Of a stretch of DNA of 64,000 bases, positions 1-64,000 are shown one piece after another (position 1 is the first letter of the stretch; the number at the start of each line of letters is the position of its first letter). The position numbers and the translations under genes are program-made. The notes beneath the pieces are model-generated. The model saw only the letters and a list, made by a program, of their open reading frames with translations, was not told the DNA's origin and did not search any database. Source of the DNA: an uncultured Actinomycetes bacterium (GTDB lineage Bacteria > Actinomycetota > UBA4738 > JBBDTT01); assembly GCA_963742735.1 (NCBI GenBank), contig CAVUMN010000003.1, positions 64,001 to 128,000 on the forward strand, written 5' to 3'.

Positions 1-1
1 C

Positions 2-1036
2 CCCGGCGACGGCACTGGACCCGAGGTCGTGCACGAGGGCCTCAAGGTCATCGAGGCCGTCCGCGACGGGTTCGACCTCGAGACCGTCACCTACGACCTG
101 GGCGGTGAGCGCTACCTGCGAACCGGCGAGACGCTGCCCGACCACGTCCTGGAGGAGCTCCGCGGGCTCGACGCGATCTACCTGGGGGCGATCGGCCATC
201 CGGACGTGCCGCCGGGGGTCCTCGAGCGCGAGGTGCTGCTGCGGATCCGCTTCGAGCTGGACCAGTACATCAACCTGCGGCCCGTGCAGCTCTACCCGGG
301 CGTCACGAGCCCGGTCCGCGACCTGACCCCCGATGACGTCGATCTGGTGTTCGTTCGCGAGAACTCCGAGGGCCTGTACACGGGCGCCGGGCGGATCGAG
401 GCGAAGGACACCCCCGACGAGCTCGCGGTCCAGGAGAGCGTCAACACCCGGCGCGGGGTCGAGCGCTGCGTGCGATTCGCGTTCGACCACGCCATGCGCC
501 CGGACCGCCGCCGCCACGTGACGCTCGTCCACAAGACCAACGTGTTGAATCACTCGGGCGACCTGTGGCGGCGGACGTTCGAGGCCGTCGCCGACGAGTA
601 TCCGGACGTCCGCACCGACTACATCCACGTCGACGCGGCCTGCATGTACCTGATCGAGGACCCCGCCCGGTTCGACGTCATCGTTACCGACAACATGTTC
701 GGCGACATCCTCACGGACCTCGCCGCGATGATGCAGGGCGGGATGGGCGTGGCCGCCGGCGGCAACCTGAACCCCGGCCCGGACGGCGTGTCGATGTTCG
801 AGCCGATCGGCGGGACCGCCCCGGAGCACACCGGCAAGGGCACGATCAACCCGATCGCGGCGATCGCCGCGGCGGGCATGCTCCTGGAGTCGCTCGGGCA
901 GGCCGGAGCGGCCCGCCGCGTGGACGCCGGCGTGCGGTTCGCGGTCTCGAAGATGGCCTCGATGCGCGCGGGGGAGATGGGGTTCTCGACGAGCGAGGTC
1001 GGCGACCTGGTCGTGGAGGGAGCCCGGAATGCGTGA
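2..1036 (+). CDS. leuB: 3-isopropylmalate dehydrogenase (5' end outside window)
   Basis: PGDGTGPEV, RENSEG, VHKTNV, TDNMFGDILTD motifs; frame open to the window edge. Confidence 0.9.
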   Translation, partial: PGDGTGPEVVHEGLKVIEAVRDGFDLETVTYDLGGERYLRTGETLPDHVLEELRGLDAIYLGAIGHPDVPPGVLEREVLLRIRFELDQYINLRPVQLYPGVTSPVRDLTPDDVDLVFVRENSEGLYTGAGRIEAKDTPDELAVQESVNTRRGVERCVRFAFDHAMRPDRRRHVTLVHKTNVLNHSGDLWRRTFEAVADEYPDVRTDYIHVDAACMYLIEDPARFDVIVTDNMFGDILTDLAAMMQGGMGVAAGGNLNPGPDGVSMFEPIGGTAPEHTGKGTINPIAAIAAAGMLLESLGQAGAARRVDAGVRFAVSKMASMRAGEMGFSTSEVGDLVVEGARNA

Positions 1037-2588
1037 GGTCGAGCTCTACGACACCACGCTGCGCGACGGCTCTCAGCGGGCCGGACTCCAGTTCTCGCTC
1101 GACGACAAGCTCAAGGTGCTGCACGCGCTGGACTCGATCGGCGTGGCCTACGTCGAGGGCGGGTGGCCGGGCGCCAACCCGCGCGACACCGAGTTCTTCC
1201 GGCTGGCCCAGACGGAGCCCCTGAAGCGGACCACCCTCACCGCGTTCGGCTCGACCCGCAAGGCCGGCGAGCCCGCCGAGGACAGCCAGGTCCTGCGGGA
1301 TCTGCTCGACGCGGAGACGTCCGTGGTCTGCCTGGTGGGCAAGTCGTGGGACCTGCACGTCGTCGAGACCCTGAAGACGTCCGTCGAGGAGAACCTGGCG
1401 ATGGTCGCCGACTCGGTGGCCTTCCTGCGCGCCGAGGGCCGGAGGGTGTTCTTCGACGCCGAGCACTTCTTCGACGGGTACCGGGCGAACCCCGAGTACG
1501 CGCTCTCGGTGATCCGCGCGGCCGCGGAGGCCGGGGCCGAGCGGCTGGTCCTGTGCGACACGAACGGAGGCACCGTCCCCGGCGACGCCCGTCGCGTGGT
1601 GTGGGACGTCGCCGAACGGACCGAGACCCCGCTGGGCGTGCACTTCCACGACGACGCCGGATGCGCCGTGGCCAACTCGCTGCTCGCCGTCGAGGCCGGG
1701 GCGGTGCAGGTCCAGGGCTGCGTGAACGGCTACGGCGAGCGGTGCGGCAACGCCGACCTGATCCCGATCGCCGCCGGCCTGGTCCTGAAGCTGGGGCTGC
1801 CCGCGCTTCCCGAGGGGAGCGTCGAGCGCCTCACCGAGCTCGCCCACGTGGTCGCCGAGATCGCGAACGAGTCCCCCGATCCACACCAGCCCTACGTCGG
1901 GCGCAACGCGTTCGCGCACAAGGCCGGGCTGCACGTCAGCGCGCTCGCCCGCCGGCCCGACGCCTACGAGCACATCCCGCCGGCAAGCGTCGGCAACACC
2001 AGCCACATCGTGGTCAGCGACCTCGCCGGGCGGCAGAACCTCCTGCGAAAGGCCGCCGAGCTCGGCGTGCCGTTGCACCCCGACGGCGTCGAGAAGGCCC
2101 TGGCCGCGCTGAAGGACCACGAGGCCGAGGGGTACGCGTTCGAGGCGGCCGATGCGTCGCTCGAGCTGTTCCTGCGCCGTCACGACGGCTGGAGGCAGGA
2201 GTTCTTCGAGATCGAGTCGTTCCGGGTCCACGTCGAGGAGCGCGAGGGCGCCGGCTCCCAGGCCGAGGCCACCGTCAAGGTCCGGGCCCGGGGAGAGCGC
2301 CACATCGCCACCGCCGAGGGGCGTGGCCCGGTCGGGGCGCTCGACAACGCGCTGCGACAGGCCCTCGGGAAGATCTATCCGCTGCTCGAGGAGATCACGC
2401 TCACCGACTACCGCGTCCGCGTGCTCGACGAGAAGAAGGGGACCCAGGCCGTGGTCCGGGTCCTGATCGAGTCGAGCGACGGCGACAAGGAGTGGTCGAC
2501 CGTCGGGGTGTCGGACAACATCATCGAGGCCTCGTGGGAGGCGCTCGCCGACGCCCTCACCTATGGGCTCCTCCACCCGCGCGCGTGA
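1029..2588 (+). CDS. cimA: citramalate synthase
   Basis: YDTTLRDG, EGGWPGANP, FFDAEHFFDGY, GYGERCGNA, C-terminal LeuA-type regulatory domain. Confidence 0.92.
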   Translation: MREVELYDTTLRDGSQRAGLQFSLDDKLKVLHALDSIGVAYVEGGWPGANPRDTEFFRLAQTEPLKRTTLTAFGSTRKAGEPAEDSQVLRDLLDAETSVVCLVGKSWDLHVVETLKTSVEENLAMVADSVAFLRAEGRRVFFDAEHFFDGYRANPEYALSVIRAAAEAGAERLVLCDTNGGTVPGDARRVVWDVAERTETPLGVHFHDDAGCAVANSLLAVEAGAVQVQGCVNGYGERCGNADLIPIAAGLVLKLGLPALPEGSVERLTELAHVVAEIANESPDPHQPYVGRNAFAHKAGLHVSALARRPDAYEHIPPASVGNTSHIVVSDLAGRQNLLRKAAELGVPLHPDGVEKALAALKDHEAEGYAFEAADASLELFLRRHDGWRQEFFEIESFRVHVEEREGAGSQAEATVKVRARGERHIATAEGRGPVGALDNALRQALGKIYPLLEEITLTDYRVRVLDEKKGTQAVVRVLIESSDGDKEWSTVGVSDNIIEASWEALADALTYGLLHPRA

Positions 2589-3448
2589 GCGAGCGGGGGA
2601 ACCTCAAGCCGGTCCCCGAGGGGCGGTTGCGCGTCGCCTACCAGGGCGAGCCGGGCGCGTACAGCGAGGACGCCCTGCATCGGTTCTTCGGCGAGCCGCA
2701 GGCGGACCCGGCGCCGTGCCCCTCGATCCGCGAGGTGTTCGAGCAGGTGGAGATCCGCTCGGTCGACTACGGCGTGGTCCCTCTGGAGAACTCCCAGGCG
2801 GGCTCGATCAACGAGACCTACAACCTGCTCCTGCGCCACGGGGTGCGTCTGGTCGGGCAGGTCGTGATCGGCGTGGACCACGCGCTGCTGGCCGTTCCGG
2901 GCACGACGCTGGCCGACGTGAAGAAGGTCTACTCGCACCCCCAGGCCCTCGCCCAGTGCGAGGAGTTCCTGTCGCAACTCGACGGCGTCGAGGCGGTCCC
3001 GGCCCTGGACACCGCGGGCGCCGCCAAGCAGGTCGCCGACGAGGGCCGGACCGACCAGGCCGCGGTGGCCGGGCGGCGGGCGGCGGAGCTGTACGGGCTG
3101 ACGATCCTCGCCGAGGGGATCCAGACCTACCCGCAGAACTACACGAAGTTCGGCGTGATCGGTGAGCCGTCCTCGAGGTTCGGCGAGCCCGACACGACGT
3201 CGATCGTGTTCGCGGTCTCGGACGTCCCCGGCTCGCTGCTCAAGTGCCTGGAGCCCTTCGCGGAGCGGGGGATCAACCTGCACAAGATCGAGTCGCGTCC
3301 GCAGGCCGCGCGCCCGTGGCGGTACTCGATCTACCTGGACTTCCAGGCCGCGGCCGAGGACCCCAAGGCGGTCGAGGCCCTGGCCGAGATGGCCGACCAC
3401 ACCAGCTTCGTCCGCGTGCTCGGCACGTACCGCGCCTGGCAGGACTGA
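2585..3448 (+). CDS. pheA: prephenate dehydratase
   Basis: VAYQGEPGAYSE, PLENS, SHPQALAQC, ACT domain KIESRP; GTGA overlap with cimA stop. Confidence 0.92.
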   Translation: MSERGNLKPVPEGRLRVAYQGEPGAYSEDALHRFFGEPQADPAPCPSIREVFEQVEIRSVDYGVVPLENSQAGSINETYNLLLRHGVRLVGQVVIGVDHALLAVPGTTLADVKKVYSHPQALAQCEEFLSQLDGVEAVPALDTAGAAKQVADEGRTDQAAVAGRRAAELYGLTILAEGIQTYPQNYTKFGVIGEPSSRFGEPDTTSIVFAVSDVPGSLLKCLEPFAERGINLHKIESRPQAARPWRYSIYLDFQAAAEDPKAVEALAEMADHTSFVRVLGTYRAWQD

Positions 3449-3648
3449 TCCGCCGGGGAAAAGTCCCCCGCGGAGCAGGAATGCTCACGGATCCGACGAA
3501 TTCCCACGATGCGCTCCGAGTGAGGAGGAGGGCGGCCTACAGCCCGCCCGCAGAGGCGCCCCAGCGGCCCCAGGAAGCCTCCGTCCTCCCCCTCACCCTT
3601 CGGCCCCGCTTGAGCCCCCAACGCGAACTTCCTTCGTAGACTCTGGCC

Positions 3649-5199
3649 GTGCCTCGCGCGCGCCCTCGCCGCCGCAGCAAGCCACCCTCCGAATCCGGGG
3701 GGTTCATGACGTTCGTCCTCGCGGTGCTGGTCCTGATCGCCGCCGTCGGCGTGTGGCGGCTCGGGGTCTTCGGCGGGGGCGACGAGAAGGCCTCCGGCGA
3801 CTCGCCCACCACGGACCTGTTCGGGAACGGGAGCTCGCCGAGCCCGTCGCCGTCGCCGACCCAGCTCGCCGGCGGCCCGATCAACCCGGAGTTCCCCGGG
3901 CTGACAACGTGGCGGGGGAACCTGACCCGCTCGTACTACGGCGAGGGCCCGGTGCCGTCGGCGCCCCAGATCCGGTGGCGGTACCCGTCGACCGGAGGGC
4001 TGTGCGGGCCGTCGGACGGCACGACCTGGTGCGGCACGGGCTGGACCGGCCAGCCGAACGTCATTCCCCGCGAGGACGGCTCGGTCGAGGTCCGCATCGG
4101 GGCGTACGACCACGACTACCACTTCCTGGACGGGGCCACGGGTGAGTCCGTCCGCAACACCCTGGACACGGGCGATCTGGCGAAGGGCTCGGCGACGAGC
4201 GACCCCGACGGCTACCCGCTGTACTACGCGGGCTCCCGCGACAACTATCTGCGGATCGTGGCCCTGGACCGTGGGCAGGTCCCCGAGGTCCTGTGGCAGC
4301 TGAACTCGGAGACCAGCGTCTCGAACCCCGTCTGGAACGACGACTGGGACGGCGCCCCGCTGATCGTGGGCGACTACCTGCTGGAGGGCAGCGAGAACTC
4401 GTGGTTCTACGTGATCAAGATCAACCGCGGCTACGACGACGCGGGCAAGGTCACCGTGAACCCGAAGGTGGTCGCCGCGGTCCCCGGGTTTGACGACGAG
4501 CTGTTCGCGTCCATCCCCGACGACGACGTATCGATCGAGTCCTCGGTCGCGTTCCACGAGGGCGTCGCGTACTTCGTGAACTCCGGCGGCCTGGTGCAGG
4601 GGTGGGACATCAGCGACATCCTCGACGGCGGCACGAACATCAACCGCGTGTTCCGGTACTGGAACGGCAACGACTCCGACGGGACGATCGCCATCGACGA
4701 CGAGGGCTTCCTATACGTGCCCCGCCACGGCGAGGAGCGCCGCTCGACGACCCGAGAGACCGAGGTCGGCGACATCATGAAGCTCGACCCGAGCAAGCCG
4801 AACGACCCGGTCGTGTGGTCCGTCCACGTCTCGCTGGGCAGCGAGCAGGACGGCGGGATCTGGTCCACGCCCGCGCTGTACGGGAACCTCGTGTACGTCA
4901 CGACGCACTACGGGGAGCTCATCGCCATCCATCGCGAGACGGGCGTGGTGAAGTGGAAGATCAAGTTCCCCGAGGGACACACGTGGACCTCCCCGACCGT
5001 CGTCGACGACACGCTGGTGGTGGGGGACTGCGGCGGGACGCTGCACGCCTACGACATCTCGCGGCCGGGTAAGAAGCCGCCGGAGCTGTGGTCCCTCGAG
5101 CTCGAGGGATGCATCGAGTCCACGCCGGCGATCTGGGACGGGTGGATCTACGTCGGCACGCGGGGCGGGCCGGTCTACGGCATCGCCGACCCGGCCTGA
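3649..5199 (+). CDS. membrane-anchored PQQ-like beta-propeller protein
   Basis: N-terminal TM, Ser/Pro linker, repeated STPA/W blade motifs; TAGACT -10 just before GTG. Confidence 0.75.
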   Translation: MPRARPRRRSKPPSESGGFMTFVLAVLVLIAAVGVWRLGVFGGGDEKASGDSPTTDLFGNGSSPSPSPSPTQLAGGPINPEFPGLTTWRGNLTRSYYGEGPVPSAPQIRWRYPSTGGLCGPSDGTTWCGTGWTGQPNVIPREDGSVEVRIGAYDHDYHFLDGATGESVRNTLDTGDLAKGSATSDPDGYPLYYAGSRDNYLRIVALDRGQVPEVLWQLNSETSVSNPVWNDDWDGAPLIVGDYLLEGSENSWFYVIKINRGYDDAGKVTVNPKVVAAVPGFDDELFASIPDDDVSIESSVAFHEGVAYFVNSGGLVQGWDISDILDGGTNINRVFRYWNGNDSDGTIAIDDEGFLYVPRHGEERRSTTRETEVGDIMKLDPSKPNDPVVWSVHVSLGSEQDGGIWSTPALYGNLVYVTTHYGELIAIHRETGVVKWKIKFPEGHTWTSPTVVDDTLVVGDCGGTLHAYDISRPGKKPPELWSLELEGCIESTPAIWDGWIYVGTRGGPVYGIADPA

Positions 5200-5204
5200 G
5201 GGAC

Positions 5205-5981
5205 ATGCCCGACCCGGTCGAGGCCCGCGCGGCCGGATTTCGCCGCCTGACGGTCGTGCTGATCGTGCTCACCGGCGCGCTGGCGCTCCTGCGGCTGGGG
5301 CCGCTGGCGCCGGACGATCCGTCGCCCCGCGGCACGGCGAGCCCCACGACCCCGGGGCCGACCGCCGACCCGCTGCCGGAGTGCCGGTACGCCGAGGCCT
5401 CGGTCCGTCTGGCCGGCTACGACGACTGGGCGCGGACGCTGGTCGACACGCGGCTCCGTCTGCCGCCCGACTACGAGCCCTCGGACCTCGTCTCCACGGA
5501 GGGTGCCGGGTTCGCCGGGCCGTTCTCGGTTCGGCAGTTTCTGATCGCGAACCTCGGCGCCCTGCGCGAGGCGGCCGAGGCCGCGGGGAACCCGATCGAG
5601 CTTGCGGCGGCGCACCGGACCTTCGACCAGCAGGCCTTCCTCTTCGAGCAGCGCGAGGCCCAGCTCGGTCACGACGAGGCCCTCAAGCGGGTGGCCCGGC
5701 CCGGCCACTCGGAGCACCAGCTGGGTACGACCGTGGACTTCAAGACGGCCGGCGCCGCCGATGTCGACCAGGCGTGGGCCTCGACCCCCGCGGGCGCCTG
5801 GACCATCGCCCACGCCGCGGAGTTCGGCTTCGTCCTGTCGTACCCGAGGGGCCGGCAGCCCATGACCTGCTACCTGTACGAGCCCTGGCACTTCCGCTAC
5901 TTCGGCGTGCAGAGGGCGCAGAGGATCGTGGAGAGCGGCCTGACGGTCCGCGAGTTCCTGTGGCAGGAGCAGCGCCGCTGA
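5205..5981 (+). CDS. M15 (VanY-like) D-Ala-D-Ala carboxypeptidase
   Basis: ARPGHSEHQLGTTVD and YEPWHFRY motifs; N-terminal TM. Confidence 0.88.
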   Translation: MPDPVEARAAGFRRLTVVLIVLTGALALLRLGPLAPDDPSPRGTASPTTPGPTADPLPECRYAEASVRLAGYDDWARTLVDTRLRLPPDYEPSDLVSTEGAGFAGPFSVRQFLIANLGALREAAEAAGNPIELAAAHRTFDQQAFLFEQREAQLGHDEALKRVARPGHSEHQLGTTVDFKTAGAADVDQAWASTPAGAWTIAHAAEFGFVLSYPRGRQPMTCYLYEPWHFRYFGVQRAQRIVESGLTVREFLWQEQRR

Positions 5982-5997
5982 GCTCCGGCAGCTCGGG

Positions 5998-6321
5998 TCA
6001 GCCGCGGCGGCCGAGGTGCTCCCGCAGCGCCTCCAGGCGGGCGTCCCACTCCGAGCCGACGCCGGCCATCCAGCTGACCGCGCTCGACATCGGGCCCGGC
6101 GTGAACCGGTAACGGACCTCGCGGCCCTCCTTGCTCGCGGCGACCAGGCCGGCATCGGCCAGCGCGGCCAGATGCTTCGACACGGCCTGCCGGGTCACGG
6201 GGAGCTCCGCGGCGAGCTCGGTGGCGGTGAGCGCCCCCCGTTCGGCGAGCCGCCCCATGACCTCGCGGCGGGTGGGGTCGGCCAGGGCGGCGAAGACCGC
6301 GTCGGCGGGGTCGCGGGTCAT
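5998..6321 (-). CDS. ArsR/SmtB family transcriptional regulator
   Basis: [11 protein letters not shown]...TRQAVSKHL...GREVRY. Confidence 0.9.
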
Positions 6322-6659
6322 GCCACCGCCTCCTCCGCGACCTCCAGATGGGTGCCGTCCGCCAGCGGCGCCAGCTCGAAGATGACTCTGGTGGGCCGGC
6401 GACGGCGGGCCCGCCCGTCCAGTGCCCGGTCGAACGGGGCCCATCGGAACGCGAACCGCCTCGCCGGGTCCCACTCCTCGATGACGGCGTCGCGCCGGCT
6501 GCCGTCGGGCCAGCGGAACTCCAGGCGGCCGCCCTCGGAGAACTCGCCGGCCGCCACGGCGCCGAACCACTCGGCCAGGCGCTCGGGATCGGAGAGGGCG
6601 TCCCACACCTCGCCCGGGTCACCCGGGAGGTCGATCGCCCGCTTGACGCCTTCGCTCAT
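6318..6659 (-). CDS. SRPBCC/AHSA1 domain protein
   Basis: [21 protein letters not shown]; ATGA overlap with arsR. Confidence 0.85.
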
Positions 6660-6661
6660 TC

Positions 6662-6719
6662 GCAACTCCCGGGTTGCACTTCTGGCGGCCGGCGCGTAAC
6701 CTGCAACCTGAAGGTTGCA
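6662..6719. promoter_or_regulatory. two GCAAC-N6-GTTGC palindromes, likely ArsR operators
   Basis: GCAACTCCCGGGTTGC (6662-6677) and TGCAACCTGAAGGTTGCA (6702-6719) in the divergent gap. Confidence 0.7.
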
Positions 6720-6740
6720 CTCTACCAGGAGGTCCCGATC

Positions 6741-7385
6741 ATGTCCGAGACGCTCGTTCCCATGGTCATCGAGCAGACCGCGCGCGGCGAGCGGTCGTTC
6801 GACATCTACTCACGGCTGCTCAAGGACCGGGTGGTGTTCGTCGGCACGCCCATCGACGACATGGTCGCGAACCTGATCACCGCCCAGCTGCTGCACCTGG
6901 AGTCCGAGGACCCCGAGAAGGACATCGCGATCTACCTGAACTCGCCCGGCGGGCACATGACGAGCCTGTTCGCGATCTACGACACCATGCAGTACGTGAA
7001 GCCCGACGTGTCCACGACGGTCGTCGGCCAGGCCGCGTCGGCCGCGGCGGTTCTGCTCGCCGCCGGCACCAAGGGCAAGCGCTACGCGCTCCCCAACGCC
7101 CGCGTCCTGATCCATCAGCCCCACGGCGGCGTGGAAGGCCAGGCCGTGGACATGGAGATCCACGCGAAGGAGGCCATCCGCCACCGCCAGCTCATGGACC
7201 GGCTGCTCTCCGAGCACACCGGCCAGCCGCTGGACAAGGTGTCGCACGACACCGATCGCGACTTCATCCTCACGGCCGAGCAGGCGAAGGACTACGGCCT
7301 GGTCGACGAGGTGATCACCAGCCGCGTCATGCCGTTCGTGCCGGCGTCCGAGTCCGTCGCCGGCAACGGGCATTCGAAGGGATAA
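6741..7385 (+). CDS. clpP: ATP-dependent Clp protease proteolytic subunit
   Basis: [36 protein letters not shown]; AGGAGG RBS. Confidence 0.95.
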
Positions 7386-7412
7386 CCGCCGGGCTGCGTT
7401 ACCCTGGGTGGG

Positions 7413-7880
7413 ATGCCGCCGCTGACGCCCGGAACCACCGCGCCTCCGATCCCCTCGGTCGCCTTCGACAAGCCCACCGCCGTCTACTTCTACAAGGTGA
7501 CCTGCCCGGTCTGTCAGCTGTCCGGGCCGGTCACCGAGACGTTCGAGCGGGCCTACCCGGGCCACATCGTCGGCGTTGGTCAGGACCCGCCGGAGAAACT
7601 CGAACAGTTCGCCTCGGACTTCGGCGTCTCGTTCCCTTCGGAGGTCGACCCGCCGCCGTATGACGTATCCAACGCCTACGGCATCCGCGTCGTCCCCACC
7701 CTGTACCTGATCGAGGACGGGACGGTCGCCGACGTCGCCGAGTCGTGGGATCGCGAGGGGTTCAACCGGATCTCCGAGCGCCTGGCCGCCTCGACCGGGC
7801 GCGAGTACGCCGTCATCTCCGAGGAGGGCGACGGCCTCCCCGCGTTCCGCCCCGGGTGAGGCTCTCGCAACGCTCACTAG
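7413..7880 (+). CDS. thioredoxin-fold/peroxiredoxin-like protein, probable selenoprotein (UGA 7857-7859 read as Sec; otherwise ends 7859)
   Basis: CPVC motif and VPT; ...FRPG-TGA-GSRNAH-TAG; hairpin just downstream of the UGA. Confidence 0.75.
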
Positions 7881-7890
7881 GTCAGTGAGC
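7860..7890 (+). promoter_or_regulatory. candidate bacterial SECIS element
   Basis: GCTCACT-AGGTC-AGTGAGC hairpin; loop starts 20 nt after UGA with G at loop position 2. Confidence 0.65.
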
Positions 7891-9423
7891 AGTCACCTGG
7901 ACGCCATCGTGATCGGCGCCGGCCACAACGGCCTGGTCGCCGCCTGCCTGCTGGCGAAGGAGGGCTTGCGGGTCGCCGTCCTGGAGCGCCGCGACGTGGT
8001 CGGCGGCGCGTGCGTGACCGAGGAGCTGACCCCCGGCTATCGCGTGTCGACCGCGGCCTACTCGATGGGGCTCCTCCGGCCGGAGATCGTCGAGGCCCTC
8101 GACCTGCACCGCCACGGCCTGTCCTACTACATCAAGGACCCCGCGCTGTTCGTCCCGCTGCTCGACGGCCGCTCGTTCATCGTGTGGCGCGAGCCGGACC
8201 GCACCCAGGAGGAGATCCGCGCGATCCACCCCGGCGACGCCGACGCCTACCCGCGGTGGGAGGCGTTCTGGGACGAGGTCGCCGCGGAGGTCCGGCCGCT
8301 GCTCCTGGCCGAGCCGCCGACGCTTGCCGCCCTGGAGCGCGAGATGTCGCGTCGCGGAAAGGAGGAGCTCTTCCGGCTGGCGATCACCGCCAGCGCCGAG
8401 GAGACGTGTGCCGCCTTCTTCGAGAGCGACGAGCTGCGGGGCGCGTTCGCCAGCCAGGGCATGATCGGCACGTTCGCCGGCCCCCGCGACCCCGGCACGG
8501 CCTTCGTGATGACCTACCACGCCTTCGGCGGCGACCTGGTGGGCGTGGACGGTGCCTGGTCCTACGTCCGCGGGGGGATGGGCGGGATCACCCAGGCGCT
8601 CGCGAAGGCGGCCGGCGAGCTCGGGGTCGAGGTCCGGACCGAGAGCCCGGTCGAGGAGGTCCTGATGGACGGCGCCGCGGTGGTGGGCGTCCGGCTCGCC
8701 GACGGGACCGAGCTCCACGCGCCGGTGGTCCTGTCCAACGCCGAGGCGAAGCGCACGCTCGCCCTGGTACCGCCCGACGCCGTCCCCGCGGAGTACGCGG
8801 CGCGCGTGGCGAGCAACGACACCACGGGCTCGGTGGTCAAGGTGAACCTGGTCCTGGACGAGCTTCCCGACTTCACCTCTCGCCCCGGCACGGAGCCCGG
8901 GCCGCAGCACTCCGGCACGATCGAGATCTCCCCGAGCGTCGAGTACCTCCAGGCCGCCTTCGACGACGCCGTCGCGGGGCGCGTGAGCGCCCGCCCGTTC
9001 ATGGAGGTGTTCATCCAGTCGGTCACCGACGACTCGCTGGCCCCGCCCGGCAAGCACGTCGCGTCCTGCTTCGCGCAGTGGGCGCCCGGGTCGGTGCCGA
9101 TGGCCGACTGGGAGCCGATGCGCGAGGCCGCGGGCGACGCGGTCGTCGGCGCGCTCGCCGAGTTCGCGCCCAACGTGCCGGACGCGATCCGGTTCCGCCA
9201 GGTCCTGGGGCCCGCCGACCTGGAGGCGCGCTTCGGGTTGACCGGAGGCAACATCTTCCACGGCGAGCTGCTACCCGGGAACATCCTGGCCGAGCGGCTG
9301 GGGGCGCGGACCCCCGTGGCCGGGCTCTACCTGTGCGGCTCGAGCGCGCACCCGGGGGGCGCCGTCACGGGTGCGCCCGGGTGGAACGCGGCGTGGGCGC
9401 TCCTGGCCGACCGCTCGGGCTGA
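7885..9423 (+). CDS. phytoene dehydrogenase-like FAD-dependent oxidoreductase
   Basis: IGAGHNGL, GGMGGI, GGNIFHGE, GLYLCGSSAHPGG. Confidence 0.88.
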   Translation: MSSHLDAIVIGAGHNGLVAACLLAKEGLRVAVLERRDVVGGACVTEELTPGYRVSTAAYSMGLLRPEIVEALDLHRHGLSYYIKDPALFVPLLDGRSFIVWREPDRTQEEIRAIHPGDADAYPRWEAFWDEVAAEVRPLLLAEPPTLAALEREMSRRGKEELFRLAITASAEETCAAFFESDELRGAFASQGMIGTFAGPRDPGTAFVMTYHAFGGDLVGVDGAWSYVRGGMGGITQALAKAAGELGVEVRTESPVEEVLMDGAAVVGVRLADGTELHAPVVLSNAEAKRTLALVPPDAVPAEYAARVASNDTTGSVVKVNLVLDELPDFTSRPGTEPGPQHSGTIEISPSVEYLQAAFDDAVAGRVSARPFMEVFIQSVTDDSLAPPGKHVASCFAQWAPGSVPMADWEPMREAAGDAVVGALAEFAPNVPDAIRFRQVLGPADLEARFGLTGGNIFHGELLPGNILAERLGARTPVAGLYLCGSSAHPGGAVTGAPGWNAAWALLADRSG

Positions 9424-9601
9424 ATCGCCGCCCGGCCGCCCGCCGGCGCTCGCCGAGCCCCACGAAGAACCCCACGACCACCAGGAAGTAGGCGAGCATC
9501 CCGCCCGCCACCCCGGCCACCAGGCCCAGACGTGTGAAGGACAGCTGGATGCCGGCCGCCGCCGACACGCACGCCAGGTAGTACAGGACCGCCTTGCCCA
9601 T
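9365..9601 (-). CDS. small membrane protein
   Basis: two hydrophobic segments; follows rhomboid gene; 3' end overlaps the convergent gene. Confidence 0.5.
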   Translation of the reverse strand: MGKAVLYYLACVSAAAGIQLSFTRLGLVAGVAGGMLAYFLVVVGFFVGLGERRRAAGRRFSPSGRPGAPTPRSTRAHP

Positions 9602-9610
9602 CGACTGGTT

Positions 9611-10537
9611 CTACGGAATCAGCGGCGCAAAGAGTTCGCGGATCTGGTCGGTCCGCACCATCGCTGCCACCATCCCGATCCCGATCAGGACGGCGAACCC
9701 CGCCGCCGAGACCGCGTTGCGGGTCCCGCGACGGCCGAAGCCCTCGGCCGCCACCCCCCCCGCGATGCCGCCGACGAACCCGCCCATGTGCGCGAAGTGA
9801 TCGATGTTCGGGACGATGAACGCGAACACGAGGTTCAGCACCAGGATCGTCCAGACCCACCGCAGGTTCTGCGCGGCCATGGCGAGCTCCCGGCGTCGCC
9901 AGTTGTACGCGACGAACGCTCCGAGCAGCCCGAACACCGCGCCGGACGCCCCGACGCCGACGATCGTCGGCTCGCTGAACCAGTACGAGGCGACGCTGCC
10001 CAGGAACCCCGACACGAAGTAGATGGCGATGAACCGGATCCGGCCCATCGAGGTCTCGATCAGGTTCCCCAACAGGAACAGCGAGTAGCAGTTCACCGCG
10101 ACGTGCCACAGCCCGGCGTGCAGGAACATCGCGGTGACGAAGCGCCACCACTCGCCCGCCAGGGCGATCTGCACGGGCGACATGGCCCCGAGGTCGAGCA
10201 GGGTGATCACCGCGGGACCGCGTCCCAGCGCGCCGCCGGCGCCCTGGACCAGCTCGGCCACGAACATGGTGATGTTCATGGCGATCAGCACGCTGGTGAT
10301 CGCCCCGGGCCGGGAGAGGCGGTACGCCGCCCCGCGAGCTCGCTTCGCCAGCGGCTGGCGGGCGTCGCGCCGGGCCTCGGCGACGCAGGTGGGGCAGTGG
10401 TGGCCTACCGGCGCCGGGTTCATGCACTGCGGACAGATCGGGCGGCCGCACCGCGTGCAGTGGACCCGCGTCTCCTCCTTGGGATGGCGGTAGCAGTGCT
10501 CGATCTCTTCGGGGGCCTCGATCTCCGTGTCCGCCAT
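9611..10537 (-). CDS. rhomboid intramembrane serine protease with N-terminal zinc-binding domain
   Basis: CYRHP..CTRCGRPICPQC; WR, HxxxN, GASG, H..G motifs. Confidence 0.92.
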   Translation of the reverse strand: MADTEIEAPEEIEHCYRHPKEETRVHCTRCGRPICPQCMNPAPVGHHCPTCVAEARRDARQPLAKRARGAAYRLSRPGAITSVLIAMNITMFVAELVQGAGGALGRGPAVITLLDLGAMSPVQIALAGEWWRFVTAMFLHAGLWHVAVNCYSLFLLGNLIETSMGRIRFIAIYFVSGFLGSVASYWFSEPTIVGVGASGAVFGLLGAFVAYNWRRRELAMAAQNLRWVWTILVLNLVFAFIVPNIDHFAHMGGFVGGIAGGVAAEGFGRRGTRNAVSAAGFAVLIGIGMVAAMVRTDQIRELFAPLIP

Positions 10538-10562
10538 CGACCGATCGTAGCAACGAGGCCGG

Positions 10563-11078
10563 TCAGCGCCGGGTCTCGAACATGACCCACTCGATGTCGC
10601 GGTAGCGCTCGATGCCCAGCTCGCGCCATCCGAGCCTGGTGAACACCCGGCGCATCGCGGCGTTCGCCGGCCGCGTCCCGGCCTCCACCCGGGTGGCCAC
10701 GCCGGAGTCGAAGATCCAGCGCACGAAGGCACGGATGGCCTCGCGGCCGTACCCGCGGCCGCGATCCGCCGGGTCGTAGATCATGATCCCGAGCCCGACC
10801 GTCCCCTCTGCCATGCCCTTGACCCGGTACGTCTGGATCTCGCCGAGCAGGCGGCCGCTTCGCGTGGCCATGGCCAGTACCACCCGGCCCCGCCACAGCC
10901 TGCCCGACGTGCGCAGGCGCCGGCGGAGCCGGTCCCGCGACGGCGGACCCCACGGCGAGGACACGGGGTCCAGCCCGCGCACGCCCGCGTGGGCGAGGTC
11001 GAGCTCGTCCATCCGGTAGGCGCGAAGCACGACCCTCCGCCCGCGAAGCACCGGGACGGGCCGGGCCTTCACGCCCAT
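10563..11078 (-). CDS. GNAT (RimJ/RimL-like) acetyltransferase
   Basis: RGRGYGREAI, NAAMRRVFTRLGW. Confidence 0.8.
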   Translation of the reverse strand: MGVKARPVPVLRGRRVVLRAYRMDELDLAHAGVRGLDPVSSPWGPPSRDRLRRRLRTSGRLWRGRVVLAMATRSGRLLGEIQTYRVKGMAEGTVGLGIMIYDPADRGRGYGREAIRAFVRWIFDSGVATRVEAGTRPANAAMRRVFTRLGWRELGIERYRDIEWVMFETRR

Positions 11079-11124
11079 CCGATCACCCGGGCCATGGCGC
11101 GCAAGGATATGGGAGGGTGGGTTC

Positions 11125-12273
11125 GTGAGGGTCGGATCGGCGTTGATCACGGATCGGATCGGCCGGGAGGCCGCGATGGACGCCGCCGTTCGTGCGCGGA
11201 AGGGCCTGCGCGGCGAGCCGGCCTCCCTGGCGGCCGTGTTCGCCTCACCCCACCACTTCGGCGCGGCGGAGGCGATCCTCGACGCGATCCATGAGGCCGC
11301 CGGGCCCCAGGCGGTCATCGGCTGCATCGCCGAGTCGGTCGTCGGCGACGGCCGTGAGATCGAGGAGGCCCCGGCGATCTCGGTCTGGCTGGCGTCGCTG
11401 CCCGCGGCTCCCGAGACCTTCCACCTCCGCTTCGAGCCGATGACCGGCGGCGGGTCGTTCACCGGCTGGCCCGCGGACGACGGCGCCGGCGCGTACCTCA
11501 TGCTCGCCGACCCCTTCACCTTTCCGGTCGATCCGTTCCTGCGGGCGCTCGACGAGCGCACGCCGGGCAGCGCCATCGTCGGCGGGATGGCCAGCGGGGG
11601 GAGCGGCCCGGGCGGGACCGTGCTGTTCCGCGACCGCGAGGTCCTGGCCGACGGCGCGGTCGGGTGCCGTCTCCCCGTGACGATGGTTCCCCTCGTCTCC
11701 CAAGGGTGCCGGCCGGTCGGCCGGTCGTTCACGGTCACCCGCGCGGAGGGCAACGTCATCCACGAGCTCGCCGGCGAGCCCGCCCTGGACCGCATCCGGG
11801 AGACCTACGCGTCGCTGGCCCGGCCGGACAAGGAGCTGATGGCCAACGGCCTGCACATCGGCAGGGTCATCGACGAGTACAAGGCCGAGCACGGCCAGGG
11901 CGACTTCCTGATCCGCGCCGTCATCGGCGGCGACACCGACAACGGCGCGATCGCGGTGGGCGACGCGATCGAAGTGGGGGAGACCGTCCAGTTCCACGTC
12001 CGCGACGCGGCGTCGGCCGACGAGGATCTCCGCTCGATGCTCGACCGCCGCGACCTGGGCGGCACGCCGGCCGGAGTGCTGCTGTTCACGTGCAACGGCC
12101 GCGGCTCGCGGTTGTTCTCCACCCCCGACCACGACGCGGCGCTGATCGCCGACCAGCTGCGCGTCCCGACGGCCGGGTTCTTCGCGGCGGGCGAGATCGG
12201 ACCGGTCGGAGGGAGGAATTTCCTCCACGGGTTCACCGCGAGCCTCGCGGTGTTCGTCGACTCTGCGAGCTAG
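11125..12273 (+). CDS. FIST domain signal transduction protein
   Basis: LADPF, GGMASG, SQGCRPVG, FTCNGRG, GFFAAGEIGP. Confidence 0.9.
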   Translation: MRVGSALITDRIGREAAMDAAVRARKGLRGEPASLAAVFASPHHFGAAEAILDAIHEAAGPQAVIGCIAESVVGDGREIEEAPAISVWLASLPAAPETFHLRFEPMTGGGSFTGWPADDGAGAYLMLADPFTFPVDPFLRALDERTPGSAIVGGMASGGSGPGGTVLFRDREVLADGAVGCRLPVTMVPLVSQGCRPVGRSFTVTRAEGNVIHELAGEPALDRIRETYASLARPDKELMANGLHIGRVIDEYKAEHGQGDFLIRAVIGGDTDNGAIAVGDAIEVGETVQFHVRDAASADEDLRSMLDRRDLGGTPAGVLLFTCNGRGSRLFSTPDHDAALIADQLRVPTAGFFAAGEIGPVGGRNFLHGFTASLAVFVDSAS

Positions 12274-12479
12274 GCCGCGATCAGGCGCCTGAACCCGCAC
12301 TCGGGGCAGCGCTCGTCCTCGGCCGTGAGCGGGTGGCCGCAGTACGCGCAGGGGCCGCTCTCGGCCGGCGGCTCGTCGCTCTTGTTGCGGTTGCGCGTCC
12401 CGTAGGCGAACACCAGCAGGACGATCACGATCGGGAGCAGGACCTCGTCCCAGCCACCCTGGTGCGCCAGCATGTTCAT
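12270..12479 (-). CDS. small membrane protein with C-terminal zinc ribbon
   Basis: LAHQGGWDE, TM, CAYC..CPEC; ATGA overlap with upstream gene. Confidence 0.65.
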   Translation of the reverse strand: MNMLAHQGGWDEVLLPIVIVLLVFAYGTRNRNKSDEPPAESGPCAYCGHPLTAEDERCPECGFRRLIAA

Positions 12480-13798
12480 CCTCCCGACAGGATCAGCAGT
12501 CCGCCGGCCGTGAACGCCACCATCACCGCGAGCAGAGCGTACTGGGTGCGCAGGGCCCGCCGGGTCGGGAACGAGGCCACCGCCCGGTCGTGAGCCAGGA
12601 TCACGCCGCCGACGTGTCCGGCGACGATCGCCGCGACCTGCACGTACCAGATCGCCGTGGGCGAGACGAGCTGGAAGTTGGGGACCCAGGTCGCCGTCCC
12701 GATCAGGTCCCACCCCCGGCCGAACGGGTCGGCCAGGACCGACAGGCCGATCTGTCCCTCCAGGACCAGCGCCGAGAAGTAATGGGCCACCGCGTACGCG
12801 AGGGCGATCGGAACCAAGCTGTGGGCGAACTTCACCGCCAGGGGATGCCGTCGCTGGCCGGACAGCGCGGCTCCCGCCCCCATGGCGAACGCGTAGATCC
12901 CCGAGACGACGAGCACCATCCCCACCAGGCCGGCCGTGGACAGCAGGGTCCGGGCGAGGCCCGAGGTCCCGCCCAGCCACGACAGCCACAGCGAGGTCCG
13001 CGAGAAGCCGTCGAACGACGTGGACCCGATCAGGACCATCAGGACCGCGACCAGTCCCGGCTGGGGCCGCACCGCGGTCAGCCCCGCGAGCGGCGGCCTG
13101 ACGACGACGCGGCCCTCCTCATCGCGGGCGAGCGGCGCCATTCGCCCCAGCAATTCGAAGTAGACCGCGAACCCCTCGCCGCCTCGGTTCCACGTGTCGC
13201 GGCCGAACGCCGACATCCCCAGCAGCGTGACGGCGGTGTACACGAGCATCGCGATGCCCAGGATCCGGGGGTCCGAGCCCTGCGGGTACACCAGCTCCAT
13301 CCACACGAACCCCAGCAGCGCGAGCGCCGCGGGCCACCGCCCGAGCCATCTCGGGTACTCGCGCTCGCCTTCCTCGAGGCGCAGAAGCCGCGCGAGGGTG
13401 TCGAACGGCGAGAGCGTGGCCCACAGGTTCCCGAACAGCGCGTGGAGGAAGGCGAGCCCGATCCAGAACCAGATGTAGACGATCCACGGGGCCGGGTTGA
13501 GGTCGGCGACGGGGTCGCCGAACAGCGCCGCCGCGAGGATCAGCAGGAAGAACGCGAGGGAGAGCCCGCGCACGGTCCACTCCACGGCGGGCGCGCGCAG
13601 GAGCCGCTGCAGCCGGTCGGACACGGGTCGTCCGGACCGGCCACCCTCGAGGCGCGGCTCCGGCCACAGCGCCGCGAGGGCCACGAACGACACGACGACC
13701 ACGGTCGCGGCGCCGTAGACGAACAGCCACCGGGGGACGGGGAGGTCGACCCGGCCGCCGATGCCGTGGGCGAGGATCCCGCCCAGGCCGGAGGTCAC
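12476..13798 (-). CDS. multi-pass membrane protein (family often labelled fenitrothion hydrolase/FedB-like)
   Basis: AHGIGGRVDLPVP N-terminus, RWPA, HSLVPIALAYAVAHY, GHV..AHD. Confidence 0.75.
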   Translation of the reverse strand: MTSGLGGILAHGIGGRVDLPVPRWLFVYGAATVVVVSFVALAALWPEPRLEGGRSGRPVSDRLQRLLRAPAVEWTVRGLSLAFFLLILAAALFGDPVADLNPAPWIVYIWFWIGLAFLHALFGNLWATLSPFDTLARLLRLEEGEREYPRWLGRWPAALALLGFVWMELVYPQGSDPRILGIAMLVYTAVTLLGMSAFGRDTWNRGGEGFAVYFELLGRMAPLARDEEGRVVVRPPLAGLTAVRPQPGLVAVLMVLIGSTSFDGFSRTSLWLSWLGGTSGLARTLLSTAGLVGMVLVVSGIYAFAMGAGAALSGQRRHPLAVKFAHSLVPIALAYAVAHYFSALVLEGQIGLSVLADPFGRGWDLIGTATWVPNFQLVSPTAIWYVQVAAIVAGHVGGVILAHDRAVASFPTRRALRTQYALLAVMVAFTAGGLLILSGG

Positions 13799-14244
13799 GC
13801 CCCGACTTCCAGCCTGAACAGCAGGACCGAGCGCTCCTCGAGCTCGACCTCGAACACGCCGGAGATGTCGGCCACGAACTGGAACTCCGCCGGCTGGCCC
13901 GGTCCGACGTCCTTCTTGAAGTCGTAGGTGTGCACGTGCACCTCATCGGCCACGTCCGAGGTGACTACGATGTGGACCGTCGCCCCGCGCGGGACCTGGA
14001 CCCGGCCCCCCTCCGGCCCCTGGGTAACCTGCCCGTCCTCGAACTCGACCTCGACCTCGACCACGTCGGGGGTCGGCGAGGTGGTCGTCGTCTCGGTCGG
14101 CGTGACGGAGGACGTCTCGGTCGAGGTCGGCGTCGGCGAGGCTCCGTTCGATGGCCCCTCGTCCGAGGGGCGGAGAACCAGGAACAGCGTGACGAGGGCG
14201 GCGACGCCCACCACGAGCGCGATCCAGCGGGTGCTCTTGTTCAT
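13795..14244 (-). CDS. exported cupredoxin-like protein
   Basis: N-terminal TM, Thr/Pro linker, DEVHVHTYD...GVFEVELE. Confidence 0.7.
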   Translation of the reverse strand: MNKSTRWIALVVGVAALVTLFLVLRPSDEGPSNGASPTPTSTETSSVTPTETTTTSPTPDVVEVEVEFEDGQVTQGPEGGRVQVPRGATVHIVVTSDVADEVHVHTYDFKKDVGPGQPAEFQFVADISGVFEVELEERSVLLFRLEVGA

Positions 14245-14285
14245 GCGGCAAGCGTATCGGGAGGAGCGGGGTTTCGGTGGCCGGC

Positions 14286-14696
14286 CTAGCCGTGCTCCCA
14301 GGCGGTCCAGTCCTGCACGTCGACCGCGAGCACAATCTCGCCGGGGTCGGTCTCGGCGTACTGGGGGTACTTGTCGCGCAGCAGCCCCAGGGCCCGGTCG
14401 GTCTCCTGTTCGTTGTCCACCACCCGGCCCGCCCCCCGGACCCGCACCCACCACAGCGAGCGCCACCGCTCGGCGTACTCGTCCACGAGCACCGTCACGC
14501 GCGGATCCCGCTCGATGTTGGCCACGCGCTTCAGCCTGGTGGTGCGCTTGGGCTTCGCGTCGACGGGCGAGAACAGGGTGTCGCCGTCGAGGACGAAGAC
14601 GAAGGGCACGACGTTCGGCCGTCCGTCCGGGTCGATGGTGGCCAGGCGGCCGACGGGGGCCGCGGCCACCCGCCGGCGCATCTCCTCCGGGCTCAC
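14286..14696 (-). CDS. PPOX-class putative F420-dependent enzyme
   Basis: GRLAT..GRPNVVP..VDAKPK..LKRVANI..LWWVR; GTGA overlap with ogt. Confidence 0.85.
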   Translation of the reverse strand: MSPEEMRRRVAAAPVGRLATIDPDGRPNVVPFVFVLDGDTLFSPVDAKPKRTTRLKRVANIERDPRVTVLVDEYAERWRSLWWVRVRGAGRVVDNEQETDRALGLLRDKYPQYAETDPGEIVLAVDVQDWTAWEHG

Positions 14697-15293
14697 AGAG
14701 CCCCTTCGATCGCGAGCAGCGTCCGCTTTCGGTCCAGGCCGCCGCCGTAGCCGCCGAGCCCCCCGTCCTTGTGGAGCACCCGGTGACACGGGACCACGAT
14801 CGGGATGGGGTTGGCGCCCAGGGCATTTCCGGCGGCGCGCTGCGCCCGGGGGCTTCCCGCCCGCTTCGCGACGTCGGTGTAGGTCGAGACCGATCCGAAC
14901 GGGATCCGTGCGGTCGCCTCGAGCACCTTGCGGGTGAACCCACGCAGGATCGTCCAGTCCACCGGGACCTCGAACCGCGTGCGCCGGCCGTCGAAGTACT
15001 CGTCGAGCTCGCGGCGGGCCTGGTCCAGGCGGGCCGGGCGCGTGCAGGATCCGGGGGCTCACGTCGGCGGCGATCTCCTCGAGGATCTCGTCCTCGGTCT
15101 CCCCGTCGATCCAGTGGACCCGGACCAGTCCCCGCGAGGAGTTGGCCAGGATCAGCCGGCCGATGGGGGAGTCCATCTGGTCGTATGCCACGTCGGTTTC
15201 GCCGGCCATGCGCGCGGCGAACCGCTCGGCCGCCGCCCGGGCCAGCTCCGGGATCTCCCTCCCGCCCTTCAGCGCGCGCGTCACGTCGCTCAT
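14693..15293 (-). CDS. ogt: methylated-DNA--protein-cysteine methyltransferase (one extra base near 15037)
   Basis: DSPIGRL in one frame, RELDEYF...NPIPIVVPCHRV in another; removing one base joins them. Confidence 0.85.
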
Positions 15294-15779
15294 GACCTCG
15301 CCTCCCAGACCTCACGGAGCTTGCGGACGCCCTGGTAGGCGTTCGCGCGCGCCGACTCCTCGGTCGTGTCGATCAGCCTGGCCACGTCCGCGTAGGCCAG
15401 GTCGTGCACGTAACGATGGACCACGGCCGCCCGCTGCTTCGGCGGCAGCTCGCGCACGGCCCGCCACAGCTCGGGCTCGCCGTCGGTCGCCTCCCGTCCG
15501 CCGGGTCGCTCGGGAAGCTCCTCCACGGGCAGCGGCCGCCGCGACCGTCCGCGCCCGGCGTCGATCGCCTTGCGGGTGGCGATCTTCAGGATCCACGGAG
15601 CGGAGGTCGCCGCCGGGCCGCAGCCGGGGGTACGCGCGGTACGCGGCCAGGAACGTCTCCTGGAAGACGTCGTCGGCGTCGTCCGGCCCGGCCATCGCCC
15701 GGACCACGCGGTAGACCGTCGTGCGGTGCTCGTCCAGGAACCGCTGGAACGGCGGGATCGGATCCACGCGCTGCAACAC
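15290..15779 (-). CDS. ECF sigma factor (one extra base near 15597)
   Basis: DDVFQETFLAAYRAY then WILKIATRKAID...LPPKQRAAV in the shifted frame. Confidence 0.85.
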
Positions 15780-15809
15780 GTCCGGCGGCCGCCTTCCGTG
15801 AAACGGAGG

Positions 15810-16521
15810 TCATAATCGGGGGCCACGGGACGTGGCGGTACGGACCGGGCTCGGGGAACCGCCCCCGCGCGGCGAGGGCCTCCGCCCGGGCGGCGGTCTC
15901 CTCCGCCTCCTCCGGCGAGAGCAGCTCCGTCAGCCGCCCGGCGAGCGGCGGCTCCCGGAGCGTCTTCGCGGCGGCGCGCACGTCGGCGAGCAGCTCCGGC
16001 GGAACGGCGTCGCCGGCGAAGTCCCACACCACCGTGCGCATGGTGGGTTCCACGTTGAAGCAGGTCCCGTGGTCGACGAGCCACACGCGATCGTCCGGGC
16101 CGAGCAGACAGTGTCCGCCCTTGCGGTCGGCGTTGTTCACGATCGCGTCGAACAGGGCCACGCGCATGAACGCCTCGGCGCGGCCGGCGCGGAGCGTGAA
16201 GTAGTGCTGGTCGGGGTCGTGCTCGACGAAGACCTGGACGGCGCCGATCCCGTGCGGGCCGTCGCCCTGAACGGTGAGAGGGACGTCGGGCCACCCGAGC
16301 GCGTTCGCGACCTCGAACGCGGCGATCTCCCGGCGCCACAGCGTCCCCTCGGGGAAGTCCCACAGCGGCGCCTCGCCCCGGCGCGGCTTGTAGATGGCGA
16401 GGGTCGTGCCGGCCTCGCCGGTCGCCTCGGCCAGGAAGGTGCCGTTGGACGCGCCCGCCACCAGCCCCAGCAGGCGAAGGTTCCCGCCGGCCAGGGCCTC
16501 GCGCAGCGCGGGCCCGCTCAG
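15810..16521 (-). CDS. SCO1664 family kinase-like protein (start approximate; extra base near the stop)
   Basis: ASNGTFL, IYKPRRGEAPLWDFPEGTL, NNADRKGGH, DHG, PWPPI; TGA lies one base out of frame. Confidence 0.8.
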
Positions 16522-17033
16522 ACCGACCCGATCTCCCGATGTCCGTTCTTCGCCGCGCACCAGTGCCCCTCGGGATCCATGGGTTGACCGCACAGCTGGC
16601 AGGCCGGGCGGCCCGACGCCACCACCTCGGCGCCGTGACGGGCCAGGCCGAGCATCTGCTCGCGGGTGGCCCACAGTCGCGCCTCCTCGGGAACGCGATC
16701 CTTCGGCTCCTCGTCCTCGGGGATCATCTCCTCGAGGTCCAGCACCAACAGGTCGCGCTCCTCCTGATAGCCGATCGAGAGGCGGCCGGCCCGCCACTCG
16801 CCCGCCACGGGCTCCTCCAGGACCAGCTCCGCGTCGGCGATCGCGGCCGGGTCGGTCTCGATGCCGACCTTCTCCAGGATCTCCATGATCGACGCGGCGA
16901 GCAGCCGGACCTGCTCCTTCTCCAGGACCACGGTGAGGGTCTCGGGTCCCTTGCGGGCCTGCAGGAAGAACGTGCGGTCCCCGGGCTCGCCCACCGCGTC
17001 CGCGGTGATGCGATCGACCGGGTCGAGCTCCAC
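16518..17033 (-). CDS. DUF3090 family protein
   Basis: GEPGDRTFFLQA, LEKEQV, GRPACQLCGQPMDPEGHWC. Confidence 0.88.
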   Translation of the reverse strand: MELDPVDRITADAVGEPGDRTFFLQARKGPETLTVVLEKEQVRLLAASIMEILEKVGIETDPAAIADAELVLEEPVAGEWRAGRLSIGYQEERDLLVLDLEEMIPEDEEPKDRVPEEARLWATREQMLGLARHGAEVVASGRPACQLCGQPMDPEGHWCAAKNGHREIGSV

Positions 17034-17038
17034 GCTTC

Positions 17039-17695
17039 CTATCCTCCCACCGCCCGCGCCCGAGGTTTCCGGGGCGGCGGCTTCTGCGGGGTCAGGTCCA
17101 GCAGCGTGCCGGTGTCGTTCACGCGAAGGACCCGCGGCGTGCCGCCCTCCAGGACCACCGCCGACACCGAGGCCGGCGACACCGCCGTCCGCTGGAACAG
17201 GTCGATGTGCACGCCCGAGTAGTGGGCGAGCAGCAGCCGGATGACGTCCGCGTGGGTGGCCGCGACGATCGTCCGGCGCGGGTGGCGGGCCGCCAGCTCG
17301 TTGACCGCCGCCACCGCCCGGGCCTGGACCTCGCCGAGCGTCTCGCCGTTGGGGAACCGCACCTGCGAGGGCGCGCGCATGATCTGCTTCCACAGGTTCG
17401 TGCGGACCAGCGAGCGCAGCGGCCGGCCCGTCCAGTCGCCGTAGCGGACCTCCCCCAGGTCCTCGACCTCACCGACCTGCAGCCGCTGTCGCGACGCGAT
17501 CGCGTCGGCCGTCTCCCGGCACCGCTCCAGCGGGCTGGAATAGACGGCGGCGAGCTTGAGGGCCGTGAGCCGCTCGCCGAGCGCGGCGGCCTGGGCCCGC
17601 CCGGGCTCGTCGAGGTGATGCCCCGGGGCCCACCCGGTCAGGGTGTGTCCGGTGGCCGCGGTCGTCGCGTGTCGAACGAGCAGTACCAGCGCCAT
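17039..17695 (-). CDS. histidine phosphatase family protein (MSMEG_4193-like phosphomutase)
   Basis: LVRHA, SSPLERCRETA, YGDWTG, THADVI. Confidence 0.88.
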   Translation of the reverse strand: MALVLLVRHATTAATGHTLTGWAPGHHLDEPGRAQAAALGERLTALKLAAVYSSPLERCRETADAIASRQRLQVGEVEDLGEVRYGDWTGRPLRSLVRTNLWKQIMRAPSQVRFPNGETLGEVQARAVAAVNELAARHPRRTIVAATHADVIRLLLAHYSGVHIDLFQRTAVSPASVSAVVLEGGTPRVLRVNDTGTLLDLTPQKPPPRKPRARAVGG

Positions 17696-17714
17696 CGCAC
17701 GCGAAGGATACGGG

Positions 17715-19418
17715 TCAGGGCGAGGCGGGGAGGCGGACCTCGAACGTGGTGCCACGGCCGAGCTCGCTGTCGACCGATACCGATCCGCCGTGGTTCTCGG
17801 CGACGTGCTTCACGATCGACAGTCCGAGGCCTGTCCCGCCGGTCTCGCGGGACCGGGCCCGGTCGACGCGGTAGAACCGCTCGAAGATCCGGGGCAGGTC
17901 CCGGGTGGGGATCCCGACGCCGGTGTCCGCCACGCGGATCAGCGCGGTCCCGTCCTCGGAGGACAGGCCGACGTCCACGCGCCCGCCCTCGGCCGTGTAG
18001 CGGACGGCGTTGTCGACCAGGTTGCGGACCAGCAGCCGCAGGTCGCGCTCGGAGCCGCGGACCTCGACCGGCCCGCCGGGCTCGACGCGCACCCGAACCC
18101 CGGCCGAGCCCGCCGGCTCCGCGAAGCGCTCGGCCTCCTCCCGGACGACGCCGTCCAGCCGGACCCGTTCCACCTGCTCCGACCCCGCCTCCAGCCGCGA
18201 CAGGTCCAGCAGGTCGGACACGATCCGCGACAGGCGGACGGCCTCCTTCTCGACCCGGTCCGCGAATCGCGGAACGACGTGCGGATCGTCGAGCGCCGCC
18301 TGGGAGATCGTCTCCGCGGCCGCCTGGATCGAGGCGACGGGCGTCTTCAGCTCGTGGGAGGCGTTGGTGACGAAGTCTCGCCGGACCGCCTCCAGCCGCC
18401 GGGCCTGCGTCACGTCCCTGACCACGAGCAGGATCGATCCGCCGGGCTCGACGGGGACGAAGGCGCATCGCAGCCACCGGGCCGGCGACCCGGTCTCCAC
18501 CTCGGTCGCGGTCGGGCCACCGGCGGCCGGCGCCGCCTCGGCCGCGTCGCGCAGCCGGATGGGGAGCAGCGAGCGCAGCGAGGACGGGTGGCTCCCGAGA
18601 TGGCGCTCGACCGCGGCGTTCGCGAACGTGACCTCCCCGTCGGCCGCGGCGAGCAGCACGCCCTCCTCCATCGAGGACAGGATCAGGTCGCGGGTGCGCT
18701 GCGCGTCCTCGGCCGTCCGCATCTGTGTCTCGATGCGTTCGGACATCGAGTTCAGGGTGTCGGCCAGGAGCGCGAGCTCGACGGGTCCGTCGGACCCGAG
18801 CCTCGGCGGCAGGCCTCGATCGTCCGTGCGCTCGAGCGACTCGGTCAGCCTCCGGAGCGGCCTCGCGACGCTGCGGCCGACCAGGAGGACCCCCGCGACG
18901 GTCGCGGCCGCGGTCACGATCAGCCCGAGGATCACGGCGGTTCGCACCCGGCGCTGCTGCGTCCGCACCCGGGTGAGGGGATAGGCGAGCCTCACGACGC
19001 GGCCGTTCTCCGGCGGCAGGGCGACGTACAGCAACTCGATGCCCACGCTCTGGCTGAGGCGGGTGTCCGTGCCGATCCGTCCGGCCAGGGCCTCGCGAAC
19101 CTCGGGGCGGTCCGCGTGGTTCTCGAGCCCCTCCGGATCGCGGTCGGACTCCGCGACGACCTCTCCGTCGGAGCGGATCACCGTGATGCGAACGTCGCCC
19201 GCTCGGCCGAGCCGCACGGCCGCGTCCTGCGCCGCCTCGTCGTCGGCCGGCAGCGCCGAACGGATGGTCTGGGCCTGCGAGACGAGCGACTCGGTCAGGG
19301 CCTCGACGGCTTCTCGCTGCAGGGTGCGATCCAGGACGAATCCGAGCGCGGCCAGGAGGACGAGGACCACCGCGACCTGCCAGGCGAACAGTCTGCCGAC
19401 GAGCGTCCGGGGCCTCAC
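17715..19418 (-). CDS. phoR: phosphate-regulon sensor histidine kinase (PhoR/SenX3-like)
   Basis: 2 TM, ENHADRPE, HAMP, PAS-like region, NASHELKTP, FYRVDRARSRETGGTGLGL. Confidence 0.85.
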   Translation of the reverse strand: MRPRTLVGRLFAWQVAVVLVLLAALGFVLDRTLQREAVEALTESLVSQAQTIRSALPADDEAAQDAAVRLGRAGDVRITVIRSDGEVVAESDRDPEGLENHADRPEVREALAGRIGTDTRLSQSVGIELLYVALPPENGRVVRLAYPLTRVRTQQRRVRTAVILGLIVTAAATVAGVLLVGRSVARPLRRLTESLERTDDRGLPPRLGSDGPVELALLADTLNSMSERIETQMRTAEDAQRTRDLILSSMEEGVLLAAADGEVTFANAAVERHLGSHPSSLRSLLPIRLRDAAEAAPAAGGPTATEVETGSPARWLRCAFVPVEPGGSILLVVRDVTQARRLEAVRRDFVTNASHELKTPVASIQAAAETISQAALDDPHVVPRFADRVEKEAVRLSRIVSDLLDLSRLEAGSEQVERVRLDGVVREEAERFAEPAGSAGVRVRVEPGGPVEVRGSERDLRLLVRNLVDNAVRYTAEGGRVDVGLSSEDGTALIRVADTGVGIPTRDLPRIFERFYRVDRARSRETGGTGLGLSIVKHVAENHGGSVSVDSELGRGTTFEVRLPASP

Positions 19419-19446
19419 GACGGCGTCAGTCTAGGGGGGGACCAAG

Positions 19447-19501
19447 CTTCATCGGCCGTTCACCGTCGGGCCGGGGCGCGGCCACCCCTGATCGCTACGG
19501 T
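19447..19501 (+). promoter_or_regulatory. PHO box (two 11-nt repeats) plus -10
   Basis: CTTCATCGGCC GTTCACCGTCG at 19447-19468; TACGGT at 19496. Confidence 0.75.
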
Positions 19502-19507
19502 GCGGAC

Positions 19508-19798
19508 GTGACCTCGAGAGCCGATTGCCTGGAGTGCCACTCGGCCGGGTCGGTCGAGCGGGGGCTCTGCCAGGTCTGCTACGCCGAGCCCGGCGAGGGC
19601 CCGTCGCCGGCCGCCGACCTGAGGTTCGCCGACGTGCTCGACGAGCTGGGGGCGATCGTGAGCCTGGCGACTTCGGTCGAGGACGGCGAGATGCTCGCGG
19701 CGGCATGCCGTCGGGCCGAGCGACTGCTGCGCTCCCTCCGCGAGCAGTTTCACGCCGACCTGGGCCTTCCCCAGCCGGTGTTGGCCCCCGCGCGCTGA
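19508..19798 (+). CDS. small Cys-rich hypothetical protein
   Basis: CLECH..CQVC then helical region; GC-rich codon usage; leaderless start after a PHO promoter. Confidence 0.7.
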   Translation: MTSRADCLECHSAGSVERGLCQVCYAEPGEGPSPAADLRFADVLDELGAIVSLATSVEDGEMLAAACRRAERLLRSLREQFHADLGLPQPVLAPAR

Positions 19799-19819
19799 GC
19801 AAAGCGAACACCGGGGAAG

Positions 19820-19874
19820 GTTCATCCCTCGTTCATCTTCGGGCCAGGGTCCCGACACGAGCCATGCCTAGGGT
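19820..19874 (+). promoter_or_regulatory. PHO box plus -10 of pstS
   Basis: GTTCATCCCTC GTTCATCTTCG at 19820-19841; TAGGGT at 19869. Confidence 0.8.
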
Positions 19875-20021
19875 TCGCGTGGTGGCTGCACGAGATGTGA
19901 CCGGAACCCATTCCGGCCCCGGGCCTTCCCGGGAGGCGATCCGTACTCCCCTCTCCTCGGACCGCCTTCCGGGAAGGCCCGCTCGTATGCCCGTCGTCCC
20001 GATCCCGAAGGAGGGAATGCA

Positions 20022-21071
20022 TTGAAGAAGGGGAAGCTTCGCGCCCTGGCGAGCGGGATTCTTGCGTTCGCCCTCGTCGGCGCTGCCTGCGGCAACGACA
20101 CGACCGATCCCGGCACGAACGGCAATGGCGTCGCCCTGCCCGACTGTCTGAACCTCGGCGACCTGTACGCGCTCGCCGGGCCCGAGTCCGAGGGCTTCGC
20201 GAGCTGGTCGGACGCCAACACGCTGGCCGAGGAGGTCGGTGGGACCGGCGGGTTCCCCGACGCGCCGCTCGAGATCACGGCGCCGGGTGAGGAGTCCGGA
20301 ACGTACGACGCCTTCATCGAGCTGGCCCTGCTGGACACGGCCGAGGCCCGGTTGGAGGAGGGGAAGGTCACCGAAGACATGGTCGAGACCACCCGGGCCG
20401 ACTACCAGGCCTCGGGGAACGACAACACGATCATCGACGGCATCGCGGGCTCCGACAGCTCGTTCGGCTGGGTCGGGTACGCCTTCTACGTGCAGAACAC
20501 GGACGTGGTGAAGGCCTTCGAGATCGACGGGGGCGACGGCTGCGTGGCCCCGAGCGAGGAGACGATCGCCGACGCGTCGTACCCGATCTCGCGGAGCCTC
20601 TACATCTACGTCAACAAGGCGAAGGCGAACGAGAAATCGGCGGTGCAGGCGTACGTCGACTTCTACCTGAGCGAAGCGGGTCTGAGCGGCGCGGTGGCCG
20701 AGACGGGGTACGTGGTGCTCCCGTCGGACCGTCTCAGCGGCGCGCAGCAGACGTGGGAGAGCGAGGGTCCCTCGGGGGAGGCCTCGGGCGACCTAACCGG
20801 CGACGTCTTCGTCTCCGGTTCGTCCACGGTTGAGCCCATCTCGGCGCTCGTCGCGGAGCTCTTCAACGAGGAGAATCCCGACGTGGCGATCAACGTCGAG
20901 GGTCCGGGAACGGGCGACGGGTTTGAGCTGTTCTGCGCCGGGGAGACCGACATCTCCGACGCGTCTCGACCGATCAAGGACGAGGAGGCACAGGTCTGCG
21001 CGGACGCGGGCATCGAATACATCGAGCTCGAGGTCGCGTTCGACGGCATCGCCGTCCTGACCGCCGCCTAG
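20022..21071 (+). CDS. pstS: phosphate ABC transporter substrate-binding lipoprotein, circularly permuted
   Basis: lipobox GAAC; SGT, YPISRSLYIY, then GSSTV/GTGDG/DASR at the C-terminus. Confidence 0.88.
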   Translation: MKKGKLRALASGILAFALVGAACGNDTTDPGTNGNGVALPDCLNLGDLYALAGPESEGFASWSDANTLAEEVGGTGGFPDAPLEITAPGEESGTYDAFIELALLDTAEARLEEGKVTEDMVETTRADYQASGNDNTIIDGIAGSDSSFGWVGYAFYVQNTDVVKAFEIDGGDGCVAPSEETIADASYPISRSLYIYVNKAKANEKSAVQAYVDFYLSEAGLSGAVAETGYVVLPSDRLSGAQQTWESEGPSGEASGDLTGDVFVSGSSTVEPISALVAELFNEENPDVAINVEGPGTGDGFELFCAGETDISDASRPIKDEEAQVCADAGIEYIELEVAFDGIAVLTAA

Positions 21072-21091
21072 CTCGAACGCTCCGGAGCAGG

Positions 21092-21119
21092 AGGGGGCCG
21101 GCCTTCGGGCCGGCCCTTT
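21092..21119 (+). terminator. stem-loop after pstS
   Basis: GGGGGCCGGCC-TTCG-GGCCGGCCCTT. Confidence 0.7.
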
Positions 21120-21138
21120 CGCGTCCATCCCTACCTCC

Positions 21139-21193
21139 GTTCATGTTCCGTTCACCCGTGGGACTCGTGGCGTTCAGGGGCCCTTGTTAGCGT
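21139..21193 (+). promoter_or_regulatory. PHO box plus -10 of pstC
   Basis: GTTCATGTTCC GTTCACCCGTG at 21139-21160; TAGCGT at 21188. Confidence 0.78.
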
Positions 21194-21200
21194 CCGGACC

Positions 21201-22141
21201 GTGAGCGACGCGACCCTCGCCACCCCCCCGGCCGTCACGCTCGACACCCTTCGCGGGAACCCCAAGCGCCGGCGGCGTGAATCGTTTATCCGCAGGACGT
21301 TCCTCGCCGCAGCCGCGCTGTCGATCGTCATCAACATCCTCATCGTGCTGTCGCTCTTCGATGGCACGTGGGAGTTCCTGCGTAACGTCGACATCGGCTC
21401 GCTGTTCTCGCGCGGCTGGTTCCCTCGTCGCGGGCTGTACGACATCAAGACGATCATGGCCGGGACCCTCCTTGTCTCCGTGATCGCAATGGTCGTCGCG
21501 GCGCCGCTGGGGCTCGGCGCCGCGATGTTCCTGTCCGAGTACGCGAGCCGCAAGACGCGGCGGAGGCTCAAGCCGGTGCTCGAGATCCTGGCCGGCGTTC
21601 CCAGCGTGGTCATGGGGTACTTCGCGCTGGCCTGGATCAGCCCCGAGATCATGCAGCGGTTCTTCGGGGCCACCACGTTCAACCTGGGCGCGGCCGGGAT
21701 CGGGGTGGGCATCCTGATCACGCCGCTGGTGGCCTCGGTGGCGGAGGACGCCATGCACGCGGTGCCGCAGTCGCTCCGGGAGGCAGCCTACGGACTCGGG
21801 TCGCGGCAGCGGACCGCCACCCTGCGGATCGTGTTTCCGGCGGCGGTATCGGGAATCGTGGCCGCGCTGATCCTCGGGTTCTCCCGAGCTATCGGGGAGA
21901 CGCTCGTGGTGTCGCTGGCCGCGGGGGAACGGGCGGCTCGCTGTTCACGCTCGATCCGACGCATCCCGGCCAGACGATGACCGCGGCGATGACCGCGTTG
22001 GCGACGGGCTCCGACGAGGTCAAGGGTGCCAGCGAGGCGTTCGACAGCCTGTTCTTCGTCGGCTCCTTGCTGTTTCTCATCACGCTGACGCTGAACATCA
22101 TGAGCGAGCGTTTCGTGCGCCGCGTCCGGAGACGCTACTGA
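21201..22141 (+). CDS. pstC: phosphate ABC transporter permease (one G missing in the run 21923-21927)
   Basis: LEILAGVPSVV, LREAAYGLG, SRAIGET; corrected frame gives QTMTA...RRRY-TGA overlapping the pstA ATG. Confidence 0.88.
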
Positions 22142-23094
22142 TGGCCCGCGAGGTGACGGCCCGGCGTCTCCCGGGCGTGGACACAGCGGAGGTCGTCCGG
22201 CGCGCCATCCACGGCAAGGGCCGCGACCCCGGGGGCGTCCTGTTCTCGGGACTTCTGTTGCTGGCGTTGCTCCTGGCCCTCGCCGTGCTCCTGGTCCTGC
22301 TCGGCCAGATCACGAGCAAGGGCCTCCCGCTCCTGCAGGACCGGGGAACCAGCTTCCTGACCGACAACATCTCCTCGCTGCCCCAGCGCGCGGGGATCGC
22401 CCAGGGCATCAGGGGGTCGGTGACGATCGTGGTCTTCGTGATCCTGTTCGCGTTCCCGCTGGGGATCGGGGCCGCGATCTACCTGGAGGAGTACGCGCGG
22501 GACACTCGCTTCACCAGGATCGTCACCGCGAACATCCGCAACCTGGCCGGGGTCCCCGCGATTGTGTACGGCTTGCTCGGTATCGCGATCTTCGTCAACT
22601 ACCGTCCGCTCGCCGGGATCACGGGCGGCCGGAGCGTTATCAGCGCCGGGATGACGATCTCGATCCTGGTCCTGCCCATCGTGGTGATCACCGCGGCCGA
22701 GGCGCTTCGGGCGGTGCCGTACAGCATCCGCGAGGCGGGGTTCGGCGTCGGGGCCACCCGGTGGGAAGTCATCCGAAGCCACGTCCTGCCCTACGCGGCG
22801 CCGGGGATCCTCACCGGCACCGTGCTCACGATCGCCCGCGCGTTCGGCGAGGCCGCGCCGCTGGTCATGATCGGCGCCGCCACGGGGTTCCTGTCCACGG
22901 GGAGCGCGGGGCTCGTCGACCAGCTCCAGGGTCCGTACACGGCGCTGCCCGTCCAGGTGTACGACTTCGCGACCCGGAACCTGCGGGTCTTCAGTCAGCA
23001 TTCCGCGGCCGCGAGCATGGTGCTGCTCGCGATCCTCCTGGTCGTGAACGGCACCGCCATCGTCCTGAGGAACCGATATGAGCGAAAGTGGTGA
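22141..23094 (+). CDS. pstA: phosphate ABC transporter permease
   Basis: [31 protein letters not shown]. Confidence 0.93.
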
Positions 23095-23965
23095 TGAGCG
23101 GATGGACGCGGAGCTGATCCAGCGGGGCGAGGACGCTCCGGTACGGCGCGTGGAGGTCCACGTGACGGACGAGGCCGAGGACGCGAAGCGGCCGGTCATC
23201 TTCGACGTGCTTGGCCTCTCGGTGTTCTACGGCGACTTCCGGGCGGTCCGCGACGTGATGCTCCCCATTCGGCAGAACGAGATCACCGCGTTGATCGGCC
23301 CGTCCGGCTGCGGCAAGACGACGATCCTGCGTTGCTTCAACCGGATGAACGACTTGATCGAGGGCGCACGGGTGGAGGGCACGATCCTGTATCACGGGGT
23401 GAACCTCTACGACGACCGGGTCGACGCCGTCGAGGTCCGCCGCCGCATCGGCATGGTGTTCCAGAAGCCGAACCCGTTCCCGAAGTCGATCTACGACAAC
23501 ATCGCGTTCGGGCCGAGGATCGCCGGCTACAAGGACAACATGGACGACCTCGTCGAGCAGTCGTTGCGCAAAGCGGCGCTGTGGGACGAGGTGAAGGGCA
23601 AGTTGAAGGACTCCGGCATGGCCCTCTCCGGCGGCCAGCAGCAGCGGCTGTGCATCGCCCGGGCCATCGCCGTGAGCCCGGACGTGATCCTGATGGACGA
23701 GCCGTGCTCGGCGCTGGATCCCATCGCCACCCTGCGCATCGAGGAGCTTATGCGCGAGCTGGTCAGCGAGTACACGATCGTGATCGTGACCCACAACATG
23801 CAGCAGGCCGCCCGGGTCTCGGACCGGACCGCGTTCTTCACGGTGGACGTGAAGGAGGACGGCCAGCGGACCGGTACGCTCGTGGAGCACGACTTGACCG
23901 AGCGGATGTTCACGAACCCCTCGGATCAACGAACCGAGGACTACGTGACCGGGAGGTTCGGCTGA
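23078..23965 (+). CDS. pstB: phosphate ABC transporter ATP-binding protein (start could be 23102)
   Basis: [39 protein letters not shown]. Confidence 0.95.
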
Positions 23966-24663
23966 TGGCTCAGCCCAGGCGCAGGTTCCACGAGGACCTC
24001 GACTGGCTCGAGCGCCAGATCGTCGCGATGGGCGAGCTCTCCGAGCGCGCGGTCGGCAAGGCGGTCGAGGCGCTCGCCACCCAGGACGAGGGCCTGGCCG
24101 CCGAGGTCATCGCGGGGGACGACGAGATCGACTCGGCTTACATGGAGGTCGAGCGCCGCGTCCTGGACATCATCGCCATGCAGAACCCGGTGGCGTCCGA
24201 CCTTCGGCTGGTCTCGGCGACCTGGCACATCAACCTGCACCTGGAGCGCATCGGCGACATGGCCGTGAACATCGCCAAGATCGCGAACGTCACCCGGGAG
24301 CTGCCGCGCGACGAGCGCGTCGTGAGCCACCTCCGGGAGATGTCCGACGTCGTGCGGCCCATGATCCGTACGGCCCTCGAGGCCTTCGCCCTGCGCGATC
24401 TCGAGCTCGCCCTGAGGCTCCCCAGCATGGACGACCCGGTGGACCGGTTGAACCGTGGGCTGTACGGACAGATCGTCGGCCTCTCGCCCGACGTCCAGCT
24501 GCTCGAGTGGGGGATCCGCATGAACGTGGTGTCGCGGCAGCTCGAGCGATGCGGGGATCACGCGGTGGACATCGCCGAACAGGTCGCGTTCCTGCTCACC
24601 GGCGAGTTCCGGGAGTTCACCGACGCCTCGCATCCGCCGGGGATGGGACCGAATGCGGGCTGA
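23965..24663 (+). CDS. phoU: phosphate signalling complex protein
   Basis: PVASDLR, LERIGD, LERCGDHA; TGATG coupling. Confidence 0.93.
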   Translation: MAQPRRRFHEDLDWLERQIVAMGELSERAVGKAVEALATQDEGLAAEVIAGDDEIDSAYMEVERRVLDIIAMQNPVASDLRLVSATWHINLHLERIGDMAVNIAKIANVTRELPRDERVVSHLREMSDVVRPMIRTALEAFALRDLELALRLPSMDDPVDRLNRGLYGQIVGLSPDVQLLEWGIRMNVVSRQLERCGDHAVDIAEQVAFLLTGEFREFTDASHPPGMGPNAG

Positions 24664-25357
24664 CGGCCAGGCCCGGATCCTGCTGGTCGAGGACGAGGAG
24701 TCGCTGGCCGACACCGTGCGCTACAACCTGGAGCGCGAGGGATACGCGGTGCGGGTGAGCGGTGACGGTCGCGGCGCCCTCGCGCGTTTTCGTGAGGAGA
24801 CGCCGGACCTGGTGATCCTCGACCTGATGCTTCCGGAGATGAGCGGCCTGGACTTGTGCAAGCGGATCCGAGAGGACAGCGACGTCCCGATCATCATCGT
24901 CACCGCCAAGGACTCGGAGGCCGACAAGGTCGCCGGCCTGGAGCTCGGAGCGGACGACTACGTCACGAAGCCGTTCTCGGTCCGGGAGCTGATCAGCCGC
25001 GTTCGGGCGAACCTGCGGCGGGCCCGGGCCGCCTCGCTGCAGCGCGAGCCGGAGGACGAGGTCCTGGGCGGCGGCCCGGTCGAGCTCGACGTCGGCCGGC
25101 ACGAGGTGCGCGTCCGGGGCGAGTCGGTGCCGTTCCCTCCCAAGGAGTTCGAGCTCCTCGAGACGTTCCTGCGACGCAAGGACCGGCTGGTGACGCGGGA
25201 CTTCTTGATCGACCACGTGTGGGGCCCCGAGTACTTCGGCGACACGAAGACCCTGGACGTCCACGTGAAGCGGATCCGGCGCAAGATCGAGCAGGATCCC
25301 CATCGGCCGGTCCATCTGGTCACGGTCCGAGGTCTCGGGTACAAGTTCGTCGAATAG
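24653..25357 (+). CDS. OmpR-family response regulator (PhoP/RegX3-like)
   Basis: LDLMLP, GADDYVTKPF, GDTKTLDVHVKRIR, TVRGLGY. Confidence 0.92.
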   Translation: MRADGQARILLVEDEESLADTVRYNLEREGYAVRVSGDGRGALARFREETPDLVILDLMLPEMSGLDLCKRIREDSDVPIIIVTAKDSEADKVAGLELGADDYVTKPFSVRELISRVRANLRRARAASLQREPEDEVLGGGPVELDVGRHEVRVRGESVPFPPKEFELLETFLRRKDRLVTRDFLIDHVWGPEYFGDTKTLDVHVKRIRRKIEQDPHRPVHLVTVRGLGYKFVE

Positions 25358-25377
25358 GCCGGCCCCGCCACCTGTCC

Positions 25378-25421
25378 GTTCACCTTGCGTTCCGCTATCG
25401 TTCGCCCGGCGTTCATCCACT
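25378..25421 (+). promoter_or_regulatory. four tandem PHO repeats overlapping a -10
   Basis: GTTC at 25378, 25389, 25400 and 25411; TATCGT at 25396. Confidence 0.78.
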
Positions 25422-25441
25422 TACCGAAGGGGAAGCCGGTC

Positions 25442-26068
25442 GTGGCACGCAGGAAGTTCCGACTCATCCCTCGAGACGAGGGCTTCTTCGAGCTCTTCGT
25501 GGCGCAGGCGGAGCACATCGAGAAGGCCGCCGAGCTGTTCCTGGACATCGTCTCCACCTTCGAGGACGTGCCGAAGAAGGCCTCCCGGCTGCACGACCTC
25601 GAGCACGACGGCGACGAGCTCACCCACCGGATCATGCGCCGGCTGAACACGACGTTCGTGACCCCGATCGACCACGAGGACATCCACGCGCTGGCGTCGG
25701 CGCTCGACGACGTCCTGGACCACATCGACGCCGCGGCCGATCTGTTGGTGCTCCACAAGATCGAGAAGCCGCTGCCCGAGATGAAGGCGCAGGCGGACGT
25801 GATCGTCCAGACCGCCCGCACGACTCGGGAGGCCCTCCAGCAGCTCCCCAGGTTCAACCAGCTGGAGAACTACTGGGTCGAGATCAACCGGCTCGAGAAC
25901 GACGGGGACAAGATCTACCGGCGGGCCGTGGCCGACCTGTTCTCCGGGAACTTCAAGGCCATGGACGTGCTGAAGTGGAAGGGCGTCATCGACGAGCTCG
26001 AGGCCGCGATCGACCAGCTCGAGGACGTCGCCAACCTGCTCGAGGGCCTCGCGCTGAAGCAGTCCTAG
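25442..26068 (+). CDS. DUF47 / Pit accessory protein
   Basis: LEHDGD, TFVTPIDHEDI, LENDGD; RBS before GTG 25442. Confidence 0.9.
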   Translation: MARRKFRLIPRDEGFFELFVAQAEHIEKAAELFLDIVSTFEDVPKKASRLHDLEHDGDELTHRIMRRLNTTFVTPIDHEDIHALASALDDVLDHIDAAADLLVLHKIEKPLPEMKAQADVIVQTARTTREALQQLPRFNQLENYWVEINRLENDGDKIYRRAVADLFSGNFKAMDVLKWKGVIDELEAAIDQLEDVANLLEGLALKQS

Positions 26069-26077
26069 GTGCTCTAG

Positions 26078-27070
26078 ATGCCCTTCTGGCTCGTCGTCGC
26101 GCTGGCCTATCTGTTCGAGTTCGCGAACGGGTGGACCGACGCGCCCAACTCCATCGCCACGGTCGTCTCGACCCGCGTGCTGCGCCCGTTCCAGGCGGTC
26201 GCGATGGCGGGTGTCCTGAACCTGGTCGGGGCGCTCTCCGGCACTGCGGTCGCGAAGACGATCGCGTCGGGCATCGTGGACACCCAGCTGGTGACGCTCG
26301 AGACGGTGGCCGCGGCGGTACTGGCCGCGACCATCTGGGCCCTCGGCGCGCAGCACTTCGGCCTGCCGTCCAGCGAGTCGCACGCGCTGGTGGCGGGGCT
26401 GCTCGGCGCCGGGTTCGCCGCCGGCGGGCTGCACGGTCTGGAGTGGGAGGGGACCAAGAAGTCGCTCATCGGGCTCGTCACGTCGCCGGTCGGGGGGTTC
26501 CTGATGGGCCTGCTGATCATGGTTCTGATCTACCGCCTGTTCGCGCGGGTTCGACGAGCCGTCGTCCGTCGCATCTTCGGCCGCGCGCAGATCCTGTCCG
26601 CCGCGTTCATGGCCTTCAGCCACGGGACGAACGACGCGCAGAAGACGATGGGGATCATCACGCTGGCGATCCTGCTGCGGAACCACCCCGCGGGTGGGGT
26701 TCCCTCGGAGTTCAGCATCCCGCTGTGGGTGATCGTCTCGGCCGCGGTCGTCATGGGGCTGGGCACGATGGTCGGCGGGTGGCGCGTGGTGCGAACCCTC
26801 GGCGTGCGCATGACGAAGCTGGAACCCGTCCAGGGGTTCGCGGCGGAGACAGGCGCGGCGATCGTGATCACCAGCGCGGCGCAGCTGGGCATCCCCGTCT
26901 CGACGACCCACGCGATCGGCACGTCGATCATGGGGGTCGGCGCCACCAAGCGGGTCTCGGCCGTGCGCTGGGGGGTGGCCGGTCAGGTCGTGACGGCGTG
27001 GATCCTGACCTGGCCGGCCTGCATGCTCCTCGGGTTCGTCCTGGAGAAGCTCTTCGCCGGAATCTTCTGA
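26078..27070 (+). CDS. pit: inorganic phosphate transporter
   Basis: NGWTDAPNSIAT, HGTNDAQK, PVSTTH. Confidence 0.92.
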   Translation: MPFWLVVALAYLFEFANGWTDAPNSIATVVSTRVLRPFQAVAMAGVLNLVGALSGTAVAKTIASGIVDTQLVTLETVAAAVLAATIWALGAQHFGLPSSESHALVAGLLGAGFAAGGLHGLEWEGTKKSLIGLVTSPVGGFLMGLLIMVLIYRLFARVRRAVVRRIFGRAQILSAAFMAFSHGTNDAQKTMGIITLAILLRNHPAGGVPSEFSIPLWVIVSAAVVMGLGTMVGGWRVVRTLGVRMTKLEPVQGFAAETGAAIVITSAAQLGIPVSTTHAIGTSIMGVGATKRVSAVRWGVAGQVVTAWILTWPACMLLGFVLEKLFAGIF

Positions 27071-27071
27071 C

Positions 27072-27890
27072 TCAGTCCACCGGCTCCAGCTCGAACGGCA
27101 CGATCTCCGCCGGCGCAACCGCCTCGGTGAGCAGCTCCCGAAGCTCGCGCCGCCGTCGCCGACCGACCAGCAGCCGCCACGCTCCAAGCGCCAGCAAGGT
27201 GGAACCCGCGCCGATCCCGAACCACCATGGAGCGCTCCTGCCGGCGGAGGCCACCCGCGCTTGCAGGACCTCGATCCGAGACTCCAACTTCCCGATCCGC
27301 TCTCCCCACGCGGAGACCGTGCTCGAGCCGGCGGCGTTGAGATCCACGGCGTCGATCCGATGGTTGAGGTCTCGTTCGAGGCCGTCGATCCGCGCATACA
27401 GCGGTCGCTGGATGCGGTCCATGCGCTGGAGCAACCGCGCCTCGAGCGGAGATTCCACGATGCGGAACCACTCACCGAAGAAGTCGCCGAACTGGGTGCG
27501 GCATCCCCAGTCACAGACGGTGACGGCGTATTCGCCGGAGGGCACATGCGGCACGACGAACGAGAAGGTGACGATCGCCTCGTTGACGCGCGCGGAGCGG
27601 GCGACGCTGGCTCGTCCCAGCAGCATGGCGTCCGGGGGTGGGTACGAGGCGTCGCTCCCTGCCCGCCACTCGAGGAGATAGACGAACCAAGGGCCGTCTC
27701 CGATCCACCCCGTGTCCCATTGATGGACGGTGGCGGTGGCTCCGGCGTCGGATCCCGGCACGCGATAGATGGACTGAGGACCCCCGGCGGGGTCCCAGTC
27801 GACGTCGGCGCCGCCACCCGCCCCGGCCACTCCAGGGACGAGCAGCAGGGCGACGATCAGCGGGAGCACGAACAGCAGGCGACTGCGCAT
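27072..27890 (-). CDS. hypothetical exported protein with coiled coil and C-terminal membrane anchor
   Basis: signal peptide, GAGGAGG RBS, TM followed by RRRRRR. Confidence 0.7.
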   Translation of the reverse strand: MRSRLLFVLPLIVALLLVPGVAGAGGGADVDWDPAGGPQSIYRVPGSDAGATATVHQWDTGWIGDGPWFVYLLEWRAGSDASYPPPDAMLLGRASVARSARVNEAIVTFSFVVPHVPSGEYAVTVCDWGCRTQFGDFFGEWFRIVESPLEARLLQRMDRIQRPLYARIDGLERDLNHRIDAVDLNAAGSSTVSAWGERIGKLESRIEVLQARVASAGRSAPWWFGIGAGSTLLALGAWRLLVGRRRRRELRELLTEAVAPAEIVPFELEPVD

Positions 27891-27969
27891 GGGTTCCTCC
27901 TCGAACGAGGTCTTCACCCCACATGACCGGGCGAACCCCGCGAGAGTTCCCTGCCTAGACTCGGAAACC

Positions 27970-28752
27970 ATGCGGCCCGGCAACTATCCCGAGCAGGCGG
28001 AGACGTACGACCGAACGCGTGGGGCCAGCCCGAGCGTCGTCCGCGCTCTGGTCAGACATCTCGGCCCGGCGGAGGGGCGGTCGCTGCTCGACGTCGCCGG
28101 GGGGACCGGCAACTACGCGCAAGTGCTCGCGGCCCGCGGGTTCTCCCTGACGGTCGTGGACGCGGAGCCCGCCATGCTGGCGCGAAGCGTCGACAAGCTC
28201 GGCCCGGGCCACGCGATCGTCGGCGACGCCACGGCCCTGCCGGTGCGCGACGCCTCCGTCGACGCGGTCACGATCGTCAGCGCGATCCACCTCTTCGACG
28301 ACCCGCCGGCGGCGCTCGCCGAGGCGCGCAGGGTGATCCGCGCCGGCCCGCTGGTCCTGATGGCCTTCACGCGGGAGAACCTGGAGCCGCTGTTCGCCTA
28401 CGAGTACTTCGAGGGGACGTTTCCGGCCGAGATCCGCACCAACGAGGCGGAGGTGGTGTCCATGCTCCGTGAGGCCGGCTTCGAGTCGGTGGAGGCCGAC
28501 CGTGTCGTCTACGTGGACCGCGCCGACGGGTCGCTGTCGGCGCTGCACACCGACCCCTTCGCGCTGGCCGGCGAGGCGTACCTGCGAAACACCTCGTTCT
28601 GGCATCGAACCGACCCGGAGGTCCGCGTGCGGGGACTGAAGGCGCTGCACGAGGACCTTCGAAGCGGACGTCTGGCCGAGCGGGTCGAGGAGTCGATGCG
28701 CGTCGCCGGACGCACCGGCCACATCACCGCGTTCGCGGCGCGGCCGGCCTAG
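27970..28752 (+). CDS. class I SAM-dependent methyltransferase
   Basis: LLDVAGGTG, GDATALP. Confidence 0.85.
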   Translation: MRPGNYPEQAETYDRTRGASPSVVRALVRHLGPAEGRSLLDVAGGTGNYAQVLAARGFSLTVVDAEPAMLARSVDKLGPGHAIVGDATALPVRDASVDAVTIVSAIHLFDDPPAALAEARRVIRAGPLVLMAFTRENLEPLFAYEYFEGTFPAEIRTNEAEVVSMLREAGFESVEADRVVYVDRADGSLSALHTDPFALAGEAYLRNTSFWHRTDPEVRVRGLKALHEDLRSGRLAERVEESMRVAGRTGHITAFAARPA

Positions 28753-30227
28753 CCGATCCGCTCGGGCGCGGGGTTGCCGGCGGCGACCCGGAACGCGGCG
28801 CCACGGGCCTGGCCGGGGACACGTTCGAGCACGGTGTCTACGAACCACCACTCGCCGGTCACGGACTCGGGGGTGATCTCGACCGTCATGTAGCCGTGGG
28901 CGTCGAAGTCGCACCACAGCACGGTCGGCACGGCCTCCACGTACCCCTCCTGGAGCGGCACCGACTTCGTCCCGCGCTCCCACCCCTTCTTGTCGTCCAC
29001 GTTCTGCGACGTGAGGCTGGTGGTCACGAACTCCCCGGCGACGGTCCGGTCGTCGACGCGGAGCTCGCTGGCCAGGCCGATGTGGACGTCGCCGGAGAGC
29101 ACCACCGCGCCGGCGGACGCGCCCTCCAGCGCCCGCAGGATGGCCTCCCGCTCGAAGGGGTAGCCGTCCCACTGGTCCGGGTCCGGGCCGGTGGCGCCGG
29201 CGTTCACGAGCTTCAGCGTGATCAGCGCGTCCTCGACGTCGGCGGGGATCCCCTCGGCCCAGACCGGGGCCATGACCGAGCTGTTCCCCAGGATCCGCCA
29301 CGGCGTCTCCGACCGCGCGAGCGCGTCCAGGAGCCACGCCTTCTGCTCCGCACCGAGCTGTCCCGCCGACGGGTCGAGCATGGTTTCCGGCACCGGCTCG
29401 TCCCGCCGCGAGCGCGTGTCGATGATGAACAGCTCGGCGAGCCCGCCGAGGTCGATCGAGCGGAACACCCGCTCCGGCTGGGAGGGGTCGGGCATCCGGT
29501 ACGGCTGCCACTCCCAGCGCGATCGGAAGGCCGCGGCGCGGCGCACGCTCCACGGCCCGTCCCGGTCCTCGCGGTGCTCCACCGAACCCTCGCGCCACAC
29601 CCCGTCGGCGAACTCGTGGTCGTCGACCGTTGCGATCACCGGGTGGGCGTGGTGCAGCGCCTGCACGTCCGGGTCGAGCCGGTAGTGGGCGTAGCGGCGT
29701 CGATAGTCCTCGAGCGTCACGCACTCGCCATCCGGGTCGTAGCTGCGGCCGATGTCGGCGGGAGGCGTCTGGCTCGGCGGTGGATGGTTGGAGACTTCGT
29801 AGATGTAGTCGCCGAGGTGCAGCACGAAGTTGAGGTCGTCGCGCTCGGCGATCCGCGCGTAGCCGTTGAAGAACCCCCCGCTGTACTTCGCGCACGAGAC
29901 CGTGGCCAGGCGCAGCCGCTCGCATCCGGGGCCGGGGAGCGTCCGGGTGCGAGCCACCGGCGACCGCTCGTCACCGAGCTCGAACGCGTACCAGTAGTGA
30001 GTGTCGGGGGCCAGCCCTTCCACGTCGACGTGCACGCAGTGGTCGTCCTCTGCCGAGGCCACCGCCCTGCCGGAGGCGACGACGTCCAGGAGCTCGGGAT
30101 CCCGGGCCATCGTCCACGAGACCTCCGCCGGCTCGGCGGCGCCGGTCACTCGCGTCCAGATCACGACGCGATCGGGCAGCGGATCCCCGCTCGCTACGCC
30201 GTGGCGGAAGGCTCCATCGGTGGCCAT
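28749..30227 (-). CDS. phoD: PhoD-family alkaline phosphatase
   Basis: FRHGVASGDP, HLGDYIYE, DDHE, DQWDGY, SGDVH. Confidence 0.9.
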   Translation of the reverse strand: MATDGAFRHGVASGDPLPDRVVIWTRVTGAAEPAEVSWTMARDPELLDVVASGRAVASAEDDHCVHVDVEGLAPDTHYWYAFELGDERSPVARTRTLPGPGCERLRLATVSCAKYSGGFFNGYARIAERDDLNFVLHLGDYIYEVSNHPPPSQTPPADIGRSYDPDGECVTLEDYRRRYAHYRLDPDVQALHHAHPVIATVDDHEFADGVWREGSVEHREDRDGPWSVRRAAAFRSRWEWQPYRMPDPSQPERVFRSIDLGGLAELFIIDTRSRRDEPVPETMLDPSAGQLGAEQKAWLLDALARSETPWRILGNSSVMAPVWAEGIPADVEDALITLKLVNAGATGPDPDQWDGYPFEREAILRALEGASAGAVVLSGDVHIGLASELRVDDRTVAGEFVTTSLTSQNVDDKKGWERGTKSVPLQEGYVEAVPTVLWCDFDAHGYMTVEITPESVTGEWWFVDTVLERVPGQARGAAFRVAAGNPAPERIG

Positions 30228-30295
30228 GAAGGCGCGACTATGCCACGGAGGGGCCGGGGTAGACTCGAAGGGCGGATCCAACGGAGGTGACACCG

Positions 30296-31405
30296 ATGGC
30301 GCAGGAGGTCAGTGAGGACTTCATGCCCCTCATGGGCATCGACCACGTGGAGTTCTACGTGGGCAACGCCCGGCAGGCGGCCTACTACTACTCGAGGGCC
30401 CTGGGCTTCCACGTCACCGCCTACGCGGGCCAGGAGACCGGCCTCCGGGACCGGGCCTCCTGGGTGGTCGAGCAGGGCGAGGCGCGCTACGTGTTCACGG
30501 GCGGGCTCGCCCCCGACAGCGACGTCGTCCGCCACGCGTTCGAGCACGGCGACGGCGTGAAGGACGTAGCGCTGCGTGTCCCCGACGCGACCCACGCCTG
30601 GGAGGAGGCCACCGCCCGCGGCGCCGAGAGCGCGCTGGAGCCCACGGTCCTCGAGGACGATCACGGCAAGGTCGTCCGCGCCTCGATCAAGGCGTACGGC
30701 GAGACCGTGCACTCGTTCATCGAGCGCGAGAACTACTCCGGCGTCTTCCTCCCCGGGTATCGGGCCGAGGAGGCGTACCAGGACGACGCCCCGCCGGTCG
30801 GCATCAGCGCCATCGACCACGTGGTGGCCAACGTCGAGCTCGGCAAGATGAACGAGATGGTCGAGTTCTACGCGCGCATCCTCGGGTTCGCGCAGCTCGT
30901 GCACTTCCGCGACGACCAGATCTCCACCGAGTACACGGCCCTGATGTCGAAGGTCATGTGGGACGGTAACGGCCGGGTGAAGTTCCCCATCAACGAGCCG
31001 GCCGAGGGCAAGAAGAAGTCGCAGATCGAGGAGTACCTCGACTACTACCGCTCACCCGGCGTGCAGCACATCGCGATGGCGGTGGACGACATCGTCGACG
31101 CCGTCGAGGCGCTGCGGGAGCGCGGTGTCCGGTTCATCCGCGTACCGGCCACGTACTACGAGGACCTCCGCGGCCGGATCGGCGAGATCGACCAGGACGT
31201 CGCCGACCTCGAGCGCCTGGGCATCCTGGCCGACCGCGACGAGGAAGGCTATCTGTTGCAGATCTTCACCAAGATCCAGCAGGACCGCCCCACGGTCTTC
31301 TTCGAGCTCATCGAGCGCCACGGCAGCAAAGGCTTCGGCCTCGGAAACTTCAAGGAGCTCTTCGTGGCCATCGAACGCGAACAAGCCGACCGCGGCAACC
31401 TCTAG
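30296..31405 (+). CDS. hppD: 4-hydroxyphenylpyruvate dioxygenase
   Basis: HGDGVKD, KSQIEEY, GVQHIA, LLQIFT, GFGLGNFK. Confidence 0.96.
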   Translation: MAQEVSEDFMPLMGIDHVEFYVGNARQAAYYYSRALGFHVTAYAGQETGLRDRASWVVEQGEARYVFTGGLAPDSDVVRHAFEHGDGVKDVALRVPDATHAWEEATARGAESALEPTVLEDDHGKVVRASIKAYGETVHSFIERENYSGVFLPGYRAEEAYQDDAPPVGISAIDHVVANVELGKMNEMVEFYARILGFAQLVHFRDDQISTEYTALMSKVMWDGNGRVKFPINEPAEGKKKSQIEEYLDYYRSPGVQHIAMAVDDIVDAVEALRERGVRFIRVPATYYEDLRGRIGEIDQDVADLERLGILADRDEEGYLLQIFTKIQQDRPTVFFELIERHGSKGFGLGNFKELFVAIEREQADRGNL

Positions 31406-31412
31406 CGACGGC

Positions 31413-32831
31413 ATGTCCGGCCCAGACCGCGCGGAGCTCGAGGGCGTCGTCTCGCTCATCGCCGAGGAGGCCCGGAAGTACCTGGCCTCCGTCGACGACC
31501 GGGCCTTGCGCGAGCCGGGCGCGGACAAGCGGGCGGAGCAGTTCGGCGGGGCGCTGCCGGAGACGGGGGTCGGCGCGGACGCGACGCTGCGGGAGCTCCT
31601 CGACGGGCTCGACGCCCACGTCGCCTCCAGCGGTCCTCGGTTCTTCCACTTCGTGATCGGCGGGGTCACGCCGGCGTCGCTCGGCGCGGACTGGCTGCAG
31701 TCCACCATCGACCAGAACCCGGGCCTGTGGGTGGCCAGCCCGCTCGGGGGTCGGCTGGCCGACCTTTCGGTCAAGTGGCTGCTCGACCTGTTCGGGCTCC
31801 CCCCAACCTGGGGCGGCGCGCTGACCACCGGCGCGACCATGGCGAACTTCACCGCCCTGCTGTGCGCGCGCCGTTGGTGGGCCGGGCGCCACGGCGCCGA
31901 CGTCGACGACGACGGCCTGGCCGGGCTCCCTCCGGTGCCCGTCCTCACCAGCGGCTACGTCCACGCCAGCTCCCGCAAGGCGCTTGGGATGCTGGGCATC
32001 GGCCGGAACCGCGTGCAGGCGTTCGTCCGCGACGACGCGGGCCGGCTGGACCTCGGCGCCATGCGGGCGGCGCTGGAGGCGCTCGACGGGGCGCCGGCGA
32101 TCCTCATCGCGAACGCCGGCGAGGTGAACGCCGGCGACTTCGATCCGATCTCGGACATGGCCGACCTCGCCGAGCGATACGACGCGTGGCTGCACGTCGA
32201 CGGCGCGTTCGGCCTGTTCGCCGCGCTCTCGCCACAGACCGCGCATCTCGTCGAGGGGATTGACCGCGCCCACTCCGTGATCGCCGACGGGCACAAGTGG
32301 CTGAACGTCCCGTACGAGTCCGGGTTCGCGTTCGTGCGGGATCCCGGTCTGCTTCCGGCGGCGCTCACCTCCTCCGCCGCCTATCTGACCGCCGGGGACG
32401 ACGCGAGGCCGAACCTCGCCTACCTCTCACCGGAGATGAGCCAGCGCGCCCGCGGCCTGCCCGTGTGGGCAACCCTGCGGGCCTACGGCCGCGAGGGGTA
32501 CCGCCAGATCGTGGAGCGTCACCTGGAGCTGGCGCGCCGGGTGGCCGCCCGCGTGGACGAGGCCGGCGATCTCGAGCGTCTCGCGGAGGTCCGGCTGAAC
32601 ATCGTGACCTTCCGCCTCCACCCGCCTGGCATGGACGATCCGGCTGCCCTCGACGACCTCAACCGCCGGGTCGGCGAGGCCATCCTGGAGGACGGCCGGG
32701 TCTACGTCGGGACGACGACGTTCGAGGGCATGGCGGCCTTCCGTCCCGCGATCGTGAACTGGCGGACGCGGGAGGAGGACGTGGACCTGCTCGTGGACGT
32801 CATCCGCGAGCTGGGCGCCAAGCTCAGCTGA
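31413..32831 (+). CDS. group II PLP-dependent decarboxylase
   Basis: WLHVDGAFG, DGHKWLNVPY. Confidence 0.88.
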   Translation: MSGPDRAELEGVVSLIAEEARKYLASVDDRALREPGADKRAEQFGGALPETGVGADATLRELLDGLDAHVASSGPRFFHFVIGGVTPASLGADWLQSTIDQNPGLWVASPLGGRLADLSVKWLLDLFGLPPTWGGALTTGATMANFTALLCARRWWAGRHGADVDDDGLAGLPPVPVLTSGYVHASSRKALGMLGIGRNRVQAFVRDDAGRLDLGAMRAALEALDGAPAILIANAGEVNAGDFDPISDMADLAERYDAWLHVDGAFGLFAALSPQTAHLVEGIDRAHSVIADGHKWLNVPYESGFAFVRDPGLLPAALTSSAAYLTAGDDARPNLAYLSPEMSQRARGLPVWATLRAYGREGYRQIVERHLELARRVAARVDEAGDLERLAEVRLNIVTFRLHPPGMDDPAALDDLNRRVGEAILEDGRVYVGTTTFEGMAAFRPAIVNWRTREEDVDLLVDVIRELGAKLS

Positions 32832-33912
32832 GCCCGGCCTCCTCGCGGGCCTCCTCGCGGATCTCCTCGGCGGTGTCGAGGTCCTCGCGCGGTGGCTGCG
32901 TCGAGGGTCGCTTCGCGCCGGACTCGACCCGCGTCAGGAAGTCGCGGACGGCGGCGTTGACCTCGTCGGGCTTCTCGATGACCGCGCCGTGCGAGGCGTC
33001 CTCCAGGACCAGCAGCTCCGATCCGGCGATGGCCTCGTGCATCGTCTTGGCCAGCGACACCGGCGTGAACGTGTCCAGCGTGCCTGCGACGATCAGCGTG
33101 GGGACCTTGATCGTCGGCAGGACGTCGGCGGCCGAGTGCGATCGCATGGCCTCGGCCATCTTCATCATGATCAGTGGGTCGATGAACGCCATGTGCCGGT
33201 AGTAGCTCTCCATGTCCTCGGGCTTGGCGAGCGGCCCGAGAGCCCGGCCGATCTGCGCCACCTTGTGCGGGAACGTCACGTCGACCAGGAAGAGCGCCCG
33301 CCACAGCAGGATCGTCGGCCGGGGGAACAGCTTCAGGAACTGGTCGACGCCGCGGAACAGGTTCGTGAAGTCGCGGCCGTAGAACGTGCGGATGGGGCTC
33401 TCGAACGGCCCCGTGAGCGAGACCAGCGACGCGATCCGCTCGGGGTAGCGACGGTACGCCTCGAGCATCGTCTGGCCGCCCATGCTGTGGCCGATCAGCG
33501 AGACCTTCGACACCTTCTCCTGGTCCAGGATGGCCTGCATGTCCCGGGCCTGGTTCGCCAGCGCGAAGTCCTCGGACGACAGGTGGCGCGCCCGGTAGCC
33601 CGGCCGGCGGGGGAGTCCGGAAAGCCCCAGTCCGCGAGAGTCGAACACGATCACCCGGTGATCCTTCGCCAGGTCGGGGAGCAGGTACTTCCAGAAGTTG
33701 TCCGGGCACACGAACCCCGGCACGAGCATCACCCAGGGCCCCTTCGACCCGAACACCCCGTAGGCGATCTCCGTGCCGTCGAACGACGTGACGCGCTCGT
33801 CGCGCTCGAAGAGCAGGAAGCCCTCGACGTCGCGAGGATCGGGATGCGTGCCCCGCCAGTCGATCGGGCGGAGGAAGCTCCTGGCTTCAGAGATGAGCGT
33901 CGCGGCGTCCAC
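32824..33912 (-). CDS. alpha/beta hydrolase
   Basis: GHSMG, GTLDTFTP, SH. Confidence 0.88.
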   Translation of the reverse strand: MDAATLISEARSFLRPIDWRGTHPDPRDVEGFLLFERDERVTSFDGTEIAYGVFGSKGPWVMLVPGFVCPDNFWKYLLPDLAKDHRVIVFDSRGLGLSGLPRRPGYRARHLSSEDFALANQARDMQAILDQEKVSKVSLIGHSMGGQTMLEAYRRYPERIASLVSLTGPFESPIRTFYGRDFTNLFRGVDQFLKLFPRPTILLWRALFLVDVTFPHKVAQIGRALGPLAKPEDMESYYRHMAFIDPLIMMKMAEAMRSHSAADVLPTIKVPTLIVAGTLDTFTPVSLAKTMHEAIAGSELLVLEDASHGAVIEKPDEVNAAVRDFLTRVESGAKRPSTQPPREDLDTAEEIREEAREEAGLS

Positions 33913-33921
33913 CGGTCCGTC

Positions 33922-34533
33922 TCAGACGGTGAGGCCGGTGATGCCGCGCCAGGCCAGGCGGACCAGCGTGTCCACCGAGCGCTGTCGCTCGTCGGCCGGG
34001 GCGCCGAGGTCCTTCTGGGCGACCGTCTCGGCCATGCCGATCAGCCCCAGCGCGACGACCCGCGCGTCGGCGTGGCTGAGGCTGCCCCGCGACTCGCGCT
34101 CGATCACCTGGGTGACCTCCTTGTGGATCTCCTCCTGGACGCCGCGGATCCGGTCCTGCAGGTCACGGTCGGCCCCGATGGCCTCCTGCATCAGCAGCCG
34201 GAACCCCTCGGCGTGCTCGTCGACGAAGCCGAAGTAGGCCTCGAACGAGGCGCGGATGCGTTCGCGGTTGCCGGGGGCGTCGTCGAGGGCCTTCTGGACC
34301 TTCTCATGCAGGGCGGCCAGGTCCTGCTCCAGGAGCGAGAGGTACAGCTCCTTCTTCGAGGGGAAGTGGTCGTAGAGGATCGGCTTGGTCACGCCGGCCT
34401 CGCGGGCCACGGTGTCCATCGACACCTGGTGGAACCCGCCCTTGCCGAACACCCGGCGGGCCACGTTCAGCAGCTGCTCGCGCCGCTCGGGGCCGGGCAT
34501 CCGGCGCTTGGTCGACCTTTGACTCCTCGGCAT
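33922..34533 (-). CDS. TetR/AcrR family regulator
   Basis: VAREAGVTKPILYDHFPSK. Confidence 0.92.
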   Translation of the reverse strand: MPRSQRSTKRRMPGPERREQLLNVARRVFGKGGFHQVSMDTVAREAGVTKPILYDHFPSKKELYLSLLEQDLAALHEKVQKALDDAPGNRERIRASFEAYFGFVDEHAEGFRLLMQEAIGADRDLQDRIRGVQEEIHKEVTQVIERESRGSLSHADARVVALGLIGMAETVAQKDLGAPADERQRSVDTLVRLAWRGITGLTV

Positions 34534-34545
34534 GGTTGCGTAATA

Positions 34546-34575
34546 CTACCTTGGGGTAACCTACCAGCGAGTAAC
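34546..34575. promoter_or_regulatory. tandem 15-nt imperfect palindromes, likely TetR operators
   Basis: CTACCTTGGGGTAAC CTACCAGCGAGTAAC between tetR and the acyl-CoA dehydrogenase. Confidence 0.55.
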
Positions 34576-34611
34576 CTTCGTACCGACGCCCTCGACGCAC
34601 CCGGAGGACCG

Positions 34612-35805
34612 ATGGATTTCCAGCTGAGCGAGGACCAGATCACCACCCAGAAGTGGCTGCACGAGTTCGCGCAGAACGAGATCCGCCCGGTAGCCGCGGA
34701 GTACGACGAGTCCGAGGAGTTCCCGTGGCCGGTCCTGAAGAAGGCCGCCGAGACCGGGATCTACTCGCTGGAGTTCTACACCGAGGTCTCGAGCAACGAC
34801 CCCACCGGACTGACCCTTCCCATCGCGCTCGAGGAGCTCTGCTGGGGCTGCGCGGGCATCGCCCTGTCGATCTTCGGCACCGGGCTGCCGCTCGCCTCGC
34901 TCGCCTACACCGCCACCCCCGAGCAGCTGTTCCAGTGGGCCCCGCTGATGTTCGGGACGCCCGAGGACCCGAAGCTCGGGGCGTTCGCGGTCACCGAGCC
35001 GAACGCCGGCTCCGACGTCTCCGCGCTGCGCACCACCGCCAAGCGCGACGGTGACGAGTGGGTCCTGAACGGGACCAAGGTGTTCATCACCAACGGCGGC
35101 ATTGCCAACGTCCACGTCGTGGTGGCCACCGTCGACGCCAACCTGGGCCATCGCGGGCAGGCGAGCTTCCTGATCGGTCCCGACACGCCCGGCCTTCGCC
35201 AGGGCAAGAAGGAGAAGAAGCTCGGCATCCGCGCCAGCCACACGGCCGAGGTGATCCTGGAGGACTGCCGCGTCCCGCTCGAGAACGTCGTCGGCGGCAT
35301 GGAGCGTCTCGAGACGAAGATGGAGCGCGCCCGGAGCCAGCAGGCCACGAGCTCCTCGACGGCGCTCAAGACGTTCGAGATGACCCGGCCCTCCGTCGCG
35401 GCGCAGGCTCTGGGGATCGCCCGGGCGGCGCTCGAGTACTCGATCGAGTACGCGAAGGAGCGCACCACGTTCGGCCGGCCGATCGTCGAGCACCAGGGCA
35501 TCGCCTTCAAGCTCGCCGATATGGCCATGGAGATCGACGCCGCGCGGCTGCTGACCTACCGCGCCGCGTGGATGGCCCGCACCGGCGCCGAGTTCACCCG
35601 AGCCGAGGGGTCGATGAGCAAGCTGAAGGCCGGCGAGGTCGCCGTTCGGGTCACCGAGGAGGCCATCCAGATCCTGGGCGGGTACGGCTTCATCAAGGAC
35701 TTCCCGGTCGAGAAGTGGTACCGCGACGCGAAGATCTACACGATCTTCGAGGGGACCTCCGAGATCCAGCGGCTGGTCATCGGGCGGGCGCTGTCCCGCG
35801 CCTGA
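34612..35805 (+). CDS. acyl-CoA dehydrogenase
   Basis: TEPNAGSD, LNGTKVFITNG, QILGGYG, IFEGTSEIQR. Confidence 0.95.
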   Translation: MDFQLSEDQITTQKWLHEFAQNEIRPVAAEYDESEEFPWPVLKKAAETGIYSLEFYTEVSSNDPTGLTLPIALEELCWGCAGIALSIFGTGLPLASLAYTATPEQLFQWAPLMFGTPEDPKLGAFAVTEPNAGSDVSALRTTAKRDGDEWVLNGTKVFITNGGIANVHVVVATVDANLGHRGQASFLIGPDTPGLRQGKKEKKLGIRASHTAEVILEDCRVPLENVVGGMERLETKMERARSQQATSSSTALKTFEMTRPSVAAQALGIARAALEYSIEYAKERTTFGRPIVEHQGIAFKLADMAMEIDAARLLTYRAAWMARTGAEFTRAEGSMSKLKAGEVAVRVTEEAIQILGGYGFIKDFPVEKWYRDAKIYTIFEGTSEIQRLVIGRALSRA

Positions 35806-35814
35806 ACCCGCGCT

Positions 35815-36216
35815 TCAAGCCGTCGCGAACGGCCGGTCCAGCTCGAACCACACGTTGACTCCCGCGCGCGTGTCGACCCCCCAGCGATTCGCCAGGCGGT
35901 CGATCAGGAACAGCCCGTAGCCGCCGGTCCCTTGGGGTCCGGCAAGCTCGTCCGGATCGAACCCCGGCCCCGCGTCCTCGACCTCCACCCGCACCGCTTG
36001 GGGCGACGCGGACAGGCGCACCTTCACCGCGTCCCGCGGTCCCAGGTCCGCATGGCGGACGCTGTTCGTCACGAGCTCGCTGACCAGGAGCCGGACGTCT
36101 TCGCGCACCTCGGGACGCGCGCTGGTGAGCGTGCCATCCACGGCCGTCCGGGCGTCACGCGCCGCCCGGGGACCGGGCTGGAGCGTCAGGCTCAGCTCAC
36201 GACGAAGCAATTCCAT
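35815..36216 (-). CDS. anti-sigma factor / RsbW-like ATP-binding protein
   Basis: LLVSELVTNSVRHA, VEDAGPG, GGYGL. Confidence 0.88.
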   Translation of the reverse strand: MELLRRELSLTLQPGPRAARDARTAVDGTLTSARPEVREDVRLLVSELVTNSVRHADLGPRDAVKVRLSASPQAVRVEVEDAGPGFDPDELAGPQGTGGYGLFLIDRLANRWGVDTRAGVNVWFELDRPFATA

Positions 36217-36245
36217 ACTTGACTCGTACCCCCGAATTGTCCGAC

Positions 36246-37892
36246 TTAACGCGAGCGAGCAACGGCCGTCTCGGTCCCCGGTCCGTCGGAGCTCGTCTCG
36301 GACCTCCGGACGCGGGCGGGGATCGGCCGCAGGGCCAGGACCGCGACGTCGTCGTTCGGGTCGCCCTCGGTGCGCCGGGCGACGTGGTCCTCGATGAGCG
36401 CCACGACTTCGGCCGCGGTGGCGCCGGCCAGCGGCCCCAGGGCTCGCGGGAGGCGGCCGCTGTCGGCGAAGGCGTCACCTTCGTCCTTGGAGGTCAGCCC
36501 GTCCGTGTACAGGATCAAGGTCTCGCCGCGCAGGATCCGCGCCGTGGCGTCCGTGAACTTCGCGTCCGCGAACGCGCCCACCAGGACGGCCGTTTGGCCC
36601 ACCGGCTCGATCGTGCCGTCGCGGCGCAGGATCACCGGCCGAGGGTGGCCGCCCACGCTGGACGTGATGCGGGCGCCGTCGCGCGTGGGCTCGACGCGGA
36701 CGACCGCCACGGTGCTGAACTCCTCGCCCTCGACCGAGCGCAGGAGGGTCTCGTTGATGCCGGCCAGGATCGCGGCCGGGCTCGACTCGCGAGCGGCCAG
36801 GGCCCTGGCCGTGTAGCGAACCAGGCCGGTGAGCGCCGCCGCCTCCGCGCCCTTGCCGCACGCGTCGCCCATCACCAGCATCCACGCGTCGCCCGTGACC
36901 GCGAACACGTCGTAGAAGTCCCCGCCGACCTCCTGCCGTCCTGCCGTGGCGGGACGGTAGAAGGCCCGGAGCTCGAACCCCTTCACCTCGGGCAGCGAGG
37001 GCGGCAGCAGGGCCCGCTGGAGCGTGGCCGCGATGTGGTCGCGCTCGGTGTAGAGGCGCGCGTTCTCGATGGCCAGGCCCGCGCGCGAGCCCAGCTCCTC
37101 GGCCAGGGCGAGGTCGCCGCGACCGAACCGCCGCTTGGACTCGGCCATGACCAGCGTCAGGGCGCCGAGGACCCGGCCCTGCGCTTCGATCGGGACCACG
37201 ATGACGGAGCGCAGACCCAGCTCCTTGAGGAGGCGCTTGCGCTCGGGGTCGGTGCCGAACTGCTTGATCAGTTTTCGGGGGATCCGCCGCATCATCTGTG
37301 ACGTGCCGGTGCGGATCACCGCCGGCGCGCCGGTGGGCGCGTCGGGTTCGGGCGGGTACTTCTCCTGGAGCTCCTTGGCCCACTCGACCTTGGCCGGGTC
37401 GACATGCGCCACCGCGACGGTGCGCAGGCCGGAGGCTTCGCCGACCGTCACCGAGCCCCAGTCGGCAAGCCGGGGCACGGCCACCCGGGCCACCTCCTGC
37501 AGGCGAGACTCGTAGTCGAGGTTCCGGCTCAGGACGTCGCCCGCCTCGGTCAGGAACGCGAAGCGGTCCCGCTCGGACTCCGCGAACGCGCTGGCCCGAT
37601 CGCGCCTGGCCACCACGAACGCGATCCCGAGCGTGACGAGCGCGAACGACGCGAGGCCGACGAGGTTCTCCGAGGTTTCGACCGAGACCGAACCGATCGG
37701 GGGAACGAACTCCAGGTCGAGGAGCAGCACCGCCCCGACCACCGCGATGAGCCCCGCGGCCAGCCTGCCGATCAGGGTGGCGCCGAGGACCACCACGAAG
37801 AAGGGGACGGTGGGGAACTTGTCGAGGGCCTCCAGCATCGCCACCTCGACGGCGAGGAGCGAGCCCCCGATGGCGAACGCGAAGCCGCCCAC
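36246..37892 (-). CDS. membrane GAF-SpoIIE (RsbU-like PP2C) phosphatase; start uncertain
   Basis: TM region, GAF, LQRALLP, VGGDFYD, YTDG, DDVA. Confidence 0.88.
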   Translation of the reverse strand: MGGFAFAIGGSLLAVEVAMLEALDKFPTVPFFVVVLGATLIGRLAAGLIAVVGAVLLLDLEFVPPIGSVSVETSENLVGLASFALVTLGIAFVVARRDRASAFAESERDRFAFLTEAGDVLSRNLDYESRLQEVARVAVPRLADWGSVTVGEASGLRTVAVAHVDPAKVEWAKELQEKYPPEPDAPTGAPAVIRTGTSQMMRRIPRKLIKQFGTDPERKRLLKELGLRSVIVVPIEAQGRVLGALTLVMAESKRRFGRGDLALAEELGSRAGLAIENARLYTERDHIAATLQRALLPPSLPEVKGFELRAFYRPATAGRQEVGGDFYDVFAVTGDAWMLVMGDACGKGAEAAALTGLVRYTARALAARESSPAAILAGINETLLRSVEGEEFSTVAVVRVEPTRDGARITSSVGGHPRPVILRRDGTIEPVGQTAVLVGAFADAKFTDATARILRGETLILYTDGLTSKDEGDAFADSGRLPRALGPLAGATAAEVVALIEDHVARRTEGDPNDDVAVLALRPIPARVRRSETSSDGPGTETAVARSR

Positions 37893-38039
37893 GGCCCGGA
37901 TGACCGAGGGAGGGAAGAAGAGCCGCTGGGTGGGGGTGGCCGGACGGGCCGGAATCAGGCGCTCCCTTCGGTGGAAGTGTTCACTGTATCCGAAACGGCC
38001 GAAAGGGCAAGAGGGCCGAAACGGTCACGACGGGCGGAG

Positions 38040-39083
38040 CTATCCGGTGGGACCGACGCTCCGCCGCCGCTCGGCCGCCCACGCCACGAGCTCGTCGGCC
38101 GGCATGAGGTTGAGGACCCGGTCGGGGTCGATCCCCGCGAGCGCCGCGGTTCCGAGGCCGAGGTCCATCGTGTCCAGCTCCGACAGGTAGTGGGCGTCGG
38201 TGCCGATCGAGATTCGGGTTCCGGCGTCGCGGGCATGCCGGGCGAGCTCGACGTTGAGGTCCTGGCGGGCCAGCGAGCAGTCGATCTCCACGGCCACGTC
38301 CAACCGGGTCGCTTCGGCGAACACCCGGCTCCAGTCCGCGTTCAGCCCGAGCCGCGAGCCGAACCGGCGGGTCGTGGGATGCGCCAAGACGTGGATGGTC
38401 GGGTTGCGCAGGGCGGCAAGATACCGATCGGTCTGGTCCTCGGTGCCCCGGAGCTTGGAGTGGAACGCGCCCAGGACGAGGTCCAGGCGGGCCAGCGCGG
38501 CGGGGTCCATGTCGCCCTCGCCCTCGGGCGAGAGGTTCATCTCGATCGAGTGCAGGATCCTGAAGTCGTCCATCCGCTCGTTCAGCGAGGCGATGTCGAG
38601 GGCCTGGGCGGCCAGGCGCTCCTCCGACATTCCGTTGGCGATGGGGAGCCCGACCGAGTGGTCCGTGATCCCCACGTACTCGTACCCGCGCTCGCGCACC
38701 GCCTGCACGACCTCGTCCAGCGGGTAGCGCCCGTCGCTGTAGGTGGTGTGGACCTGCAGGTCGCCGCGCACCCGCCCGCGCCATCGGGGGTCGGCCTCGA
38801 GCGCCGGCAGCGCCTCGGCCATGCTCAGGAAGCCCCGCCGGACCTCCGGCGGCTCGGGGATCTCGGGCGGGGACTCCAGCCACTCCAGGATGCGGCGCTC
38901 GATCCACGGGCCCACGGCGGTGAGCTCGCGCAGCGGGCGCCCCGCCCCCGCCACCGCGGCGGCCTCCTCGGGCCACAGCATGGCCGCGCGACCCGCGCGC
39001 CGAAGGGCGCGCCGTCGGTGGTCGGACTCCTCCTCCGAGGCGCGCGAGAGGAGCTCCGAGAGCTGCGCGTTCGTGAGGTTCAC
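38040..39083 (-). CDS. PHP domain protein (PolX C-terminal-like, no polymerase domain)
   Basis: DLQVHTTYSDG, ITDHS, LAHP, GTDAH; short PolX-like N-terminal helices. Confidence 0.85.
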   Translation of the reverse strand: MNLTNAQLSELLSRASEEESDHRRRALRRAGRAAMLWPEEAAAVAGAGRPLRELTAVGPWIERRILEWLESPPEIPEPPEVRRGFLSMAEALPALEADPRWRGRVRGDLQVHTTYSDGRYPLDEVVQAVRERGYEYVGITDHSVGLPIANGMSEERLAAQALDIASLNERMDDFRILHSIEMNLSPEGEGDMDPAALARLDLVLGAFHSKLRGTEDQTDRYLAALRNPTIHVLAHPTTRRFGSRLGLNADWSRVFAEATRLDVAVEIDCSLARQDLNVELARHARDAGTRISIGTDAHYLSELDTMDLGLGTAALAGIDPDRVLNLMPADELVAWAAERRRSVGPTG

Positions 39084-39220
39084 GGTCTTGGGAACGGCCG
39101 TTCACACACGTGTAAACCCTTGGGGCGCAAAGGGAAACGGAGAAGCGTCATCGGCCGCCGAGGGGGTACATTACGTGGAACGGGGCGTTGCCCGCGCCGC
39201 CCCGCGTGGGGGTGTTTGAC

Positions 39221-39571
39221 ATGGAAGGCTTCGCCGAGCGACTACGCGCCGCGCGTCGCAAAGCCGGGATGAGCCAGGGCGATCTTCAGCGCGCGTCGGG
39301 GGTTCCGAAGTCCCGGCTGTCTCGCTACGAGAACGGCCATCTGCTCCCATCGCTGACGACGCTGGAGCGCATCGCCGCGGCCATCGGGATCCCGCAGGGC
39401 GAGCTCCTGGATCCACGGGAGGCGAACTCGGGCGCGTTCCTGGACGAGCTGCGGGACCGCGGGGTGGAGTTCGACTCCACCAGGGACGCGCGCGACTCGG
39501 CCGACCGCTTCGCCGACATGCTCCAGGACGAGCGCGACGAGCGGGAGGCCGGCGCTCAGGAGCAGGCCTAG
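39221..39571 (+). CDS. XRE family HTH regulator
   Basis: RLRAARRKAGMSQGDL..SRLSRYENG..PSL. Confidence 0.88.
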   Translation: MEGFAERLRAARRKAGMSQGDLQRASGVPKSRLSRYENGHLLPSLTTLERIAAAIGIPQGELLDPREANSGAFLDELRDRGVEFDSTRDARDSADRFADMLQDERDEREAGAQEQA

Positions 39572-39626
39572 CCTCGGTCGCGGGCGCGCGGAATAGGCGT
39601 ACGCTGGACCTGATCGGAGGCGCCTC

Positions 39627-39980
39627 GTGCGCTACTACGTGTTGCTCGATGGGGTAGCCGACGGTGCCCCCAGACCGTTCATCGTCGCGGAGACGGTAGG
39701 CGAACGTGGCGACGACGGCTCCGAGCGGGCCGAAAGCCTGGCCGCCGTCCTTGCGGGACCTCACGCCCGGATCGTCACCGAGGTCGAGCTGCCGCGGATC
39801 GCCGGCGGAGAGATGGCGCTGGCGGAGTGGCGCGACGTCGACGACAGCCGCTACGGAGACACCACCGCCGAGCTCGAGAACGGCCGCGAGGGCGAGGGCC
39901 CGTCCGGCAGCACCAAGGGGCTGGCGTCCGTTACGCAGCTCAAGCCGCGTCGGCGTCGGCATCCTGCCGGATCGGTCTGA
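39627..39980 (+). CDS. hypothetical protein
   Basis: GGAGG RBS; fills the gap between neighbours. Confidence 0.55.
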   Translation: MRYYVLLDGVADGAPRPFIVAETVGERGDDGSERAESLAAVLAGPHARIVTEVELPRIAGGEMALAEWRDVDDSRYGDTTAELENGREGEGPSGSTKGLASVTQLKPRRRRHPAGSV

Positions 39981-40079
39981 CCACCCCGCCGGATTCCCTA
40001 TTGCCTCGGGGTGAAACCCCTTCCCAGCGGGTACGCACTCCCTCATGGCCAAGATGGTGACGTCTTCCCCGAGCGGCGA

Positions 40080-40529
40080 GTGAACCACGAGGACAAGAAG
40101 GAGCGGATCGATCGCGAGCTGATCGAGCTCCTCAACGAGCTCCGGGTCGCACTGCCGGGCGTGCAGGTGCTGTTCGCGTTCCTGCTGATCCTTCCGTTTC
40201 AGCAGGCGTTCCAGGAGATCTCGGGCCTGGACCGAGGGCTCTACTTCGCCTCGCTGCTCAGCACCAGCGCGGCGACCGCGCTCCTGATGGTGCCCACCTC
40301 CTGGCACCGCCTCCGGTTCCGCGGGGGTCCGGGCGAGAAGGAGCGCATGGTGATCGTCGCCAACCGCCTGGCCATCGCCGGCACGGCGCTGCTGGCAGTG
40401 TCGATGACGCTCGTCGTCTATCTGATCACCGACCTGGTGTTCGAGAACCTCTGGGCGCCGCTGGTGGCGGCGGCCAACGCGCTCTGGTTTGCGTTCTTCT
40501 GGTACGTGCTTCCGCTGCGCCGCGGCTAG
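40080..40529 (+). CDS. DUF6328 family membrane protein
   Basis: ELLNELRVALPGVQVLFAFLLILPF. Confidence 0.85.
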   Translation: MNHEDKKERIDRELIELLNELRVALPGVQVLFAFLLILPFQQAFQEISGLDRGLYFASLLSTSAATALLMVPTSWHRLRFRGGPGEKERMVIVANRLAIAGTALLAVSMTLVVYLITDLVFENLWAPLVAAANALWFAFFWYVLPLRRG

Positions 40530-41302
40530 GCGGCGCGCCGAGGAGTCGTCTTCCTGGCGGCCGCCCGCTTGGCCGGTGTCCGCTTGGCCGGCGCCTTCTT
40601 CTGGGCCTTCTTGGCCGGAGCCTTCTTCCTGGCCGGAGCCTTCTTCGCCGTCGTCCGCTTGGCGGCGGGCTTCTTCGTTGCGGACCGCTTCGTAGCCGGC
40701 TTCTTCCTGGCGGACGCCTTGGCGGCGGTTCGCTTCGTCGCGGTGTCGGTGGCCGTGCGGCGGACGTCTCGGGCCGCGTCGCGGGCCCGGTCGACCACCG
40801 CCGCGGCGGCCCCGACCACGACGTTCGCCGGCGGGGTGTCGGGGAGGCTCGGGTGGGGGTGGGTGGGGGCCACCAGCCGGGCCACGCCGAGGGCCTCGCC
40901 CATCACCTTCAGTCGCTTCCTCGGCAGGGCCTGGCGCAGGCGGGGGAACGTCGTGCCCTCCTCCTGGACGAAGTGTCGCGTGGCGCCGGCGATCACCGCC
41001 CGAACGCGCGGTTCGAAGCGCTCGTCGGAGGGGTCCATCCCGTCGAGCTCGGCGAGCTCCTGCTTGATCGCGCGGTGCTCGGAACGGGCCTGCTCGGCCA
41101 GCTGCTCGCCATCGGGAAGGGTCTCCCCGACGACCGGGTACAGGACCTCCTCCTCGACGGAGGTGTGGACCGAGAGCGCGCGGATGATCTCCTCCGCGGC
41201 AAGGCGTTTCTGGGTGTGATCTGCCGCCTGCCGATAGCGCGCGAACAGCTTCTCGGCAGTCCGGTGGTCGTTCCGCAGCAGCGTGAGTGCGTCCTTGGCC
41301 AT
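40526..41302 (-). CDS. hemerythrin (HHE) domain protein with Lys/Ala-rich tail
   Basis: LRNDH, HTSVEEEVLYP, EH, HFVQEE, APTHPHP; PAKK-type repeats. Confidence 0.85.
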   Translation of the reverse strand: MAKDALTLLRNDHRTAEKLFARYRQAADHTQKRLAAEEIIRALSVHTSVEEEVLYPVVGETLPDGEQLAEQARSEHRAIKQELAELDGMDPSDERFEPRVRAVIAGATRHFVQEEGTTFPRLRQALPRKRLKVMGEALGVARLVAPTHPHPSLPDTPPANVVVGAAAAVVDRARDAARDVRRTATDTATKRTAAKASARKKPATKRSATKKPAAKRTTAKKAPARKKAPAKKAQKKAPAKRTPAKRAAARKTTPRRAA

Positions 41303-41390
41303 GGCTTCCCCCGTCCCAGATCGGAGACCTTCATGGCCTGGTACCCGCGATCTGCAGCGGCAAACGAGGGATTCGATACTTTTGGCGGTC

Positions 41391-41762
41391 TCACTGCTCC
41401 GCGGCGTGCACATCGTTGCCGTTCGTCACGGTGGCGAGCAGGAACTCGGCCAGCGCCTCCGCCTCGTCGTCGGGGATCGAAACGGCGCACACGGCCCGGT
41501 CGTCGTTCCAGACCGAGAACCTCACGTGGTGGCTGGGCACCCGCGCGGTGCCGTCGGCCGTGCTCATCTCGATGGACTCCAGGTACCGCGTGACCCGAAG
41601 CGCCGCGTGCGGTGGATCGTCGGAGATCACCGGCATGCCCCAGAACCACCGGCTGACCTTGGGTCCCGATCGGGACAGGAGCTCGCGGGGCACTCGCGCT
41701 CCACACTGCATGCAGAAGCGGTGATCGGCCGCCTGACGAAGCCCACAGCTCGGACAGAACAT
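41391..41762 (-). CDS. zinc-ribbon domain protein
   Basis: MFCPSCG..FCMQCG; GGGAGG RBS. Confidence 0.78.
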   Translation of the reverse strand: MFCPSCGLRQAADHRFCMQCGARVPRELLSRSGPKVSRWFWGMPVISDDPPHAALRVTRYLESIEMSTADGTARVPSHHVRFSVWNDDRAVCAVSIPDDEAEALAEFLLATVTNGNDVHAAEQ

Positions 41763-41850
41763 CGCGACCTCCCTCGCACCCGAGACGCCCGCACGCTAGC
41801 ACGGGGCTCGGTCCGCTCGGAAGGCCGCCCGAACAGTACGATCGGGGGCC

Positions 41851-43074
41851 ATGGACCTCACCGTTCGACCGGTCTCGCTCGACGAGGCGGACGCGTTCGT
41901 CCGCGCGCAGACCCAGACGTTCGGCATCCAGGCGCGCGACGGCGACGTCGCCGCCGAACGGCTGATCTTCGAGCCGGATCGCACGCTGGCGGTCTTCGAC
42001 GGCGAGACGCAGGTGGGGGGCGGGATGGCCGCCACCTTCCGGATGACGGTCCCGGGCGGGGAGTCCTTGCCGACCGCCGGGATCACCTCGGTCGGGGTCA
42101 TGCCCACCCACCGGCGCCGGGGGATCCTCACCAGCCTGATGCGCGAGCAGCTCGAGGACGTCCATCGCCGCGGCGAGCCCCTGGCCGCGCTGTGGGCGTC
42201 GGAGTCCGGGATCTACGGCCGGTTCGGCTACGGCATGGCGGCGTACTCCGCCACGGTGAAGATCGCCCGGGCGTACAGCGCGTTCGCCGGGCCGGTGGAG
42301 CCGGCCGAGCGCATCCGGCTGGTCGACCGGGCCGAAGCGCTCCGGACCTTCCCCGAGGTCTACGAACGCGTGGTCTCGGAGCGGCCGGGCCACATCGCGC
42401 GCAACGCGGCGTGGTGGGACTACACGACGACGGACCTCGAGCACGACCGGAACGGCGCCAGTGAGTACTTCTACGCGCTGCTCGAGCAGGACGGACGGCC
42501 GGAGGGCTACGCGTTCTACCGGATCAAGCAGGACTGGAGCGGCCACCTGCCGGCCGGAGAGGTGTTCGTCGAGGAGCTCGAGGCGGCCTCGCCGACCGCC
42601 CTCGCGCAGCTTTGGCGGTTCCTCCTGGACGTGGACCTGGTGGCCACCGTCAGCGCCCAGCACCGTCCGGCGGATGAGCCGCTGTTCTTCCTGCTCGCGG
42701 ACCCCCGCCGGCTGGAACGCCGCCTCTACGACGGCCTCTACGTCCGCGTGGTGGACGTGCCCGCCGCCCTGGCCGGCCGCCGGTACCGGGCGCCGGGGCG
42801 CCTGGTCGTCGAGGTCCGCGACGGGTTCTGCCCCTGGAACGAGGGCCGATACGCGCTCGAGGGAGGCCCCGACGGCGCCGAGTGCGCGCCGACCGAGGCC
42901 GAGCCGGACCTGATCCTCGACGCGACCGCCCTGGGAGCGGCGTACCTGGGCGGCGTGGCGTTCCAGGGCCTGGCCACGGGCCTCCGTGCGCAGGAGCGCC
43001 GGCCCGGCGCGCTCAAGGAAGCCGACCTGATGTTCGGCGTGAGCCTCGCGCCCTGGTGCGCGCACATGTTCTAG
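41851..43074 (+). CDS. Eis family GNAT acetyltransferase
   Basis: VGVMPTHRRRGIL, LWASESGIYGRFGYG, C-terminal SCP2-like domain. Confidence 0.9.
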   Translation: MDLTVRPVSLDEADAFVRAQTQTFGIQARDGDVAAERLIFEPDRTLAVFDGETQVGGGMAATFRMTVPGGESLPTAGITSVGVMPTHRRRGILTSLMREQLEDVHRRGEPLAALWASESGIYGRFGYGMAAYSATVKIARAYSAFAGPVEPAERIRLVDRAEALRTFPEVYERVVSERPGHIARNAAWWDYTTTDLEHDRNGASEYFYALLEQDGRPEGYAFYRIKQDWSGHLPAGEVFVEELEAASPTALAQLWRFLLDVDLVATVSAQHRPADEPLFFLLADPRRLERRLYDGLYVRVVDVPAALAGRRYRAPGRLVVEVRDGFCPWNEGRYALEGGPDGAECAPTEAEPDLILDATALGAAYLGGVAFQGLATGLRAQERRPGALKEADLMFGVSLAPWCAHMF

Positions 43075-43076
43075 CC

Positions 43077-44036
43077 ATGATCACCTGCCGCGCGTACCGC
43101 GACGGAAAGCCCCTCGACCGGCCGTTCCCGCCGGAGGAGATCAGCGACCGCCTCGAGGAAGGCTGCCTGGTGTGGGTGGACGTCGAGGAGCCGACCGAGG
43201 CGGAGATCGCGCTGGTCGCGGAGGAGTTCGCGCTGCACCCCGAATCGCTCAGCGACCTCAAGGAGCGCAACCAGCGCACCAAGGTCGACCAGTACGGCGA
43301 CTACTTCCAGGTGGTCTCGTACGCGGTCGAGGGGCAGGGCCAGGAGGTCGTCGCCAAGGAGCTCCACATCTACGCGGGCCGCCGCTACCTGCTCACGTTC
43401 CGGTTCGCCCCCGCGTTCACCGTCGACCGGGTGGTCCAGCGGTGGGAGGCGAGCCCGACCCTCGACGCCCACGGCGGTTCGGGCCTCCTGCACGTCCTGC
43501 TGGACGAGATCGTCGACACGTACTTCCCCGTCGTCCAGGCGTTCGACGACGAGGCGGAGGCGCTGGAGGAGCGGGTCTTCGCGACGGAGGTCGAGGTCGG
43601 TCTGCAGGAGGAGCTGTTCAAGCTCAAGAAGCGCCTCGTCGAGTTCCGCCGCCACGTGGTCCCATTGCGCGACGTCCTCGACTTCCTGGAGGAGGACCAG
43701 CTGCTCATCCCCGAAACGGTCAAGCCGTACTTCCGCGACGTCTACGACAACGTCTACCGGGCCATCGAGTTCGTCGACAACAACCGCGAGACGCTCACCG
43801 CGGCGCTGTCGGCGTACCAGTCGGCGGTCGGCAACCAGATGAACGTGGTGATGAAGCGGCTCACCGCGTGGGCGGGGATCCTGCTCGTCCCCACGCTGAT
43901 CGCCGGCATCTACGGGATGAACTTCGTGCACATGCCGGAGCTGTCGTGGACGGTCGGCTACCCGGCGGCCCTCGCCCTCATGTTCGGCGTCTGCTGGATC
44001 CTGTACTGGCAGTTCAAGAAGCGGGGGTGGCTGTAG
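43077..44036 (+). CDS. corA: CorA family Mg/Co transporter
   Basis: GIYGMNF, MPEL, KKRGWL. Confidence 0.92.
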   Translation: MITCRAYRDGKPLDRPFPPEEISDRLEEGCLVWVDVEEPTEAEIALVAEEFALHPESLSDLKERNQRTKVDQYGDYFQVVSYAVEGQGQEVVAKELHIYAGRRYLLTFRFAPAFTVDRVVQRWEASPTLDAHGGSGLLHVLLDEIVDTYFPVVQAFDDEAEALEERVFATEVEVGLQEELFKLKKRLVEFRRHVVPLRDVLDFLEEDQLLIPETVKPYFRDVYDNVYRAIEFVDNNRETLTAALSAYQSAVGNQMNVVMKRLTAWAGILLVPTLIAGIYGMNFVHMPELSWTVGYPAALALMFGVCWILYWQFKKRGWL

Positions 44037-44038
44037 CC

Positions 44039-44371
44039 GTGTGCCGGGCGCTGAAGGTGTTGTGCGCCGCGCCGGGCCACGAGCGCCTGACCGAGCTGAA
44101 GTACGCGGCCGTCTCGAAGGAGTACGAGCTCACCGGCGGTGCCACGGACGCGGAGGAGCTGCTCCGCCAGATCGACGAGCTCGAGCCGGACGCGGTGGTG
44201 GTCACCGCCGAGCTGGCCGGCGCGATCGAGGCCGTCCGGGCCGCCCACCCCTCGCTGCGGATCGTCGCCGTCGGCGCCGAGGCGGAGGCCGCCGACGACT
44301 GGGTCGAGGACGTCCAGGAGGTGCGATCGGCCGTGCTGGGGCTCCGGCGTCCCGGCGGCCCCGTTCGCTGA
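44039..44371 (+). CDS. hypothetical protein, receiver-like fold
   Basis: KVLCAA...EPDAVVV...HPSLRIVAVG pattern. Confidence 0.6.
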   Translation: MCRALKVLCAAPGHERLTELKYAAVSKEYELTGGATDAEELLRQIDELEPDAVVVTAELAGAIEAVRAAHPSLRIVAVGAEAEAADDWVEDVQEVRSAVLGLRRPGGPVR

Positions 44372-44417
44372 GGGTCGCCTCTACACTCGGCCGAACCGAC
44401 CTCGAGGAGGACGCGCC

Positions 44418-44852
44418 ATGGGCCTTCGCACCCCCACGCCCGGCGAACCGCTTCGCCATCCCGTCAACGTCCGTCACCACGCCCGGCGCACGCTCGGTGA
44501 ACGGGTCGCCGACGGGGTCGCCGCCAGGGTCGGCTCGTGGCCGTTCATCATCGTCCAGTCGGCGCTGCTCGGGCTGTGGATCCTGGCCAACGGGCTGCTG
44601 ATCGGGCGGTGGATCTCCGGGAAGCCGTTCGATCCCTATCCGTTCATCCTGCTGAACCTGGTCCTGTCGTTCCAGGCCGCGTACACGGGGCCCGTCGTGA
44701 TGATGAGCCAGAACCGCGCGGCCGAGCGGGACCGCGACGCGGCCGAGCACGACTACGGGGTCAACCAGGAGGCGCTGGACCTGCTGAGGACGCTCGCCGC
44801 GGACCACGCGGCTCTGCGCAGGACGGTGGAGGGGCTCGCGAGGAAGGGCTGA
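44418..44852 (+). CDS. DUF1003 membrane protein
   Basis: GSWPFII, FDPYPFILLNL, VMMSQNR. Confidence 0.9.
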   Translation: MGLRTPTPGEPLRHPVNVRHHARRTLGERVADGVAARVGSWPFIIVQSALLGLWILANGLLIGRWISGKPFDPYPFILLNLVLSFQAAYTGPVVMMSQNRAAERDRDAAEHDYGVNQEALDLLRTLAADHAALRRTVEGLARKG

Positions 44853-44874
44853 GGGGGAGCCCGAAGGCTCCCCC
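44853..44874. terminator. hairpin between convergent genes
   Basis: GGGGGAGCC-CGAA-GGCTCCCCC. Confidence 0.7.
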
Positions 44875-44885
44875 CGTTCGAACCC

Positions 44886-45401
44886 TCAGGCCCAGGCGAA
44901 GCAGTGGGGCCATGCCCCGGGGCCTTGTGAAGCGAGCACGCGCTCGGCGACAGCGACCTGCTGTCCGACCGAGTAGGGGAAGGGGCCAGACCCGTTGAAG
45001 GGCCCGCCGCCGTTCGCGTACCAGGTTCCCGGATGGAACTGGAGGCCTCCCCAGTATCCGTTCCCGGTGTTCGCCGCCCAGTTGCCGCCCGACTCGCACG
45101 CCGCGATGGCGTACCAGTTCGCGCGACCGCTGCCGGTCGATGAGGCACCAACGGTCGATGCCGAGAAGCGGGTGGCCTTCCGGGTCGCACCCCGGAGCAG
45201 GGTCCGCTCGGCACGATCCGCGGCCGAGACCTGGGAAAGAGCGAACGACTTACCGGCGCCTGCCGCGTTCAGCAGATCAGCGGCCGAGTCTCCTCGGTCC
45301 ACGGTCAGTCCGGGCAGGGCGCTGGCGATGGTTGGAACCGCGAGCATGAACACGATCAATGCAGCCGCCATTTCCAGGCGGCGTCTCTTGGGTTTTTCCA
45401 T
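44886..45401 (-). CDS. resuscitation-promoting factor (Rpf) transglycosylase
   Basis: signal peptide; [34 protein letters not shown]. Confidence 0.92.
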
Positions 45402-45501
45402 GGCATGGATCTCACCCCCCGAGCTTGGACGGGGTTATCGGCCCCCGTCATGGGCCGGGTAGGTCATGGGTGTTGAATCACCTCCTGTGGCTCGTCGGAT
45501 A

Positions 45502-45608
45502 GGCCCTTCTCCCGGACCAGCGTCCAACCCACCGCGGGCAGCGCACGCGCGCGTAAACCGCGTCCGATAGCGAAAGGGCTTGGACGAGGGGCGGTCCAGG
45601 GGAAGGCC
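45502..45608 (-). ncRNA. candidate structured leader RNA or sRNA upstream of rpf
   Basis: nested complementary arms form a rod that starts just after the -10. Confidence 0.5.
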
Positions 45609-45611
45609 GCG

Positions 45612-45662
45612 ATTCTACCAGGCTGCTAGCCAGTGGCAAGCAGGTTTACGAACATGCGTTCG
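45612..45662 (-). promoter_or_regulatory. sigma70-type promoter with adjacent LexA box
   Basis: TTGCCA-N16-TAGAAT with extended TG; CGAACATGCGTTCG at 45649-45662. Confidence 0.7.
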
Positions 45663-45763
45663 ATCCCGTCCCGAAGGCGGTCGCGGCGGTGCCGGCCCGG
45701 GCCCACACCGATCTTCACCTGCCGGCGGGCTCCGCGTACCCACCGGGCCACTAGCATGGGAGC

Positions 45764-46690
45764 GTGATCCGCAAGGTCCTTCTGGCGTCGCCGCGCGGCT
45801 ACTGCGCCGGAGTGGAGCGCGCTGTCGACGCGGTCGAGCGCGCCCTCGACCGATACGGCTCGCCCGTGTACGTGCGCAAGCAGATCGTGCACAACCTGCA
45901 CGTGGTGCGGGACCTGGAGCGCAAGGGGGCGATCTTCGTCGAGGAGGAGGCCGAGGTGCCCGAGGGGGCCACGGTCATCCTGTCCGCGCACGGCGTGGCC
46001 CCGGAGGTGTACGCGAACTCCGAGGCCCGGTCCCTGAACGTGATCGACGCGACGTGCCCCCTCGTCACCAAGGTCCACCTGGAGGCCCGGCGGTTCGCGC
46101 GCGACGGCTACACGATCCTGCTCATCGGGCACGAGGGCCACGAGGAGGTCGTGGGTACGAGCGGCGAGGCCCCCGAGCACATCCGGCTGGTCCAGGACGT
46201 TGACGAGGCCCGCACGGTCGAGGTCGCCGACCCCGAGCGGGTCTCGTACCTGTCCCAGACCACGCTCTCCGTGGACGAGACCACCCGGATCATCGACGTG
46301 CTCCGCGGGCGGTTCCCGGCCATCCAGGGCCCGCCCCGCGACGACATCTGCTACGCCACGCAGAACCGCCAGGACGCCGTGAAGGACCTGCGCGAGCGCG
46401 TGGACGTGCTGCTGGTCATCGGCTCGCAGAACTCCTCGAACTCCAAGCGGCTCGTGGAGGTCTCGGTGGCCGCCGGGACCCCCGCCTACCTGGTGGACGA
46501 CGAGAGCGAGATCTCCCCGGACTGGCTCGAGGGCGCCGAGGTCGTCGGCGTCACCAGCGGCGCCAGCGCCCCGGAATGGCTCGTCGAGCGGGTCCTGGAC
46601 TGGCTCCGCGCCCGGGGCGCTGCCGAAGTCGAGGAGGTCCGCACGATCGAGGAGCACATGGCCTTCTCGCTCCCCGCCGGCGTTCGCTAG
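45764..46690 (+). CDS. ispH: 4-hydroxy-3-methylbut-2-enyl diphosphate reductase
   Basis: [33 protein letters not shown]. Confidence 0.96.
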
Positions 46691-49600
46691 CTACCGCCGC
46701 GCGAGGTCCCTCGACCGCCCGGGCCAGGCCGTCACCCCCAGCTCGCTCCAGGCCTCCGTCGCGTCGGCCCAGCCGCTCGCGTCGCCGCGCAGGGCCCGGA
46801 TCTCCGCGTGGAGCGCTCGGTCGGTCGGGGTGGGCAGCTCGGCAGGGAGCGGGCCGGGATCGCGGCCGTCCAGCGCGTCGATCTCGGCGAGGAGCAGCGC
46901 CGTGCGGACGGGGACCAGGACGTTGCCGATGGCCTCGGCCTCCGACCGGGCTTCCTGGAGGATGCCCCGCGCGCCGGCGAGGTCGTCCGCGAGCAGGCGC
47001 GCCTGTCCGAGCAGCGTGAGCGCGTAGGGGCGCCACAGCGCGCCGCCCTGACGCAGGTCCTCCGCGAACCGGCGCGCTCCGGCCTCGGCGAGCTCCGGGT
47101 CCCCCCGGTCCAGCCCGATCTCCGCCCGCGCGCCCCACACCTCGACGAGCTCGAAGCCCGCGCCGAGCTCGTGCAGCAGGGACTCCGCCTCCGCGAGCTC
47201 CCGGTCCGCGGTGCCGGCGTCCCCGCGGCGCGACGCGATCCGCGCGCGGAGCACCTTTCCCTGGGCCATGACCCGCCGGAACCGGCGGCGCTCGCCGGTC
47301 CGCGCGATCCGGTCGGCGTGGGCCTCGGCGGTGTCCAGGCGGCCGAACGCCAGGTCGGCGAGCGCGAGCGGGTACCGGCTTTCCACCTCCACGTCGGGGT
47401 CCCCCACGTCCAGGCCGAGCCCCACCGCCTCGCCGAGGACCTCGCTGGCGGCGGCCAGGTCGCCGGCGTAGAAGCGGAAGTAGCCCCAGGCCCGCCGGAG
47501 CGCCCCGACGGCCCGGGGCTCGGCGGTGAGCAACGTCAGCTCGTCGAGCCGGCGGAACGGCCGCTCGAAGGCCTCGCCCCCCTGGGGGGTGGCCCCCCAC
47601 GCCAGGTCCTGGTAGCACCGGAGCTCCCACCAGTAGTCGCCGACGGCCCGGAAGGCCCGCGCCGCGCGCTCGAGCGACTCCTGGTGCCGGCCGAAGTCCG
47701 CGAATCTCCACGTGTAGGCGGTCTCGAACAGGGCGACGGCCTCCGCGCGCCGGTCGCCGAGCTCCCGGGCGATCTCGACGGCCTCGCCCAGCAGCTCGCG
47801 CGCCCGCGCTTCGTTCGGCACGTCCGACTCCACCCAGCCGAGCACCAGCAGCGCGCGGGCTCGCCAGTCCCGCCGGCCGGCCTGCTCGGCCAGTGCGAGG
47901 ACCTCGGTGGCCTCGGTGCGGGCGTCCTCGTATCGGGACAGGTTCGAGAGCGCCTCGGCCTGGGCCAGGCGGACCTCGGCGAGCAGCTCGCCCTCTGGGG
48001 AGCGCGGGTCGGGGTCCAGCCGCTCGGCCAGGGTCAGCGCGTGCGTGTACTGCGCGGCCGCGGCGACCCAGGCGAACTGCATCCGCGCCCGGTCCCCGGC
48101 GCGGTGGAGGTAGTCCACGGCCAGCCGCACCGTGTGCCCGGGCACGCCCGGGTTGAGGGCCACCGACTGCGCGTAGTGGAAGGCCAGCAGCTCGACGGGC
48201 TCCTCGCTCCCCGGGTACAGGCTGGCCCGGACCCAGCCCGCGATGGCCAGGTGCTTGGCCGCCCGGTCGGCGCGGGGAAGCGTGGCGTAGGCGACGTCGC
48301 GGATCACGGCGTGCTTGAAGCCGAACTGGCGGGCGCCCTCGATGGTCGTTTCGTCCTGGACCCGGATCAGGTCGCGCTCGATGAGCCGCTCCAGCAGCTC
48401 CTCGACACCGTCCCGCCACCCCAGCGCGCGCAGGCTCCCGTCCCAGAAGGTCTCGCCGGCGACGGAGGCGTCCCGAAGGAGCCGCCGCTCCGGCTCGGGG
48501 AGGCCGTCGATGCGTGCCGCGACGACGAGCTGCATGGTCTCGGGGATTGCCGCGGTCTCGCCCCGCAGGCTCCATCGGCCGGCGTCGGCGCGGAGCGCGC
48601 CGCCCTCGCGAAGCATGTGCACCGTCTCCTCGAGGTACAGCGGGTTGCCGCCCGAGCGGCGCATGAGATCCGAGCGAAGGCGTTCGGGGACCTCGCCCGG
48701 GAGGAGCCCCGCGAGCATCGAGGCGCACTCCTCGGTCGACAGGGCTCGCAGGTGGAGCACCCGGTCGTCGTCGAGCTTGAGCTCGCCCCGCTCCAGGACC
48801 TCGGGCCAGCCGGCGCACAGGAACAGGACCGGGGCCGGCCACGGCTCCTCCACGACCCACGACAGGAAGCCGAACAGCTGGGGGTCCGCCCACTGGACGT
48901 CCTCGAGCGTGACCACCACGGGCCCGTTGGTCGCGAGCCCTGAGAGGAACCGCCGTACCGCCACGGCGAGATCCAGGTTGAGCTCCGCCGGTCCGGGGGG
49001 CGTGGTGGCGCTCCCCACGCCGGCCACCGTGGCCAGCCATCCGGCCACCCCCGAGCGCTCGGGCTCGGTGACGTCCGGGAGGGCTTCGGCGACGGCCGCG
49101 GACAGCGCGGCGCGGACCGCGTCGGGGTCGGCGCCGGACTGGATTCCCACGAAGCCTCGCAGCGCGTCTGCGATGGCGTGCCAGGGCCCCCGCTCGCCGT
49201 AGGCCTGGCATCGGCCCACGAGGTGGCGTGCCTCTCCGGCGGTCTCCGCGAACTCGGCGGCGAGCCGCGACTTCCCGAGGCCGGGCGGTCCGGCGATGAT
49301 CGCGACCGTGCTGTGTCCCCAGCCGGTGACCTCGGCCAGACGCTGGCGCAGCCACGTCAGGTCGATGGCGCGGCCGACGAACGCGGTGGGCGCCGCGCGG
49401 GATGGCCGTCCGCCGGGCTCGGCGGAGATCGAGCGGACCTGGTACGCCTGGACGGCCTCGGCCTTGCCCTTGAGGCGGATCGGGGCCCACTCCAGGTAGT
49501 CGGTGACGTGGTCGGTGAGATCGCGGGTCCTCGAGCCGACCAGCACGCAGCCGGCCGGCGCGACGCCCAGGAGCCTGGACGCCGTGTTCACCGTGTCGCC

Positions 49601-49990
49601 CACCACGTCGAGCCCGCCGCGGCGTGGGACCACCAGCACCTCGCCCGTGTGGATGCCCGCGTGCAGGCTGGTGGGGCCCTCCCAGCCGGGCCGGTCGGTG
49701 GCCCGGGCCTTGACCGCGTCGCGGCAGGCCATCGCGGCCCGGACGGCCCGCTCGGCGTCGTCGGCGTGGGTGGTCGGCACCCCGAACACGGCGAGGAACC
49801 CGTCCCCGATCCAGTTCACCATCGTGCCGCCGTGGGACTCGACGAGGGACGTCATGTCCTCCATGAGCGGCTGCAGGAAGGCGTCGACGTCCTCGGGGTC
49901 CATCGACTCGGTCACCGACGTGAACGCCGTCAGGTCGGCGAACAGCACGGTGACCAGCCGGCGCTCGCCGCGGGGGGGCGCCTGGCTCAT
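46691..49990 (-). CDS. class III cyclase-AAA/STAND ATPase-TPR protein
   Basis: FADL, GDG, GDTVNTASRL; GPPGLGKSRL; GGNPLYLEE; helical repeats. Confidence 0.9.
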   Translation of the reverse strand: MSQAPPRGERRLVTVLFADLTAFTSVTESMDPEDVDAFLQPLMEDMTSLVESHGGTMVNWIGDGFLAVFGVPTTHADDAERAVRAAMACRDAVKARATDRPGWEGPTSLHAGIHTGEVLVVPRRGGLDVVGDTVNTASRLLGVAPAGCVLVGSRTRDLTDHVTDYLEWAPIRLKGKAEAVQAYQVRSISAEPGGRPSRAAPTAFVGRAIDLTWLRQRLAEVTGWGHSTVAIIAGPPGLGKSRLAAEFAETAGEARHLVGRCQAYGERGPWHAIADALRGFVGIQSGADPDAVRAALSAAVAEALPDVTEPERSGVAGWLATVAGVGSATTPPGPAELNLDLAVAVRRFLSGLATNGPVVVTLEDVQWADPQLFGFLSWVVEEPWPAPVLFLCAGWPEVLERGELKLDDDRVLHLRALSTEECASMLAGLLPGEVPERLRSDLMRRSGGNPLYLEETVHMLREGGALRADAGRWSLRGETAAIPETMQLVVAARIDGLPEPERRLLRDASVAGETFWDGSLRALGWRDGVEELLERLIERDLIRVQDETTIEGARQFGFKHAVIRDVAYATLPRADRAAKHLAIAGWVRASLYPGSEEPVELLAFHYAQSVALNPGVPGHTVRLAVDYLHRAGDRARMQFAWVAAAAQYTHALTLAERLDPDPRSPEGELLAEVRLAQAEALSNLSRYEDARTEATEVLALAEQAGRRDWRARALLVLGWVESDVPNEARARELLGEAVEIARELGDRRAEAVALFETAYTWRFADFGRHQESLERAARAFRAVGDYWWELRCYQDLAWGATPQGGEAFERPFRRLDELTLLTAEPRAVGALRRAWGYFRFYAGDLAAASEVLGEAVGLGLDVGDPDVEVESRYPLALADLAFGRLDTAEAHADRIARTGERRRFRRVMAQGKVLRARIASRRGDAGTADRELAEAESLLHELGAGFELVEVWGARAEIGLDRGDPELAEAGARRFAEDLRQGGALWRPYALTLLGQARLLADDLAGARGILQEARSEAEAIGNVLVPVRTALLLAEIDALDGRDPGPLPAELPTPTDRALHAEIRALRGDASGWADATEAWSELGVTAWPGRSRDLARR

Positions 49991-50012
49991 GGTCCTGCGA
50001 TGTCGGCCCGGC

Positions 50013-50606
50013 TCAGTCGGCGGCTTCGGTGGGGACCAGCTTCTCCGTCACGGCGACGGCGGTGGTGGTGCCCGCGATGCCGGGGATCGTCGCGATCGAG
50101 AGGATCCCCTGCGAGCACTCGTCCCAGGTCGCGCCGCCGACCTCGATGAGCAGGTCGTACTCGCCGGTGACGACCGCGGCGCCGGCGACGCCGCCGGTCT
50201 CCGCCAGGGAGTCCATCACGCCGCCCAGCCACGTGTCCCAGCCGCCCTCGAACTCGCGGCCCTGGGCGAGGTCGAGGTCGGCGAACACGAGCGCCACGAA
50301 CGGATCGCGGCCGCGCACCGGCATCGGCTTCGGCTTCGGCGTGGGCTTGGGGGGCGTGGGGTCGCGGGCCGGGGGGTTCAGCACGACGGCCGTCTGTGAC
50401 TCGGTGATCGTCTCGTCGTCCAGGACCTGGCCCATCACGACCTCGCCGAGCTGGTGAGGATCGGCCACGTCGAGCGCCACCAGGACGTCCCAGTCGCCGG
50501 TGATCACGACAACCTGGCGGATGCCGTCACCGGCCAGCCGGGTCAGCCGCTCGGCCGCATCCCGTGTCCGTCCCGGTTCGGTGCGCAGCAAGACGTATGC
50601 GTCCAT
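50013..50606 (-). CDS. tandem Lrp/AsnC ligand-binding domain protein
   Basis: ITGDWDVL and VTGEYDLL repeats, Pro-rich linker, no HTH. Confidence 0.8.
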   Translation of the reverse strand: MDAYVLLRTEPGRTRDAAERLTRLAGDGIRQVVVITGDWDVLVALDVADPHQLGEVVMGQVLDDETITESQTAVVLNPPARDPTPPKPTPKPKPMPVRGRDPFVALVFADLDLAQGREFEGGWDTWLGGVMDSLAETGGVAGAAVVTGEYDLLIEVGGATWDECSQGILSIATIPGIAGTTTAVAVTEKLVPTEAAD

Positions 50607-50671
50607 GTCCCCTCCTTCGATCGGTCCCTCGGCAAGGCTAGGTCAACGGACGAAGCCGCACAATACGGGCG

Positions 50672-51862
50672 TCAGGACGCCGTCTGGGCGGGGACGCCGA
50701 CGAGCGTCTCGAGCTGGCCGATGCCGTCCTCGGGACCGATGGAGATCACCCGGTCCCCGGCCTGCAGCGTGAACCGGGGCCTGGGTCGGTAGGTCCAGCG
50801 GCGGCCTCGCTGCACCGCGAGGACGAACATGCCGGTCTCGGTGGCCAGGGACAGGCCCTTGAGGGTCTTGCCGTCGGCGCGCGACCCGGACTCGACGACC
50901 GACTCGACCGCGACCTCGTCGGTCTCCTCCAGCGCCATCTGCACCACCGGGTGGAGCTCCTCGCCGTGCTCGACGAGCCACGTCATGTCGCGGGCCGCGT
51001 CGAAGATCGTCTCGGTGGCGTGGCCCAGCCGGAGCAGCCCCCGGAGCTCGTCTGGGTTGCGGGCCTCGGGCGCCGCCTTCAGGACCCAGGACTCGAGCTC
51101 GTCGTGGAGCGTGTCGCTGCGCGCCTCGAGGGTCGCCACCTCGGCGGCGAGCGCCGGATCCTTGAACAGCAGCGCCGAGTACGCGAGCCCGACCGCGACC
51201 TCGGCGGAGTTCTTCATCTCGACCAGGATGTCCACGGCCCGGTCCAGCTCGGTCAGGGGATGCGGGTCGCCCTTGGGCGCCTCGGTGAGGGGAGCCGCGC
51301 CGGCCAGCTTCCGGATGAGGTTCACGCCCTCCTCGGGGCCCTGGAACAGCAGCACGTCGGCCTCGGAGACGATCGTCTCGGGGCCGGGAGCGAACTCCCA
51401 CTCGTCGCCGCGGCGGATCGCGATCACCCACATGCCCGTCTCGATGGGGAGCTGGAGGTCGCGCAGGCTCTGGCCGACGCACTCCGAGCCGGCGCGGACC
51501 TTCACCCGGCCGACGATCTCGTCGGCGTGGCGGAGATCGGGCCGCAGCGCGGCGGGGATCCCCAGGTGGGCGTCGATCACGCGGGCGATGTCGCTCGCCG
51601 CCTGGCCGATCTTCTCGATGGCCCCGGCGATGTGGAGCACGCCGGCCATGGCCTCGGCGTCCTCGGGGCTGCGGGCCGCGAGCATGGAGATCTCACGCAG
51701 GCGGCGGAGGTGACCGTCGAGGATCTCCTCGAGCCGCTCGACCTCCTCGGCCAGGTCCTCCTCGTTGAAGAAGACCGCCGCGTAGGCGAGGTCGACCATG
51801 ACCTCTGAGGTGTCCTTCGCCTCGGTCAGAAGCTCCTTGACGTTCCGCGGCCGCTCATCCAT
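50672..51862 (-). CDS. duplicated PhoU-TrkA_C (RCK_C) protein
   Basis: KDTSEVMVDLAY / KNSAEVAVGLAY and ETGM.V.A..RG repeats. Confidence 0.82.
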   Translation of the reverse strand: MDERPRNVKELLTEAKDTSEVMVDLAYAAVFFNEEDLAEEVERLEEILDGHLRRLREISMLAARSPEDAEAMAGVLHIAGAIEKIGQAASDIARVIDAHLGIPAALRPDLRHADEIVGRVKVRAGSECVGQSLRDLQLPIETGMWVIAIRRGDEWEFAPGPETIVSEADVLLFQGPEEGVNLIRKLAGAAPLTEAPKGDPHPLTELDRAVDILVEMKNSAEVAVGLAYSALLFKDPALAAEVATLEARSDTLHDELESWVLKAAPEARNPDELRGLLRLGHATETIFDAARDMTWLVEHGEELHPVVQMALEETDEVAVESVVESGSRADGKTLKGLSLATETGMFVLAVQRGRRWTYRPRPRFTLQAGDRVISIGPEDGIGQLETLVGVPAQTAS

Positions 51863-53096
51863 TCGCTGCCACCCCGAATAGTGACAGAACCGCCAGGAAG
51901 CAGACCACGCCGGACAGGTCCATCACGCTGGTGATGATAGGGACCGAGTGGTTGTCGGGGTCCAGCCCGAACCGAGTCGTGACGATCGCGGCGTAGTAGG
52001 AGACGGGGATGGCGATCAGCGTCGCCAGCAAGCCGGCGACCAGGGTGCCGAGCACCAGCGGACCGGCGCCGGGGCTCGCGGTGCCGCTCACGGCCGTGTA
52101 GCCGAGGCCGAGCCCGCCCAGCGCCAGGAAGATCACGAACCCGAAGACCACGGTGATCGCCGCATCCAGGACCGCGGGGCCCTCGGGCCGGCCCCGTGGC
52201 GAGATCACGCCGAGCTGGAGCTTCGAGGACAGCCGGCTGGACAGGATGCCCCCGAGGGCCCCGGCCACGGCGACGAACGGCGGGACCAGGACCAGCAGCG
52301 CCGGGAAGGCGACGAACCGGTCCAGCCGGGCCTCGACCACGGTCCCCGCGAGGATGTCCAGCATCGGCGTGAGGAGGATCACCGCGGCCATCTCGATCAG
52401 GACCCGCCGGGCGACGGGGAGGTCGGTGAGCGCCCCCCGGATCGTCGCGAACAGGCAGACCAGGATCATGGCGATCGCCACGATCACGTTCGCGACGTCC
52501 GGGATGGCGACGACCAGCCGTGCGGCCACGAACAGCACGGGGATCGTGATCATGTCCGCCGCCGCGGTGATGAGCGGGGTGGCAACCGCGTCGAGGTCGT
52601 AGCCCCGCCGGTAGGACAGGACGGAGAGCCCGACCGTCGCGGCCAGCAGGATCGCCGAGTCGATGATGCCCCCGACCACCGCGATGGTCACGAACTCCAG
52701 GAACGAGATCGACTGGAGGCCGAATACGGCCGCGGAGAGCTTCGCGAGTGCAGCCAGCCACAGGGTCGACGAAAAGGTCGAGACCACCGCGACGAACAGG
52801 TTCTGGTACAGCACGCCGGAGCGGTCGCGGGTCACCTCGAAAAGCCCGGCGTGGGTGCTCGTGCCGAGCCGCGCGCCCATCGCCCCGAAGATCGTGCCCC
52901 GCATCCCGATCGCCGCCGGGATCAGGATGATCAGCCCGGGAAGCGTCTTGAGCGTGTCGGTGATGGAGCCGAGGGCGATGCCGGCGACGAACGCCGTCGC
53001 CGCCCCCAGGATCAGCGCGAAGAAGCCCTGGCGGAGGGTGCGCTGCTCCGCCCGCAGCGCGGCGAGCAGCCGTCGAGCTCTGCGGGGGAAGGCCAT
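51855..53096 (-). CDS. duplicated MgtE membrane-domain (SLC41-like) transporter
   Basis: PAAIGMRG..D..TP.IT..D and LDPDN..P.ITS..D. Confidence 0.82.
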   Translation of the reverse strand: MAFPRRARRLLAALRAEQRTLRQGFFALILGAATAFVAGIALGSITDTLKTLPGLIILIPAAIGMRGTIFGAMGARLGTSTHAGLFEVTRDRSGVLYQNLFVAVVSTFSSTLWLAALAKLSAAVFGLQSISFLEFVTIAVVGGIIDSAILLAATVGLSVLSYRRGYDLDAVATPLITAAADMITIPVLFVAARLVVAIPDVANVIVAIAMILVCLFATIRGALTDLPVARRVLIEMAAVILLTPMLDILAGTVVEARLDRFVAFPALLVLVPPFVAVAGALGGILSSRLSSKLQLGVISPRGRPEGPAVLDAAITVVFGFVIFLALGGLGLGYTAVSGTASPGAGPLVLGTLVAGLLATLIAIPVSYYAAIVTTRFGLDPDNHSVPIITSVMDLSGVVCFLAVLSLFGVAANG

Positions 53097-53199
53097 AACG
53101 GAACCCCTCCCGAGTTCGGCACGCGCGAAAACCTTCCGTTCAGCATGATTTGGGGGCAACCCCGAGCCAGTATGTCCCCGCACGAAAAGGGAGGCAACC

Positions 53200-53784
53200 A
53201 CGGGCGACCAGGCGGGATGGGACGCGTACTACGCCGCGCAGGAAGGGCGTGCGCCGCGGCCGCTGCTCCTTGAGGTCGTCGACCGCTTTCCCGGTCCGGG
53301 CCGCGCGATCGATCTCGGGTGTGGAGACGGCGTCGACTCCATCGAGCTTCTCCGGCGGGGATGGACCGTCCTGGCGATCGACGCCGAGGCCGCCGGGATC
53401 GAGCGGCTCCTCTCCGCCGTGGGCCCGGAAGCATCCGAGCGGCTCACCACGCGGGTGGCGCGGTTCGAGGACCTCGATGGTCTGCCTCCCGCCGAGCTCG
53501 TCTACGCCGGGTACAGCCTGGCGTTCGGTTCGTCGGCATCGTTCCCAGGCCTGTGGCGCGCGATCCGCGAGGCGCTGGTGCCGGGAGGCCGTTTCGCCGG
53601 CCAGCTCTTCGGCGACCGGGACTCGTGGGCGAACTCGGCGGCGACCTTCGTCTCACGCGCCGAGGCGAAGCGCCTGCTGGAGGGGCTCGAGGTCGAGTCG
53701 TTCGAGGAGGAGGAGCGCGAGGGCACGTCGTTCGTGGGTCCCAAGCACTGGCACCTGTTCCACGTGATCGCCAGGCGCCCGTGA
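53200..53784 (+). CDS. class I SAM-dependent methyltransferase (apparent ACG start)
   Basis: WDAYY, AIDLGCGDG upstream of and in frame with ORF 53419; GGRFAGQLFGDRD, KHWH. Confidence 0.8.
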   Translation, partial: TGDQAGWDAYYAAQEGRAPRPLLLEVVDRFPGPGRAIDLGCGDGVDSIELLRRGWTVLAIDAEAAGIERLLSAVGPEASERLTTRVARFEDLDGLPPAELVYAGYSLAFGSSASFPGLWRAIREALVPGGRFAGQLFGDRDSWANSAATFVSRAEAKRLLEGLEVESFEEEEREGTSFVGPKHWHLFHVIARRP

Positions 53785-53788
53785 GGGC

Positions 53789-54289
53789 TCAGGCCAGCGG
53801 CTTCTCGTACCAGACGACGTCCCAGTAGCGGCCGAACTTGCGGCCCTGTTCGGTGAAGTGGGCGACCTCGCGGAAGCCGAAGCGCTCGTGCAGGGCCACC
53901 GAGGCGTCGTTGGGAGGGACGATGCCGGCGAAGGCGCGGTGGACGTCCTGTCCGCGGAGGGCTTCGAAGAGTGCCGCGTACAGGGCACGGCCGATGCCCT
54001 CGCCCAGCCGGCCGTGGCGGACGTAGATGCTTGTCTCGATCGACGTCTCGTAGGCGCGCTTCGCCCGGTAGGGGCCGCTGGAGACGAACCCGACGATCTC
54101 GCCACCGTCCACCGCCACGAGGACCCGGTGGGGACCGTCCTCCGCGTGGTCGGCGAGCCAGGCGGCCCGCCATTCGACAGACTTCGGCTCCAGGTCGAAC
54201 GTCGCGGGACTGGTCAGGATCGCGTGGTTGTAGATCTCGTCGATCCCGCCGAGATCCGCGGTGACCGCCGGGCGGACCACGATGTCCAT
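53789..54289 (-). CDS. GNAT acetyltransferase (phosphinothricin/YncA-like)
   Basis: IYNHAI, GIGRALY, NDASVALHERFGF, KFGRYWD. Confidence 0.9.
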   Translation of the reverse strand: MDIVVRPAVTADLGGIDEIYNHAILTSPATFDLEPKSVEWRAAWLADHAEDGPHRVLVAVDGGEIVGFVSSGPYRAKRAYETSIETSIYVRHGRLGEGIGRALYAALFEALRGQDVHRAFAGIVPPNDASVALHERFGFREVAHFTEQGRKFGRYWDVVWYEKPLA

Positions 54290-54337
54290 ACTTGGATTCT
54301 GTGCCCCGTGGATTACGGGACGGTTACGATCGCGGAC

Positions 54338-54589
54338 GTGGCCATCGAGCTGACCCCGCGCGCGGTGGAGATCCTGACGCGCTCCTACGAGGCGGCGCGC
54401 CGGTTCAACCCGGACGTGCACCTGCGGCTGGCCCGGGAACGGGGCGAGGTCCAGGCCGTCCTGACCGAGGCGCCCGGGCCCGACGACGAGCGCATCGAGG
54501 GCGAGGGGTTCGTGCTCCACGTCGAGCCGGGTCTGGAGGGCCGGCTGGAGGTGCACGAGCCGCACGACCGGCTCGTGCTCATCCCCTAG
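54338..54589 (+). CDS. small HesB/IscA-like hypothetical protein
   Basis: IELTPRAVE pattern; TACGAT -10 before GTG; no Cys. Confidence 0.6.
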   Translation: MAIELTPRAVEILTRSYEAARRFNPDVHLRLARERGEVQAVLTEAPGPDDERIEGEGFVLHVEPGLEGRLEVHEPHDRLVLIP

Positions 54590-54917
54590 GCGGGTTGTCC
54601 CACGGCCGCCAGGCCGGCCACTTCGACTCCGGCGGGGCCTCGGCCACGGACTCGATCTCCCGTGCCAGGGCGAGGTCCTTCTCGGTGATGGCGTCCTCGC
54701 TCCAGGTGTGCAGCGCCACGCGCACCCGGTTGAAGGAGTTCTGGAGGTCGGGGTGATGGTTGGCCGCCTCGGCCTTCTGGGACAGGCGAACGATGAACGC
54801 GACGGCGTCGTCGAACTTCGGGAACTTGTAGTTCTTCACGATCTCGTTCTCGCCCAGCCGCCACCCGGGCAGCTCGGCGAGCCCGCGTTCGATCTCCTCG
54901 GCCGACAGCCCGGTCAT
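54579..54917 (-). CDS. pterin-4-alpha-carbinolamine dehydratase
   Basis: AEAANHHPDL, ITEKDLALA. Confidence 0.9.
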   Translation of the reverse strand: MTGLSAEEIERGLAELPGWRLGENEIVKNYKFPKFDDAVAFIVRLSQKAEAANHHPDLQNSFNRVRVALHTWSEDAITEKDLALAREIESVAEAPPESKWPAWRPWDNPPRG

Positions 54918-54981
54918 GTCCCGACTTTACCCCCGCCGGCCTCCACGGTTCGTTCTCGCACGGCCCGGGAATACGTCGGGC

Positions 54982-56226
54982 GTGCCGAGCATCTCCGAGG
55001 AGACGATCGCGGGCCGGTATCGGGTCGAGCGAGAGATCGCCCGCGGTGGCATGGGCTCGGTCCTGCTGGCCGAGGACCTCGTGCTCAACCGTCCCGTGGC
55101 GGTGAAGCGCCTGCACCCGCACCTGTCCGCGGACGACGACATGGCCGCCCGGTTCAAGCACGAGGCCCTTGCCGCCGCCTCGCTCACCCACCATGGCGTG
55201 GTTACCGTGTTCGACGCCGGCGAGGACGAGGCGGGCGCGTACCTGGTCATGGAGCTCATCGACGGCGAGACGCTCGCCGACCGGCTGACGAAGGGCCCGC
55301 TCGGCCCCGAGGAGACGGCCCGCCTGGGTGCCGAGGTCGCGCGCGCGCTCGATCACGCGCACGAGAAGGGCATCGTCCACCGCGACGTGAAGCCCGGGAA
55401 CATCATGCTGCTCGCCGACGGCCGCGTGAAGATCGCCGACTTCGGGATCGCGAAGGCCCTCGAGGGCTCGATGACCCACACCGAGACCGGGAAGGTCCTG
55501 GGGACCGCCTCATATCTGTCGCCCGAACAGCTGAGCGGGCAGCCGGCGACGCCCGCCTCCGACATGTACTCGCTGGGCGCGGTCCTGTACGAGGCCGTGA
55601 CCGGCGAGAAGCCGTTCGTCGGGGACAACGCGGTCCAGGTCGCGATGGCCCACCAGACCCAGCCCCCCCCACCCCTTCCGGCGCACGTCCCCGACTCGCT
55701 CTCCGGGGTCATCCTCCGCGCGCTCGCGAAGGAGCCCCTCCAGCGGTTCCCCACCGCGGGCGACATGGCGGCGGCCCTGGAGACGGTCGCCGGCGGGGGT
55801 GTGCCCGTGATGCCACCAACCGCCCTGCTGGAGTCGACGGGAGAACTGCCCGTCACCGAGGCCGTCCCGGCGACGGCGGCCCATGAGGGCCGGCGACGCG
55901 ATGCGTTCCCCTGGGTGATCGGCGCGCTGGTGGCGATGGTCCTGCTGGTGGGCGCCGCGCTGTTGCTGTGGCCCGCGCTCACCGGCTCCGAGGACCCCGT
56001 CGACCGGCCCAGCACGGTCGTTCGCAGCCCGTCGCCGAGCCCGTCTCTCTCGTCCGTCCCGGCGGTGAGCCCGCCGGTGGTGACGAGCGCGAGCCGGTCG
56101 CCCTCGCCCTCGCCGAGCCCCTCGCCCTCCCCGAGCCCCTCGCCGTCCCCGAGCCCGCCCCCGCCGCCCCCGCCGACCACGCCCCCGCCGACGCCCACGG
56201 CCACCGCCGCCTCACCGGCCGGCTAG
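54982..56226 (+). CDS. Hanks-type Ser/Thr protein kinase, membrane anchored
   Basis: GGMG, VAVK, HRDVKPGN, DFG, YLSPEQ; TM; Ser-Pro tail. Confidence 0.93.
   Translation: MPSISEETIAGRYRVEREIARGGMGSVLLAEDLVLNRPVAVKRLHPHLSADDDMAARFKHEALAAASLTHHGVVTVFDAGEDEAGAYLVMELIDGETLADRLTKGPLGPEETARLGAEVARALDHAHEKGIVHRDVKPGNIMLLADGRVKIADFGIAKALEGSMTHTETGKVLGTASYLSPEQLSGQPATPASDMYSLGAVLYEAVTGEKPFVGDNAVQVAMAHQTQPPPPLPAHVPDSLSGVILRALAKEPLQRFPTAGDMAAALETVAGGGVPVMPPTALLESTGELPVTEAVPATAAHEGRRRDAFPWVIGALVAMVLLVGAALLLWPALTGSEDPVDRPSTVVRSPSPSPSLSSVPAVSPPVVTSASRSPSPSPSPSPSPSPSPSPSPPPPPPPTTPPPTPTATAASPAG
56026..56200 (+). repeat. Ser-Pro dipeptide low-complexity repeat
   Basis: imperfect 6-nt tandem repeats encoding SPSPSP...PPP. 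Confidence 0.8.
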
Positions 56227-56227
56227 G

Positions 56228-56659
56228 TCACGGGATCCGGACCGTCCCGTCCTCGGCCAGGGGCCAGCCGGGGTTCCACGCCACCTCCCACACGTGGCCG
56301 TCGGGATCGGCGAAGTACCCGTTCACCCCGCCCCACTCGGTCTCGGTAGCCGGCTTGAGGATCGACGCGCCGGCCGCCTGAGCCGTGTCCAGGATCGGCT
56401 GCACCAGGTCCCGGCCCTCGACGTTCATGGCCAGGGCCACGGCGCCCGAGGGGCTCGACGGGGGCGTGACCCCGGCGTCCGCGCCGAGGGAATCGCGTCC
56501 CCACACGGCCAGGTTGCCTCCCTGCAGCGGGAAGAACGCGACCTCGCCCTCGACCGAAGCCGGCGACGGCTCCCACCCCAGGGCCCGGTAGAACGCGACC
56601 GAGCGGGCGACGTCGTCCACGCCCAGCGTGACGAGCGAGAGGCGGGAGGGGACGTTCAC
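56228..56659 (-). CDS. VOC/glyoxalase family protein
   Basis: LSLVTLGVDD, WGG..GYFADPDGHVWEVAWNP. Confidence 0.9.
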   Translation of the reverse strand: MNVPSRLSLVTLGVDDVARSVAFYRALGWEPSPASVEGEVAFFPLQGGNLAVWGRDSLGADAGVTPPSSPSGAVALAMNVEGRDLVQPILDTAQAAGASILKPATETEWGGVNGYFADPDGHVWEVAWNPGWPLAEDGTVRIP

Positions 56660-57315
56660 GAGCTTGATCCTTCCCGCAAGGTTCGCTCCGCGAACGCCCC
56701 GACGAGCGCCGCCGCCTCCCGCTCGCGCCTCCAGAAGAAGTGGTTCGTCCCCTCGACCACCGTGACCTCGGCCCGGGGGATGCGCCCGGCCAGCACGTAG
56801 GCGTCGGGAACCGGCGCGAACGTGTCCCCGTCCCCGACCACGATCAGGGCGGGGATCGCCAGGCTCGCCAGCTCCTCCGGCTCGGGGAGGCGGATGAGCC
56901 GCTCCGAGGCCTCGCCGAGGGGGATGGCCACCAGGGCGAGCGCCCCGACCCGGTCGTCGTCGAGTGCCTCCCGCAGGGCGATGTTCGCGCCGAACGACCA
57001 GCCGGCCACGAAGGCAGGCCCGTCGGCCGTCTCCCGCACCCGGGAGATCGCCGCCCGGACGTCCTCGACCTCGAGCACTCCGCCGGTGTGGCTCCCCTCC
57101 GAACCCATCACCCCTCGGAAGTTGAACCCCAGGACCGCCAGGCCCCGGCGTGACAGATCGGCGCGGATCGCCCACAACAGCGGGTGGTCCTTGCTTCCCC
57201 CGTGCTCGGGATGCGGGTGACAGATGACCGCCGACCCCCAGGCCGGGTCGTCGGGGAGGCGCAGCTCCCCCTCGAGCAGCACATGGTCCGAGGTCTCGAA
57301 GCGGACGGCCTCCAC
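56656..57315 (-). CDS. alpha/beta hydrolase
   Basis: CHPHPEHGGS, FNFRG, GWSFG, NHFF. Confidence 0.88.
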   Translation of the reverse strand: MEAVRFETSDHVLLEGELRLPDDPAWGSAVICHPHPEHGGSKDHPLLWAIRADLSRRGLAVLGFNFRGVMGSEGSHTGGVLEVEDVRAAISRVRETADGPAFVAGWSFGANIALREALDDDRVGALALVAIPLGEASERLIRLPEPEELASLAIPALIVVGDGDTFAPVPDAYVLAGRIPRAEVTVVEGTNHFFWRREREAAALVGAFAERTLREGSSS

Positions 57316-57337
57316 GCCGTGGGACGATGGCAGCGAG

Positions 57338-58204
57338 ATGGCCACCCGGCAAGTGAGACTGGCCGTCGCCCTGCGGGAGCCCTTGCCGTGGCCCGAGCTG
57401 GTCGGCCTGGCGCAGGCCGCGGAGGACGCCGGCTTCGAGGCCGTGTTCGTGCCGGAGGTCGGCCACCGAGATCCGTTCGCGATGCTCGCCGGGTTCGCGG
57501 GGGCGACCGAGCGGCTCACCCTGGCCACCGGCGTGGCGTCGATGGAGTGGCGCGCGCCGCAGGCGATGGCCCTCGGGGCCGTCACCGTGCACGAGCTCTC
57601 CGCTCGCCGTCACCTCCTGGGCCTCGGCGCGGGGTTTCAGGACCTACGGACGTTCCGGGCGTACGCGGCCGAGGTGCGCGCCGCCCTCGCCGGCGCGTCG
57701 ATCGTCGACGGGCCGATGCCGATCTGGTTCGCGGCGCTCGGGGACCGCGCCGTCGAGGCGGCGGCGACGGACGCCGACGGGGTCCTGCTGAACTGGTGCA
57801 CGCCGGAGCGCGTGGCGGCGGCCGCCGAGGTGGTTCGCTCGGTGCGCGAGGGGGACCGCCCGTTCGAGATCGGGGTCTACCTGCGGTGCTGCCTGACGGG
57901 GGTCAGGGACGATGCTCCCCTGGAGGCCCTGCGCCAGGTGACCTCCGTCTACGCGGCCATGCCCCACTACCGGCGCCAGTTCGAGGCGTGGGGGTTCGCG
58001 GGGGAGCTGGATCCGGTGTCGGACCGGGTAGTCGACGCGATCTGCGTCCGGGGCGGCACCGAGGACTTCAGGGCCCGCGCGGAGGAGCTCGCGGAGGCGG
58101 GGGCGGACGTCATCGTGGTGTATCCGGTGCCCGCCCACGAGGTGGTCTCGTCGATGCTCGCGACGATCCTCGCCGCCGCGCCCGCGTCAGGCCCGAACCC
58201 CTGA
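57338..58204 (+). CDS. LLM class flavin/F420-dependent oxidoreductase
   Basis: AEDAGFEAVFVPE, LTLATGV, LGLG, ADGVLLN. Confidence 0.85.
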   Translation: MATRQVRLAVALREPLPWPELVGLAQAAEDAGFEAVFVPEVGHRDPFAMLAGFAGATERLTLATGVASMEWRAPQAMALGAVTVHELSARRHLLGLGAGFQDLRTFRAYAAEVRAALAGASIVDGPMPIWFAALGDRAVEAAATDADGVLLNWCTPERVAAAAEVVRSVREGDRPFEIGVYLRCCLTGVRDDAPLEALRQVTSVYAAMPHYRRQFEAWGFAGELDPVSDRVVDAICVRGGTEDFRARAEELAEAGADVIVVYPVPAHEVVSSMLATILAAAPASGPNP

Positions 58205-58274
58205 GTTGCGAACCCGGTTCGGGGGGGTACACTGCATTTGCACGGGACGCACCGTACTTAGGGGGAAAATCGAG

Positions 58275-58607
58275 ATGACCTACACGATCGCCGAGCCCTG
58301 CATCGACGTGAAGGACCGGGCGTGCGTGGACGAGTGCCCGGTCGACTGTATCTACGAGGGCGGCCGCATGCTCTACATCCACCCCGACGAGTGCGTGGAC
58401 TGCGGCGCGTGCGAGCCGGTGTGCCCCGTCACGGCGATCTTCTACGAGGACGACGTCCCGGGCGAATGGAAGCAGTTCACCCCGATCAACGCCGAGTTCT
58501 TCAACGAGGACGTGTCGGGCCTCGGCTCGCCGGGCGGCGCCGCGCAGGTCGGTGCGCTCGACGTCGACCACGCCACCGTCGCCAACTGGCCGAAGGTGGA
58601 CGTCTAG
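58275..58607 (+). CDS. fdxA: 7Fe ferredoxin
   Basis: MTYTIAEPC..CVDECPVDCI..ECVDCGACEPVCP. Confidence 0.93.
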   Translation: MTYTIAEPCIDVKDRACVDECPVDCIYEGGRMLYIHPDECVDCGACEPVCPVTAIFYEDDVPGEWKQFTPINAEFFNEDVSGLGSPGGAAQVGALDVDHATVANWPKVDV

Positions 58608-58704
58608 CTCCGGAATCAACGCAGCACTCGACGGGCTCGGCCTCGCGCCGGGCCCGTTTCGTTTCCGGATTGATCCGCCCGCGTGGTTCCCGCGAATGTC
58701 GGCC

Positions 58705-59082
58705 ATGATCGCGACCTCGCACAAGACGGCGGCGCTGCTGACCGCGGCGGTGCTGCTCCTCGGAGCCTGCGGCGCCGACGAGACGACTCCCGGCGCCAGC
58801 CCCCAGCCGTCGATCGCCGCCACCGAGATCACGATCAGCGGGCTCGCCTTCAAGCCCGACGCGGTCGACTTGGCGGCCGGAGACGAGGTCACCTGGACCA
58901 ACGAGGAGAGCGTCCGTCACACGGTCACCGCGGGCACGCCGGAGGAGCCCGGCGACGCGTTCGACGAGCCACTGGAGGTGGAGGGCTCGGAATTCGGATT
59001 CACCTTCGAGCAGGCGGGGACCTACCCGTTCTTCTGCCGGAACCACCCCAACGGGATGCGGGGCGAGATCCGGGTTACCTGA
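58705..59082 (+). CDS. plastocyanin/azurin-like copper lipoprotein
   Basis: lipobox LGAC; HTV..CRNH..M type-1 Cu ligands. Confidence 0.88.
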   Translation: MIATSHKTAALLTAAVLLLGACGADETTPGASPQPSIAATEITISGLAFKPDAVDLAAGDEVTWTNEESVRHTVTAGTPEEPGDAFDEPLEVEGSEFGFTFEQAGTYPFFCRNHPNGMRGEIRVT

Positions 59083-59153
59083 GGGCCGTCCGGCCGCTCG
59101 GGAAGTGGGGATCGATCGAGGCGTGCTTCCGCGCGCCCGGAAGGAGTGATCAC

Positions 59154-60374
59154 ATGCGACGGACCAGGACTCGCATCGCCGGCGTGGCGGTGGCGTTCGC
59201 GTTGCTCGGGGCGGCGTGCACGAATACGCCGTCGGACGGAATGACGCACTCGCCGTCCTCGCCGGCGCCGGCCGGGGTCACGACCGACACGGCCGCGGCC
59301 GGGCTGCGCTCGGACCTCAACCGGTTGCTGCAGGAGCACGTGTTCCTGGCGGCGATCGCGTCGAACGAGGCCCTGATCGGGCAGGCGTCCGTGTTCGAGG
59401 CGGCGGCCGCCGCGCTCGACACCAACTCCGACGACATCATCGAGCTGTTCGGCTCCGTCTATCCCGACGCCCGGGCCACGTTCCACGACGCCTGGAAGGG
59501 CCACATCGGGTTCGTCGTGGACTACGTGACCGGTCTGGCGACGGACGACTCGGCCGCGGCCGACCAGGCCGCGGCGGACCTCCAGGGCTACTGGGAGTCG
59601 TTCGGGACGTTCCTCTCCGACACGGTCGAGGGCCTGCCCGACGGGGAGGCCGTGGCCGGTCTGGTCATGGAGCACGTCCTGACCCTCAAGGCCGTCATCG
59701 ACGCGCAGGCCGGCGGGAACGCGACCGACGCGTTCACCGCGCTGCGAGCGGCGGCCGGGCACATGCACGAGATCGGCGACGCCCTCTCCGCGGCGATCGC
59801 CGGCGACAACGGCCTGGAGGGCGACGCGTCGTCGCCGGCGGCCGGGCTTCGCTCGGACCTCAACCGGCTCCTCCAGGAGCACGTCTACCTGGCCGCGTCG
59901 GCCGCGAACGCGGCGCTGTCGGGCCGGATCGCGGAGTTCGAGGCGGCGGCTGCCGCGCTCGACGGGAACTCCGACGACATCATCGGCACGTTCGGCTCGG
60001 TGTACCCGGATGCGGAAGCGACGTTCAACGACGCCTGGAAGGGTCACATCGGTTTCGTCGTCGACTACGTGACCGGCCTGGCGACGGACGACTCGGCCGT
60101 GGCCGACCAGGCCGTGGCGGATCTCCAGGGCTACTGGGAGTCGTTCGGGACCTTCCTCTCCGACACGATCCCGACGCTGCCCGACGGCGGGGTGGTGGCC
60201 GGGCTGGTCATGGAGCACGTGGTCACGTTGAAGACGGTCGTCGACGCGGTGGCTGCGGGAGACCTGGACGCGGTGTTCACGGGCCTTCGCGAGGCCGCGG
60301 CGCACATGCACATGATCGGCGACCCGCTGACCGAGGCGATCGTCATCGATCACCCCGAGGCGTTCTCCGGATAG
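59154..60374 (+). CDS. lipoprotein with two tandem His-rich helical domains
   Basis: lipobox GAAC; LRSDLNRLLQEH...WKGHI...MEHV...HMH repeated. Confidence 0.8.
   Translation: MRRTRTRIAGVAVAFALLGAACTNTPSDGMTHSPSSPAPAGVTTDTAAAGLRSDLNRLLQEHVFLAAIASNEALIGQASVFEAAAAALDTNSDDIIELFGSVYPDARATFHDAWKGHIGFVVDYVTGLATDDSAAADQAAADLQGYWESFGTFLSDTVEGLPDGEAVAGLVMEHVLTLKAVIDAQAGGNATDAFTALRAAAGHMHEIGDALSAAIAGDNGLEGDASSPAAGLRSDLNRLLQEHVYLAASAANAALSGRIAEFEAAAAALDGNSDDIIGTFGSVYPDAEATFNDAWKGHIGFVVDYVTGLATDDSAVADQAVADLQGYWESFGTFLSDTIPTLPDGGVVAGLVMEHVVTLKTVVDAVAAGDLDAVFTGLREAAAHMHMIGDPLTEAIVIDHPEAFSG
59295..60350 (+). repeat. intragenic tandem duplication, period 543 nt
   Basis: units start at 59295 and 59838 with long identical stretches. 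Confidence 0.85.
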
Positions 60375-60392
60375 GGCTCGGGAGGACACGAC

Positions 60393-60420
60393 GGGAGGGC
60401 CGGGTTCGCCCGGCCCTTCC
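60393..60420 (+). terminator. stem-loop
   Basis: GGGAGGGCCGGG-TTCG-CCCGGCCCTTCC. Confidence 0.7.
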
Positions 60421-60472
60421 GGCGTTTCCGGGCTGGTAATCCGTTGGCGATTGGGCTACGAATCAGGGGGCA

Positions 60473-61384
60473 ATGGACGAGTTCGACCTGGATCGGTACC
60501 TCCGAGCTTCGAAGAAGGTCGACCTGACCGGCGTCGAATGGGACCGCGTCAAGCAGACGCCCCTCCCCGCGGCCGAGGCCCGGTGCCTGGCCTACATGAT
60601 GGACATCGAGTCCCACACGGTGATCTACCTGCGGGACCTGCTCATCACGCGGGCCGCGAACGAACCCGACGTCACCGCGTTTCTGTCTTGCTGGGTCTAC
60701 GAGGAGCTGTGGCACGGCGAAGCGTTCAGCCGGTTCCTGGGCGAGGCCGGCTACGAGCTCGCGCCGGACCGCGAGCGGGTGTGGGGCGACGCCCCATTCC
60801 CCAGCCGGGTCGGCCGCAACGGCTGGATCCGCCGGCAGCTCGGCAGGGGCTACACCAGCCACCTGCTGACCATGCTCGGGTCGTCGCTGACGAAGGACTT
60901 CGTCGCGCTGCACATGACGTGGGGGGCCGTCAACGAGCTCTCCACGCTCACCGGCTACCACCGCATGATCGACCGCACCGAGCATCCGGTGCTCTCCCAG
61001 TTGCTGCACCAGATCATCAAGGACGAGCGGCGGCACTTCGCGTTCTACCGGTCGCAGGCCCGCCTCCGGCTCGCCCGGAGCCCTCGGGCCCGGCGCCTGA
61101 CCAGGTGGGCCATGGATCGGCTGTGGGCGCCGGTGGGGACCGGCACGCGCCCCCAGGCGGAGACCGATTTCGTCGTCGAACACCTGTTCTCGGGGCCGGA
61201 TGGTCTTGCCGCGGCCCGCGAGATGGACGCGGTGATCCGCGAGCTCCCCGGCTTCGAGGGCACGCACATGATCGAGGCATCCCGGATGGCGGCCCTCCGC
61301 CGTCGCCGGGCCCTCGCCGGCCCGGTGGCGGACCGCGCGGGAGCCGTCGCCCCGCTCGCCGTTCAGATCCTCGTAACGGCTTGA
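60473..61384 (+). CDS. ferritin-like di-iron protein
   Basis: DIE, EELWH, VNE, DERRH ligand pattern. Confidence 0.82.
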   Translation: MDEFDLDRYLRASKKVDLTGVEWDRVKQTPLPAAEARCLAYMMDIESHTVIYLRDLLITRAANEPDVTAFLSCWVYEELWHGEAFSRFLGEAGYELAPDRERVWGDAPFPSRVGRNGWIRRQLGRGYTSHLLTMLGSSLTKDFVALHMTWGAVNELSTLTGYHRMIDRTEHPVLSQLLHQIIKDERRHFAFYRSQARLRLARSPRARRLTRWAMDRLWAPVGTGTRPQAETDFVVEHLFSGPDGLAAAREMDAVIRELPGFEGTHMIEASRMAALRRRRALAGPVADRAGAVAPLAVQILVTA

Positions 61385-61416
61385 CGAAGGGCCCCGACCG
61401 AAGCACGCTCGGGGCG

Positions 61417-63027
61417 ATGTCCGAGCGAGGCCGCGGCGACGAGCGGATCCCGACCACGATCCTGTTTACCGACATCGTCGACTCGACGATCCGGGCCGGC
61501 GAGCTCGGCGACGAGAAGTGGCGGGAGATCCTGCGCTCCCATCACGCCACGATCCGCCGCGAGCTGAAGCGGTACGGCGGACACGAGGTCGACAACGCCG
61601 GCGACGGGTTTTTCGCGGCGTTCTCCAGCCCCGCCGCGGCCATCCGATGCGCGTGCGCGGTCGTCGATGCCGTCAAGCCGCTGGGGATCGAGGTCCGGGC
61701 CGGGGTCCACGTCGGCGAGTCGCTGCGGATCGGCGACAAGCCGGGAGGCATGGCCGTGCACATCGGCTCGAGGATCGCCGGCAACGCGGGGCCGAGCGAG
61801 GTCGCCGTGTCGGGGACGGTGCGCGACCTCACCACGGGCTCGGGGATCGCGTTCGAGGACCGTGGGATGACCGCCCTCAAGGGCGTCGAGGGCGACTGGC
61901 GTATCTACGCCGTGGCCCGCAAGGGCGAGCTCGCACCGAGGGCGCTCGTGCCCGAGCGTCCTCCGACGGAACGGCGCGGCGGCCGTCCGCGCTGGGCGAT
62001 CCCGGCCGCGCTGGCCGTGGTCGCGGCGCTCATCGTCGCGGGCATCGGCATCACCCGACGTGACGAGGGAGGGGCCGTTGGCGGAGGTCCTTCGCCATCC
62101 GCGTTGCCGTCCGGCGAGCTCGGCCCGCCCTTCGGCAACGGCGTGTACGTGATCGACCCCCAGACGAACTCCATCATCGAGGGCAACTCGACAGTGGCCC
62201 CCGCGAACCCCCTGCTCCCGTACGGCGACTCGGTGTGGGTGGGGAGCGAATCCTTGATCGGCCTCTACTCGGCCCCCCTCGACGAGTACGTGACGCGGTA
62301 CCCGGTCACGTCGACGTTCGGGCGCCCGCCGTCGTTCGCGTTCGCCCGGGGCTCGGTGTGGGCGCTCATCCATCCGATCGGCACCGCGAACGAGCTCTAC
62401 CGGTTGGACCCGGAGGGCCACGGCGAACGTCCCGACCCGGTCGAGACCCTGGACGGCCTTTCGGGGCTGGTCCACACCCGAGGCGAGTTTTACACGGCCA
62501 GTCAGGACCGGATCCTTCGGCTGAACGCGCAGACGGGCGAGGTCACCGATGCCGTCGCGATCCCCGGCGTGAAACCGGTCCAGCTGATCGCCCAGGGACC
62601 CATCCTCTACGCCCTCGATCCGATCAGCGCCGCCATCGAACGGATCGACCTCCGCACCGGTACCCACCGGCCCCTGCCGATCCCGAACGTCCTCGCCATG
62701 GCCTTCGGCGATGGCCGCCTTTGGCTCACCACCTCGGACGGTTCGCTGCTCGGGCTCGATCCCGGGTCGCTCCTCCCCGAGGTCACGAACCCGGCGATCG
62801 GCCCCCGGGCCTTCGCGGTCGCCGTCGGACCCGACTCCCTCTGGATCGGCAGCCGCGAGGGAAAGGTGTTGCGGGTGCCGCTCGACGAGCCCGAGGCGGA
62901 GCCGGTGGTGATCGACCTCGGCATCCGGGTCGAGTCCATCGCCCTGGCGGTCACTCCGCGCGTGGTGTGGCTGGGGGTCGGGTGCGTGAGCAGCGGGTTC
63001 GGCAGCTGTCCGGATACCGGGAACTAG
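61417..63027 (+). CDS. class III nucleotide cyclase with TM and extracellular beta-propeller
   Basis: LFTDIVDST, AGDGF, GMAVHIGSRI, LKGV; TM; blade repeats. Confidence 0.85.
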   Translation: MSERGRGDERIPTTILFTDIVDSTIRAGELGDEKWREILRSHHATIRRELKRYGGHEVDNAGDGFFAAFSSPAAAIRCACAVVDAVKPLGIEVRAGVHVGESLRIGDKPGGMAVHIGSRIAGNAGPSEVAVSGTVRDLTTGSGIAFEDRGMTALKGVEGDWRIYAVARKGELAPRALVPERPPTERRGGRPRWAIPAALAVVAALIVAGIGITRRDEGGAVGGGPSPSALPSGELGPPFGNGVYVIDPQTNSIIEGNSTVAPANPLLPYGDSVWVGSESLIGLYSAPLDEYVTRYPVTSTFGRPPSFAFARGSVWALIHPIGTANELYRLDPEGHGERPDPVETLDGLSGLVHTRGEFYTASQDRILRLNAQTGEVTDAVAIPGVKPVQLIAQGPILYALDPISAAIERIDLRTGTHRPLPIPNVLAMAFGDGRLWLTTSDGSLLGLDPGSLLPEVTNPAIGPRAFAVAVGPDSLWIGSREGKVLRVPLDEPEAEPVVIDLGIRVESIALAVTPRVVWLGVGCVSSGFGSCPDTGN

Positions 63028-63045
63028 CCTCGTCGCGCCGGCGTC

Positions 63046-63999
63046 CTAGCCGGGGACCGCGCCCGGCGCCCGGTGGGACTCGGGAATCTCCGGCTGGGGC
63101 CAGCGGTTCCGCGACTTGATCGCGAGCTTCTCCATCAGCGCCACCGCCGCGGGGTCCTCGGAGCCCGGACGCACCTCCACGATCCTGTCCTTGATCGCGC
63201 GCTCGAAGATGTCGGCGCCGCGCTCCGTGCGAATCACCGTGAGCGTCCACCCGCCCTCCTGGCCCAGGCCGCCGAAGGACACGTCGGCGTGCTCGGCCGC
63301 GAAGTCGGGACAGAGCTTGCAGCCGGGCCGGGTGAACTGGTGGGCCTCCTTGAGCGGGAACACGTGCTCCTCGCCGTCCTTCGTGTAGAAGAGCAGCCGC
63401 CCCTTGACGTTCACGCGGACCAGGTCGTCCAGGTCGATCCCCAGGCGGGTCTGGGCGATCTCCTCCATCACGCCCTCGTACGTGAACGACTTGGAGCACA
63501 GCAGGCCGAACGTCCAGGCGATGCGCTTGCGCCATTTGTTGACGCGGCGCGCTTCCAGGGCGCCGGTGACGCTCGCCTGGCAGGACATCCCGACCAGGGC
63601 CACCTTCGACAGGCCCATCTCCGCCGCCTTGGTCAGCGCGAGCGGGTTCGCCGAGTACGTGTACCGCGAGCCCGCCGTGGCGTAGACCTCCTCGGGCGTG
63701 GTGACCACCGCCGGCTCGGCGTCCCACTTCCGTTCCTCGGAGAGCTTCGAGGTGAGCGCGCCGTCGATCTCTCCGGTGGCCAGGCCCCACACGAGGAGCG
63801 CGGAGATGACGCCGCCGTCCTGGCCGTGGGCGAGGGCCGTCGGGTCGGTGGCGCGGGCCAGGACGATCTCGCGGAACACGCCGATCGGCTCCTCGGCCGT
63901 GCGGAGCCGACCGAACATCAGCTCGTCGATCTCCGGCTCCCACTCCCGGAATCGGGGGCAGGCGCGGGTGCAGATGTCGCAGCCCTTGTCGCCGTGCGT
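63046..63999 (-). CDS. F420 hydrogenase/dehydrogenase beta subunit (FrhB/FdhB-like), 5' end outside window
   Basis: [35 protein letters not shown]. Confidence 0.88.
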
Positions 64000-64000
64000 G

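Follow-up and report, generated by a model that had tools for sequence, protein, structure and literature searches.

The rpf gene in the 64,000-nucleotide stretch of DNA analysed here (the window), from an uncultured actinobacterium, raises the question of how a secreted wall enzyme is controlled and which part of its leader does the controlling. Lytic transglycosylases, including Rpf, are dangerous to the cell that produces them and are tightly controlled; other Actinobacteria control such enzymes via a c-di-AMP riboswitch or a B12-binding RpfB switch. An original prediction, made from the letters of the sequence, placed a rod-shaped RNA of about 107 nt in the rpf leader, just after a TTGCCA/TAGAAT promoter, and described it as an uncatalogued cis-regulatory RNA or sRNA controlling dormancy exit and showing no motifs of the c-di-AMP riboswitch. 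In this paper we consider it fairly probable that the leader belongs to an uncatalogued family in which the rod is a variable 5' domain and an adjoining 95-nt core is the functional part, a switch controlling translation of the wall enzyme. We present it as a candidate for a new translational leader or riboswitch whose default state is off. The features discussed are collected in Table 1.

Table 1. Features of the rpf leader and its neighbourhood (window coordinates; SD, Shine-Dalgarno).
Feature	Position	Strand	Description
rpf gene	44886..45401	minus	171-aa secreted protein, Rpf-type transglycosylase domain (PF06737, 94 bits, E 8.9e-27)
ispH (lytB)	45764..46690	plus	conserved divergent neighbour (PF02401, 327.9 bits)
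Promoter, sigma-70-type	45612..45639	minus	-35 TTGCCA 45639-45634, 16-nt spacer, -10 TAGAAT 45617-45612, TG before -10
Rod	45502..45608	minus	5' domain of leader; long imperfect hairpin, sequence genus-specific
Rod arms			5' arm CU-rich CCUUCCCC, anti-SD-like; 3' arm GA-rich GGGAGAAGG, SD-like
Rod pairing 1	45606-45602 with 45509-45505	minus	CCUUC with GAAGG; read from sequence
Rod pairing 2	45600-45593 with 45518-45511	minus	CCUGGACC with GGUCCGGG; one G-U pair
Rod pairing 3	45586-45580 with 45527-45521	minus	CGUCCAA with UUGGACG; read from sequence
Rod pairing 4	45578-45576 with 45530-45528	minus	CCC with GGG; read from sequence
Rod pairing 5	45562-45558 with 45537-45533	minus	CGCGG with CCGCG; read from sequence
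Linker	45487..45501	minus	A/C-rich UAUCCGACGAGCCACA; (C)CGA(C) element recurs in relatives' alignments
SD1	45477..45486	minus	putative decoy SD AGGAGGUGAU; conserved start codon absent after it
CACCC block	45468..45472	minus	first anti-SD-like element; partner options GGUG of SD1 or GGGUG of SD2
Anti-SD mimic	45458..45465	minus	GACCUACC; 16S sequence ACCUCC plus one extra A
Helix P1	45414..45464	minus	45464-45454 (ACCU-A-CCCGGC) with 45424-45414 (GC-U-CGGGGGGU)
Hairpin P2	45428..45449	minus	GACGGGG / CCCCGUC, conserved loop GCCGAUAA
CCAAGC element	45423..45428	minus	conserved between P2 and P1 3' strand; in type B, GCCAGC in P3 loop
SD2	45412..45419	minus	GGGGGUGA, predicted true ribosome-binding site of rpf; one base different from SD1; buried in P1

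The promoter named in the original prediction was recovered by a scan, with 10 of 12 consensus matches (1 site found vs 0.1 expected), and transcription on the minus strand is predicted to start at approximately 45605-45610. Contigs from RNA libraries end at 45588-45590 and a DNA contig continues to 45654, a weak hint that bears on the promoter and start only. A palindrome, CGAAC-N4-GTTCG, lies upstream of the -35 box and was ruled out as a family-wide operator, being confined to this genus and one further locus (L046).

All five nested pairings that had been proposed for the rod can be read in the minus strand, and RNAfold agrees with them except in the apical part, which pairs otherwise. The minimum free energy of the rod is -56.0 kcal/mol vs -47.6 +/- 3.5 for shuffled sequences (z -2.40, 3 of 200 shuffles as stable), a modest excess, the sequence being GC-rich. 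The rod sequence is conserved solely in one genome of the same genus (79% identity), which preserves the structure with 30 pairs, 1 compensatory change and 6 one-sided changes. Among related leaders, end-to-end closure of the 5' domain is predicted in 25 of 28, with a median z of -2.26 (50 shuffles each), and type-B relatives carry compensatory changes in 9 of 16 predicted 5'-domain pairs; z is just -1.2 for the 5' domain of this leader once the linker is included, and Rpf-type (type-A) domains barely beat shuffles.

The 107-nt rod did not survive as the unit of the family, since only the sequence immediately 3' of it, a strongly conserved core of 95 nt at 45499-45405 (minus strand), is conserved beyond the genus. 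The layout of the core is AGGAGGUGAU .. CACCC .. GACCUACC .. hairpin .. GGGGGUGA-AUG, and across 68 distinct cores GGAGGUGA is at least 97% identical. The first of these blocks, SD1, shares 10 nt of complementarity with the 3' tail of the 16S rRNA of its own genome (..GGAUCACCUCCUUUCU; 3' end read in L116), where it pairs with ..AUCACCUCCU.., and in relatives complementarity of this type reaches up to 15 nt. It is situated 66 nt upstream of SD2 and about 120 nt from the 5' end.

We rejected a leader peptide behind SD1 (ATG 45467 to TAA 45437, 10 codons): its ATG is ACG, GCG or AGG in relatives, an extra base breaks the frame in family f8, and type-B leaders replace the stretch entirely. An ATG at 45405 (16 codons), overlapping the rpf start, was rejected with it, an N-terminal extension of Rpf is excluded by the in-frame TAA at 45437-45435, and a listed 53-aa open reading frame at 45478-45639 was discarded as starting within the -35 box.

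Taken over the whole alignment (A4), 95.9% of the cells of the core structure are paired and 9 of its 19 pairs vary at both positions, a level attained by 0 of 500 shuffles; because the alignment was fitted to the structure of the model, these pair counts are biased. The inner part of P1 (P1b), which with the rest of P1 encloses P2 and the CCAAGC element, covaries, C:G becoming U:A at columns 43:157 and 44:156, with 10 double changes at 50:151. In P2, 5 of 6 pairs change on both sides; type-B relatives have two hairpins in place of P2, a variable P2 and a P3 with the loop GCCAGC, and P3 covaries. A further type-B element, UAGGUCACAC, forms 5-9 bp with GACCUA in individual leaders with inconsistent compensation, and type A is without it.

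The blocks at the centre of the proposed switch can pair in more than one way. The mimic GACCUACC is the 5' strand of P1 with SD2 (P1 96.6% paired) or an alternative partner of SD1, a pairing that can form in 100% of the 68 sequences, and CACCC is paired in 99.6% of alignment cells with SD1 and in 97.6% with SD2. Three mutually exclusive pairings of invariant blocks can each form in 97.6-100% of sequences. CACCC offers no covariation because the block is invariant, and the switch helices as a whole (SD1, CACCC, GACCUACC, SD2), being invariant, give no covariation to choose between them or to prove them. Where C43 becomes U, the SD2 partner turns to A in 2 of 3 cases, whereas SD1 retains G. In predicted folds of 10 leaders, all 10 require 5.9 to 14.3 kcal/mol to open SD2 and the AUG; the mean unpaired probability of SD2 is 0.13, and in 21 of 27 leaders SD1 is the more accessible of the two. 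Single-sequence folding across the 27 leaders gives the mimic heterogeneous partners.

Of 294 genomes of this order, 140 matched a pattern for the core motif (3 matches for the reversed control), and the exact pattern is missing from the other 154. A covariance model (R1) has one match in its own genome, at 96.5 bits, and matched 53 of 151 genomes in a sample of the class, every one in this order, and 0 of 140 genomes sampled from other orders of Actinomycetota. A loose pattern matched 24 out-of-order genomes in a phylum sample of 401; these matches look like chance, as R1 run without filters gave none of 12 fetched loci more than 11.6 bits, and among the 26 out-of-order matches listed only one (G337) has CACCC, at another spacing and in a locus (L052) that reads as gene-like. 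In a metagenome scan the type-A pattern proved too loose, with true instances at 5 of 80 fetched loci, none of the five near enough to this genus for testing covariation of the rod. As far as sampled, the leader family appears to be confined to this order.

Searches of Rfam bore out the reading that the rpf leader contains a structured RNA outside the catalogue. No family matches anywhere in the window at gathering score, and at E<=10 the interval 45300-45850 yields nothing beyond two chance-level matches of 12-14 bits, which were rejected (GRIK4, 13.6 bits; BSR0602, 12.3 bits), as was asX4 in a flank. The models for cobalamin, for Actino-pnp and related elements, and for thermometers have no match.

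A divergent ispH lies upstream of 61 of 62 leaders, and the leader always precedes a secreted peptidoglycan lytic transglycosylase, whether Rpf, a small SLT-like protein or an RlpA-like protein; 56 downstream proteins comprise 8 Rpf, 3 DPBB_1/RlpA-like and 45 small SLT-like. Control of dormancy exit had been drawn from the name of the Rpf domain alone, and the leader of most relatives precedes a non-Rpf transglycosylase. That the leader is retained while the enzyme is swapped among unrelated folds argues for the RNA, rather than the protein, as the regulatory device under conservation.

In soil metatranscriptomes, contigs with about 99% identity to the window span rod and core jointly. With 2 differences they cover 45423-45590 (X10 and X13) and 45438-45588 (X18), and another, 45136-45452, joins the core to the coding sequence; such contigs may contain DNA, and neither the strand nor the true 5' end can be taken from them. 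X10 and X13 may not be independent, because they are identical in length and near-identical in depth. No terminator-like site was found on the minus strand between 44800 and 45900. The leader is conserved, is present in RNA libraries and matches no known family, so that neither ground which the original prediction had named for abandoning it, a known-family match or a lack of covariation or expression, has come about.

The c-di-AMP riboswitch model RF00379 (38-bit gathering score) finds nothing in the window, in 45300-45850 at E<=10 or in the whole genome, as had been expected, nor in 13 related loci at E<=1, and both controls, Bacillus subtilis and Corynebacterium glutamicum, were detected. 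The DAC-domain synthase (PF02457) was found neither in the genome itself (88.9% complete) nor in any of 101 genomes of the order, 54 of them at least 90% complete, by a search that detected 11 of 14 control genomes. A canonical RF00379 riboswitch occurs in just 1 of these 101 genomes, ahead of an RlpA-like gene. Both results make c-di-AMP unlikely as the ligand, and the missing DAC domain suggests that any ligand is probably a different one.

The data show the sequence blocks with their conservation and gene context, the burial of SD2 in predicted folds, the covariation of P1b, P2 and P3, and the occurrence of the leader in RNA libraries; the switch, and an effector that sets it, we infer. The rod would form the genus-variable 5' domain of an rpf 5' UTR of about 205 nt that begins near 45605 and runs to the AUG at 45401, and the core, at a single syntenic locus divergent from ispH, would control the one secreted transglycosylase encoded there. 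SD2, GGGGGUGA, may be kept in P1 by an internal strand that mimics the 16S anti-SD (ACCU-A-CC, aided by CACCC), and translation is therefore proposed to be off by default. The near-duplicate SD1, AGGAGGUGAU, would compete for the mimic, forming an A-U pair at the position of the G-U pair of SD2, and capture of the mimic by SD1 would free SD2. The balance might be set by a ligand in the conserved junction or loops or by a 30S subunit at SD1. As for the rod, it probably shields or insulates the 5' end, and it also supplies additional SD-like and anti-SD-like strands.

A classical metabolite or second-messenger riboswitch is a possibility to be taken seriously, if a tentative one. Here a ligand bound at CACCC-AN-GACCUA, CCAAGC/GCCAGC and the GCCGAUAA loop would stabilise P1 and turn translation off, and SD1 would be part of the aptamer and not a decoy; this account overlaps with the switch set out above and differs in the effector only. 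The anatomy fits, with invariant unpaired blocks and covarying stems of variable length, and the core has what is generic to riboswitches, namely conservation, covarying peripheral helices (the 9 of 19 pairs) and a platform overlapping the SD (which is buried in all 10 leaders folded). It is associated with a narrow set of genes, for wall lytic enzymes of two folds, as is the c-di-AMP riboswitch, and the sole genome of the order with a canonical RF00379 has it ahead of an RlpA-like gene. Elsewhere rpf genes do have riboswitches, as far as the cited accounts describe them (PMC6009663; bioRxiv 10.1101/2024.07.19.603033). Gene context, however, yields no ligand candidate beyond cell-wall metabolism, with c-di-AMP unlikely, and every invariant block resembles an SD or an anti-SD, for which ribosome-related pairing is a simpler explanation.

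We give less credit to a constitutive mRNA stabiliser, in which the rod and a STAB-SD-like SD1 that binds 30S without initiation block decay dependent on the 5' end. According to the parts of the literature cited, the STAB-SD stabilises cry3A, and 5' stem-loops and polypurine tracts stabilise Bacillus and mycobacterial mRNAs (PMC4113751, PMC2358910). SD1 has the corresponding sequence, a perfect 10-nt complement of its own 16S tail, 66 nt ahead of SD2, followed by an ATG that is ACG, GCG or AGG in relatives and preceded by a stable 5' hairpin. With about 120 nt between them, however, SD1 is not adjacent to the 5' end, and a stabiliser leaves unexplained the invariant CACCC and GACCUACC, the covarying P1b and the burial of SD2.

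A rather unlikely version of the translational switch would have it sense ribosomes: SD1 would titrate free 30S subunits and the mimic would shuttle between decoy and true SD, coupling translation to the availability of free ribosomes. If this were true, translation of the wall enzyme would be tied to free ribosomes, as on entering or leaving dormancy; a ribosome-sensing device would take the regulatory place that the c-di-AMP riboswitch has in other Actinomycetota, and would do so in a lineage in which no c-di-AMP synthase was found; and the device would have stayed put while non-homologous enzyme families were exchanged behind it.

A role for the rod in RNase III-type processing, like that known from pnp and rnc leaders, with cleavage setting mRNA stability or remodelling the leader, is improbable. 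Its long, near-continuous duplex of about 40 pairs, and the similar rods predicted in 25 of 28 relatives, would suit such a site, but no conserved sequence indicates cleavage, the Actino-pnp and related models of Rfam do not match, and the RNA contigs have no internal ends or joints, although contigs are unable to show these. More improbable still is an RNA thermometer, in which P1 would melt on warming. The invariant U41-G158 wobble (68 of 68) and the bulged A inside the SD helix resemble ROSE and fourU thermometer designs, but opening SD2 at 5.9-14.3 kcal/mol makes the helix too stable for a thermometer at soil temperature, GC-rich P1b, P2 and P3 stand behind it, and no thermometer family matches. 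The slightest chance falls to a free-standing sRNA, or to a GC-rich hairpin that arose by chance in the divergent promoter region, its conservation serving control of ispH or rpf at the DNA level, to which the modest z-score of the rod, the divergent intergenic spacer and the genus-specific palindrome would be agreeable: of the original alternatives the cis leader stood and the free-standing sRNA became unlikely because no terminator follows the rod before the gene and RNA contigs join rod to core and core to coding sequence, while against DNA-level control the conserved blocks abut the transglycosylase start at least 174 nt from ispH, are non-palindromic, vary in spacing from 67 to 124 nt and include in P1 an invariant, strand-specific G-U pair.

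On the preferred reading, a translational switch in the 95-nt core, an uncultured order in which no c-di-AMP synthase was found has a different, uncatalogued leader at a fixed locus in about half of its genomes. It would be an orphan riboswitch candidate linked to cell-wall remodelling and possibly to resuscitation, and its layout of twin SDs and an anti-SD mimic provides a compact, testable model of a switch built from SD look-alikes.

Several known systems resemble this leader in part. Like the c-di-AMP (ydaO/yuaA) riboswitch RF00379, it is a structured cis leader before secreted wall lytic enzymes (Rpf, RlpA-like and others), but it has a 95-nt core with one enclosing helix where RF00379 has a pseudo-symmetric fold of 134 positions. 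It resembles SD-sequestering translational riboswitch platforms and anti-SD/anti-anti-SD leaders in that an upstream strand buries the SD and a second strand competes, and differs from them in that the competing strand is an almost exact copy of the SD and the sequestering one mimics the 16S anti-SD with one A inserted. To our knowledge, and as far as the Rfam scans and a literature search reach, no described family has this twin-SD layout. The RpfB switch of M. tuberculosis, as the cited parts of its description present it, is a B12-binding transcriptional attenuator restricted to pathogenic mycobacteria (Schwenk 2018, PMC6009663; Kipkorir 2024, 10.1101/2024.07.19.603033). Both are lineage-restricted regulatory rpf 5' UTRs absent from general catalogues, and both are linked to an isoprenoid gene, ispE beside the RpfB switch and ispH here; by that same description the present leader is set apart by its lineage, its design of SD burial and its want of a terminator. 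The STAB-SD of Bacillus thuringiensis cry3A (Agaisse and Lereclus 1996, in PMC4113751), as it is presented there, is likewise a far-upstream, non-initiating SD complementary to 16S, whereas SD1 sits amid an anti-SD mimic and a buried, near-identical SD, about 120 nt from the 5' end and behind the rod.

The rod (table) is a real hairpin, and it appears to form the variable 5' part of a family of leaders that is new and lineage-specific and is predicted to bury the Shine-Dalgarno (SD) sequence of the gene that follows and to include a switching step. The family serves lytic transglycosylase genes, and its conserved core lies just outside the rod, on the 3' side.

Features at the rpf locus (window coordinates)
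Feature	Coordinates	Strand	Description
DUF1003 gene	44139-44852	plus	convergent with rpf
GC-rich hairpin	44866-44842	minus	GGGGGAGCC-UUCG-GGCUCCCCC; between rpf stop and DUF1003 gene
rpf	45401-44886	minus	171-aa secreted protein, Rpf-type transglycosylase domain (PF06737, 94 bits)
16-codon uORF	45405-45355	minus	non-conserved; overlaps rpf start out of frame
10-codon uORF	45467-45435	minus	non-conserved; behind SD1, ends at TAA in GAUAA loop
Core	45499-45405	minus	AGGAGGUGAU (SD1) .. CACCC .. A-N-GACCUACC .. hairpin .. CCAAGC .. GGGGGUGA (SD2), 10 nt, AUG
Rod	45608-45502	minus	single long imperfect hairpin, -56.0 kcal/mol (RNAfold)
Promoter	45639-45612	minus	sigma-70-type: TTGCCA, 16 nt, TAGAAT; 10/12 matches, TG preceding -10
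Inverted repeat	45662-45649	minus	CGAAC-GCAU-GUUCG; ~10 nt upstream of -35 box
ispH/lytB	45764-46690	plus	divergent upstream gene
1099-aa ORF	46691-49990	minus	by eye: adenylate/guanylate-cyclase-like N-terminus (..VTVLFADLTAFTS..), then long ATPase/TPR-like region

A promoter scan returned one site on the minus strand (0.1 expected) with the rod directly downstream, and all five nested pairings listed in the original prediction can be read in the sequence. Compared with dinucleotide shuffles (mean -47.6 +/- 3.5 kcal/mol), the RNAfold hairpin has a z of -2.40, 3 of 200 shuffles being equally stable; its apical part differs from the fold first drawn and the remainder agrees. Because promoter, pairings and fold were all found, and the 64-kb window has no match to any Rfam 15 family at gathering score, the report of an unrecognised RNA behind a promoter is confirmed, by a modest statistical margin. 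A permissive Rfam scan of 45300-45850 gave only two chance-level matches (12-14 bits). The motifs of the c-di-AMP riboswitch had been described as absent, and its model, RF00379, indeed has no match across the 3.08-Mb assembly in a search that detected the positive controls. The inverted repeat could be an operator; of 237 loci, three show its exact pattern: L001 and L002, both of this genus, and L046.

As a conserved element the ~107-nt rod did not hold up. When 61 related genomes were searched at the DNA level, it was matched in one genome of the same genus alone (79% identity, query positions 94-358), where its 30 pairs carry one compensatory and six one-sided changes, the central stem CGUCCAA/UUGGACG is identical and the basal 3' arm has diverged yet still pairs. 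Three genomes of another family in the order match query positions 265-354 only, that is, window 45499-45410, downstream of the rod. The end-to-end architecture is more widespread: the first 15 nt pair with the last 50 nt of the region from predicted start to SD1 in 25 of 28 leaders with a recognisable promoter, and the 5' domains of these 28 have a median z of -2.26, with 15 below -2. Values are weak for leaders of Rpf/RlpA-type genes (type A; -1.2 for the window leader when the linker is included), and in 15 leaders of SLT-type genes (type B) compensatory changes occur in 9 of 16 predicted pairs. Judged by eye and uncounted, most 5' domains have, close to the 5' end or in an apical loop, tracts rich in C and U that resemble an anti-SD (CCUUCC, CCCUCC), and on the facing arm GA-rich tracts (GGGAGAAGG and similar). 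Since its sequence is genus-specific and end-to-end folding recurs, the rod is a real but fast-evolving architectural domain and not the family signature. Type-B 5' domains (e.g. L008, L013, L035, L069) also carry a strongly conserved UAGGUCACAC box ahead of the linker, complementary to GACCUA of the core over 5-9 bp in individual leaders, and the type-B apical loop CCACCUUCCCA resembles the 16S anti-SD.

The core is confined to the order as far as our searches reach. The pattern GGAGGTGA-N8-14-GACCTWYC was found in 140 of 294 order genomes, 53 of 109 high-quality genomes and 41 of 78 genera, mostly once per genome, against 3 hits for a reversed-pattern control. R1, a covariance model built on 15 Rpf/RlpA-type cores (alignment A1, including two rows from locus L025 of the unpublished genome G052), scores 96.5 bits on the window and finds one leader copy in the genome, despite a second Rpf-domain gene elsewhere in it. 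It was positive in 53 of 151 class-sample genomes, all 151 of them from this one order, and in 8 of 151 phylum-sample genomes, all within the order, with none among the 140 outside it, under Infernal's stricter filters, which may miss weak matches. Pattern and R1 tallies include up to nine unpublished genomes (G049, G052, G077, G220, G244, G266, G006, G515, G310); alignments A2, A4 and A5 and the 56 proteins discussed below include none. The loose pattern also matched 24 genomes outside the order when 401 genomes of the phylum were sampled. These matches look like chance, because only G337 also has the CACCC block, with other spacing and at a locus that reads gene-like; none of 12 such loci fetched exceeded 11.6 bits with R1.

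ispH lies divergently upstream of the leader, 174-928 nt from SD1, at 61 of 62 loci (58 of 59 without the unpublished-genome rows L025, L025b and L029). The 56 complete downstream proteins comprise 8 Rpf proteins (PF06737 above cut-off), 3 RlpA-like proteins (DPBB_1 above cut-off) and 45 secreted proteins of ~145 aa resembling SLT-type lytic transglycosylases. Of the last group 13 exceed the SLT cut-off, 24 have sub-threshold lysozyme-like matches only and 8 lack any match at E<=0.01, one of which (L006) is 46% identical to the SLT-positive L008 protein (E 2e-42). Compared pairwise, Rpf and the SLT-like proteins are not significantly similar (E 0.17); any relationship within the lysozyme-like superfamily is distant, and the fold of DPBB is unrelated. 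The leader is thus kept at one syntenic locus where the lytic transglycosylase behind it has been exchanged (non-orthologous displacement), which is the strongest argument for the RNA as a functional regulatory unit. L025 carries two tandem leader plus RlpA-like gene units (at 1500 and 2190), the sole case of two adjacent leader copies, seen in G052 alone. Downstream of rpf, the GC-rich hairpin, which has no U-tract, may be a bidirectional terminator-like element.

In type-A cores RNAalifold pairs GGUG of SD1 with CACC in a small hairpin, and ACCU-(A)-CCNNG with CNNGGGGGGU, that is, with SD2, in an enclosing helix (P1) around an inner hairpin, P2, with conserved loop GCCGAUAA. Type-B cores keep the outer blocks and have two inner hairpins, a variable P2 and P3 (loop GCCAGC), which covaries well. 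Among 68 distinct cores, in an alignment that was fitted to the covariance model and so favours the proposed structure, 95.9% of cells are paired, 9 of 19 pairs have both-side changes (38 cells against 10.0 in shuffles; 0 of 500 shuffles reach 38), and pairing falls to 47-57% when partners are slid out of register. Covariation there is confined to inner P1 (P1b) and P2; P1b, P2 and P3 all covary across the two sets. SD1, CACCC, GACCU and SD2 are each at least 97% invariant and hence uninformative for or against any one helix. Nearly every core allows three mutually exclusive block pairings, SD1-GGUG with CACC (99.6% of cells), CACCC with SD2 GGGUG (97.6%) and SD1-GGAGGU with ACCU(A)CC (100%). 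In three sequences C43 of this last block is U, opposite A in SD2 in two and G in one, and SD1 keeps G, which is consistent with P1 as the selected helix.

That block, ACCU-A-CC, mimics the anti-SD of 16S rRNA, ACCUCC, from which it differs by an added A. The 16S rRNA of this genome ends in ..GCGGCUGGAUCACCUCCUUUCU, and all 10 nt of SD1 are complementary to this tail; in many type-B leaders the sequence is AGGAGGUGAUCCAGC, with 15 nt of 16S complement. SD2 differs from SD1 by one base, giving G-U instead of A-U with both 16S and mimic. SD2 is complementary to the mimic and predicted to pair with it; SD1, its near-copy further upstream, can pair with the mimic instead. In all 10 full leaders folded, 5.9 to 14.3 kcal/mol is needed to force SD2 and AUG open; over 27 leaders SD2 is unpaired with a mean probability of 0.13, SD1 with 0.30 and AUG with 0.51, and in 21 of them SD1 is the more accessible of the two SDs. 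Single-sequence folds give the mimic heterogeneous partners, and SD2 is predicted to be buried in all leaders. No terminator was found in the leader. A leader peptide behind SD1 was rejected because neither start codon nor reading frame is kept there (the window ATG at 45467 is ACG, GCG or AGG in relatives).

Assembled contigs of three soil metatranscriptome libraries, each from a different study, lie on the leader. X10 and X13, near-alike in length and depth and perhaps not independent, each hold a 168-nt contig (45423-45590, 2 differences) and a 326-nt contig (45136-45452), and X18 holds a 151-nt contig (45438-45588, 2 differences). Cover stops at 45588-45590, ~15-20 nt short of the predicted start, and the DNA contig X1 runs on to 45654. 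This is a weak hint of a 5' end, since the contigs are strandless and without true ends, RNA libraries can hold DNA, and X10 and X13 may be dependent. A loose end in X18 reads as the SD1..CACCC block of a relative, which places related leaders in the RNA as well.

We regard the leader as probably belonging to a new family of translational leaders that act in cis and bury the SD, the rod forming its 5' domain. Translation would be off by default and turned on once SD1, the first of the two SDs to be transcribed and the slightly stronger partner, captures the mimic, with some effector governing the balance. A small molecule in that role, making the leader a riboswitch, is possible though tentative; the other more specific version of this reading, with SD1 as a 30S-sensing decoy, is unlikely. 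As a small molecule, c-di-AMP is a poor candidate. Among sampled genomes, 17 of 121 from the phylum have the canonical c-di-AMP riboswitch versus 1 of 101 from the order (G041, 68% complete, ahead of a 141-aa RlpA-like gene). Neither 101 order genomes (54 at least 90% complete) nor the present genome gave a match to the DAC cyclase domain PF02457, in a search that detected 11 of 14 control genomes. The order may thus lack c-di-AMP synthesis, as far as sampled; to our knowledge, this would be unusual for Actinomycetota. From this near-absence of both, the leader very probably responds to something else and, as far as sampled, fills the regulatory niche held elsewhere by RF00379.

A pure stabiliser, combining a 5' stem-loop with a STAB-SD-like site as described in the accessible parts of PMC4113751 and PMC2358910, competes seriously as an explanation of the rod and SD1; it leaves the mimic and P1 unexplained, and for the leader as a whole we find it doubtful.

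In the open-access text covered we found no description of the core motif; the only lytic-transglycosylase-linked motif found there was the yjbJ motif of Streptococcus (PMC11109978), a different RNA. In function, this leader comes closest to the c-di-AMP riboswitch of rpfA-type genes and to the M. tuberculosis RpfB switch, which the accessible parts of its sources describe as transcriptional, B12-binding and restricted to pathogenic mycobacteria (PMC6009663; 10.1101/2024.07.19.603033). On testable features of membership the present leader belongs to neither, and its linkage to ispH recalls the rpfB-ksgA-ispE linkage of M. tuberculosis.
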